Below are positions 1 to 40,860 of a stretch of 40,860 bases of DNA, in pieces. Positions within the stretch are counted from its first letter, which is position 1. The number at the start of each line of letters is the position of its first letter. This stretch comes from Chlamydiota bacterium. Its GTDB lineage: Bacteria > Auribacterota > Tritonobacteria > UBA1439. The notes beneath the pieces were generated by a model. That model saw only the letters and a program-made list of their open reading frames with translations, searched no databases and had not been told where the DNA came from. A program made the position numbers and the translations under genes. Location of the stretch: assembly GCA_037133055.1 (NCBI GenBank), contig JBAXOY010000013.1, positions 1-40,860 of the forward strand, read 5' to 3'.

Positions 1-268
1 GATCATCCAGCCGAACGGACAGACGATCTACTTCGTGGATGGGGGGGGGATCTACCCGTCCGTGACGCCTTTCCTTGGCGTAAGGGCGGGGCCGATCACC
101 GTGCAGACGCCGATAACCAACATCCCGATCCTGGCCATGCCGTTCAAGAATCTGCCCACGGGGACGTACTACCTCGAGGGCGGGGCCGTGGACGCGACAA
201 AGACGACCTCGCTGAACAACCTCGTGTATGTGGGGAACGTGGACAGGGAGACGTTGACCATACAATAA
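1..268 (+). CDS. 3' end of a probable secreted/surface protein carrying the shared C-terminal domain (gene starts upstream of the window)
   Basis: The frame is open from the window edge (IIQPNGQTIYFVDGGG...GTYYLEGGAVDATKTTSLNNLVYVGNVDRETLTIQ*) and clearly matches the C-termini of the ORFs ending at 8034 and 9536. Confidence 0.85.
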   Translation, partial: IIQPNGQTIYFVDGGGIYPSVTPFLGVRAGPITVQTPITNIPILAMPFKNLPTGTYYLEGGAVDATKTTSLNNLVYVGNVDRETLTIQ

Positions 269-296
269 TCCGTACGGCAAGTTGTAGGTAGTGCTG

Positions 297-327
297 AAGA
301 GGCCGGGGGCTACTCCCCGGCCTCTTT
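297..327 (+). terminator. Probable intrinsic terminator
   Basis: AAGAGGCCGGGG-gctact-CCCCGGCCTCTT(T): a 12-bp stem ending in a short T run, about 30 nt after the stop at 268. Confidence 0.7.
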
Positions 328-470
328 CCACCTATCCCCCTAACGAAGCACCCACGCGCGGTGCGCACAAGGCTGGCCCAATCTGGAAGGCTCGGTAAAC
401 CGTGAAGCAATCCCGACGATTCTTCGCGACATGGAAAAGGGGGCTTGTGTGACCCGGGCATGTCCCCATT

Positions 471-501
471 GCCATATTTGCAGTAAGACTGCAAATATGG
501 C
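471..501. promoter_or_regulatory. Perfect 14-bp inverted repeat, operator-like
   Basis: GCCATATTTGCAGT-aag-ACTGCAAATATGGC lies 36 nt upstream of the ATPase fragment ATG at 538. Confidence 0.55.
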
Positions 502-537
502 TTGCATGTCTACCGCCATTGTAAGAACCTATCACGC

Positions 538-798
538 ATGAAGACGTACATTCATCGCGATCTTGAACCGGTACTGCATGAGATGCTACAGTTTCCTGCC
601 GTGGTGGTCACCGGCCCGCGCCAGGCGGGCAAGTCCACGATGCTGCGCCAGGTCCTGCCCGATTATTCATATCTGACACTGGATGATCCTTTTACTCGTC
701 AACAGGCCCTTGACGATCCGGAACTGCTGCTGGACAGCGCGGGGGAACGCCTGATTGTGGACGAGGTCCGGGTCCACTCACTCGACATGCGCAGTTAA
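538..798 (+). pseudogene. Truncated AAA+ ATPase (AAA_14/DUF4143-type), N-terminal fragment only
   Basis: MKTYIHRDLE start, Walker A GPRQAGKST, YLTLDD and Walker B LIVDEV are present, but the frame stops about 9 codons after Walker B. Family members are normally about 400 aa. Confidence 0.8.
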
Positions 799-875
799 TG
801 ACTCTGGAAGATTTTATCTCCGAGGTGCGGAGTCTTGCCCATGTTTAGTCAGAAGCCATGAGGGTCAATTGCGTC

Positions 876-904
876 TTGAACGGTGCTCCCGGAAATGGTA
901 TCTT
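876..904 (+). promoter_or_regulatory. Sigma70-type promoter, probably the native tRNA promoter
   Basis: TTGAAC-17 nt-TATCTT with an extended TG (TGgTATCTT), 12 nt before the tRNA 5' fragment at 917. Confidence 0.65.
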
Positions 905-916
905 CAACGTCGCAGG

Positions 917-953
917 GGGCCCGTAGCTCAACGGTAGAGCAGCGGACTCATAA
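917..953 (+). repeat. attL: 37-bp 5' fragment of tRNA(CAT), a direct repeat of 15341-15377
   Basis: GGGCCCGTAGCTCAACGGTAGAGCAGCGGACTCATAA is identical at both sites, and identity ends exactly at the end of the anticodon loop. Confidence 0.95.
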
Positions 954-1074
954 ACCTGTCAAGTTACTTTCCTTAACATTCACCAATCCAAGTAATTAGC
1001 AACAGCCGCAATGGGTTGCGCCAAGAATTTATGTATGGGTTTGTCTAGCGTCGTCGGCATTCGTAGCAGGTGGG

Positions 1075-1092
1075 TAGACACTATTTGGACAC
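1075..1092 (+). repeat. Putative integrase arm-type tandem site, left
   Basis: TAGACAC-tatt-TGGACAC (11-bp period). Identical at 14844-14861 and similar to TGGACAC-aaat-TGGACAT at 15268-15285. Confidence 0.6.
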
Positions 1093-1093
1093 T

Positions 1094-1189
1094 GTCGGGA
1101 GGAAGTGCTACGTCAACGGCGACGACCTCCAGCACTTCATCGAGAGCGATCCCACCCCGGCGGAGCAGAGGGCAACGCGGACCGCGTAG
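1094..1189 (+). pseudogene. Excisionase-like (HTH_17/Xis) remnant A, 3' half
   Basis: Translates as VGRKCYVNGDDLQHFIESDPTPAEQRATRTA*, homologous to remnant B. No start codon or N-terminal half. Confidence 0.7.
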
Positions 1190-1199
1190 TCTTGAAAAG

Positions 1200-1265
1200 A
1201 ACCAGCAAAAAACTGGACAAACCAGCAAAAAACTGTTTGACAGAAAACCGAAAAGGGAGTATAAA
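1200..1265 (+). promoter_or_regulatory. Sigma70 promoter with a tandem 16-bp direct repeat abutting the -35 box
   Basis: AACCAGCAAAAAACTG at 1200-1215 and 1220-1235, then TTGACA (1237-1242), 17 nt, TATAAA (1260-1265). Confidence 0.7.
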
Positions 1266-1533
1266 CGACCAAGGTCAGACTGCACCTGTAGTATAATTTC
1301 ATGGCCTTTGGTCTCATTGTCTAAAAAACAGCGCGGCGGGCTTCGCGGGCAACTACGTCTTCGCGACCACCTTCATCTACAAGTGGGATGGATTCGTCCG
1401 CACCGACCTTCCGGTAGAGAACTCAAATCTCTTCACGATTCAGTGAGTAGCCCTCTGCACACCACGGCGGTGTGCAGTGATAGGTCATTTGCAAGCATTC
1501 CTTTCGAGAGGCGATTAAAAATTATTTGTAGGC

Positions 1534-2910
1534 ATGGTGATAATGAATAGCATTTACCATAATCTCATAGAGCCGAATGAATTTCTTGTCCATGTCCTAA
1601 ACAGCATGGACGAGAGTGTAGTCATAACCGATTTGAACCGTTGCATTGTTTACATTAACCCATTTGCCGAGAAATTGCTTGGGCACTCAGCGGGTGAGAT
1701 ATTAGGGAAAAAAGCCTCGGAATTCTTTGAGGGTATTCCTGGGAATCCACCCAAGCTCGCGGACAAGGTGAGAAATGGATCCGGGCTGGAGGGATGGGAA
1801 GGTGAGGTTTTTGACAGGAGCAAGAATGGAAGGATATTCCCTGTTTATCTTAGAATGGTAGTTGTAAAAGATGAAAGCAGCAATGCAATCGGATATGTAG
1901 GTGTTTCCCGAGAAATTACAGACGAGAAGGAATTTTACAAGACATTAATTTACGGTCATCTACCCAGAAGGATTGTGTATCGATGTCGGCGGATGCGAAG
2001 TTTGTTTGACTCCATTGGCATAGTAGCTAAAAGCAGGGATACGACAGTTCTTATACAGGGTGAGACCGGGACCGGTAAGCAGCTAATCGCATGGGCGGTT
2101 CATAATCTCAGCGAAAGAAAGCACCATAACTTTGTGGACATAGATTGCCCTGCTCTTCCGCGGGATATTTTTGAGAGCGAGCTTTTTGGACATGAGCAAG
2201 GTGCCTTCACCGGGGCTGTAAGAACTAAGAAAGGCCTGTTTGAGCTGGCAAAGGGGGGAACGATCTTTCTCGATGAAATAGCCGAGATGGATTATTCTCT
2301 CCAGGGGAAGTTGTTAAAAGTTATTGAAGATCGAAAATTCAGGCGTATTGGAGGAGAGAGGGATACCAGCACAGATGTGAGGATTATTACAGCTTCCTGC
2401 AAGGATCTTAAACAACTTGTTAAAGACGGGGCATTTAAGAAAGAGCTGTTTTACAGGCTTAACGTATATGTACTGAGCGTACCCCCATTGAGGGAAAGAG
2501 AAGAAGATATCGAACCACTGGTAGAGTACTTCATTGAGCTATTTAACAAAGAGCATGCTAAGAAAATAAAGGGAGTTACACAGGAGACCCTTGCACTCTT
2601 GCAGGAATACAATTGGCCGGGGAACGTGAGGGAACTGAGAAATGTCATTGAGAGGGCATGTCTCCTGACTTCCGGTGAAGAAATGTCTCCCGATTGCCTG
2701 CCTCAGGAGTTGAGTAAGGATACACGCATAATGGAGGAGGAGCTTCTCACAGAAAGAGGTCTCTCCTATGACGATTGGGGCAAGAGAATCATAGAGCAGG
2801 CATTAGCTAAAACCAGTGGCAATGTATCTCATGCCGCAAGACTTCTGGGTAAAGATCGCAATTTCGTCATATACCGCATGAAGAAGTTCATGATAAAACT
2901 TCCCCTTTAG
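1534..2910 (+). CDS. PAS-domain sigma54-dependent transcriptional activator (PAS-AAA+-Fis HTH)
   Basis: N-terminal PAS; GETGTGKQ Walker A; ELFGHEQGAFTGA; FLDEI; WPGNVRELRN; C-terminal GNVSHAARLLG helix-turn-helix. No receiver domain. Confidence 0.93.
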   Translation: MVIMNSIYHNLIEPNEFLVHVLNSMDESVVITDLNRCIVYINPFAEKLLGHSAGEILGKKASEFFEGIPGNPPKLADKVRNGSGLEGWEGEVFDRSKNGRIFPVYLRMVVVKDESSNAIGYVGVSREITDEKEFYKTLIYGHLPRRIVYRCRRMRSLFDSIGIVAKSRDTTVLIQGETGTGKQLIAWAVHNLSERKHHNFVDIDCPALPRDIFESELFGHEQGAFTGAVRTKKGLFELAKGGTIFLDEIAEMDYSLQGKLLKVIEDRKFRRIGGERDTSTDVRIITASCKDLKQLVKDGAFKKELFYRLNVYVLSVPPLREREEDIEPLVEYFIELFNKEHAKKIKGVTQETLALLQEYNWPGNVRELRNVIERACLLTSGEEMSPDCLPQELSKDTRIMEEELLTERGLSYDDWGKRIIEQALAKTSGNVSHAARLLGKDRNFVIYRMKKFMIKLPL

Positions 2911-2935
2911 TTACTCACCTATTTTCCCGACCCAC

Positions 2936-2971
2936 TGTTGAATATTCATCACCCCTGATTAATATTCAATA
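2936..2971. promoter_or_regulatory. Tandem near-palindromic enhancer (UAS)-like sites
   Basis: TGTTGAATATTCATCA (2936-2951) and TGATTAATATTCAATA (2956-2971), 20-bp period, 120-155 bp upstream of the -24/-12 promoter. Confidence 0.6.
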
Positions 2972-3090
2972 CTTCTGCTCCCTAGTGATCGCTCAAAGTC
3001 CAACCTATTTACATACAAGCATTGATGTATCCTTTTCCTGTCCAAAGCATAATGGTGTCATATAAGTCATATTGCTCACTGTGCGTACTG

Positions 3091-3106
3091 TGGCATGATT
3101 CCTGCT
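3091..3106 (+). promoter_or_regulatory. Sigma54 (-24/-12) promoter
   Basis: TGGCAT-gattc-CTGCT gives exact GG-N10-GC spacing, upstream of the RBS (GGAGG) and ATG at 3236. Confidence 0.7.
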
Positions 3107-3235
3107 TCTCATTGACTTGGCACAGATAAGAAGCACGCTAAAAAAAGGAAGTATCGATGATGAATAGCAGGATAGATAACAAGCAGGGAGGATCGATGCA
3201 ATGCGCCAAACCCTGAAAAGGGAAAAGGAGGGGTT

Positions 3236-5524
3236 ATGAACACTTCGATGAGATTGGTCATGCTGTGTGCCGCATTCGTTGTCGCGGGCGTAAACGTCTT
3301 TTCCTCAACCGATGAGCAAGTTCAACTTTCATTGAGCGTTGATAGGCAGGTATATCAGCCGGGCGAGCAATTGATACTAAGCGCGAACATTGCTCCTCCT
3401 GCAGGCGAACTCATCGCCGATGGCTATATTGCGGTGGAATATCCGGATGGAAGACTTCAACTCATCAATGGCGGGGAAGAGGACATAGATATTTCCAGGG
3501 CTTTCGCAAGGGGATTCAGCGTCAAGGAAATGAGCGGCCCCATTCTCTCCGCAACACTCAATGATCTGGATGCAGGTGGCTACGCCATCTATTCCGTGCT
3601 GGTTAAGAAAGAAAGCGACCCGTTTGATCCGAATAACCGGATCAGCAATCTAGCCATGGCGGAGTTTGAAATTGCAGATGGAGCAGAGACAGTGAACAAT
3701 ATGGTGATGGAGAATGAAGAAGCCGGCTCCATCTCCGCTGCACCTGCTTTGACCATTAGGGACAATGAAATCATAATCCCCAACCTGATTACTGTTGATA
3801 GGAGATGGCGCTATCCCACGTCTCACGGCGGATGCCGCAATGAGTGGACTAATCCGCAGAATGCATTGAAAGTGGATGAGAAGGTTGCAATGGAAGGTCA
3901 TGCTTTGCAGGAATATGATACGGACTGGAAACTTCCCAACGGGTACGGCCTTTGTCCTCAATTTAGTCAATGGGAAAACCCCGAGAGAGCTTACACCCCT
4001 GTGCCCTCTTGTGATGGAGAATATGCCTCTGGAACCTCGGGGGAGTTTCAAGGGTGGAACAACTTCGATTTTGGTATCCCCGGAGATGCTTGTTCTACCA
4101 CTATCACGGGCATTAAAGTGTATGCAAGGATGGAAAGGTCCAACCTATGCGACTATCCATCTGTAAACCTTCTTTTGTCATGGTTGTCTAATTGCGGTGA
4201 TAGAACAAATGAGTATTTCTTAGGTATCCCAGCAGAAGATTGGGTAGTGTATGAGACAGAATGGTCGCTTTTTGACCGCACTTGGAGTCCGACTGATTTT
4301 CGCAATGAGAATTTTACCTGCGCGTTACTGGCACATTGCGGCCCCAGTTCCGGAAGCATTAGAGTGGATTGCATAGCAGTGCGTGTCAAATATCAATATA
4401 CTGGCCCCACTTGTACCCCCACGCCGACCCCTACGCCAACTCCCACATCGGTGAACATCTTCAGTGATTGTAATCCTTCTTTCGAAGTCCCTGACAAAGA
4501 CTGGGATCGTCTTGCGGGTTGGGAAGAACTCGGAGCTTACACAAAGATCGATCGATCAAGTGCTTGGGTCGCCAATGGATCATACTCTTGTCGTATGGAG
4601 GATCCCACTTCTAGGTATAGCATTTATCCCGGTGGAGGGGAGTCTTGGGGGAGAGGAATCAGGTCCTGCAAAGTAGGTGTTCAGGCAGGTGATAATTATT
4701 ATGTTGAGGGTAAATTTCTTGTCAAGAAGGAAAAAGAAGGCAGCATTCCAGGGGATACCCGTTATCGATTCTGGGTAGAGTGGTGGTATGACGAAAATAA
4801 TCTGAGATCTACAGAAATGAGATCATGGAACTTCAGTCGCTTTGATGCCTGGATAACAATGTACTACGACAGTATAAAGGCTCCAGAAAGTGCTACGTTA
4901 ATGAGTGTGTATGTTGATTGCAAAGAAAACCAGGACGGAGGCAAGAATAACAATAATGATGTTTATTTCGATACTTTGTTTGCGAAGTTTATAACTCCAA
5001 CCCCAATCCCACCTCCCACGCGCACGCCTACACGGACGCCGACCGTCACCCCCACACGCACGCCGACAAGGACATCGACGCCGACGGTGACGCCGACACC
5101 CACGAGAACGCCGACACGGACGCCTACTCCAACCCCAAACACAGACTCCTGGTATCTGACATATGGTCCGAGTGGTAGCGGTGATGTCGTGCAGATAGGA
5201 TCCATGTACGTGGCAAGTAAGAAGGATGGTCTTGGCTGTGCGGGGAATGGTACAAAGACGTGGCTGGCCGCCATAGAATGGGCCAATGGTTTGAGTTGGC
5301 TGGGTAAGGATGACTGGAGAATGCCCGCCGGGGGCGCGGGAGGAGAGCTGTCAACGATATGTAATGACAAGGATCATTTAGGTTCATATCAGTTGGGCAA
5401 CTATTGGTCCTCTACTGAGTACGGTGCCGATCGCGCGTCCTACGTGGATTTCTCCAACTGTTCCCTCCACGGCGACTATAAGACGCGCAGTAGTTACGTC
5501 CGCGCAGTCCGGGCCAGCGAGTAA
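3236..5524 (+). CDS. Large secreted multidomain protein with a C-terminal DUF1566/Lcl (C-type-lectin fold) domain; putative DGR target
   Basis: Signal peptide; N-terminal module resembling the shared surface domain; Cys-containing beta domain; Pro/Thr linker; CBM-like NPSFE...W domain; second Pro/Thr linker; then WxxAxxWxxx[19 protein letters not shown]...YVRAVR (DUF1566 motifs). Confidence 0.85.
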
Positions 5525-5545
5525 CCGTCGTTTTGATATTTTGAC

Positions 5546-5578
5546 GCGTGCTACCCCGCAGGAAGCGGGGTAGCACGC
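5546..5578. other. Perfect 14-bp hairpin/cruciform without a U-tract (DGR target-recognition-like)
   Basis: GCGTGCTACCCCGC-AGGAA-GCGGGGTAGCACGC starts 21 nt after the stop at 5524, preceded by TTTTGA-ta-TTTTGA. No T-tract follows the stem on either strand. Confidence 0.65.
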
Positions 5579-5649
5579 TGGAAATGTTTCACTCAGTATG
5601 CCCCGCCGAATCGTACGCCTTATCCGCGCTCAACTCTTCTGCCCGATCC

Positions 5650-6108
5650 AGCAACCCCACGCGGACACCCACGAGAACTCCGGTCCCGCCGACCGCAACA
5701 CCGGTGCCTACTGAGCCGACGGCTACGCCGGGATGGCCGACGCCCCCAGCGCCGCCGGAGGGACATGTCGAGCTGAACGGGTCGTCGTTCAACTCGAAGA
5801 ACACAGTGGTGGGGACATTCGTATTGGACATCGCGATTGATACGCCGTTTACCGTCTATGCGGTGCTAATAGGTCCCGACGGCGTAATGGTGAATGCAAG
5901 CGACCTGAAGACCTCTTTGATGCCGCTTGTGGTGAACTACCCCGGTCTCGCGATGCCGTTCTCGTACCCGTTCCTGTCTGCGAAGATACCGACGAAATGG
6001 CCGAAGGGGCAGTACGAGGCGGTGGTAGCGTTCTTCGACCCGAGCAAGCCGATTACAGAACGGCAGGATGCTTTTCTGAACGTGAGCACAAAGTTCACGA
6101 TCCAATAG
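5650..6108 (+). pseudogene. Orphan Pro/Thr linker plus C-terminal surface domain (gene fragment)
   Basis: [15 protein letters not shown]...HVELNGSSF...YAVLIGPDG...GQYEAVVAFFDP...KFTIQ*. No signal peptide, and the track's start at 5548 lies inside the hairpin. Confidence 0.65.
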
Positions 6109-6271
6109 TCACATCCAGAATTGCCGGTCGAGGACGCGGTACTGGATCAGGCATGGCAAGCTGAAGGCGCATCGGGTGGGGCGGAAGTACTACGTCAAGT
6201 CCGATGACCTCCAGAGTTTCATAGAGAACGGCCCCACCCCGGCGGAGCAGAGGGCAACGCGGACCGCATAG
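6109..6271 (+). pseudogene. Excisionase-like (HTH_17/Xis) remnant B, the longest copy
   Basis: Translates as RYWIRHGKLKAHRVGRKYYVKSDDLQSFIENGPTPAEQRATRTA*, matching the Xis pattern rWIrxGkLkAxrvGrxy.v...dl..fl. The 5' part is degenerate with no start. Confidence 0.75.
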
Positions 6272-6366
6272 TCTTGAAAAGAAGCAGTATGACAAATTGA
6301 GTTATGAGTGTTAGCATGGCCCGGGAGCAAGATATTGGCTATGGTTCTAACGGGGGGGAGGGCCTG

Positions 6367-8034
6367 ATGAAAAGGGGATTGTGTCTTGGTGTAGCGATGT
6401 CTTGCTTTATGTTCGTCCTTCCGCTCTATGCCCAACTCGCCGACAGTCCGTGGCCGATGTTCCGTACGAATGCGCAGCACACAGGCTGGAGCGCTTACAC
6501 AGGTTCCCAGACGGGAACTCTCCTGTGGAGCTATCAGACCGGAAGCCCGGTGACTTCTTCCCCCGCCATCGGCTCTGACGGGGGAGTCAGGGTAGGATCT
6601 CGGGACTGCAGAATCTACAGGCTAAATCCTACCGGTTCTCTCCTGTGGAGCTATCAAACGAGCAACTATGTGGAGGCTTCCCCCGCCATCGGCTCTGACG
6701 GGAGGGTCTGCGTAGGGTCTTTTGACAACAACATCTACTGTCTAAATTCTGCCGGTTCTCTCCTGTGGAGCTATCTAACCGGATGTTCGGATTATTCTTC
6801 CGCCGTCATAGGCTGTAATGGAAAGATCTACGTGGGATCTCGGGACAACAGCGTCTACTGTCTCAATCCTACCGGTTCTCTCCTGTGGAGCTATCTAACT
6901 GGATATTTGGTGATGGGGTCTTCCCCCGCCATCGGCTCTGGCGAGGGCGTCTGCGTGGGGTCTCGGGACAACAGCATCTACTGTCTCAATCCTACCGGCT
7001 CTCTCGGGTGGAGCTATCTAACCGGAGGTTATGTGGATTCCTCCCCCGCCATCAGCGGCTATGACGGGAGGGTCTGCGTGGGGTCTTTTGACAACAACAT
7101 CTACTGTCTCAATCCTACCGGTTCTCTCCTGTGGAGCTATCTAACCGGAGATTATGTGGGTTCCTCCCCCGCCATCGGCTCTGACGGGAGGGTCCACGTG
7201 GGGTCGCTGGATAACAGCATCTTCTGTCTCAATTCTACTGGTTCGCTCCTGTGGAGCTATCTAACCGGATATGCTGTTTCTTCTTCCCCCGCCATTGGCT
7301 CTGACGGGGGAGTCTGCGTGGGGTCTTATGACAGGAGAATCTACGGGCTTAATCCTACCGGTTCTCTCCTGTGGAGCTTTCAAACGAGCAACTATGCTGA
7401 CAGCTATGTGCATTCTTCCCCTGCCATCGGCTCTGGCGGGATGGTCTACGTGGGATCTAATGACAACAGGTTTTATGCTTTTTATGATCCGCCGCCGCAG
7501 ACTCCCACTGCAACGCCGACTATCACTCCGACACCGACCATTACCCGGACTCCTACTGCGACGCCAACGACTACAAGAACCCCGACTAGAACACCTACCC
7601 GTACCCCAACAAAAACGCCTACCCGCACTCCGACAAGGACGCCGACGAGGACACCTACGCCTCCCCTAGACCTGACGCCCAACAAGAAGTCCTTTGCCAC
7701 GACGGATTTCATATCGGTGACCGCTAATGTGTGGCCGCTCACGGTGCCGTGCTACCCGTTCGTGCGCATCGTCATGCCGGACGGCTCGACGCTCTGGTAC
7801 GAGTCGAGCAAAGGGTTCATGGCCTCGCCGGTGCCTTACCTTGGCTTCGCGGCGGGACCGATTACCACCTCCACGCCTATCCTCGGTTATCCTGCACTCA
7901 CGGCGAACTTCTCGGGGATCGCGGCGGGGACCTACGTTATCGAGGGCGGAGCGGTGGATGCCACTAAGACGACCTCGGCGTCGAATCTCGTCTACTTCGG
8001 GACGGTGGATCAGGATGCGCTGACGGTGCATTGA
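6367..8034 (+). CDS. Secreted PQQ-like (BamB-type repeat) beta-propeller protein with Pro/Thr linker and shared C-terminal domain
   Basis: RBS then MKRGLCLG... signal peptide; DSPWPMFR; eight ~40-aa repeats (GSLLWSYxTG..V.SSPAIGSDG.V.VGS.D..IY.LN); PTRT linker; C-terminal domain. Confidence 0.88.
   Translation: MKRGLCLGVAMSCFMFVLPLYAQLADSPWPMFRTNAQHTGWSAYTGSQTGTLLWSYQTGSPVTSSPAIGSDGGVRVGSRDCRIYRLNPTGSLLWSYQTSNYVEASPAIGSDGRVCVGSFDNNIYCLNSAGSLLWSYLTGCSDYSSAVIGCNGKIYVGSRDNSVYCLNPTGSLLWSYLTGYLVMGSSPAIGSGEGVCVGSRDNSIYCLNPTGSLGWSYLTGGYVDSSPAISGYDGRVCVGSFDNNIYCLNPTGSLLWSYLTGDYVGSSPAIGSDGRVHVGSLDNSIFCLNSTGSLLWSYLTGYAVSSSPAIGSDGGVCVGSYDRRIYGLNPTGSLLWSFQTSNYADSYVHSSPAIGSGGMVYVGSNDNRFYAFYDPPPQTPTATPTITPTPTITRTPTATPTTTRTPTRTPTRTPTKTPTRTPTRTPTRTPTPPLDLTPNKKSFATTDFISVTANVWPLTVPCYPFVRIVMPDGSTLWYESSKGFMASPVPYLGFAAGPITTSTPILGYPALTANFSGIAAGTYVIEGGAVDATKTTSASNLVYFGTVDQDALTVH
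6511..7480 (+). repeat. Eight intragenic ~120-bp tandem repeats encoding propeller blades
   Basis: CTCCTGTGGAGCT-like cores recur about every 120-123 nt with high DNA identity. Confidence 0.9.
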
Positions 8035-8075
8035 GCCGGCATCCTGAAAGCGGGGGAATGGAAGGAGGCGCGCAT

Positions 8076-9536
8076 ATGAGGAGGCATCTAGAAGGTGCCA
8101 CAGTGAGCAGACGGCTGCTCTGCACGGCCCTGGCGCTATGCCCTCCCCTCGGCTATGCCGTCCTGCCGCCCGCAGCACCGGCGGAAGAGGTAGTGTATGT
8201 GGTGAACGGCTACTGCCACGACACCCCGCAGCCGGAGTGGAGCACCGTCATGATGCTGAGGGGGAGCGACCTTGAGATCCTCCGGACGCTTGAACTCCCG
8301 GCAAAAGACGCGCATTCGATCGCGGCTACTCCCGACGGGTCGCAACTCTGGGTGACGTGCTCCAACGGCTACCGCACCTTCGTGGTTGACGCGGAGAGTT
8401 TCGAGGTGGTCCACGAGTACGACTACGCGCCGGCGGGGATCAGGCCGATGGGGGTCGCCGTGGAGCCCGACGGCCTAGAGGCGTTCATCGGGCTCCGCGA
8501 TTCCTTCACGTGCATGAGATACGACACGGCGACCTACGAGCTGCTGACGCCCGACACAAGCACGGGGATAGAGCCGGCGTTCATGCTGTTCACCCCGGAC
8601 GGCACCCGTGTGTGCGTCTCGGATATGTACACGACGGTGAGGGTGTTCAGGACCGCAGACCTGGTCCCGCAGAGAACCTACACCTTCGATACGGCCGCCA
8701 TGGGCCTCGGCGAAGCGGCCGTCAGCCCGGACGGCAACGTGCTCTACGTGTGCAATATGGGCAGGAACCGGATCGAAAGGGTTATGCTGACCTTGCCGTG
8801 GATGCCCCTGCCGCCGCTCTCCACCATGCCGTATATTAAGCCGCGTGGCATCGCCATCTCCCCCGACGGGAACTACCTGTTCATCGGGCACTATATGGGC
8901 ACGGACTCCAAGGTGACGATGTGGTCACTCGCGTCCTGGACGCTTTGCGCGATGGCGGACATCCCGATCAATGGGCGGCGCGTCGTCGCGAACGACGACT
9001 GCAACCGCATCTATGTGACCGAGCACACCGACGATAAGTGCTGCGCCTACCGGGTGGACACGGCGGGGGAAAGCATGTTCATAGACGCGATCGCGGACCT
9101 GAACGCCATCCCGGGACACAAGGCCTCTCCGATCGGTATCGTTGTGGGAGATTGGGAGCCCCCCCCGATCGACCTCACGGCCGACAAAACGACGTTCGCA
9201 ACCACCGACCGCATCTCGGTCACGGCTGACGTCCTCGCCATCCCGACGCCCTGCTACCCGTTCGTTAGGATCCTGTTGGCGGACGGCTCCACCCTCTACT
9301 ACGAGTCTGGCAGGGGGTTCACGAATTCCCCCACCCCCTACCTCGGGTTCGCGGCGGGGACGGTCATGACAACGGCACTCATCCCGAACTATCCCGCGCT
9401 TACGGCGGACTTCTCGGGGATCATACCCGGAACTTACGTCCTCGAAGGCGGAGCAGTGGATGCAACGAAGACAACCTCGGCATCCAATCTTATCTACTTC
9501 GGCAGAGTGGACCGGGAGACGCTGACGGTGCGGTAA
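8076..9536 (+). CDS. Secreted YncE/YVTN-like beta-propeller protein with shared C-terminal domain
   Basis: GGAGG RBS; hydrophobic leader; repeats IAATPDGSQLWV, VAVEPDG, FTPDGTRV, VSPDGNVLYV, IAISPDGNYLFI; C-terminus homologous to those ending at 268 and 8034. Confidence 0.85.
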   Translation: MRRHLEGATVSRRLLCTALALCPPLGYAVLPPAAPAEEVVYVVNGYCHDTPQPEWSTVMMLRGSDLEILRTLELPAKDAHSIAATPDGSQLWVTCSNGYRTFVVDAESFEVVHEYDYAPAGIRPMGVAVEPDGLEAFIGLRDSFTCMRYDTATYELLTPDTSTGIEPAFMLFTPDGTRVCVSDMYTTVRVFRTADLVPQRTYTFDTAAMGLGEAAVSPDGNVLYVCNMGRNRIERVMLTLPWMPLPPLSTMPYIKPRGIAISPDGNYLFIGHYMGTDSKVTMWSLASWTLCAMADIPINGRRVVANDDCNRIYVTEHTDDKCCAYRVDTAGESMFIDAIADLNAIPGHKASPIGIVVGDWEPPPIDLTADKTTFATTDRISVTADVLAIPTPCYPFVRILLADGSTLYYESGRGFTNSPTPYLGFAAGTVMTTALIPNYPALTADFSGIIPGTYVLEGGAVDATKTTSASNLIYFGRVDRETLTVR

Positions 9537-9620
9537 TCCGGGCAACTGGGGTTGAGCTTGCCCGCGACCACCCCGTAAGAGGCGTTTCCGGTGGCTGCTT
9601 GCCCGTTTACGATCCGCTGT

Positions 9621-9660
9621 TCACATCCACATCTGCCGGTCGAGAACGCGGTACTGGATC
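9621..9660 (+). repeat. Xis-like remnant C, a copy of 6109-6148
   Basis: 36 of 40 nt match 6109-6148 by manual alignment. Confidence 0.8.
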
Positions 9661-9841
9661 GGAGTAATCCTATCACACCTGCGGCCCCTCCAGCCATTGT
9701 CTTAGGAATCCTGTCCATAAGTCCACCCTTGCAAATTCCACAGAGAAGGATGATGATAGGCATTGCGATTGGCTGGGGATAATGTGATCGGTGACATGGA
9801 GAATCAACCTCACCCCCTGAATAATAACCCCCCTCGGGGGA

Positions 9842-9870
9842 TTGACAGGAGACGCAAATCTGGATAGCCT
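9842..9870 (+). promoter_or_regulatory. Candidate sigma70 promoter for the lipoprotein operon
   Basis: TTGACA-17 nt-TAGCCT, about 115 nt upstream of the ATG at 9985. Confidence 0.45.
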
Positions 9871-9984
9871 CGAACAAGAATATGTATCTATAAATCGGCG
9901 AATAGTGCAATTTTGTCTCCATTCTCATTGATCTATGGAGGTAGAATCGGTCGCTGAAAATAATCCCGTAGTGAAAGGACGCAC

Positions 9985-10617
9985 ATGAAACCCCGCCATT
10001 ATTTGTCACGAATATTCATCAGGACCGTTCTGCTCGCCACCGCGGCATCCTGTGTGCTCATGGCCGGATGCGCGACGAACACCTGGGTAGCCACCCAGAT
10101 CGAAGAGGGACAGAAGAAACACCGCTCGGACCTTAGCGCCATGACGCAGAAGGTCCAGCAATCCCTGGCGCAGGAGACGGCAAAGAATCAGAAGCGCACG
10201 AAGATACTTGATGACCTGGCTGGAGATATTCAGCGGCTCGAGAAGGAGCTGAACACACTCAAGGCGAACATCGACACGCTGCGCGCGGAAATAAGCGCGC
10301 GCCTCCAGACGCAGGACAAGGAGATGACAGAGACGTTTCAGAAGGCCGATGGGAAAGTGCACAGCGAACTTCTGGCGAAGCACCAGGAAGCGGTCGACTC
10401 CATCCGGCAGGAGATGCAGAAGGTTGAAGGCGCGAATCGGCACGCTGATCAGCTCGCCACGACGCTCCAGGAGATGGCGTCGGTTTACCGCAGCATCGCC
10501 CAGGATACGGCGGACGAATACAAGGCGCTCGAATCCTCGGTCAATGAGATCTCCGCTCAGAAAACGGTTCCACACGCTTCTCCACCCGCCGCGGGTTCAC
10601 CCCCAAAGGCCCCGTAA
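9985..10617 (+). CDS. Coiled-coil lipoprotein, function unknown
   Basis: AAGGA RBS; lipobox-like LMAGC; a long heptad-rich helical region. Confidence 0.75.
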   Translation: MKPRHYLSRIFIRTVLLATAASCVLMAGCATNTWVATQIEEGQKKHRSDLSAMTQKVQQSLAQETAKNQKRTKILDDLAGDIQRLEKELNTLKANIDTLRAEISARLQTQDKEMTETFQKADGKVHSELLAKHQEAVDSIRQEMQKVEGANRHADQLATTLQEMASVYRSIAQDTADEYKALESSVNEISAQKTVPHASPPAAGSPPKAP

Positions 10618-10623
10618 CGATAT

Positions 10624-11826
10624 ATGATTAGCAGGAAGATGGATACAGGCTCCCCACCCCAGTGCGATATCCTTGAGCATCGCACAAGGGTGTTCGCGCA
10701 CGCCTGGCCGGCGTTTATCGCGACGGCGCTCTTGTGCGGATGCGCCACGCCCGCCGCAGTGACCCCACTGGTTGAAAAGAAACTTGCCGAGCCGAGCGAG
10801 GGATCAATGCGCGACTTCACGAGGGAAAACGTGGCGTGGGAAAAATCCGTCAGGGATCTCGATGCGCGCTACTCCGCTCTTCAGAAAAATATCGAGTCCT
10901 CCTCCCCCCGCTTTCGCCGGATTGCGCAGGAGACGGAGACATTACAGACACAGGTGCGCGCTCTCACTAATGATTTCAAATCGCGCCTTGAGTCGACCGG
11001 CCGGAAGGTGCGGCAGCGCATGACCGCCGCCGACGTGAAAAACGCGGATGAGACCCTCCATGGAATGCGGGATCAGGAAAAGGAGTTCCCCTCTCACCGA
11101 CGCCGTTGTTCGGAGACCTGCTACAAAATCGGACGGCTCCACGGCAAGCAGCAGCATTCCATCACGATATTTGCCGCTCGCAGCACGAAGGTATGCACGA
11201 AACTCGGCGCCGAAAAAGCCGTCGCGTCCTCCGCATCGGCCGTCGCGCTTCCCCCCATCAACCGCCGCCGGATCGCCTTCGACATTCCGCCGAATGTCGA
11301 TTCCTGGATGGCGCTCGCCCAGGTGCTCATCGACAAGGGGTCGATGAAACCGCTTCACCCCTCCGTCGAGGCGCTCATCGCCCTCGATCCGCAGACGTTG
11401 AAAAGCCATGAGGAGCGCCGCCAATCGCCGGGGGACGTATTTCTCACCCGGGCATTGAGGAATTACCTGGAATCGCTGACATCCCTGAAGGCCGCATGCG
11501 GGACTTTGCAGGAGGGATGGCAGCCGGTGTGGGATTCAGAGAAGGCGCTGCTGAAGCATTCGGGGGAACGCCCAGCCCCGCTCCGATGGATGAGGGAGGA
11601 CAGCTTCCGGGAAGGGATGATCAACAAGGCGTATGTGTATGACGCGCTGATACGGTCGCGGGGAGGCACAACCGACGCCTATGACCGATTCGAGATGTCG
11701 TACTACCTCGGAGAGATGATCTGGGCAGCCAAGAAACTAGGGCACCCGTACGGCGATGAGATAGAACGGCTGGCGAACGACTACCTGTCGCGCCTCTCTG
11801 CTCGCGCACCTCTCGCCGTACACTAA
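10624..11826 (+). CDS. Hypothetical lipoprotein with an N-terminal coiled coil (true start may be downstream)
   Basis: ATALLCGC lipobox-like motif; tightly packed in the operon. Confidence 0.6.
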   Translation: MISRKMDTGSPPQCDILEHRTRVFAHAWPAFIATALLCGCATPAAVTPLVEKKLAEPSEGSMRDFTRENVAWEKSVRDLDARYSALQKNIESSSPRFRRIAQETETLQTQVRALTNDFKSRLESTGRKVRQRMTAADVKNADETLHGMRDQEKEFPSHRRRCSETCYKIGRLHGKQQHSITIFAARSTKVCTKLGAEKAVASSASAVALPPINRRRIAFDIPPNVDSWMALAQVLIDKGSMKPLHPSVEALIALDPQTLKSHEERRQSPGDVFLTRALRNYLESLTSLKAACGTLQEGWQPVWDSEKALLKHSGERPAPLRWMREDSFREGMINKAYVYDALIRSRGGTTDAYDRFEMSYYLGEMIWAAKKLGHPYGDEIERLANDYLSRLSARAPLAVH

Positions 11827-11847
11827 ACGACGAACGGATCTTCGGAG

Positions 11848-12489
11848 ATGATACCTATGCCTACACGTTCGATAACACGCCTATTATTCGCAGCTGCCCT
11901 GTGCGCCCTGTGCGCAGGGCCCGGGTGCGGTGGGACAAAATACAAGAAGGGAATACCGGTCCGGGATGTGGACCCGCGGATGCCAGGCACCCCGATGGCG
12001 GGGACGGGGCCCGAGTCTCAGGATCTCCTTGCCATCGCCGACAGGATGACCCAATCCCTCCTCCGGGCCCCTGTTGTCGCCCATGCGAAAGAGCCGCCGA
12101 CCGTCGTGCTCCTCAGTTTCCGCAATCGCTCGCGCTTCCCCATCAACGCGGATATATTCCTGAAGAAACTCAGGGTCCAGCTCAACAGCGCCGCGGCGGG
12201 CCGCATTATATTCCTCGGCAGAGAGCGGATGGACGATGTGCTGAGTGAACGGAGGGCCAAGCGGAGCGGGCTGGCGTCGGCGTCCCCCGAGAAAAGGCAC
12301 AATCTTCCTGCGGGCGCCGACTATTTTCTCTCGGGGAGCATAGACGGCCTCGCCAAAAACTCGGCGTACGGCCGGGAGGATTATCTGCTCTACATCTATC
12401 AGTTGATAGACGCGGAATCCTCGGCGGTGGTCTGGGAAGACCAGTTCGAGATCAAGCGCGTCGGCCTCGATGACGCGGTGTATCGATAG
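11848..12489 (+). CDS. LpoB-like (penicillin-binding-protein activator/CsgG-like fold) lipoprotein
   Basis: Lipobox-like AGPGC; D...IADRMTQSLL; FRNRS; GADYFLSGSI; YQLIDAESSAVVWED are typical LpoB-family motifs. Confidence 0.75.
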   Translation: MIPMPTRSITRLLFAAALCALCAGPGCGGTKYKKGIPVRDVDPRMPGTPMAGTGPESQDLLAIADRMTQSLLRAPVVAHAKEPPTVVLLSFRNRSRFPINADIFLKKLRVQLNSAAAGRIIFLGRERMDDVLSERRAKRSGLASASPEKRHNLPAGADYFLSGSIDGLAKNSAYGREDYLLYIYQLIDAESSAVVWEDQFEIKRVGLDDAVYR

Positions 12490-12521
12490 GAACGAGCGCT
12501 GCGGCAAGGAGATGCCCTAAT

Positions 12522-13376
12522 ATGAGTGCCTATCCATCGAGGAAGATCCATATTCTGATGGCGGTCGCCGCCGCGTGCGCTACCTCATGTAGCCGCGAAC
12601 ACCCTTCCCCCATGGCGGTTCAAGCGGTTCCGCTTCCGGCCGCGGGGCCGACGGGTATCACCTTAGAGCAGGCAAGGCTCGGCTCGCGTGCACCTGAGGC
12701 ACGCTCATCGGCAGGCGTAGCCGATGCACAATGGTATAAGGCCGCGGGAGAGCCCCGGATACTAATTCTTGTCAACCGGAGGTTTGCGACGGACTCCGAA
12801 CTCTGGAGAGCGGATCAGAGGGTCGTCATGGAGACCTCAAAGGGCTCGTCGCTACGCATCATTAACGATTACGAGCAGCACGATACGGAGCGCGAAAGAA
12901 CGGAACGGCGAACGGAGAAACGGGCGGATTCCGCCGGGGACTTTCTTCCGGCGGAGATGGCCGCGGGCCTCAGGGAAGGGTTGATCACTCCCTTCCTCAT
13001 GGCGGGGTGCCGTGTGATCGACCCGGATGCGGTCGAGCGGATTGCGCAGGCTACCGCCTCACGGGAGCAGGGAGCGTCGAGCGGACGCTCCCAGGCAGAT
13101 GTCTCCGCCGATGCGGTCCGGAAGGAATCCGACTGGATCATGGAGGCGGCGGTATTCCCCGCTTCCACAGAGGGCATGCCCTATATCATTGCGGCCAAGG
13201 TCGTGGACCTCAAAACCGGCCGCGTCATGGCGTATGCCACGACGCGGGAACTCGGCCTCGCATCGCGTCTCCCCGGCACGGAGAGATCGGCAGGCGCAAA
13301 GATGCCGCCCGAGGAGCAGGGCCGGTGGCTTGCGCGGGAAATATCGCTGAAGCTCGCCGCAGCGATGTCCAGATAA
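12522..13376 (+). CDS. Hypothetical lipoprotein, possibly CsgG/TolB-N-like fold
   Basis: AACATSC lipobox-like motif; PRILILVNR; GCRVIDP; AKVVDLKTGRVMA. Confidence 0.65.
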   Translation: MSAYPSRKIHILMAVAAACATSCSREHPSPMAVQAVPLPAAGPTGITLEQARLGSRAPEARSSAGVADAQWYKAAGEPRILILVNRRFATDSELWRADQRVVMETSKGSSLRIINDYEQHDTERERTERRTEKRADSAGDFLPAEMAAGLREGLITPFLMAGCRVIDPDAVERIAQATASREQGASSGRSQADVSADAVRKESDWIMEAAVFPASTEGMPYIIAAKVVDLKTGRVMAYATTRELGLASRLPGTERSAGAKMPPEEQGRWLAREISLKLAAAMSR

Positions 13377-13396
13377 CGCACGTGCGGGTGTAAAAG

Positions 13397-14785
13397 ATGA
13401 AAACGGGCACGTATTTCATCCGACTTATGCCGGTCGTGAGTATGGTCGCCGTGTTCAGTTCATGCAAGACGCCCCCGCGACCCGCTCCGGTCCTCGTTCC
13501 GATTTCCCAAGCTGCGGGCGTCCCCTCCGACATCCGCTACTGCCTCATGCGCTTGGAGACGGAGGGGGACCGCAACGCCGTTCTCAACCTCTCGGAAACA
13601 GCCTTCAAGAGCATCGAGGCATGGGATACCGTCCCGAACGATCTCCGCCCCATTCTCGTGGACCGCGCGCTCAACGAGGCGATCAAGAGAATCGAGACCG
13701 TGTACGCGAATACCCCCGAGGCGCGCAAGGCGCGCTCTGTATGGCATGACGAGGACTCGAAAGATTTCAAGGGAGAACCGTACGAGCGCTGCCTCGTCTA
13801 CCTTCTTCGCGGATTGAGATACTACCAAGAGGGAGAATTTGAAAATGCCCGGGCCTGCTTCACGAGCGGGATGCTCCAGGATAACCTTTCCGTGGAGGGG
13901 GAATATAACGCTGACATGGGGACGTTCGAATACCTGATCTCGCTGTGCGACACGCGATTGGGGGAACGCGAGGCTGCGGATGAGGCCTGGCAACGTGCGG
14001 TCAAAATATGGGAGCAGACCGGACCACCCATCCGGATATCCCGACCGAAACACATATCTCTCGCGATACCGGAAATTGGGGAGCAAGGGCGGGACACCAC
14101 CCTCCGGGACGTGCGAAAACCGCAGGAGTGCGACAATCTCCTGGTCGTCGCGTTTGTTGGAGAGGGGCCAAGAAAATCCGCCACCGGCAGCGACAACGAG
14201 CTCTTATTGATCGAGCGGGGGGCGGCGCAGACGACACGGGTTGAAATATCCGCACCGTGGTTCGGGAAATTCCCCGACTACGAGACCGCCGCACAGACCG
14301 ATGACATCGGGTATCAGGCGACCACACGCGGCGGACGCCTCGTGGACGAGATCAACAAAAAGAAAGCGGTTACGAAACACGCCACAGAGAATACCGGTTA
14401 TTTCAGCAAAGGCATGGGCAAGGCAGCCATGACCATCGGCCTACAGTTGGCAATGATGGGAGCCCAGTTTGCCCCCATGGGCAGCGGGGCTGCAGCCCAG
14501 ATGATCATCGGGGGCGGATCCACGGCCGCCGCAGGTGTCGGCGCGCAGGTGCTTGGACAAGGGCTCACGTTCGCCAGCAAGAAGATGAAAACAAAGGCGG
14601 ATACGAGAATGATCGGCTCCCTTCCGGGTTTCATACATCTCTGGTCGGGCAGGGTTGTCCCCGGCAGACAGCTCGTCGCCGTGAAGCTTTATGATGAGGT
14701 CGGCCGTTGCATAGGGGAATCCTATCAGGACGTGGCCGTACCATATGGTCGAGGTAACGCCCTCGCTTTCATGCGCTGCCCCTAA
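13397..14785 (+). CDS. COG3014-like TPR lipoprotein
   Basis: VFSSC lipobox-like motif; DFKGEPYE followed by TPR-like helices (GLRYYQEGEFENARACF); C-terminal KADTR...LP motif; near an LpoB-like gene, as is usual for this family. Confidence 0.7.
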   Translation: MKTGTYFIRLMPVVSMVAVFSSCKTPPRPAPVLVPISQAAGVPSDIRYCLMRLETEGDRNAVLNLSETAFKSIEAWDTVPNDLRPILVDRALNEAIKRIETVYANTPEARKARSVWHDEDSKDFKGEPYERCLVYLLRGLRYYQEGEFENARACFTSGMLQDNLSVEGEYNADMGTFEYLISLCDTRLGEREAADEAWQRAVKIWEQTGPPIRISRPKHISLAIPEIGEQGRDTTLRDVRKPQECDNLLVVAFVGEGPRKSATGSDNELLLIERGAAQTTRVEISAPWFGKFPDYETAAQTDDIGYQATTRGGRLVDEINKKKAVTKHATENTGYFSKGMGKAAMTIGLQLAMMGAQFAPMGSGAAAQMIIGGGSTAAAGVGAQVLGQGLTFASKKMKTKADTRMIGSLPGFIHLWSGRVVPGRQLVAVKLYDEVGRCIGESYQDVAVPYGRGNALAFMRCP

Positions 14786-14830
14786 AGCGGACATATCGCA
14801 AAGCTTGTTTTTACCTGACCGGTGACACTC

Positions 14831-14904
14831 CGTAGCAGGTGACTAGACACTATTTGGACACTGTCGGGCGGACATACTACGTCAAATCCGCTGACCTCCA
14901 GCAC
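14831..14904 (+). repeat. Second copy of the island left-end junction (arm sites plus xis remnant D)
   Basis: Colinear with 1062-1135 (CGTAGCAGGTG..TAGACACTATTTGGACACTGTCGGG...CTACGTCAA...GACCTCCAGCAC); encodes VGRTYYVKSADLQH. Confidence 0.85.
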
Positions 14905-14905
14905 A

Positions 14906-15319
14906 ACAGTTACCAGGACAAAAAGCGGGAAGGACAGGAAGATTCCCATCAACTCGGAAGTGCACGATGTATTGAAGCGTCGGCCGAAAGATGGCATATT
15001 TGTATTCCACCAGGAGGGCAGCCCCTACGGTGATGTGAAGACAGGATTCTTAAATGCTGTGCGGAGATCGGGGATAGGGTACTGCCGGTTTCACGACTTG
15101 AGGCACACTTTCGCCACACGGCTGGTGCTCGCCAATGTGAGCCTGCCGGTGGTGAAGGAGCTCCTGGGGCATGCGTCCATAGAGACGACGATGAGATACG
15201 CGCACCCGACACCGGAGAGCAAGATCAGGGCGGTGGAGATGCTCAAGTGGGTGGAGACTGATTCCTTTGGACACAAATTGGACATCAGCGCATTTCGCGC
15301 AATTCGAGGTAATTCCTAA
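14906..15319 (+). pseudogene. Tyrosine recombinase/integrase, C-terminal fragment
   Basis: TKSGKDRKIPI (catalytic Lys loop), FHDLRHTFA, LLGHASIETTMRYAH (HxxR, H and Y present). The N-terminal domains and first catalytic Arg are missing; the fragment joins directly to xis remnant D. Confidence 0.9.
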
Positions 15320-15340
15320 TTACTTGCAGATGAAGTAGTT

Positions 15341-15415
<75 letters not shown>

Positions 15416-15433
15416 ACTGTCAGAAGAGGTCAG

Positions 15434-16618
15434 CTAAAGCGCCTGCCTGGGGATTGATAGAGTGATGGTCGTACCTGTGCCCTTCCGGCTGGAGATCTGT
15501 ATTGTACCGCCCAACTTTTCAATGATGTTCTTGCTTATGGCGAGCCCGAGCCCGCTCCCGACCTCAGACCCTTTTGTGGTAAAGAACGGCTGGAACGCCT
15601 TTTGGAGGACGTTCTCATCCATGCCGCAACCCGTGTCCGCCACCGCGATCTCAATGCTCTCCGGAGTTACGGGCTTGGCGCTAAGAGTCAGCGTACCCCC
15701 TCCCTCCATCGCGTGGATCGAATTGATACAGAGGTTCAGAAGCACCTGACGCAGCTCGCCTGACTGGACGGTGACCTCCGCCAGGGAGGCATCAAGGTCG
15801 GTCTCGGCGCGTATGCCCGACGTTTCCATCTGCGGCTTGATGAGGATGAGTATCTCCTCGACGAGCTTATGCAGCGGCAGGGGCGCGGGTTTTTCCTCGC
15901 TCTTTTTTGGAAGGCTCGAAAAACTCCGGAACATCAGGCGGCATCGCTCCATCTCTTTTTCGATGATGCGGAGGTACGTGTACGCCCTCTCGCGGTCCTC
16001 CTTGCCGAATCCCATCTTCTCCTCAAGATCCAGCAGAAGGATCTGCACGTACCCCATGACCGAAGTGAGGGGATTGCAAATCTCATGGAAGAACGAACAG
16101 TATCGGTCCTGTGAGGAAAGGAGCTTCTGAAGCGACTGGATCTCCTCCGCGAGGTGGCGGTTGAGCGTCTTGAACTTCTCGACGGCCGCCACCTTCTCCC
16201 TCTCTTCCCGCCGCTTTGCAAGGGTCGCCTTCACCGTTTTGGAGATCTCGACGACGTCGAAGGGTTTACTCACGTAGTCGGAAGCCCCCAGGCGTATCGC
16301 CCGCTGGGCGGTCTCGAGCGTCCCGTATCCCGTGAGGATGATGACGTTGATGGACGGATCCATCTCCTTCAACTTCTCGAGGGTCTCGAGCCCGTTCAGC
16401 TTTTTCATTTTGAGATCGAGTAAGACGAGGTCGAAACCGCCGCCGCGGAACTCCTCCACCCCCATCTCCCCGCTGTCGGAGCAGACGATTTCGTAGGAGT
16501 CCTTCAGGATCATCCGCAAACTTTCCCGAGGGCCGATCTCGTCGTCAATCACGAGAATCTTGACCGCAGGGGTCGAGGGTGCGGCTGAGCGTTCTACGTC
16601 GAGAACGTCAGAGTGCAT
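15434..16618 (-). CDS. Hybrid response regulator/histidine kinase (REC-HisKA-HATPase)
   Basis: ILVIDDE...LVLLDLKM...SKPF receiver; HEICNPL H-box; NLCINSIHAM, DTGCGM and GSGLGL boxes. Confidence 0.92.
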   Translation of the reverse strand: MHSDVLDVERSAAPSTPAVKILVIDDEIGPRESLRMILKDSYEIVCSDSGEMGVEEFRGGGFDLVLLDLKMKKLNGLETLEKLKEMDPSINVIILTGYGTLETAQRAIRLGASDYVSKPFDVVEISKTVKATLAKRREEREKVAAVEKFKTLNRHLAEEIQSLQKLLSSQDRYCSFFHEICNPLTSVMGYVQILLLDLEEKMGFGKEDRERAYTYLRIIEKEMERCRLMFRSFSSLPKKSEEKPAPLPLHKLVEEILILIKPQMETSGIRAETDLDASLAEVTVQSGELRQVLLNLCINSIHAMEGGGTLTLSAKPVTPESIEIAVADTGCGMDENVLQKAFQPFFTTKGSEVGSGLGLAISKNIIEKLGGTIQISSRKGTGTTITLSIPRQAL

Positions 16619-17891
16619 AACTTGCCCCCATAAGGATCTGGTTGACGAAACCCGTCCACCGGCCGTTGATTGAAGTGAAGGGCGCGCCCACCATATTGTT
16701 TATTTTTCGCGGCTGAATAGCAACTGCGGCATAACAGAGATCGACGGAGAATTTTTTATACGTATAGCCCAGGCCGAGTGACGCCACGTTTCTGTCCGCG
16801 TCGGGTATCACGGGGTTAAAATAGGCGCTCGGGACCGGGCTCTGTATATGGCACCAGCCGCTCCTGAATGAAACCCCCTTGAACGGCCCGAGCTCCGCGC
16901 CGAGTGAATAGACCCAACTGTCGTGGAAGTTGAATGCGATTGACTGGCCGGGGAATCGCCCGGTCGGGTCATCCAAATTTATGGAAACGTTCTTGAAACG
17001 GCTGAACTTCAGCCAGGTGATGTCGGCGTCGAATTTAAACCAATCGACCGGCTGGAACATATAGCCACCCGTGAGCTTCATGGGCAGAACGAATTTCGAT
17101 GTGGCGGGGAAAGATATCTCCGGTACGGGGGAGAGAGAAGGGGGGAAACCCGCCAGCTTGAACTTGCCATGCTCGTTGATATCCTGATGGCTCGCGAAGG
17201 ATATTCCAAGAGAGTGCATTTTCTTCATCTTGAACATAGCGCCGAGATTCCAGCCGAAGCCATGGCCTTCTCCCCTGAAGGTTGCGCCGCCGGGTTGCCC
17301 CGACGGGATCCCCGTTGTGAGAGCGCCAAAATCCAGAAGAGACTTGGTGACGGTCTGTCCGTAGGTGAGATCGAATCCGCCTCCGACGGAAGCCCAATCA
17401 AACGGCTTGGGGCCGCGCAAGGCCCATACGAATCTGTTGTCGAGAGTTTTCAATGAGCCCAGGTAGCCGAGGGGGGCGACGGGCGTATCCTTGGGATACG
17501 CGCTTGAAAGTCCATATTCTGAAAAGGCGCCATATCCGAAGGATAGATATTTGTTGAAAAGATCCGTTGTGATGAACCCATCGGGGATAAAAAATTGCTG
17601 TTTCTTAGTCCTGAACTCCTGGGTTTCGTTTTTGTATCTGGGGTCTATGATGCTCAGGTTCGCCGTGGTGGACAGCGGGCTATCGAGGAATGCGATACCG
17701 GCGGGGTTATAAAATACGGCCGATGCATTATCGGCCCGACCTACGAACGCATTACCCATGCCTGCCGCTTTGGCGTCTTGAGGAGGGTTCCTAAATGCCT
17801 GCGCAGAAACAGCAGCGGGCATGAAAGCAGAAATCAAGAGAATCGCCGCAGTACGGAGCCGATTATTCGCAATCAATGGTGACCATCTCAT
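16608..17891 (-). CDS. OmpP1/FadL/TodX-family outer-membrane transporter for hydrophobic molecules
   Basis: Signal peptide; GMGNAFVGRADNASAVFYNPAG hatch motif; PDADR; SLGLGY; aromatic C-terminal strand. Confidence 0.88.
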   Translation of the reverse strand: MRWSPLIANNRLRTAAILLISAFMPAAVSAQAFRNPPQDAKAAGMGNAFVGRADNASAVFYNPAGIAFLDSPLSTTANLSIIDPRYKNETQEFRTKKQQFFIPDGFITTDLFNKYLSFGYGAFSEYGLSSAYPKDTPVAPLGYLGSLKTLDNRFVWALRGPKPFDWASVGGGFDLTYGQTVTKSLLDFGALTTGIPSGQPGGATFRGEGHGFGWNLGAMFKMKKMHSLGISFASHQDINEHGKFKLAGFPPSLSPVPEISFPATSKFVLPMKLTGGYMFQPVDWFKFDADITWLKFSRFKNVSINLDDPTGRFPGQSIAFNFHDSWVYSLGAELGPFKGVSFRSGWCHIQSPVPSAYFNPVIPDADRNVASLGLGYTYKKFSVDLCYAAVAIQPRKINNMVGAPFTSINGRWTGFVNQILMGASYAL

Positions 17892-17903
17892 ACGACCCTC
17901 CTA

Positions 17904-17919
17904 AGCAAGTTTTATGCCA
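17904..17919 (-). promoter_or_regulatory. Sigma54-like -24/-12 element upstream of the fadL-like gene
   Basis: The minus strand reads TGGCAT-aaaac-TTGCT. It lies unusually close to the RBS and ATG, so function is uncertain. Confidence 0.45.
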
Positions 17920-18418
17920 TCGCATAGGATAAATTACCATTATGCAACATGCGTGTTGCCATGTAGTTAGAATGCCCGCTTAACACTGCCTCATCCAGCC
18001 TTCACAAATTAATATACATGAATGCACGTTATTGAGCGTAACAATTGTGCAACATTGTACATATATTACAGACTTGTCTTACCCTGTCAGTTTCTGTTTG
18101 TCCACGCACCATGCCTATGCAAAAGATAAAAGCGGGCATTATGTCGCGCGCGAAGAGAAAGGGGGAGATGTAATGGCTCGTGTGATGATAGCGAGGCAGG
18201 GGAGAGGAGCATGGACGAAAACAGCGCACAACATACGGCTTTCGATTTTTCTTTCATAGCGATAAGAAAAATCTCACAGAACAACCGCGTGACATATAGC
18301 ATGGAAAGCGTGCGAGTGTGCTGAAACATAACAAATGCCCGATAAAATTGCCAGAGAAAAATATAGTACGAAAACTATAGTACGGGGGGTCACGTACGGG
18401 GGGTATCTTCTTCTGGAT

Positions 18419-18885
18419 GTCATTCCCGCGAAATCGGGAATCCAGCGTTACACGCTTCAACGCCGGGACGCAGATGAACGCAGATTGTCAGGATGGACGC
18501 GGATAAGATCATGGCGTGAAGGCATAAAGAGAATCGGCATTCGGGACGCAGATGAACGCAGAGCGCGCAGATACCACAACGGTTCTGGGAAGAAAGTTCA
18601 AGGGGAAAATGGGGAAGTGAAGGAGGCTCCGCGTCCCATTCATTCTTGAAAATCATGTGCTGTTTCTGTATCTGCGTTCATCCGCGAAATCTGTGTCCAG
18701 AATGATGTACCCTCTGCTGCTTCATTGTATCCATCCTATTCAAGCGATCCGCGTCCCATGTGGGTATCCCGCCGCTTTTGTGCCCTTTTGTATCCTGTCT
18801 ATCCTGACGATCTGCGTTCATCTGCGGGCTACTTCCAAGCTGGATCCCGGTTGAAGTGTACCCCTGCGAAAGCATGGGCCGGTGG
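18419..18885. repeat. Nested inverted-repeat cluster (REP/MITE-like)
   Basis: GTCATTCCCGCGAAATCGGGAATCCAG at 18419-18445 with partner GCTGGATCCC at 18839-18848; CGGGACGCAGATGAACGCAGA at 18464 and 18542, with inverted copies at 18671 and 18811. Confidence 0.8.
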
Positions 18886-19008
18886 GAAAAATCACATGCT
18901 GTTCCGGGGGCCTATAAGAATAATTGTTCGATACTGAACAAAAATAGTTGACAAGCTCATCGAAATGTTCAAAAATGGGCAAGATCTTGGGGTGGGTCGT
19001 AACTGCCT

Positions 19009-20661
19009 ATGCGAAGCATCCTTATAAGCTACGCCGGCTATCCGTTTACGCCGAGCAGCCTCATGCCGGACAATGGCCTTGCCAATCTTGCCGGGGCCCT
19101 CATCGAAGCAGGCCACGAGACCCTCATCCTCGACTACGGCACGGTGGATATGATTAAACGGCTCTATCCCGAACATATTGCGCAGAAGACGAAACCTATA
19201 TATCGCAAGATTTTCGGCACTGATGGGAAAAGCGCAAAACCGTCTCTTGTGGATCTTGTAGTACTCAAATACTTCACGTATAAACTGGAAAAACACCAAG
19301 AGCGGGTAATCGACGACATTGCCGCCGAGGTGATCGCAAAGATAAAAGAGTTCAAGCCCGACTTTATCGGCTTTAAGCTCTGGAACGGCGACGGCTTCAC
19401 GGGGTCCATCCGCATCGCTGAGACTATCAAGAAGGAATTCCCCGCCCTGAAGATATTTGGTGGCGGGCCGCAGGTGGATATCTTCAAGGGGCATATCTAT
19501 TCCGCAACCGGGGTATTCGATGCGCTCATCTATGCGGAGGGAGAGGAGGTTATCACCCTTCTCTGCGACTATTGCAGGGGCGCACTGCCTCTTTCGCAGA
19601 TTCCGAATGTCATGTATCGGGAGGGCCCCCGAATACAGGAGAATGCGGTGCGATGGATCGAAAATCTGGACACGCTTCCCTATCCCCTCTATGATTCTGA
19701 TGCATATCCCAGCATGGCGGGAAATCAGAAGATAAAGATCATTGTCCTTGACGAGAGCAGGGGATGCCCCAGTCACTGTGCATTCTGTATTCAGCCGGTG
19801 AAGAGCGGAACAAGACTCAGGCTGAAGAGTCCCCGGCGGGTGGTCGATGAGATCAGCAAGATTATGCGATCGCACGGAGTACGCGCGTTTCGCTACGCGG
19901 GTTCCACCACCCCGCTCAGGCATGCCGCCGCTATTGCGCGTGAAATACTTGACGCAGGTGTGACGATCACGTATTCCTCCTTCGGCCATATCCAAAAGGC
20001 AAGTGATGCGGAATTCGAAGTGCTCAGGCAATCAGGCTGTTACGCCATCTTCTTTGGCATAGAGTCCGGATCCAGCGAAGTGCTCCAGAAAGGATTCGGG
20101 AAACGGATTGATCCGGATCTGATACGGCAGACACTCATATCATGCCGGAACGCCGGTATCTTCACCGTGGGAAGCATGATTTTCCCGGGTCCTTTTGAGA
20201 CCGCAATGACAGAGAAAGAGAGCATCGAGCTCCTCACCGCGATAAAACCGGATTCGGTCCCCATTCAATTCCCCGGAATATATCCCGGGACTGCTTGGAG
20301 GGAGATGCCGCACAGATACAATTTTGAAATCACCGCAAGAGATTACGAGCGGGAAATGATGAAGTATAAAATAAAGCTCCTTTATCCGCCCGGGTTCTGG
20401 GCTCCATTGCCCTATCGCCTTAACAACATGTCGTACAAGGAATTCACGCGCAAGACGGAGGAGTTTGCGCGCGCACTCGAGGATCGCGGGATCCTGACCC
20501 ACATCTCCGATGACCAGGCGCTCATGGCCTTTCATGCTGGATATGGGGGAGAGGAAAGGCGCTTCAGGGATCAGCTCAGATTGGCTTTCTTGACGGGCGA
20601 CGTTGCGTTGATAGGGGAAATTACCTCTCACATAAATAGATCAGTGATGCGAAAGAACTAA
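19009..20661 (+). CDS. B12-binding-domain radical SAM enzyme
   Basis: N-terminal cobalamin-binding Rossmann region (GLANLAGALIEAGH, PDFIGF, GGGPQ, AEGEE); SRGCPSHCAFC (CxxxCxxC); FGIESGS. Confidence 0.92.
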   Translation: MRSILISYAGYPFTPSSLMPDNGLANLAGALIEAGHETLILDYGTVDMIKRLYPEHIAQKTKPIYRKIFGTDGKSAKPSLVDLVVLKYFTYKLEKHQERVIDDIAAEVIAKIKEFKPDFIGFKLWNGDGFTGSIRIAETIKKEFPALKIFGGGPQVDIFKGHIYSATGVFDALIYAEGEEVITLLCDYCRGALPLSQIPNVMYREGPRIQENAVRWIENLDTLPYPLYDSDAYPSMAGNQKIKIIVLDESRGCPSHCAFCIQPVKSGTRLRLKSPRRVVDEISKIMRSHGVRAFRYAGSTTPLRHAAAIAREILDAGVTITYSSFGHIQKASDAEFEVLRQSGCYAIFFGIESGSSEVLQKGFGKRIDPDLIRQTLISCRNAGIFTVGSMIFPGPFETAMTEKESIELLTAIKPDSVPIQFPGIYPGTAWREMPHRYNFEITARDYEREMMKYKIKLLYPPGFWAPLPYRLNNMSYKEFTRKTEEFARALEDRGILTHISDDQALMAFHAGYGGEERRFRDQLRLAFLTGDVALIGEITSHINRSVMRKN

Positions 20662-20662
20662 A

Positions 20663-21922
20663 ATGAGAAAGCGTGTTGTAGTAACAGGCCTGGGCCCAAT
20701 TTCTTGTAGTGGCATAGGCAAAGAGGCGTTCTGGGATTCACTTATCCATGGCCGTTCCGGGATAACGGAAATTACTCGATTTGATGCATCCAAATTCCCA
20801 AGTCGAATTGCAGGGGAAGTAAAAGGTTTCAAGCCTGAAGAATTTATGACCCATGCTACCGCCACTTCGGCAGCGCGCTTTGCCCAACTTGCGGTCGCAG
20901 CCGCCCGATGTGCTTTTGATGACGCGGGTATAACGCTTAATGGGAGCGACCCGTATCGCATTGGGGTATGCATGGGATCATCTTCTCTTGGGATAGGCGA
21001 TATAGGAGAAAAATATATCCCGCTCTTCTTTCAAAAGGGGCTAAGAACAATTCATCCGCTTACCTGCGTTGAATATACCACTCATATGGCTACCGCGTAT
21101 GTCCCAATAGAACTCCACATAAAAGGGCCAAATACAACGATTTCGTCAGGGTGTTCCACGGCGATAGATGGTATTAATTGGGCATGGGATCAGATTAACA
21201 AAGGGAGCGCCGACCTAATTATTGTAGGAGCCTCAGATGCTCCTATTTTTCCGTTTACCTTTGGGACCTTTTGCGCTGTCCGCACGCTTTCGAAGAGGAA
21301 CGACGATCCGCCAAAGGCGTCAAGACCATATGATGCGAAGAGAGATGGCATGGTACTCAGCGAAGCAGGAGCGGCGATAGTTCTCGAGGAATTGAATCAT
21401 GCCCTTGAAAGAGGGGCACGGATATATGGGGAGATACTGGGCTTCGCATCGGTCTCTGAGGCCGCTCAAACCGTTGCCGTGGAAATGTCGGGTACGAGCA
21501 TCTCAAAGGCGATTGAATTAGCCCTTAATGCTGCGAACCTCAATCCTGCCGATATTGATTATATCAATGCGCACGGCAACTCGATGGTGGACTATGATAT
21601 CAGCGAGACAAATGGTTTCAAGAAGGCATTGGGCAGCCATGCGTACATGATCCCGATTAGCTCCCTCAAATCAATGATGGGCCAATCACTTGCACCGGCT
21701 TCAGGCCTCCAGATTATTTCATCGTGTCTTTCGCTTTCCAATAGTGTTATCCCACCCACCATCAATTATGAATTCCCTGATCCTCAGTGCGATTTGGACT
21801 ATGTCCCCAATAGAGCGAGATACAACAGAATCACTACCGCGTTGATCAATTCACATAGTGTGGGAGGAACACACTCAGTAATTATACTTGGACGATACAC
21901 CACCCCGAATAGCGAGGGTTGA
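20663..21922 (+). CDS. FabF/KAS II-like beta-ketoacyl synthase with an atypical active site
   Basis: RVVVTGLG, SRPYDAKRDG, SSGCST (Cys), NAHG (His1), KSMMGQ (Gln where His2 is expected), IPPTIN, CDLDYVPN. Confidence 0.9.
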   Translation: MRKRVVVTGLGPISCSGIGKEAFWDSLIHGRSGITEITRFDASKFPSRIAGEVKGFKPEEFMTHATATSAARFAQLAVAAARCAFDDAGITLNGSDPYRIGVCMGSSSLGIGDIGEKYIPLFFQKGLRTIHPLTCVEYTTHMATAYVPIELHIKGPNTTISSGCSTAIDGINWAWDQINKGSADLIIVGASDAPIFPFTFGTFCAVRTLSKRNDDPPKASRPYDAKRDGMVLSEAGAAIVLEELNHALERGARIYGEILGFASVSEAAQTVAVEMSGTSISKAIELALNAANLNPADIDYINAHGNSMVDYDISETNGFKKALGSHAYMIPISSLKSMMGQSLAPASGLQIISSCLSLSNSVIPPTINYEFPDPQCDLDYVPNRARYNRITTALINSHSVGGTHSVIILGRYTTPNSEG

Positions 21923-24441
21923 TCTTGAATAGCAACACCATCATGCTCATCTTCGCAGCCGCGGTTAATATTGGCTTGGCGATATTTACCTTCAAACGCA
22001 ATCCGCACAACTCTGTAAATAGGATTTTCAGCCTCTTTGCGCTCAATATATCGTTCTGGTCACTCGCGGTATGTATGGGCGTACTGGCGTGGAGTGAAAT
22101 GAGCGCTGCATTCTGGATCCGCATGAGTTTTGTTGCTGCAGCATTCATTCCCGCAACATTCTATGCATTTACATGCGTTTTCCCGGATGGGAGGAGGATA
22201 TCTCTCAGACATTTTGTGTTTTTTATTACGAGTTGCTGTGTGGCCACTGTCATCTTTGGCTCCTCCCTTTTGAGCGGCGTACAAATTGGCGCCCGCATCC
22301 CCAAAACTCATTACGGGCTTTTATTCCCGATCTATATCACCTATTTCCTTTCCATCATGAGTATGGCTTTTTTCAAGCTTGCACGAAAATGGAAGCATTC
22401 CTTGGGGATAAAACGCCTGCAAATTCAATACGTGTTTTTGGGGGGCATGCTCTTTCTTTTGTTGGCGTCCCTCTCGAATTTTCTTGCACCCATGATGGGT
22501 GTGCAGCAAACGGAGGGTTACGGCCCGGTATTTACTCTGGTAATGACGGGATTTATTGTATATGCCATTGCCAAGTATCGATTAATGGATATCACCATCG
22601 TCATCAAGCGCACGACCCTCTATGCCTCACTTACCGCGTCCATCACCGCGGGATATATAGGTGTCGTTCTTCTGGCGAACTGGCTCATGGGGGGGATACT
22701 CGGCCTGCAAACGCTTATCACGGCAATGATCCCCGCGCTGCTTATTGCCTTCGCTTTCACGCCCCTCAAGGAAGTTATCCAGTCATTTATAGACAAGACA
22801 CTTTTCAAAAGGAGATACGAGCATCGGAAAATCCTCAGTGACCTCAGCAAAATTCTCACTTCGATCTTCAGCTTGGAGGAACTGCTATCGCTTATATTGG
22901 AAGTGATCACAAAGGCGATGGGTATCGAGAGCGGCGTCATCTATCTCCCGGATGGCGCCGGACACTATGGTGCAAAGGCCACACATGGGAGTGAAAAGTC
23001 GCCCATTGTCTATGGAGATATGCCCGATGACAACCCTCTTATCAGGAAACTCCTCTGGCATCGGGAACTCATCATCAAAGAGCAGCTTGAGAGGCTTCCG
23101 CCATCCCCACAGATGCGTGAGATCATTGCTCTGCTGGAGAATATGAAGAGCGGTATCTGCATCCCCGTGTACTCGAAAGACGCGCTGACCGGCATCCTCT
23201 TCTTCGGGCGCAAGGAGACGGGGGAGACATTCACGAGCGAGGACATGGAAATGTTCAGCACTCTCTCGCACCACATTGCCGTCGCCATCGAGAATGCGCA
23301 GCTCTACACGAAGGTGGAGGAGAGCAAGCGGTACCAGGAAATCCTGATGAACAGCCTCACCAGCGGTGTGGTCGCGGTGGATCTCAACTCAAGGATCACG
23401 GCGTTCAACAGCAGGGCTGAGGCGATACTTGGGCTTCCCGTCCAAGATATCCTCGGGAGGAGCATCACGGTCCTCCCTGCCGAGCTCCGCGAGATTCTCG
23501 CGGATACGCTGACAGAGAGAGCGAGCTTCAGCGCGGAGGAGGTGGTACTCAAGACCGACGGGACGAAAGAGGTGCCGCTCGCCGTGAGCTCCTCCATATT
23601 CAATAGCGCCGATGGTAAAACCCTGGGAGCCCTGATAGTGTTCTCCGACCTTACGGAGAGAAAAGCGCTTGAAGTCGAAATGCGCCATGCCGACAGGTTG
23701 GCCTCCCTCGGTACGCTTGCAGCCGGGATGGCCCATGAGATCAAGAATCCGCTGGTGTCACTGATGACATTCACGCAGCTTCTTCCTGAGAAATATTTTG
23801 ACAAGGAGTTTCGCGAGGATTTTTCCAAACTTGCCAATGAGGAGGTAAAAAGGATCAACTGCCTTGTGGAGCAGCTCCTCGATTTCGCCCGCCCGAGCTC
23901 GCCGATGTTCAAAATCACGGATCTTCGTGAAATCCTCAACAATACGTTAGTACTGCTGGGCAGCAAGATACACGAGCAGGGCGTTGAGGTGCGGAAAGAA
24001 ATTTCGGAAGAGCCGCTGATGGTTATGGCAGATGCCGACCAGATCAAGCAGGTTTTACTGAACGTGGTTATCAATGCATTGCAGGCAATGGAGAACAAGG
24101 GGGCGCTCACCGTGAGGGTTAGAAAAGTCTGGCCGGAACAGATAACGTACGGCACTGCTCGATCTGGCGGGCTGGCGAAGAGGGTTGCGAAGATCAAGAC
24201 GCAAGGGAGCGCAGTGATGGAGATCAGCGATACGGGAAAGGGGATTGATCCAAAAGACCTGCCGCATCTCTTTGACCCATTTTTCTCCACGAAAGAATCG
24301 GGCGTGGGACTCGGGCTCGCCATCGCCCACAGCATCATCGAGGAGCACGGAGGCATTATTGACGTAACGAGCGGGGCGGGGGAGGAGACTACGTTTTCCA
24401 TCTCCCTTCCGCTGGTGGAACAGATGGTATCGCATAGATGA
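21919..24441 (+). CDS. Membrane sensor histidine kinase (7TM-type N-terminus, GAF, PAS, HisKA, HATPase)
   Basis: TTG start overlapping the ketosynthase stop; multiple transmembrane helices ending YAIAKYRLMDI; GAF ending AVAIENAQLY; PAS; AHEIKNPL; N and G boxes. Confidence 0.92.
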   Translation: MILNSNTIMLIFAAAVNIGLAIFTFKRNPHNSVNRIFSLFALNISFWSLAVCMGVLAWSEMSAAFWIRMSFVAAAFIPATFYAFTCVFPDGRRISLRHFVFFITSCCVATVIFGSSLLSGVQIGARIPKTHYGLLFPIYITYFLSIMSMAFFKLARKWKHSLGIKRLQIQYVFLGGMLFLLLASLSNFLAPMMGVQQTEGYGPVFTLVMTGFIVYAIAKYRLMDITIVIKRTTLYASLTASITAGYIGVVLLANWLMGGILGLQTLITAMIPALLIAFAFTPLKEVIQSFIDKTLFKRRYEHRKILSDLSKILTSIFSLEELLSLILEVITKAMGIESGVIYLPDGAGHYGAKATHGSEKSPIVYGDMPDDNPLIRKLLWHRELIIKEQLERLPPSPQMREIIALLENMKSGICIPVYSKDALTGILFFGRKETGETFTSEDMEMFSTLSHHIAVAIENAQLYTKVEESKRYQEILMNSLTSGVVAVDLNSRITAFNSRAEAILGLPVQDILGRSITVLPAELREILADTLTERASFSAEEVVLKTDGTKEVPLAVSSSIFNSADGKTLGALIVFSDLTERKALEVEMRHADRLASLGTLAAGMAHEIKNPLVSLMTFTQLLPEKYFDKEFREDFSKLANEEVKRINCLVEQLLDFARPSSPMFKITDLREILNNTLVLLGSKIHEQGVEVRKEISEEPLMVMADADQIKQVLLNVVINALQAMENKGALTVRVRKVWPEQITYGTARSGGLAKRVAKIKTQGSAVMEISDTGKGIDPKDLPHLFDPFFSTKESGVGLGLAIAHSIIEEHGGIIDVTSGAGEETTFSISLPLVEQMVSHR

Positions 24442-24525
24442 GTGACGCATAACGTATCACCTGATCATCTGTATGTCCTCTATCGTGTCATCGTACGTAT
24501 GGCCGCATGCACTAAGGGGGTACCC

Positions 24526-26514
24526 ATGGCTTCGGGCGTGCTGATTTCCAGTGAGAAGCCGCTGGTCGAGTCGCTCAATCTCATCCTTGCCGACGTGGCG
24601 ACCATCCGGAAGGCCTCGACGGTCCAGGAGGGGCTCAAGACGATCATCAACCAGCCGCCGGACTTCGTCATCATGGATTCCTGCGTAAGGAACGGCGACA
24701 CGGGCGATGCGGTGCGAAAATTTCTTCAGATCCAGAAGTCGCTTCCCGTCATCGTGCTCGTCCCCTCCATCCATTCCCCGATCGTCGACGAGGTGAGGAA
24801 CGCGGGGGCGCACCTCGTGATCGAGAAGCCGTTTGACCGGCGGGTGGTGGTGGAAATCGTCGAGCGGGCGATTGAGAGGACACAGTTGCTCAACAAGATA
24901 GAATACCTCAGGACGCATGCACCCCGCTTTGCGGGCGGGAACGGCTCGACGCCGCCCGCAGTCCCCCAATATTATTACCGGGAGGTGGTGCGGCGGTTCT
25001 CAAAGGCAATATCCCAAGTGTTCGACTACCGGAAGCTCCTCGATCTCGCCGTAGAGGCGATCGTTGACACGTTCAACGCGGGCAAGGCGGCGATACTCCT
25101 CTATGAGCCTAGAACGGGAAAGTACATTCCCCTCGCATTCAGCGGTTATCCCAAAGAGCTCCCTGCCCTCAGGAGCTTCGACCAGGTTGACGAGCTGCCG
25201 GCATGGCTTGCAAAAAATAACCAGATCCTCCTGGCTCGTGCGATTCCGTCGAGCGATCTGGACTATGAGCTCTACCAGGAGGTGGGGGCCCTGGGGGCCG
25301 AGGTGGTCACCGGGTTGTTCGCCAAGGGTAAGCTCATCGGGATCGTGTCGATCGGCGCCAAAACGACGGGGAAGGGGTTCCACGATGATGATATAGAGCT
25401 GCTCTCCATTTTCTCCAGCTACCTGGCGATGGCGATAGAAAACGCCCTCCTCTACAGGGACATCGCCCGAAGCCACGCGCACAACGAGATGGTGTTGAAC
25501 TGTCTAAGAACAGGGATCGTGACCATAGATGCGCAGGGGATCGTCACCATTTTCAACAACGCCGCCGAGGAGATAGTGGAGATAAGGAGAGATGAGATCG
25601 TGGGGGAGAAGGTGGAAAAGATGGGGTCGGTCTTCGCCGACATCCTTCTGAAGACGCTCGGAGGTGAATCAATTTATACCCGTCACGAAATAATCTCCCC
25701 CTTGAATAAGAAGCCGTTGGGGGTGAGCACTTCCGAGATGAGGGATGAGGATGGGACGATTGACGGGGCGATTCTGGCGTTCGCCGACCTCTCCCGGATC
25801 AAGGTGCTCGAAGAGAAGGAGAAGGATTTCGAGCGGATTGAATTCTGGTCAAAGGTGGCGGGAAGGCTCGCCCACGAGGTGAAGAACCCGCTTGTCCCGA
25901 TAAAGACGTTCGCACAGCTCCTGCCGCAGCGGTACCAGGACAGCGAGTTCAGGGAGGAGTTTTACAAGGTCGTCAATTCGGAGATAGACAGGTTGAGCGG
26001 GATCATCACCCAGCTCACGAAGTTTGCCGACTCGGCCCCGCCCGACCTGAAGTCCGTGAATATCCACAACGTTCTTGACAATGCTCTTCTCGCAGCGAAG
26101 CCAAAGCTCGATGCGAAAAAGGCACTGGTGGTAAAGAACTTCGCGAAGGGCGAGCTTGTGACCATGGCCGACGCGGGCCTCCTCACCGAGGCGTTCGCGA
26201 ATATTCTCGATAACGCCGCCGATGCAGTCAGCGAGGGCGGGAGTATTACCATAGGCACGAGTTTCGCCCAGCCCCATCAGAGTAAGAATGGAGCCGTGGC
26301 GATCCTCTTTAAAGACGACGGCCAGGGGATGGCCGCGGATGAACTCAAGGACATATTCACGCCCTTTATGACGTCCAAGACAAAAGGGATGGGGCTCGGC
26401 CTCGCGATCGCCCGGAGGATCGTGATGGACCACCGTGGAGTGATCGAGGTGGACAGCGCCCCGGGGAAGGGGAGCACCGTCAAGGTGGTGATCCCGGCGG
26501 GAGGGAAGCCATGA
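24526..26514 (+). CDS. Cytoplasmic hybrid kinase (atypical REC, GAF, PAS, HisKA, HATPase)
   Basis: PDFVIMD...EKPF receiver-like domain lacking the N-terminal acidic pair; AMAIENALLY; AHEVKNPL; GMGLGL. ATG 24526 follows AAGGGGG; the ORF track starts it at 24442. Confidence 0.88.
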   Translation: MASGVLISSEKPLVESLNLILADVATIRKASTVQEGLKTIINQPPDFVIMDSCVRNGDTGDAVRKFLQIQKSLPVIVLVPSIHSPIVDEVRNAGAHLVIEKPFDRRVVVEIVERAIERTQLLNKIEYLRTHAPRFAGGNGSTPPAVPQYYYREVVRRFSKAISQVFDYRKLLDLAVEAIVDTFNAGKAAILLYEPRTGKYIPLAFSGYPKELPALRSFDQVDELPAWLAKNNQILLARAIPSSDLDYELYQEVGALGAEVVTGLFAKGKLIGIVSIGAKTTGKGFHDDDIELLSIFSSYLAMAIENALLYRDIARSHAHNEMVLNCLRTGIVTIDAQGIVTIFNNAAEEIVEIRRDEIVGEKVEKMGSVFADILLKTLGGESIYTRHEIISPLNKKPLGVSTSEMRDEDGTIDGAILAFADLSRIKVLEEKEKDFERIEFWSKVAGRLAHEVKNPLVPIKTFAQLLPQRYQDSEFREEFYKVVNSEIDRLSGIITQLTKFADSAPPDLKSVNIHNVLDNALLAAKPKLDAKKALVVKNFAKGELVTMADAGLLTEAFANILDNAADAVSEGGSITIGTSFAQPHQSKNGAVAILFKDDGQGMAADELKDIFTPFMTSKTKGMGLGLAIARRIVMDHRGVIEVDSAPGKGSTVKVVIPAGGKP

Positions 26515-27929
26515 AGACAGTCCTTGTCGTGGACGACGAAAAGAGCACGCGAGAATCCGTGCGCATGATTTTAAAAGATTCTTACAACGTGCGTTGCGCC
26601 GGAAGCGGCCACGAGGCGCTGGCAATGCTGGGGGAGGATTGCGTTGACCTGGTGATACTCGACCTGATCATGCCCAGCGTTGATGGGCTGAGCGTTCTGA
26701 AGGAGATCAGGAAGAAGAGCAGGGCCGCCGTCATCATCCTCACCGCCATCAGGAAATTGAGAACGGCGGTCGAAGCGATGAAGCTGGGCGCGGCGGATTA
26801 CCTCGTGAAACCGTTCGATGCCGAGGAGCTGCAGTTGATCGTCCAGAGGATCATCCGCTCCCGCATGAAGGACGATGAGCTCGACTACCTGCGTTCGGAA
26901 ATCGAGAAACGTTATCCAACCGACCACATTGTGGCGGAGAGCGACGCCATGAAACGCGTTCTGCGCAAGGTGGATGACGTCGTCGCCACGGCCTCCACGG
27001 TGCTGATCAGCGGCGAGAGCGGAACGGGGAAGGAGCTGATCGCCCGCGCGATCCACCGCCGGAGCCCCCGCGCTCATATGCCGTTCATCACCGTCCACTG
27101 CGCCGCAATCCCGGATGGGATCCTCGAGAGCGAGCTATTCGGCCATGAAAAGGGCTCATTCACCGGCGCCACGCGCAGCAGGAGGGGGATGTTTGAGCTG
27201 GCCGACAGCGGGACTTTTTTCCTGGATGAGGTTGGCGAAATGAATCTCTCGACCCAGGCGAAGATACTCAGAGTTCTCCAGGAGAAGGAATTCATGAAGG
27301 TGGGCGGCGAAAAGGCGGTAAAAGTGGACGTGAGGCTCATCGCCGCTTCCAACAGGGACCTGCGCGAAATGGTGAGGGAAGGAAAGTTCCGCGAGGATCT
27401 CTTTTTCAGGCTCAGCGTCCTTCCCGTGCACCTGCCGCCGCTCCGCGAGCGCAGGCAGGATATCAAACCGATCGCGGAATTTTTCCTCACACAGTTCAGC
27501 CGGGAGTTCCGCACCGGCCCGAAGGAGCTCTCCCCCGTGGCGCTCGCCGTCCTCGAACAGTACACATGGCCTGGGAACGTGCGCGAGCTGAAGAATGTGA
27601 TAGAGCGGTGTGTGGCGCTCAACCGCGGGGGGAGCGTAGTTCTGCCGCCGCACCTTTCTCTCGACTGGGGAGACAGGGATGACGTTTACGGCCCGGCGCC
27701 GAACTGCGGAGATATCCCCGCCTCCCTGGAAAAGGCCGAAGATACACTCAAGAAACGTTTGATCCTGGACGCCCTTGAGGAACATTTTTGGAATCAGACG
27801 GAGGCAGCCAGGAAGCTGAAGATCAGTCGCCGGAGACTCAAATATCGCATGGACAGCCTCGGCATTATCCCAAGGATCGGCAGAGGGAGGCCGCACCGTG
27901 GTAAAAGCCCAATTGGAAATGTAATATAA
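26511..27929 (+). CDS. NtrC-family sigma54-dependent response regulator
   Basis: VLVVDDE receiver; GESGTGKE; ELFGHEKGSFTGA; WPGNVRELKN; NQTEAARKL helix-turn-helix. Confidence 0.95.
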   Translation: MKTVLVVDDEKSTRESVRMILKDSYNVRCAGSGHEALAMLGEDCVDLVILDLIMPSVDGLSVLKEIRKKSRAAVIILTAIRKLRTAVEAMKLGAADYLVKPFDAEELQLIVQRIIRSRMKDDELDYLRSEIEKRYPTDHIVAESDAMKRVLRKVDDVVATASTVLISGESGTGKELIARAIHRRSPRAHMPFITVHCAAIPDGILESELFGHEKGSFTGATRSRRGMFELADSGTFFLDEVGEMNLSTQAKILRVLQEKEFMKVGGEKAVKVDVRLIAASNRDLREMVREGKFREDLFFRLSVLPVHLPPLRERRQDIKPIAEFFLTQFSREFRTGPKELSPVALAVLEQYTWPGNVRELKNVIERCVALNRGGSVVLPPHLSLDWGDRDDVYGPAPNCGDIPASLEKAEDTLKKRLILDALEEHFWNQTEAARKLKISRRRLKYRMDSLGIIPRIGRGRPHRGKSPIGNVI

Positions 27930-27939
27930 ACCATAAATA

Positions 27940-27962
27940 AGTATAATATAGTATATTATACT
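27940..27962. promoter_or_regulatory. Perfect AT-rich palindrome
   Basis: AGTATAATATA-G-TATATTATACT, 11-bp arms. Confidence 0.5.
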
Positions 27963-28267
27963 ACTATGAAACCTATGGTTGACTGATTTTGCAGCGCTAT
28001 TTCCGTGAGCAGGGATACATAGACACCTCAATGAGGGAAGGAATGCCGCGGCAATGGAACATGAGGCGGGGCTGCTGAGCATCAGCACACCCGGCGTCTC
28101 CAGATCAGCGGGGGGATCCATCCTGACGGGTAGCATGAATAGCCGGGCCTCCTGCCGGGAGGCAATTCGTTTGTAACGGTCTAAAACAGAGGGACTGACT
28201 CCGGGGTTTATCCCAAGAGGTGAACGGGTTGGGTATAAAGAAAATGCCGGAATAGAGAAAAGCCCGG

Positions 28268-28297
28268 TTGACGGGGGCCGAACGCTTCATATATGAT
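28268..28297 (+). promoter_or_regulatory. Candidate sigma70 promoter upstream of tRNA-Gln and glmU
   Basis: TTGACG-18 nt-TATGAT. Confidence 0.45.
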
Positions 28298-28531
28298 TAT
28301 GATTGTCCGGAAATTGGGAAGTGGTGTTAAGTGGCATCCTGCCGGGGGGGGGCCCCTCCCCGCGGCGGCTTGGGAAGGCCGCCTTCCACTTAATTCACCG
28401 TTTCTATAATGTCGTGCGCCGTATGCCGTGAAGGATTCTACCCTTTCGGGAAGGGTCAGGTGTGCCCGGCGGGGGCGGATTCCGTGTACACGTGAGGATG
28501 GCGCGATTCTGTGTGCGGACTCAGAAACAAT

Positions 28532-28605
28532 TGCCCGGTGGTGTAATGGAAACACATCGGCCTTTGGAGCCGAGTTTCGAGGTTCGAGTCCTCGCCGGGC
28601 AGCCA
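28532..28605 (+). tRNA. tRNA-Gln(TTG)
   Basis: TGCCCGG/CCGGGCA acceptor stem, anticodon arm TCGGC-CTTTGGA-GCCGA, GGTTCGAGTCC, G discriminator and CCA. Confidence 0.95.
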
Positions 28606-28780
28606 TTACTACATTTTCTCGTTGCTCCCGGTTTTCAGTTATGGGGAAAAGGCGAAACACGGGCGGAAATATCGACACCGCCGGCGAAAATGCCCTGTAC
28701 TATTATTTCCGGTTAGTTACGACTACTCGGACAGGCTCCTAGGGTGAATAGAAGGAGTGTCGGGAAACGGGATTGAGGCG

Positions 28781-30061
28781 ATGAAGAGCCTGGCATGCAT
28801 CATCCTCGCTGCGGGCGAGGGGAAAAGGATGAAGAGCGCGTACGGCAAGGTGTCCCACGCGCTGGGCGGCACGCCGATCATCCGGTATGTGATCGAAGCC
28901 GCGCGCTCGCTGGAGCCGGAGAAGATAGCCGTTGTCATCGGGCATGACGCCGAGCGGGTGAGGAAAGCGGCCGGCGGTGGGGTGGAGTTCGTCCTGCAGG
29001 AGGAACAGCGGGGGACCGGGCACGCGGTCATGCAGGCAGTGCCGTTTTTAACCGGCTGCGGGGGGGATATCCTTATCCTGAGCGGCGACGTGCCGCTGAT
29101 AAGGCCCGAGACGCTGAAGTCGCTCCTCCACGCGCACAGGGCCGCCGGCGCCGCGTGCACGCTGCTCACCGCGGTGCTGAAGGACCCGACCGGATACGGC
29201 AGGGTGCTCAGGCGCACGAACACCGGGAAGCCGCACAAGATCGTCGAGGAGAAGGACGCGGGGCGCTTCGAAAAGGCGGTGGAGGAGATCAACTCGGGCA
29301 TCTATGTCTTCGACGCGCCCGCGCTCCTGCGCATCCTGGACAGGATATCGCCGGAGAACCGGCAGGGCGAATTCTACATCACCGACGCCGTCGGCATACT
29401 GGCGGCGGAGGGAAAGACGATCGAGGCCGTGCAGGCTGAGGAGCCGGGCGAGGTGCTCGGCATCAACAGCCGGGACGAGCTCGCGAAAATGGAAAAAGTT
29501 CTCCAGCAGCGCATCCAGAAGGCGCATATGCTGAACGGCGTCACGATCGTGGACCCCGCGAACACGTACATCGAGGCGGCGGTGCGCATCGGCAGGGACA
29601 CCATCATCTACCCGTTCACCGTCATCGAAGGCGAGGTGCGGATTGGCGTCGATTGCAGGGTCGGCCCCTTCAGCCATGTGCGTCCGGGAACGGTCCTCGA
29701 TGACGGCGCTGAGGTGGGGAACTTCGTCGAGGTAAAGACCTCGACGATCGGGAGCGGCACCAAGGCGAAGCACCTCAGTTACATCGGCGACGCCACGATC
29801 GGGAGGAACGCCAATATAGGCGCCGGGACGATCACCGCGAACTATGACGGGAAGGAGAAGCACAAAACCGAGATTGGGGACCGCGCTTTCATCGGAAGCG
29901 GGACGACGCTCGTGGCGCCGGTCAGGGTCGGCGAGGGGGCGATAACGGGCGCCGGATCGGTCGTGCTCAGGGGGAGGGATGTCCCCGACGGAGGCGTGGT
30001 GGCCGGCGTGCCCGCGGCGCCGATACGGAAAAAAAACGAGAAGAAACGGGCGCCGGCCTGA
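28781..30061 (+). CDS. glmU: Bifunctional GlcNAc-1-P uridyltransferase/glucosamine-1-P acetyltransferase
   Basis: ILAAGEGKRMKS, QRGTGHAV, PTGYGR, EINSGIY, HLSYIGDA, GAGTITANYDG. Alternative start at 28757. Confidence 0.95.
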   Translation: MKSLACIILAAGEGKRMKSAYGKVSHALGGTPIIRYVIEAARSLEPEKIAVVIGHDAERVRKAAGGGVEFVLQEEQRGTGHAVMQAVPFLTGCGGDILILSGDVPLIRPETLKSLLHAHRAAGAACTLLTAVLKDPTGYGRVLRRTNTGKPHKIVEEKDAGRFEKAVEEINSGIYVFDAPALLRILDRISPENRQGEFYITDAVGILAAEGKTIEAVQAEEPGEVLGINSRDELAKMEKVLQQRIQKAHMLNGVTIVDPANTYIEAAVRIGRDTIIYPFTVIEGEVRIGVDCRVGPFSHVRPGTVLDDGAEVGNFVEVKTSTIGSGTKAKHLSYIGDATIGRNANIGAGTITANYDGKEKHKTEIGDRAFIGSGTTLVAPVRVGEGAITGAGSVVLRGRDVPDGGVVAGVPAAPIRKKNEKKRAPA

Positions 30062-30136
30062 ACGGGGCTTGAGCAGGGGATGTATACCACGCAGGAAAAT
30101 TGGCCCAGGTACGGGCGGCGAAAAGGAGAAATGACC

Positions 30137-30901
30137 ATGGCACGCATGCTGCTGAAGGCGCAGGTGAGGACCCAGCACGGCACGAGGAACGCAAAAAGAC
30201 TCAGGAGGAGCGGGGTCATCCCCGCCGTGCTCTACGGCGATGTGGAGGAGAACATATCGATCGGGGTGGACAGCAAGGAGCTGCACAAGATCCTTCACGG
30301 GAAAGGCGGCGACAGCGCGATCTTGGATCTTCAGGTCGCGGGCGAGGGGATGGAAAAGCCGCTCAGGAAGACCGTGATCGTGAAAGAGGTCCAGCGCGAC
30401 AACCTTAAGGATGTCGTGATCCATGTCGATTTCGCCGCGATCTCGATGACCGAGAAGCTGGTCGCGAAGGTCGCGATCGTCAGGTCCGGGGAGCCGGTGG
30501 GCGTGACGATGGGAGGGATCCTCGAGCAGATCCTGCGTGAGATCGAGGTCGAGTGCCTGCCCGTGGACCTTCCCGAGCAGATCACCGTGGACGTGAGCGC
30601 GCTCATGATCGGCGACAGCATCAAGCTGTCCGGCGTGAAGATGCCCGAGGGCGTGAAGGTCATGGACGACGCGAACCTGACGATCTTCACGGTCTCCGTG
30701 CCGAAGGTGGAGAAGGTCGAGGAGCCCGTTGCGGCCGAGGGCGCCGCCGTCGAGGGTGCCGCCGCCGAGGGCGCACCGGCCGAGGGCGAGGAGAAGAAGG
30801 CCGAGGGCGAGGAGAAGGAAGGAGCGAAGGGCAAGGGCAAGGAACAGCCAAAGGAGCAGGAAGGCGCCAAGGGCAAGGGCAAGGGGAGGGGCAAGGAATA
30901 A
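30137..30901 (+). CDS. rplY: 50S ribosomal protein L25/general stress protein Ctc
   Basis: RLRRSGVIPAVLYG, KEVQRD, HVDF, GGILEQ, charged low-complexity tail; AAGGAG RBS 8 nt before ATG 30137. Confidence 0.95.
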   Translation: MARMLLKAQVRTQHGTRNAKRLRRSGVIPAVLYGDVEENISIGVDSKELHKILHGKGGDSAILDLQVAGEGMEKPLRKTVIVKEVQRDNLKDVVIHVDFAAISMTEKLVAKVAIVRSGEPVGVTMGGILEQILREIEVECLPVDLPEQITVDVSALMIGDSIKLSGVKMPEGVKVMDDANLTIFTVSVPKVEKVEEPVAAEGAAVEGAAAEGAPAEGEEKKAEGEEKEGAKGKGKEQPKEQEGAKGKGKGRGKE

Positions 30902-30916
30902 TCTTTGCCGGTTTTT

Positions 30917-31071
30917 ACCACCGAGGCACGGAGGGCACGGAGGAAAAGGGATTTTCAGCCACGGATCGATACGGATGGGCACGTAGTGAAATGGTTTCTT
31001 TGATTGCCGTGGGTGTATCCGTGAAGATTCGTGAGAATCCGTGGCACATCTCTGTCGTTGCTCCGTGGTGG
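30917..31071. repeat. Nested inverted-repeat element between rplY and pth
   Basis: Outer arms CACCGAGGCACGGAG and CTCCGTGGTG; inner arms GCCACGGAT..ACGGAT..CACG and CGTG..ATCCGT..ATCCGTGGC. Confidence 0.7.
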
Positions 31072-31085
31072 ATATTCCATAAACC

Positions 31086-31655
31086 ATGAAACTGGTCGTC
31101 GGCCTGGGCAACCCCGGCGCGGAATACGAGGGGACGAGGCACAATATCGGCGCGGAGGTGATCGAACTGCTCGCCGGGCGGGCCGGGTGCGGCCTCAAGC
31201 GAAAGTGGCGGCTGCAGGCGTGGGCGTGCCAGGCGGTGGTCGGCGGCGAGACGGTTACCCTCGCGCGGCCGAGGACGTTCATGAACGTGAGCGGCGCCAC
31301 AGTCGCGTCCCTGGTCCACTGGCTCAGGTGCGCGCCGGGCGACCTCATCGTGGTGAGCGACGACATCGCCCTGGATCTCGGGAGGATACGGATACGCCCG
31401 GGCGGCGGGGCGGGCGGGCACAAGGGGATCGAGTCGGTCATCGCCTGCCTCGGGACGGAGGAGTTCACGAGGGTGCGCGTGGGGGTCGGGGCCCCCGCCG
31501 GGGACCAGGTCAGGCACGTGCTCGGCAGGTTTTCGGGCAGGGAGCGTTCCACGGTCGAGGAGGCGCGGGAGCGGGCCGCGCTCGCCGTCGAGGAGATCCT
31601 TTCGCGGGGAGTCGGCGCAGCAATGAACAGGTTCAACGGCACCGCGGCGGACTGA
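31086..31655 (+). CDS. pth: Peptidyl-tRNA hydrolase
   Basis: LVVGLGNPG, TRHNIG, TFMNVSG, DDIALDLG, GGHKG. Confidence 0.96.
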   Translation: MKLVVGLGNPGAEYEGTRHNIGAEVIELLAGRAGCGLKRKWRLQAWACQAVVGGETVTLARPRTFMNVSGATVASLVHWLRCAPGDLIVVSDDIALDLGRIRIRPGGGAGGHKGIESVIACLGTEEFTRVRVGVGAPAGDQVRHVLGRFSGRERSTVEEARERAALAVEEILSRGVGAAMNRFNGTAAD

Positions 31656-31747
31656 CGCGGGGGCTTTCGAGATTGTCGGGTATGCGGAGTTGTGGTAGGA
31701 TGTCGTAACGTTGCCACGGATTTGAAGGGTACAAGGAGGAGTGCAGA

Positions 31748-32092
31748 TTGAAATTATACGAAGGGATGTTCATGCTGAGGCCGGATCTTCCCGAGGACCA
31801 GACCAAGAAGATCGTCGAAGGCATTTCGCACGAGATCACGAAGGCCGGCGGGACCATCGCCGAGAGCACCCTGTCGCCGAAACAGCGGCTGGCCTACAGG
31901 GTCCGGAAGCATGACGACGGCTATTGCCTTATCGTGCGCTTCAGGGTCGAGCAGGCCGCGGTGGAAGGGCTCAACAAGCGGCTGCGGATGAACCAGGACC
32001 TGCTGCGGCACATGATCGTGGTCTACACGCCCCCCCCGGCGCGGCCCATTCCCCCTGTCGCTCCCGCGCCCGAGCCCGTAGTGTCCCCCTGA
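31748..32092 (+). CDS. rpsF: 30S ribosomal protein S6
   Basis: AGGAGG RBS with TTG start; YEGMFMLRPDL, RLAYRVRK, LLRHMIV; precedes ssb and rpsR. Confidence 0.93.
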   Translation: MKLYEGMFMLRPDLPEDQTKKIVEGISHEITKAGGTIAESTLSPKQRLAYRVRKHDDGYCLIVRFRVEQAAVEGLNKRLRMNQDLLRHMIVVYTPPPARPIPPVAPAPEPVVSP

Positions 32093-32343
32093 GCAGGGCG
32101 GTTGAACCGTGCCTGACAGGACGCCGGAATGCCCGGGAAGCCGAGCATAGAGCTTTGTTGTGTGGATGCGGCAACAGCAAGGGTTCAGTGTTCGGGGGAT
32201 ATTCTAAATCGGCGCTCGTCCTCGCGCTGAACTGACGGCTTTTGGTTTCTTCAGGGATGGAATCCCCGCCGCGGCGGCGCGGCGGGGCACAACGCGCGCG
32301 CGGAATGGCGCACATCGCACACGGTATCGCGAGGGAGGCTTGC

Positions 32344-32826
32344 ATGGCCAGTCTGAACAGGGTATTTCTCATCGGCAATCTCACCAAGGCCCCGACGCTC
32401 CGCTATACGCCGGGAGGCGCGGCCGTCGCGGATTTGGGCCTCGCCATCAACAGCACCTTCATCAGCAAGACGGGTGAAAAGAAGGAAGAGGTCTGCTTCG
32501 TGGACGTGGTGACCTGGGGGCGGCAGGCCGAGACCGCCTCGGAGTACCTCACCAAGGGGTCGCCCATTTTTGTGGAGGGGCGCCTCCAGCTCGACTCCTG
32601 GGAGACCGCCGAGGGCGAGAAGCGGAGCAGGCTCCGGGTGAGGGCGGCCCGCATCCAGTTCCTCGGGCGCGGGGGCGGAGCGGCGGGGGTCAAGGGCGGC
32701 GCCGCACCGCGGCAGAGCGCAGAGGCCGGCGGCGAGCCCGCCCAGGAGCCGGAGACGCAAGGCGGGCCTCCCGACGAGGGGCCTGTGATCGACGACGGGG
32801 GCAGGGACGGGGACGTTCCCTTTTGA
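32344..32826 (+). CDS. ssb: Single-stranded DNA-binding protein
   Basis: MASLNRVFLIGNLT, WGRQAE, VEGRLQ, C-terminal DVPF; GGAGG RBS. Confidence 0.97.
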   Translation: MASLNRVFLIGNLTKAPTLRYTPGGAAVADLGLAINSTFISKTGEKKEEVCFVDVVTWGRQAETASEYLTKGSPIFVEGRLQLDSWETAEGEKRSRLRVRAARIQFLGRGGGAAGVKGGAAPRQSAEAGGEPAQEPETQGGPPDEGPVIDDGGRDGDVPF

Positions 32827-32928
32827 GGAACGCCCGTTCGCGCGCCCGCGGATGACTTTGACGGGAACATCATTCGGACCAGAAAGAGAACGCACCTACA
32901 GAGAGAGACCGATCGGAGGTTGCAGGGA

Positions 32929-33150
32929 ATGAAAAAGGTGTTCATCAGGAAGAAGAAGTGCAGGTATTGCACGGACAAAGTGGACGACATCAGCTACCGG
33001 GATGTCGGCATGCTCAGGAAGATGATCACGGAGAAGGGGAAGATACTGCCGAGCCGCATCACCGGCACCTGCGCGTCGCATCAGCGGCGCCTCGCGCGGG
33101 CGATCAAGCAGGCGCGCCAGATCGCGCTGATACCCTTCGTGGCCGAATAG
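32929..33150 (+). CDS. rpsR: 30S ribosomal protein S18, zinc-binding form
   Basis: KKCRYC, GKILPSRITGTCASHQR, AIKQAR..ALIPF. Confidence 0.96.
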   Translation: MKKVFIRKKKCRYCTDKVDDISYRDVGMLRKMITEKGKILPSRITGTCASHQRRLARAIKQARQIALIPFVAE

Positions 33151-33187
33151 GCGCCGGCCTTCGGACCGGATTGGAGAGCCACCTACC

Positions 33188-33637
33188 ATGGAAACGGAAA
33201 TAGTACTGATGCAGGATGTCCAGGGCCTGGGCGCGCAGGGGGATATCATGAAGATCTCCCCGGGCTACGCGCGGAACTTCCTCTTCCCGCGCAAGCTCGC
33301 CGCCCCCGCGACGCCCCGCCACATCAAGGCGCTCGAAATAGAGAAAAAGAAGAAGGAAGCCGAGGCGCGCCGCGCGCTCGATACGCTCCGCCTTGACGCC
33401 GAGGCCCTGAGCAAGGCCTCCTGCACCATCCCGGTGCAGGCCGGAGAGGACGGCAAGCTGTTCGGGTCCGTCACCGCCCAGCACGTCGCCGAGGCCCTGG
33501 AGAAGGGCGGGTTCACCGTCGACAAGAAGCAGATCGAACTGCCCGAGCCGCTCAAGGAACTCGGGGTCTTCAACGTCCCGATCCGGCTCCACCAGGAAGT
33601 CACCGCCACGGTGAAGGTGTGGATCGTCGAGAAGTGA
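33188..33637 (+). CDS. rplI: 50S ribosomal protein L9
   Basis: GLGAQGD, PGYARNFLFP, GKLFGSVT. Confidence 0.97.
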   Translation: METEIVLMQDVQGLGAQGDIMKISPGYARNFLFPRKLAAPATPRHIKALEIEKKKKEAEARRALDTLRLDAEALSKASCTIPVQAGEDGKLFGSVTAQHVAEALEKGGFTVDKKQIELPEPLKELGVFNVPIRLHQEVTATVKVWIVEK

Positions 33638-33688
33638 CCGCGCGCGCGACACGCGCGGCTCGGTGAGGATTCATCGCACGAGGTCCGT

Positions 33689-35062
33689 ATGGCCGCCCCG
33701 GAAAGAGTCCTCGACAAGCTGCCCCCGCAGAACCTTGACGCGGAGATGAGCGTCCTTGGCGCCATGCTTCTGGACCGGGAAGCTATCGGGTACGCGATCG
33801 AGGCGATCACCGCGGACAGCTTCTACAAGGAAGCGCACGCGAAGATCTACTCGGCGGTCGTTGAGCTCTTCGACGCGAACCAGCCCGTGGACATCGTCAC
33901 CCTCTCCGAGCATCTGGGGAAGCGCAAGGAGATCGAGGCGGTCGGGGGCGCTTCCTACATCAGCATGCTCCTCGACGCGATCCCGTCCGCGGCGAACATC
34001 GTCCATTACCTCAAAATCGTGCGGGACAAGTCGCTCCTCCGGAAGCTCATCACCGCCGCATCAGGGATCGTGAGCCGCTGCTACGACGGCGGCGAGGATG
34101 TCAACGAGCTCCTGGACGGGGCCGAGCGGGATATATTCGAGATTGCCCAGCGCCGGGACACCCAGGGCTTCGTCAGGATCGGCGACCTCATCAAGCACAG
34201 CATCGAGACGGTCGAGAGCCTCTACCAGAAAAAGGAGTACGTCACCGGGGTTCCCACCGGGTACACGGACCTGGACACGATCACCGCGGGCCTCCAGCCC
34301 GCGGATCTGATCATCATCGCGGGCCGCCCCTCGATGGGGAAGACGAGCCTCGCCCTGAACATCGCCGAGCACGCCGCGATCGTCGCGAAGATACCGACCG
34401 CGATCTACAGCCTCGAGATGGCCAGGGAGCAGCTCGTGCTGCGCATGCTCTGCTCGCACGCCCGCGTGAGCGCCCACAACGTGCGCACCGGCTTCATCTC
34501 GGAGAAGCACGACTTCCCGAAGCTCGTCAACGCGGCGGGGAAGCTCGCGGCCGCGCCGATCTACATCGACGACAGCCCCTCGATCTCCGTGCTCGAGATG
34601 CGCGCGAAGGCGCGGCGCCTGGTGGCCCGGGAAAAGATCGGCCTGGTCATCGTGGACTACCTTCAGCTTATGCGCTCCTACTCGAAGAAGTCGGAGAACC
34701 GGCAGCAGGAGATCTCGGAGATATCCCGTTCGATGAAGGCGCTTGCCCGCGAGCTGCACGTCCCGGTGATCGTCCTCTCGCAGCTCAACCGCGAGGCCGA
34801 GCAGAGGCCGGGCAATCGCCCGAAACTCTCGGACCTGCGCGAGTCGGGCGCCATCGAACAGGACGCGGACGTCGTCATGCTCCTTTTTCGCGAGGAGTAC
34901 TACGAGCCGGACAACGAGGAGGCGAAGGGCAGGGCGGAGGTGATCATCGCCAAGCAGAGAAACGGGCCCGTCGGAAACGTCAAGCTGACCTTCCTCGAGG
35001 AGTGCACGCATTTCGAGAACTACACCGCGCGCGGGGATGCGGAAACAACCGTAGATCGTTGA
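33689..35062 (+). CDS. dnaB: Replicative DNA helicase
   Basis: PPQNLDAEMSVLG, AGRPSMGKT, VDYLQLM, LSDLRESGAIEQDAD, IAKQRNGP; no intein-sized insertion. Confidence 0.98.
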   Translation: MAAPERVLDKLPPQNLDAEMSVLGAMLLDREAIGYAIEAITADSFYKEAHAKIYSAVVELFDANQPVDIVTLSEHLGKRKEIEAVGGASYISMLLDAIPSAANIVHYLKIVRDKSLLRKLITAASGIVSRCYDGGEDVNELLDGAERDIFEIAQRRDTQGFVRIGDLIKHSIETVESLYQKKEYVTGVPTGYTDLDTITAGLQPADLIIIAGRPSMGKTSLALNIAEHAAIVAKIPTAIYSLEMAREQLVLRMLCSHARVSAHNVRTGFISEKHDFPKLVNAAGKLAAAPIYIDDSPSISVLEMRAKARRLVAREKIGLVIVDYLQLMRSYSKKSENRQQEISEISRSMKALARELHVPVIVLSQLNREAEQRPGNRPKLSDLRESGAIEQDADVVMLLFREEYYEPDNEEAKGRAEVIIAKQRNGPVGNVKLTFLEECTHFENYTARGDAETTVDR

Positions 35063-35096
35063 TTGTTTCTCGTTGATAGGGACAGGGCGCTTGGGG

Positions 35097-37448
35097 ATGA
35101 AGATGCGAAGCCGGGAGAGAAGGAGGGCGGTTCTCGCGCGGGGTGTTGCTGCGGCCCTCGCCTCCCTCGCGATCCTAGCCACGGGGCAGGCGTCGGCGCT
35201 CCAGTGCGAGGGGGATCGGGTGGAGGCGGTCGCCGTGATGGGGAACCGCACGGTGAGCGACACCATGATCTTCAACAAGCTCGAGACCCGCGAGAAGGGG
35301 CTCTTCAGCGAGGAAACCGTCAAGGCGGATGTGAAGCGCCTTTACGAGCTCGGCTACTTCACCAACATCAGCGTCGATGTCGAGCGGGTCGAGGGCGGGG
35401 TCAAGGTCGCGTTCGTGGTGAAGGAGAAGCCCGAGCTGAAGGAGGTCGTCTTCAGGGGTAACGCGGCGCTCACGACGGACCGGCTCAGTCGCGAGATAAA
35501 GTCGAAGACCGGCGAGGCGCTGAACGAGAAGCTCCTGGTGGAGGACGTGGACGCCCTCACGAGGCTCTACGCGCAGGAGGGATTCCCGGTGGCGCACGTG
35601 CGCTACGAGGTCGTGAACCCGGCGCAGTCGCCCCGGGCCCGCGTGATCATCACGGTGGAAGAGGGGCAGCGGCAGGCGATCAGCCGCATCACCTTTCAGG
35701 GCAACGCCCACGCGCCGTCCCGCACCCTGGTGCAGCTCATGCAGACCAAGCGCCGCGCCCCCTGGCCTCTCTACAAGTGGCCGATGAGCTACCTCTATTC
35801 GACCGGGATGCTGCACGAGGAGGCCTTCTCGGACGACCTCGAGCGGCTCCGGGCCTACTACGCCTCGCTCGGCTACGTGGACATGAAGTACACGAACGTC
35901 GAGAAAAAACTCTCTCCGGACGGCCGCTTCGTCGACCTTGTCGTCTCCATCGAGGAGGGGGGGACGTACCAGGTGGGCGATGTCACGGTCGCGGGCAACA
36001 AGACCTATGACACGGACGAGCTCCAGCGCGCCCTTACCATGGGGCCGGGGAGCACCTTCTCGCCGAACGCCATGCAGTCGGACGTGAGCTCGGTCCGCGC
36101 GCTCTATTTCGCCAAGGGCTACTCCGACGCGGAGATCGCCACCGAGAAGCGGCTCAACCCGGAAACCGGCAAGATCGACATCGCCTACACGATCAAGGAA
36201 TACGATCCGTACTACGTCGGCCGCATCGACATCCGGGGGAACACCAGGACCAAGGACCATGTCATCCGCCGCGAGATCGGCGTGATGCCCGGCGACGTCT
36301 TCAACAGCCTGAAGGTCCAGCGGAGCAAAGAGCGCCTGGAGAACACCGGCTTCTTCGACGCGGTGAAAGTCAGTTCCGCCCCCGGGGAGGGGGACCGGAC
36401 CCAGAACCTGTCGGTGGACGTGGAGGAGGGGAAGACCGGGCAGCTCAGCTTTGGCGCCGGGTTCAGCTCGATCGACGGCCTCATCGGCTTCGCGGAGATA
36501 TCCCAGAGCAACTTCGACATCATGAACTTCCCGTACTTCTCCGGCGGCGGACAGAAGCTCCGGCTGCGGGCGGAGCTCGGGTTCGAGCGCCAGGACTTCC
36601 TCATGAGCTTCACCGAGCCGTACTTCATGGGGAAGAAGCTCGCGGCGGGGTTCGACCTCTATTCGCAGAGCAGCCAGTATCTGAGCGACTATTTCAACGA
36701 GACCCGCATAGGCGGCGACGTCCGTCTGGGCAAGGCGTTCGGGGAGTTCTACCGCGGCGACGTCACCTACAAGATGGAAAACGTGAACATGGACGTCGCC
36801 GACGACGCATCCGAGCAGATGAAGGAGGACGAGGGCAACACGCTCATAAGCTCCATCACCTTCGGGCTCAGCCGCGACACGCGGGACTCGGTTTCCTTCC
36901 CGCACCGGGGCGCCGTCTCAAGCGTGAGCGCGCAGTTCGCGGGACTCGGCGGCGAGGCCGACTTCGTGAAGCTCGAGGCGATGGGCAGCCAGTACTTTGT
37001 CCCGATCGAGAGTTTCCCGGAGCACGTGATCAGGGTCGCCGGATCGGCGGGCGTGGGAAGGGCGTACGGGAACTCCTCCGACATCCCCATGTCGGAGCGC
37101 TTCTTCCTCGGCGGCGGCGACAGCATCCGCGGTTTCGAGTACCGCGACGTCGGCCCGCGCGACTCCAACGACCAGCCGATCGGGGGGGACGCGATGATCG
37201 CGGGGAGCATCGAGTACACCTTCCCGCTCATCTCGAAGATACGCGGCGCCGCGTTCTTCGACATGGGGAACGTGTACGAGACGCCCGGCGACTTCATGGA
37301 CGGCATCGTGGCGTCGGTCGGCATGGGCGTGCGCCTGAACCTCCCCGTCGGGCCGATCAAGCTCGACTACGGCATCCCCATCATCACCGACCAGTGGACG
37401 GAGGGGGAGACCGGCGCGTTCAGCTTCAACGTGGGGACGATCTTTTAA
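35097..37448 (+). CDS. bamA: Outer-membrane protein assembly factor BamA
   Basis: Signal peptide, POTRA repeats (GN..T...), GGGDSIRGF, PVGPIKLDYG and terminal Phe. Start is uncertain (35073-35103). Confidence 0.96.
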   Translation: MKMRSRERRRAVLARGVAAALASLAILATGQASALQCEGDRVEAVAVMGNRTVSDTMIFNKLETREKGLFSEETVKADVKRLYELGYFTNISVDVERVEGGVKVAFVVKEKPELKEVVFRGNAALTTDRLSREIKSKTGEALNEKLLVEDVDALTRLYAQEGFPVAHVRYEVVNPAQSPRARVIITVEEGQRQAISRITFQGNAHAPSRTLVQLMQTKRRAPWPLYKWPMSYLYSTGMLHEEAFSDDLERLRAYYASLGYVDMKYTNVEKKLSPDGRFVDLVVSIEEGGTYQVGDVTVAGNKTYDTDELQRALTMGPGSTFSPNAMQSDVSSVRALYFAKGYSDAEIATEKRLNPETGKIDIAYTIKEYDPYYVGRIDIRGNTRTKDHVIRREIGVMPGDVFNSLKVQRSKERLENTGFFDAVKVSSAPGEGDRTQNLSVDVEEGKTGQLSFGAGFSSIDGLIGFAEISQSNFDIMNFPYFSGGGQKLRLRAELGFERQDFLMSFTEPYFMGKKLAAGFDLYSQSSQYLSDYFNETRIGGDVRLGKAFGEFYRGDVTYKMENVNMDVADDASEQMKEDEGNTLISSITFGLSRDTRDSVSFPHRGAVSSVSAQFAGLGGEADFVKLEAMGSQYFVPIESFPEHVIRVAGSAGVGRAYGNSSDIPMSERFFLGGGDSIRGFEYRDVGPRDSNDQPIGGDAMIAGSIEYTFPLISKIRGAAFFDMGNVYETPGDFMDGIVASVGMGVRLNLPVGPIKLDYGIPIITDQWTEGETGAFSFNVGTIF

Positions 37449-37464
37449 TCCAAAGGAGGGAGCG

Positions 37465-37995
37465 TTGACTGCATTACCGAGGGGGATCTGTGCGGGTGCG
37501 CTCGCGGCCGCGGTCGCGTGCGCCGCGGGGGCGGCGTGCGCCGCGGGCGGAAAGCTGGGGTACGTCGAGGTGGAGCGGGTGTTCGAGAAGTACCAGAAGA
37601 CCCTCGACCTCAACGGCAAACTCCAGCAGGAACGCAAGGAGAAGATCTCCGAACGGAAGGCCATGGTCGAGGAGATCAACAAGCTGAAAGACGAGGCGGA
37701 CCTGCTGCGCGACGAGCCGAAGAAGAAGAAGGAAGCGGTCGTCGACGAGAAGGTCAAGGCGCTGTACCAGTTCGAGGAGAAGGTGAAGCGCGAGGCGGTG
37801 CAGAAGCAGGCGCGCCTCCAGGAGGATATCCTCGGCGAGATACGCGGCGCGCTCGCCGGGATCGGGAAGGCCGGAGGCTACGAGATGATCTTCTCCTTCA
37901 CCGAGGAGGACATCGGCTACCGGTCCGACACGCTGAATCTCACCGACCAGGTCGTCAAGGAGCTCAACGGGAAATACTCCGAGACGAAGAAGTAG
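37465..37995 (+). CDS. skp: OmpH/Skp periplasmic chaperone
   Basis: AAGGAGG RBS with TTG start; signal peptide; KLGYVEVERVF; coiled coil; NLTDQVVKELN; located between bamA and lpxD. Confidence 0.9.
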   Translation: MTALPRGICAGALAAAVACAAGAACAAGGKLGYVEVERVFEKYQKTLDLNGKLQQERKEKISERKAMVEEINKLKDEADLLRDEPKKKKEAVVDEKVKALYQFEEKVKREAVQKQARLQEDILGEIRGALAGIGKAGGYEMIFSFTEEDIGYRSDTLNLTDQVVKELNGKYSETKK

Positions 37996-38070
37996 CGCTC
38001 GACGGGGGCTTCGCCCCGCGGCTCGCGATCGCCTCACGGTTCGGCACGGCACGGGAATGAGGGGTGCATC

Positions 38071-39129
38071 ATGAAAATCATGCTGAAGGAGATCGCCTCC
38101 CTGATCGGCGGGGAGGTCGAGGGGGACCCGGGGGCCGTCATCACCGGCGTCTCCGGGATCAAGGAGGCGGGGGAGGGCGATCTCACCTTCCTCGCGAACC
38201 CGAAGTACGCGCCCCTGCTCGAGACGACGCGGGCGGCGGCGGCGGTGGTGGAGAAGGGGCTGAAGACCCCCTCGGCATGCCCGCTGATCAGGGTCGACAA
38301 CCCGTCGCTCGCCTTCTCGAAGCTCATCGAGCTGTACGGCCCGAAGAAGCTGGAGTTCCCGAAGGGGGTCGACAAGAGGGCGCAGGTCGGCGCAAAGGCG
38401 AAGCTCGGCAAGGGCGTCTCGGTCGGCCCCTTCAGCGTGGTCGAGGACGGGGCCGTCATCGGCGACCGCACCGTCATCCGGAGCGGGGTCTACATCGGCC
38501 ACGGCACCGCGCTCGGCGCGGACTGCCACATCTATCCGAACGTCACGATACGGGAGCGCTGCGTCATCGGGAACCGCGTGAACATCCACAGCGGCAGTGT
38601 GATCGGGAGCGACGGCTTCGGCTACGTCGCGGTCAAGGGGGTCCACAAGAAGATACCCCAGATAGGCACGGTCGTCATCGAGGACGATGTCGAGATCGGC
38701 TCGAACGTGACGATCGACCGCGCCCGCTTCGACAAGACGATCATCAGGAAGGGGACGAAGATAGACAACCTCGTCCAGATCGCCCACAACTGCGACATCG
38801 GCGAGAACTCGATCATCGTGGCCCAGGTGGGCATCTCGGGGAGCACCTCGATCGGGAAGAACGTGATCCTGGCGGGCCAGGTCGGGGTGGTCGGGCATGT
38901 CACCATCGGGGACAACACGATCATCGGGGCAAAGGGGGGCGTTTCGAAGAACGTGCCCCCGAACGCCTACTACATCGGCATCCCCGCCATGGAGGGGAAG
39001 GAGTTCAAAAAGGTGCACGCCGCCCTCCTCCGCCTCCCCGGCCTCATCACGAAGGTGCGGGAACTCGAGGCGAAGATCGAGGCGCGCGAAAAGGTCGGCA
39101 CGGACGATGCAAAACCAGCGAACGATTAA
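38071..39129 (+). CDS. lpxD: UDP-3-O-acylglucosamine N-acyltransferase
   Basis: [39 protein letters not shown]. Confidence 0.97.
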
Positions 39130-40402
39130 GACCCAGGTCTGCCTCACGGGCGTCGGGGTCCACACGGGCAACAAGACCCGTCTGGTCTTCACCCCCGCAC
39201 CCCCCGACACCGGGGTGAAGTTCGTGCGCACGGATCTCCCCGGCTCGCCGGAGGTGCCCGCGCTCGCCCGCAACGTCTCGGACGTGCGCCGGGGCACGAC
39301 GATCGCGCGCGACGGCGCCGAGGTGCACACGGTGGAGCACGTCCTCGCCGCGATCCGCGGGTGCGGGCTGGACAACGTGGTCGTCGAGCTTGACGCCAAC
39401 GAGCCTCCCGTCGGGGACGGGAGCGCCTTCGCGTACGTGCGGATGATCAGGTCGGCGGGCCTCGAGGAGCAGGACGCCCCGCGGCGGGAACTCGTGCTGC
39501 AGGAGCCGGTCTGGGTGGCGAAGGATAACGCCGCCATCGCGGTCATCCCCGCCCCCCAGTTCAGGATCTCCTACACGATGGACTTCAAGCATCCGACCCT
39601 CCCCGCGCAGTTCGTCAGCTTCCTGCTGACCGAGGAGACGTTCGAGCGCGAGATCGCGCCGGGGCGCACCTTCTGCTTCTATCACGAGATCGAGTCTCTG
39701 GTTTCCCAGGGGCTGATCAAGGGCGGCAGCCTTGAGAACGCAGTGGTGATCGGGGACGGGGTGATCTACAGCAAGGAGCGGCTGCGATTCCCCGACGAGT
39801 TCGCCCGGCACAAGATCCTGGACATCATCGGCGACCTGTGCCTGGTGGGAAAACATCTGCGGGCCCATGTGATCGCCATGCGGTCCGGCCACGAACTGAA
39901 TGTCGAGGTCGCCCGCAAGCTTGCCGCGATCGCCGAGCGAAGCGCGGTGCGCACCCGAGAGCGTACATCGGAGGGAACCGTCATGGATATACACGAGATC
40001 AGGCGCATTCTTCCCCACCGCTTCCCATTCCTGCTGGTCGACCGGATCGTGGAGGTGAAGGGGAAGGAGAAGATTGTCGGGATAAAAAACGTCACGGCCA
40101 ACGAGCCGTTCTTCACCGGGCATTTCCCTGACAATCCCGTGATGCCCGGGGTCCTCATCGTCGAGGCCCTGGCGCAGACCGCCGGGGTGCTGATGCTCAA
40201 CACCCCCGAAAACCTCGGCAAGCTCGCGTTTTTCATGGGGATCGAAAACGCGAAGTTCCGAAAGCCCGTGATCCCCGGGGACCAGTTGCGCCTCGAGGTG
40301 GAGGTCATCCGCTGGAAGACCAAGACCGGCAAGGTGCGGGGAGTCGCCTATGTGGACGGCAAGGTCGCGGCCGAGGCGGACCTGACGTTCACCTTCATCT
40401 GA
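39107..40402 (+). CDS. lpxC-fabZ: Bifunctional LpxC deacetylase/FabZ dehydratase fusion
   Basis: [40 protein letters not shown], then [11 protein letters not shown] and [20 protein letters not shown] in one frame. Confidence 0.96.
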
Positions 40403-40435
40403 GCGGCCACCCCGGACCGGAGCGCGGATGACACC

Positions 40436-40860
40436 ATGACAAAAATCCACCCCACGGCGATCGTGCACCCGAAGGCCGAGCTCGCGGAGGGCGTTGAGAT
40501 CGGCCCCTATAGCATTGTCGGCGAACACGTCTGCATTGGGCGCGGCACGATCGTGGGGCCCCACGTGGTGATCGCGGGGCGGACCCGCATCGGCGAGCGG
40601 AACCGGATATTCCAGTTCGCGTCGATCGGGGAGGTGAACCAGGACCTCAAGTACCGGGGCGAGGAGACGCGCCTCGCGATAGGCGACGGGAACACGATCC
40701 GCGAGTACGTGACGATGCAGATCGGCACGGTGACGGGGAGGTCGGAGACCACCGTCGGGAGCCGGAACCTCTTCATGGTGTACTGCCATGTCGCCCACGA
40801 CTGCGAAATCGGCGACGACTGCATACTCGCCAACTCAGCGACGCTCGCCGGCCACATACG
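40436..40860 (+). CDS. lpxA: Acyl-ACP-UDP-GlcNAc O-acyltransferase, partial (runs off the window)
   Basis: [44 protein letters not shown]; absent from the ORF track because its stop lies beyond the window. Confidence 0.95.

Follow-up and report, generated by a model that had tools for sequence, protein, structure and literature searches.

A lectin-fold surface-protein tip in an Auribacterota genome, probably written by a diversity-generating retroelement that is absent from the assembly

A surface-protein gene with a lectin-fold end on a probable island

We analysed a window of 40,860 nucleotides from an Auribacterota genome (G000; assembly 92% complete, 191 contigs) that contains a gene for a predicted surface protein (Table 1). 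The product has an N-terminal family domain, two passenger domains, Thr-Pro linkers, and a C-terminal Lcl/DUF1566 domain of the C-type-lectin fold, the kind of domain found at the end of CLec2-class targets of diversity-generating retroelements (DGRs). The Pfam Lcl_C/DUF1566 profile matches aa 670-759 with a score above its cut-off (E 6e-10), bearing out an earlier note that had recognized this domain from the DNA letters. A model of the domain (pLDDT 87) has the C-terminal domain of Legionella pneumophila Lcl as its top structural match (PDB 8Q4E; E 2.8e-6, TM 0.69, 25% identity), followed by C-type lectins. The likeness to Lcl is one of fold, and the collagen-like region of the Legionella protein is absent here. 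By analogy of the modeled fold with Lcl and LdtA, the protein most likely binds a ligand at the cell surface through a lectin-fold tip that is fixed. Domains that are N-terminal here (3296-3685) and in the proteins of G000:C52, L006, and L046 are C-terminal in most surface proteins of G000; all of these proteins end in Lcl, with a domain order as if the other domains had been moved and the lectin tip left C-terminal.

The gene lies between a partial 40-nt copy of tRNA-Met (917-956) and a full tRNA-Met (15341-15415), with an integrase fragment at 14960-15319, which suggests an island and supports the island location claimed earlier. Among the 150 matches listed in the DNA of five relatives, none is to 3236-4990. 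Three related repeats of 74-112 nt (1062-1205, 6176-6287, and 14831-14904), possibly remnants of integrase ends, suggest successive islet insertions at tRNA-Met. The island also holds a five-gene lipoprotein cluster (9985-14785) with coiled-coil, LpoB/CsgG-like, and TPR members, and further along the window a single reading frame (38897-40402) appears to join LpxC-like and FabZ-like parts.

Table 1 Features of the locus and of a related cassette elsewhere in the genome
Feature	Position	Strand	Basis or remark
Probable island	917..15415	+	tRNA-Met copies, integrase fragment, repeats; putative
Surface-protein gene	3236..5524	+	762 aa; predicted secreted/surface, from hydrophobic N-terminus
Lcl_C (PF07603) domain	5150..5521	+	Profile match and structure model
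5' constant block of CLec2 variable region (YWSSTE)	5402..5419	+	Collinear with templates in L115, L128, L132
Variable region (VR), probably DGR-written	5420..5497	+	26 codons, 22 NNY; codon pattern, template alignment, L046 comparison
GC-rich IMH-like 3' constant block (VRAVR...)	5498..5521	+	79% GC; putative IMH role, from position (PMC5758913)
Short T-rich direct repeat TTTTGA-TA-TTTTGA	5531..5544	+	Sequence
Perfect 14-bp inverted repeat, 5-nt loop, no U-tract	5546..5578	.	Candidate DGR stem-loop/cruciform
Start-less 3' remnant of surface-protein gene	5620..6108	+	Thr-Pro linker, and domain found at the C-terminal end in ~10 other G000 genes
Decapitated DGR cassette (L151)	G000:C62:2229-3380		FGE-sulfatase-type target with VR, T-rich repeats, Avd, 14-codon RT start

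Codon pattern and downstream features of the variable region

Codon counting confirms that GCG, GTG, AAG, and ACG are the only VR codons that do not end in C or T, and the resulting NNY share is the highest of any 26-codon stretch in the gene. Against a background of 0.55 NNY the excess has a binomial P of ~0.0015 for a stretch picked post hoc, and with the amino acids held fixed P is only 0.06-0.08; taken alone, the excess is modest. In 36 DUF1566 tails of other taxa, two templates and one true VR among them, the mean NNY share is 0.70 versus 0.54 upstream, and three of the 36 reach 0.84. NNY bias by itself is generic in DUF1566 tails, including those with no reverse transcriptase (RT) nearby, so this control takes away part of the weight that the earlier note had put on the bias and leaves the observation that the focal gene tops the range. 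Among 41 distinct segments from the family (20 further rows, partly duplicates, were dropped for want of an anchoring motif), the focal one ranks first both in NNY share and in the length of its perfect stem (14 bp; next 10), which suggests that it is a recent addition to a widespread set of DGR-derived tips, most of which have decayed.

By comparison with 11 family VRs and three real templates, several NNY codons belong to the scaffold rather than to the variable positions, namely Ala at VR codon 3, Phe at 11, Cys at 14, Tyr at 26, and a Trp/Tyr column at 7. The AAC/AAT template that the earlier note had predicted is wrong at these codons.

The GC-rich 3' end, the T-rich repeat, and the perfect hairpin are all present as originally described. 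The IMH-like block and the inverted repeat occupy the places expected in a CLec2 target, with putative roles; a downstream inverted repeat occurs in only 34% of DGRs, according to the parts of PMC5758913 that we consulted. The inverted repeat has a fold z of -3.1, and the G000 genome holds 35 perfect hairpins of ≥14 bp in 2.99 Mb. A terminator scan lists no site at this position on either strand, and a role as terminator is not supported. In complete control DGRs, too, T-rich repeats come after the VRs, and a motif related to the repeat, fitted post hoc, follows 11 of 34 C-terminal family tips against a background of 0.27% of random 70-nt windows; the T-rich repeat was therefore rightly flagged. 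Short T-rich direct repeats with a period of 6-8 nt stand after the VR stop codon in L115, L128, L132, L090, and G000:C62, in both CLec1- and CLec2-class targets. Wu et al. (PMC5758913) do not use the term "direct repeat" in their main text, and these repeats may be an unrecognized cis element. An isolated VR-end fragment (L016/L049; G003:C81:19975-20021) has a stop, a spacer, and a T-rich repeat as in the focal gene (83% over 47 nt) and, behind them, a stretch resembling a hairpin, with no intact Lcl gene.

Third positions point to DGR writing

We compared the region with the templates of three complete CLec2 DGRs from unrelated bacteria (L115, L128, and L132). All three align with it gap-free, codon for codon, over 37 codons. 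Two of them match only the VR in the whole G000 genome (E 1e-7 and 2e-5), and the third has no match in that genome. Adenine enrichment of the differences is weak (p 0.036-0.075) against these distant templates, none of which is cognate.

The strongest evidence for DGR writing is third-position sharing with L046, a homologous tip on a metagenome contig. L046 is the best of 34 comparisons and was retrieved by a pattern that fixes the flanking blocks; the VR of its protein is identical in all three cluster members. At codon positions 1, 2, and 3 the two VRs differ in 16, 10, and 3 of 26 codons, with only 13 of the 29 mismatches involving an A; as a yardstick, two true VRs from similar templates differ in 12, 12, and 4. 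The corresponding counts for the upstream part of the domain are 22, 18, and 26 of 87 (Fisher p 0.007). Where an NNY codon has changed its amino acid to that of another NNY codon, the C/T phase agrees in 14 of 15 cases (permutation p 0.002).

L046 is, moreover, a mosaic: its flanks on both sides group with L006, whereas its VR third positions group with the focal VR. Third-position groupings of focal with L046, L046 with L006, and focal with L006 stand at 14:2:1 in the VR versus 9:11:10 upstream (p 8e-4), and the all-site groupings just downstream of the VR are 0:7:1. A second third-position pattern is common to L006, L032 (twice), and L008, which differ from one another by 5-10, the median over all 55 pairs being 15, in a pairwise test that took only the 11 of 38 anchored segments with exactly 26 codons. 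Like a CLec2 target, the VR thus aligns with CLec2 templates and varies at codon positions 1-2 with its third positions conserved. The DGR-type variable region proposed in the earlier note is borne out as a putative CLec2-class VR with an IMH-like end, a T-rich repeat, and a stem-loop, and its DGR origin is well supported by these alignments.

Search for an RT, a template, and variation

RVT_1 has no match in the G000 genome, tblastn of the assembly with five DGR RTs returned nothing below E 0.25, and an adenine-blind scan of the whole assembly found no template, the best non-self match having 28 non-A mismatches in 111 nt. The lack of an RT and a template near the gene therefore extends to the whole 92%-complete assembly. 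The picture is the same in the family: no DGR RT was found in any of the eight genomes (G000 and seven relatives), two of which have RVT_1 matches, one a group II-type RT (L018) and the other a decayed, frameshifted fragment without DGR motifs (L019), and both were rejected. A DGR RT query matched in one of 21 relatives, that one outside the class. Template-like patterns were found in none of the eight family genomes and none of 79 phylum genomes; a C-terminal-only Lcl match (G003:C21) was rejected as a template, being a truncated target. Among the 42 RVT_1 matches in the 79 phylum genomes, 30 were examined, and three are of DGR type (L089, L090, and L093), all with templates of other classes.

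Wider searches gave little more. A flank-pattern search of the JGI metagenome collection, which would miss a template with other end blocks, returned L046 as its sole match, and the same search of viral contigs had none; 17 viral Lcl loci contained no DGR, and neither an alignment-based viral scan nor blastn against plasmids and phages produced a match. The 401 genomes of the class of G079, the bacterium carrying the L128 DGR, were matched only by G079's own DGR. Avd scores above its cut-off in only one of nine class genomes, in the C62 cassette described below; other bAvd-like matches in relatives, below the DGR-Avd cut-off and with no target or RT motif nearby, were rejected.

We found no variant contig over the covered parts of the VR in any of four runs from three studies, in contigs of ~4-8x from which rare alleles are dropped, so rare variants would be lost at this depth. 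Run X1 covers all of the VR and is possibly the source of the G000 assembly, hence one of the four may be non-independent; X3 covers the VR to 5482, X4 to 5444 in the listed piece, and X2 from 5479. The gaps in X2 (~5223-5478) and X3 (~5483-5620) are not counted as evidence, and the comparison used an identity cut-off of 80%. The differences listed, which leave aside 27 weaker ones, include none over the VR; identical contigs alone account for the depth in the VR bin, and the same allele recurs across runs dated 2018-2020. In the portions of Roux et al. (PMC8144416) consulted, DGR activity is under-detected even at 20-50x and hidden by low coverage. The earlier note had taken the gene for a target diversified in trans at present by an RT and template located elsewhere; this part of its reading is unsupported, since neither element was found in G000 or its family and the low-depth contigs of four runs show no variant, both of which argue against ongoing diversification.

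A decapitated DGR in the same genome

Contig C62 of G000 carries a DGR cassette whose RT body and template are missing (Table 1). It consists of an FGE-type target (2229-2924), an Avd scoring 109.9 bits against the NF033474 cut-off of 80, and an overlapping 14-codon start that resembles the start of the DGR RT in L093. In five of seven relatives the genes flanking the cassette adjoin each other, leaving an empty insertion site, which suggests that a DGR arrived in the line of this species and then lost its RT. On this sequence evidence the relic demonstrates DGR gain and loss within G000. Its class is CLec1/FGE, unlike the CLec2 VR studied here, and its true Avd belongs to a broken cassette whose target is of FGE class; the relic is at most a candidate writer of that VR.

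A probably DGR-written and now frozen tip, and the alternatives

Copying of template RNA by an RT that errs at adenines, with the cDNA replacing the VR, is the established mechanism of DGRs. We propose, with a probability of roughly 0.56, that the VR was DGR-written and is now frozen, probably having been rewritten in place by a DGR since lost. A CLec2-class DGR would have written the last 26 codons of the surface protein: its RT, erring at adenines, would have made cDNA from an AAC/AAT-rich template RNA, and this cDNA would have taken the place of the sequence that lies between the YWSSTE block and the GC-rich IMH, aided by the downstream stem-loop. The same or a near-identical template would also have rewritten a different gene in a related organism, that of L046, and since one template would then have served both genes, writing was probably in place, in trans, and within the lineage. 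The RT and template would since have gone from the assembled genome and the allele become fixed. As the assembly is without enzyme or template and the tip looks fixed, the tip is most likely a left-over of past diversification that is not being rewritten now. It would thus be one invariant ligand-binding tip within a family repertoire, with a presumably adhesin-like function. The intact hairpin and the undecayed third positions, on the other hand, would also fit a target still in use, and the case for a frozen tip is further tempered by the incomplete assembly (92%, 191 contigs) and by read evidence that consists of ~4-8x contigs.

These same points favor an active or conditionally active remote target, with an RT and template that are unassembled or on a mobile element in part of the population and with low-frequency rewriting of the VR. 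The focal gene has the freshest VR and the best hairpin of the 41 family segments, a template of ~75% identity could escape the 80% cut-off of the read comparison, and the G000 assembly is incomplete. Remote CLec2 targets are also real, as reported in the consulted parts of Wu et al. (PMC5758913) and Dore et al. (PMC10907252) and as exemplified by L181, which departs from the template of its genome at 14 of the 35 adenines and at 3 of the 58 remaining bases. We nevertheless consider an active target rather unlikely, given that none of the eight family genomes has a DGR RT, that the only Avd above cut-off among nine class genomes is the decapitated one, that no template-like pattern occurs in 79 phylum genomes, that the flank pattern finds only L046 in JGI metagenomes and nothing in viral contigs, and that the allele is unchanged across the 2018-2020 runs. 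L181 (G079:C1:128500-128620) is a remote target of the L128 DGR on another contig of the same genome, and L128 carries a second VR/TR pair.

The VR might instead have been written in another organism's target and have entered by ordinary recombination, alone or with the whole Lcl tail including repeat and hairpin, at conserved blocks or Thr-Pro repeats, and never have been rewritten in place. Such a capture would be consistent with the probable tRNA island, with the start-less gene remnant after the hairpin, and with the occurrence of the same Lcl subfamily on unrelated N-termini and in mid-protein; recombination would likewise produce a mosaic of VR and flanks. However, one template lineage would have had to be captured twice independently, in the focal gene and in L046, with more captures for the second group, and no matching donor turned up in the 401 genomes of G079's class or in plasmids, phages, and viral contigs, and we regard a capture as unlikely. 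An origin without any DGR, in which ordinary diversifying selection acted on a loop that binds ligand, with NNY codons from Tyr/Asp/Asn/Ser/Gly composition and a chance or terminator hairpin, could appeal to the non-significant third-position pyrimidine excess given the amino acids (P 0.06-0.08), the 0.70 average of DUF1566 tails, and the 35 such hairpins in G000, but it is highly improbable, leaving unexplained the conserved C/T phase at amino-acid-changed codons, the VR/flank mosaic, the DNA-level likeness to real templates, and the T-rich repeats in common with true DGR targets.

Relation to known DGR targets

The tip resembles the CLec2 targets of category "d" (DUF1566/DUF823/Fib_succ_major; Legionella LdtA type) in the consulted parts of Wu et al. 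2018 (PMC5758913): it belongs to a surface protein whose C-terminal VR is flanked by constant blocks and runs collinear with real templates, and it has a GC-rich IMH-like end and a downstream inverted repeat without a U-tract. Unlike them, it is accompanied in the assembled G000 by neither an RT nor a template nor a cognate Avd, and it shows no variation in low-depth contigs. Because RT and template were looked for and not found, we do not file the gene as part of a DGR.

Remote and remnant DGR targets are already published, in the portions of the reports that we consulted. Remote targets of Treponema and others (PMC5758913), Thiohalocapsa PB-PSB1 (PMC10907252), and cyanobacteria (PMC7517822) likewise lie far from the RT and keep their cis features, but their genomes hold the RT and template that were not found in G000. 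The remnant target all3226 of Nostoc PCC 7120 (Vallota-Eastman et al. 2020, PMC7517822) is likewise a remnant VR paralog with no RT nearby, and its authors propose that the diversification parts were removed once a variant had been selected. PCC 7120 keeps two DGRs, whereas in the family of G000 six of eight genomes have Lcl tips (up to 27) and no DGR RT was found in any. RT-anchored surveys miss remote targets (consulted parts of Roux et al., PMC8144416), and DGRs may therefore have shaped far more bacterial surface proteins than have been counted. Third-position phase between homologous tips could serve to detect and group DGR-written genes without a template.

A repertoire of Lcl tips in the family

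Lcl domains occur in six of the eight family genomes, with four in G000, 27 in G003, 15 in G005, and one each in three others; most belong to modular secreted proteins, in which a Thr-Pro linker precedes them. Among named homologs, the closest bear the label Ca. Aureabacteria/Auribacterota, and the data sets in which the sequence occurs are lake and freshwater metagenomes, with no RNA data set among those listed. In the literature consulted there is no report of DGRs or DUF1566 repertoires in Auribacterota, a comparison on which the target tables of DGR surveys may bear; the main text of PMC9324843 does not contain "DUF1566", "diversity-generating", or "lectin".

A tentative extension of the frozen reading is a hit-and-run process, in which the Auribacterota family keeps a chromosomal set of surface proteins with homing-competent CLec2 tips, complete with IMH, T-rich repeat, and hairpin, but without a resident DGR, and visiting mobile DGRs rewrite the tips in trans before being lost or, as in C62, decapitated. 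At least two template lineages would have overwritten different genes in different genomes, so that the repertoire would be a record of successive visits. If this is true, a cell could profit from hypermutation and yet not have to maintain the mutator; otherwise, the focal gene simply joins the orphan targets of a kind already known. Three points set the case apart from the ordinary: a repertoire spread through the family while no RT is resident, evidence that two template lineages run across different genes, and a decapitated cassette within G000 itself.

The genomes richest in Lcl tips show two arrangements. On three contigs of G005 (C97, C99, and C127; L054-L056), tandem arrays comprise 15 similar genes of ~290-320 aa, each ending in Lcl and with differing VRs, some with small indels; G005 has no RT match. 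G003 has many small secreted proteins (for example L008, L019, L050, and L051) with a common N-terminal domain and Thr-Pro linker and differing C-terminal heads, Lcl among them, and many of its Lcl genes have a conserved GC-rich imperfect hairpin after a T-rich motif.
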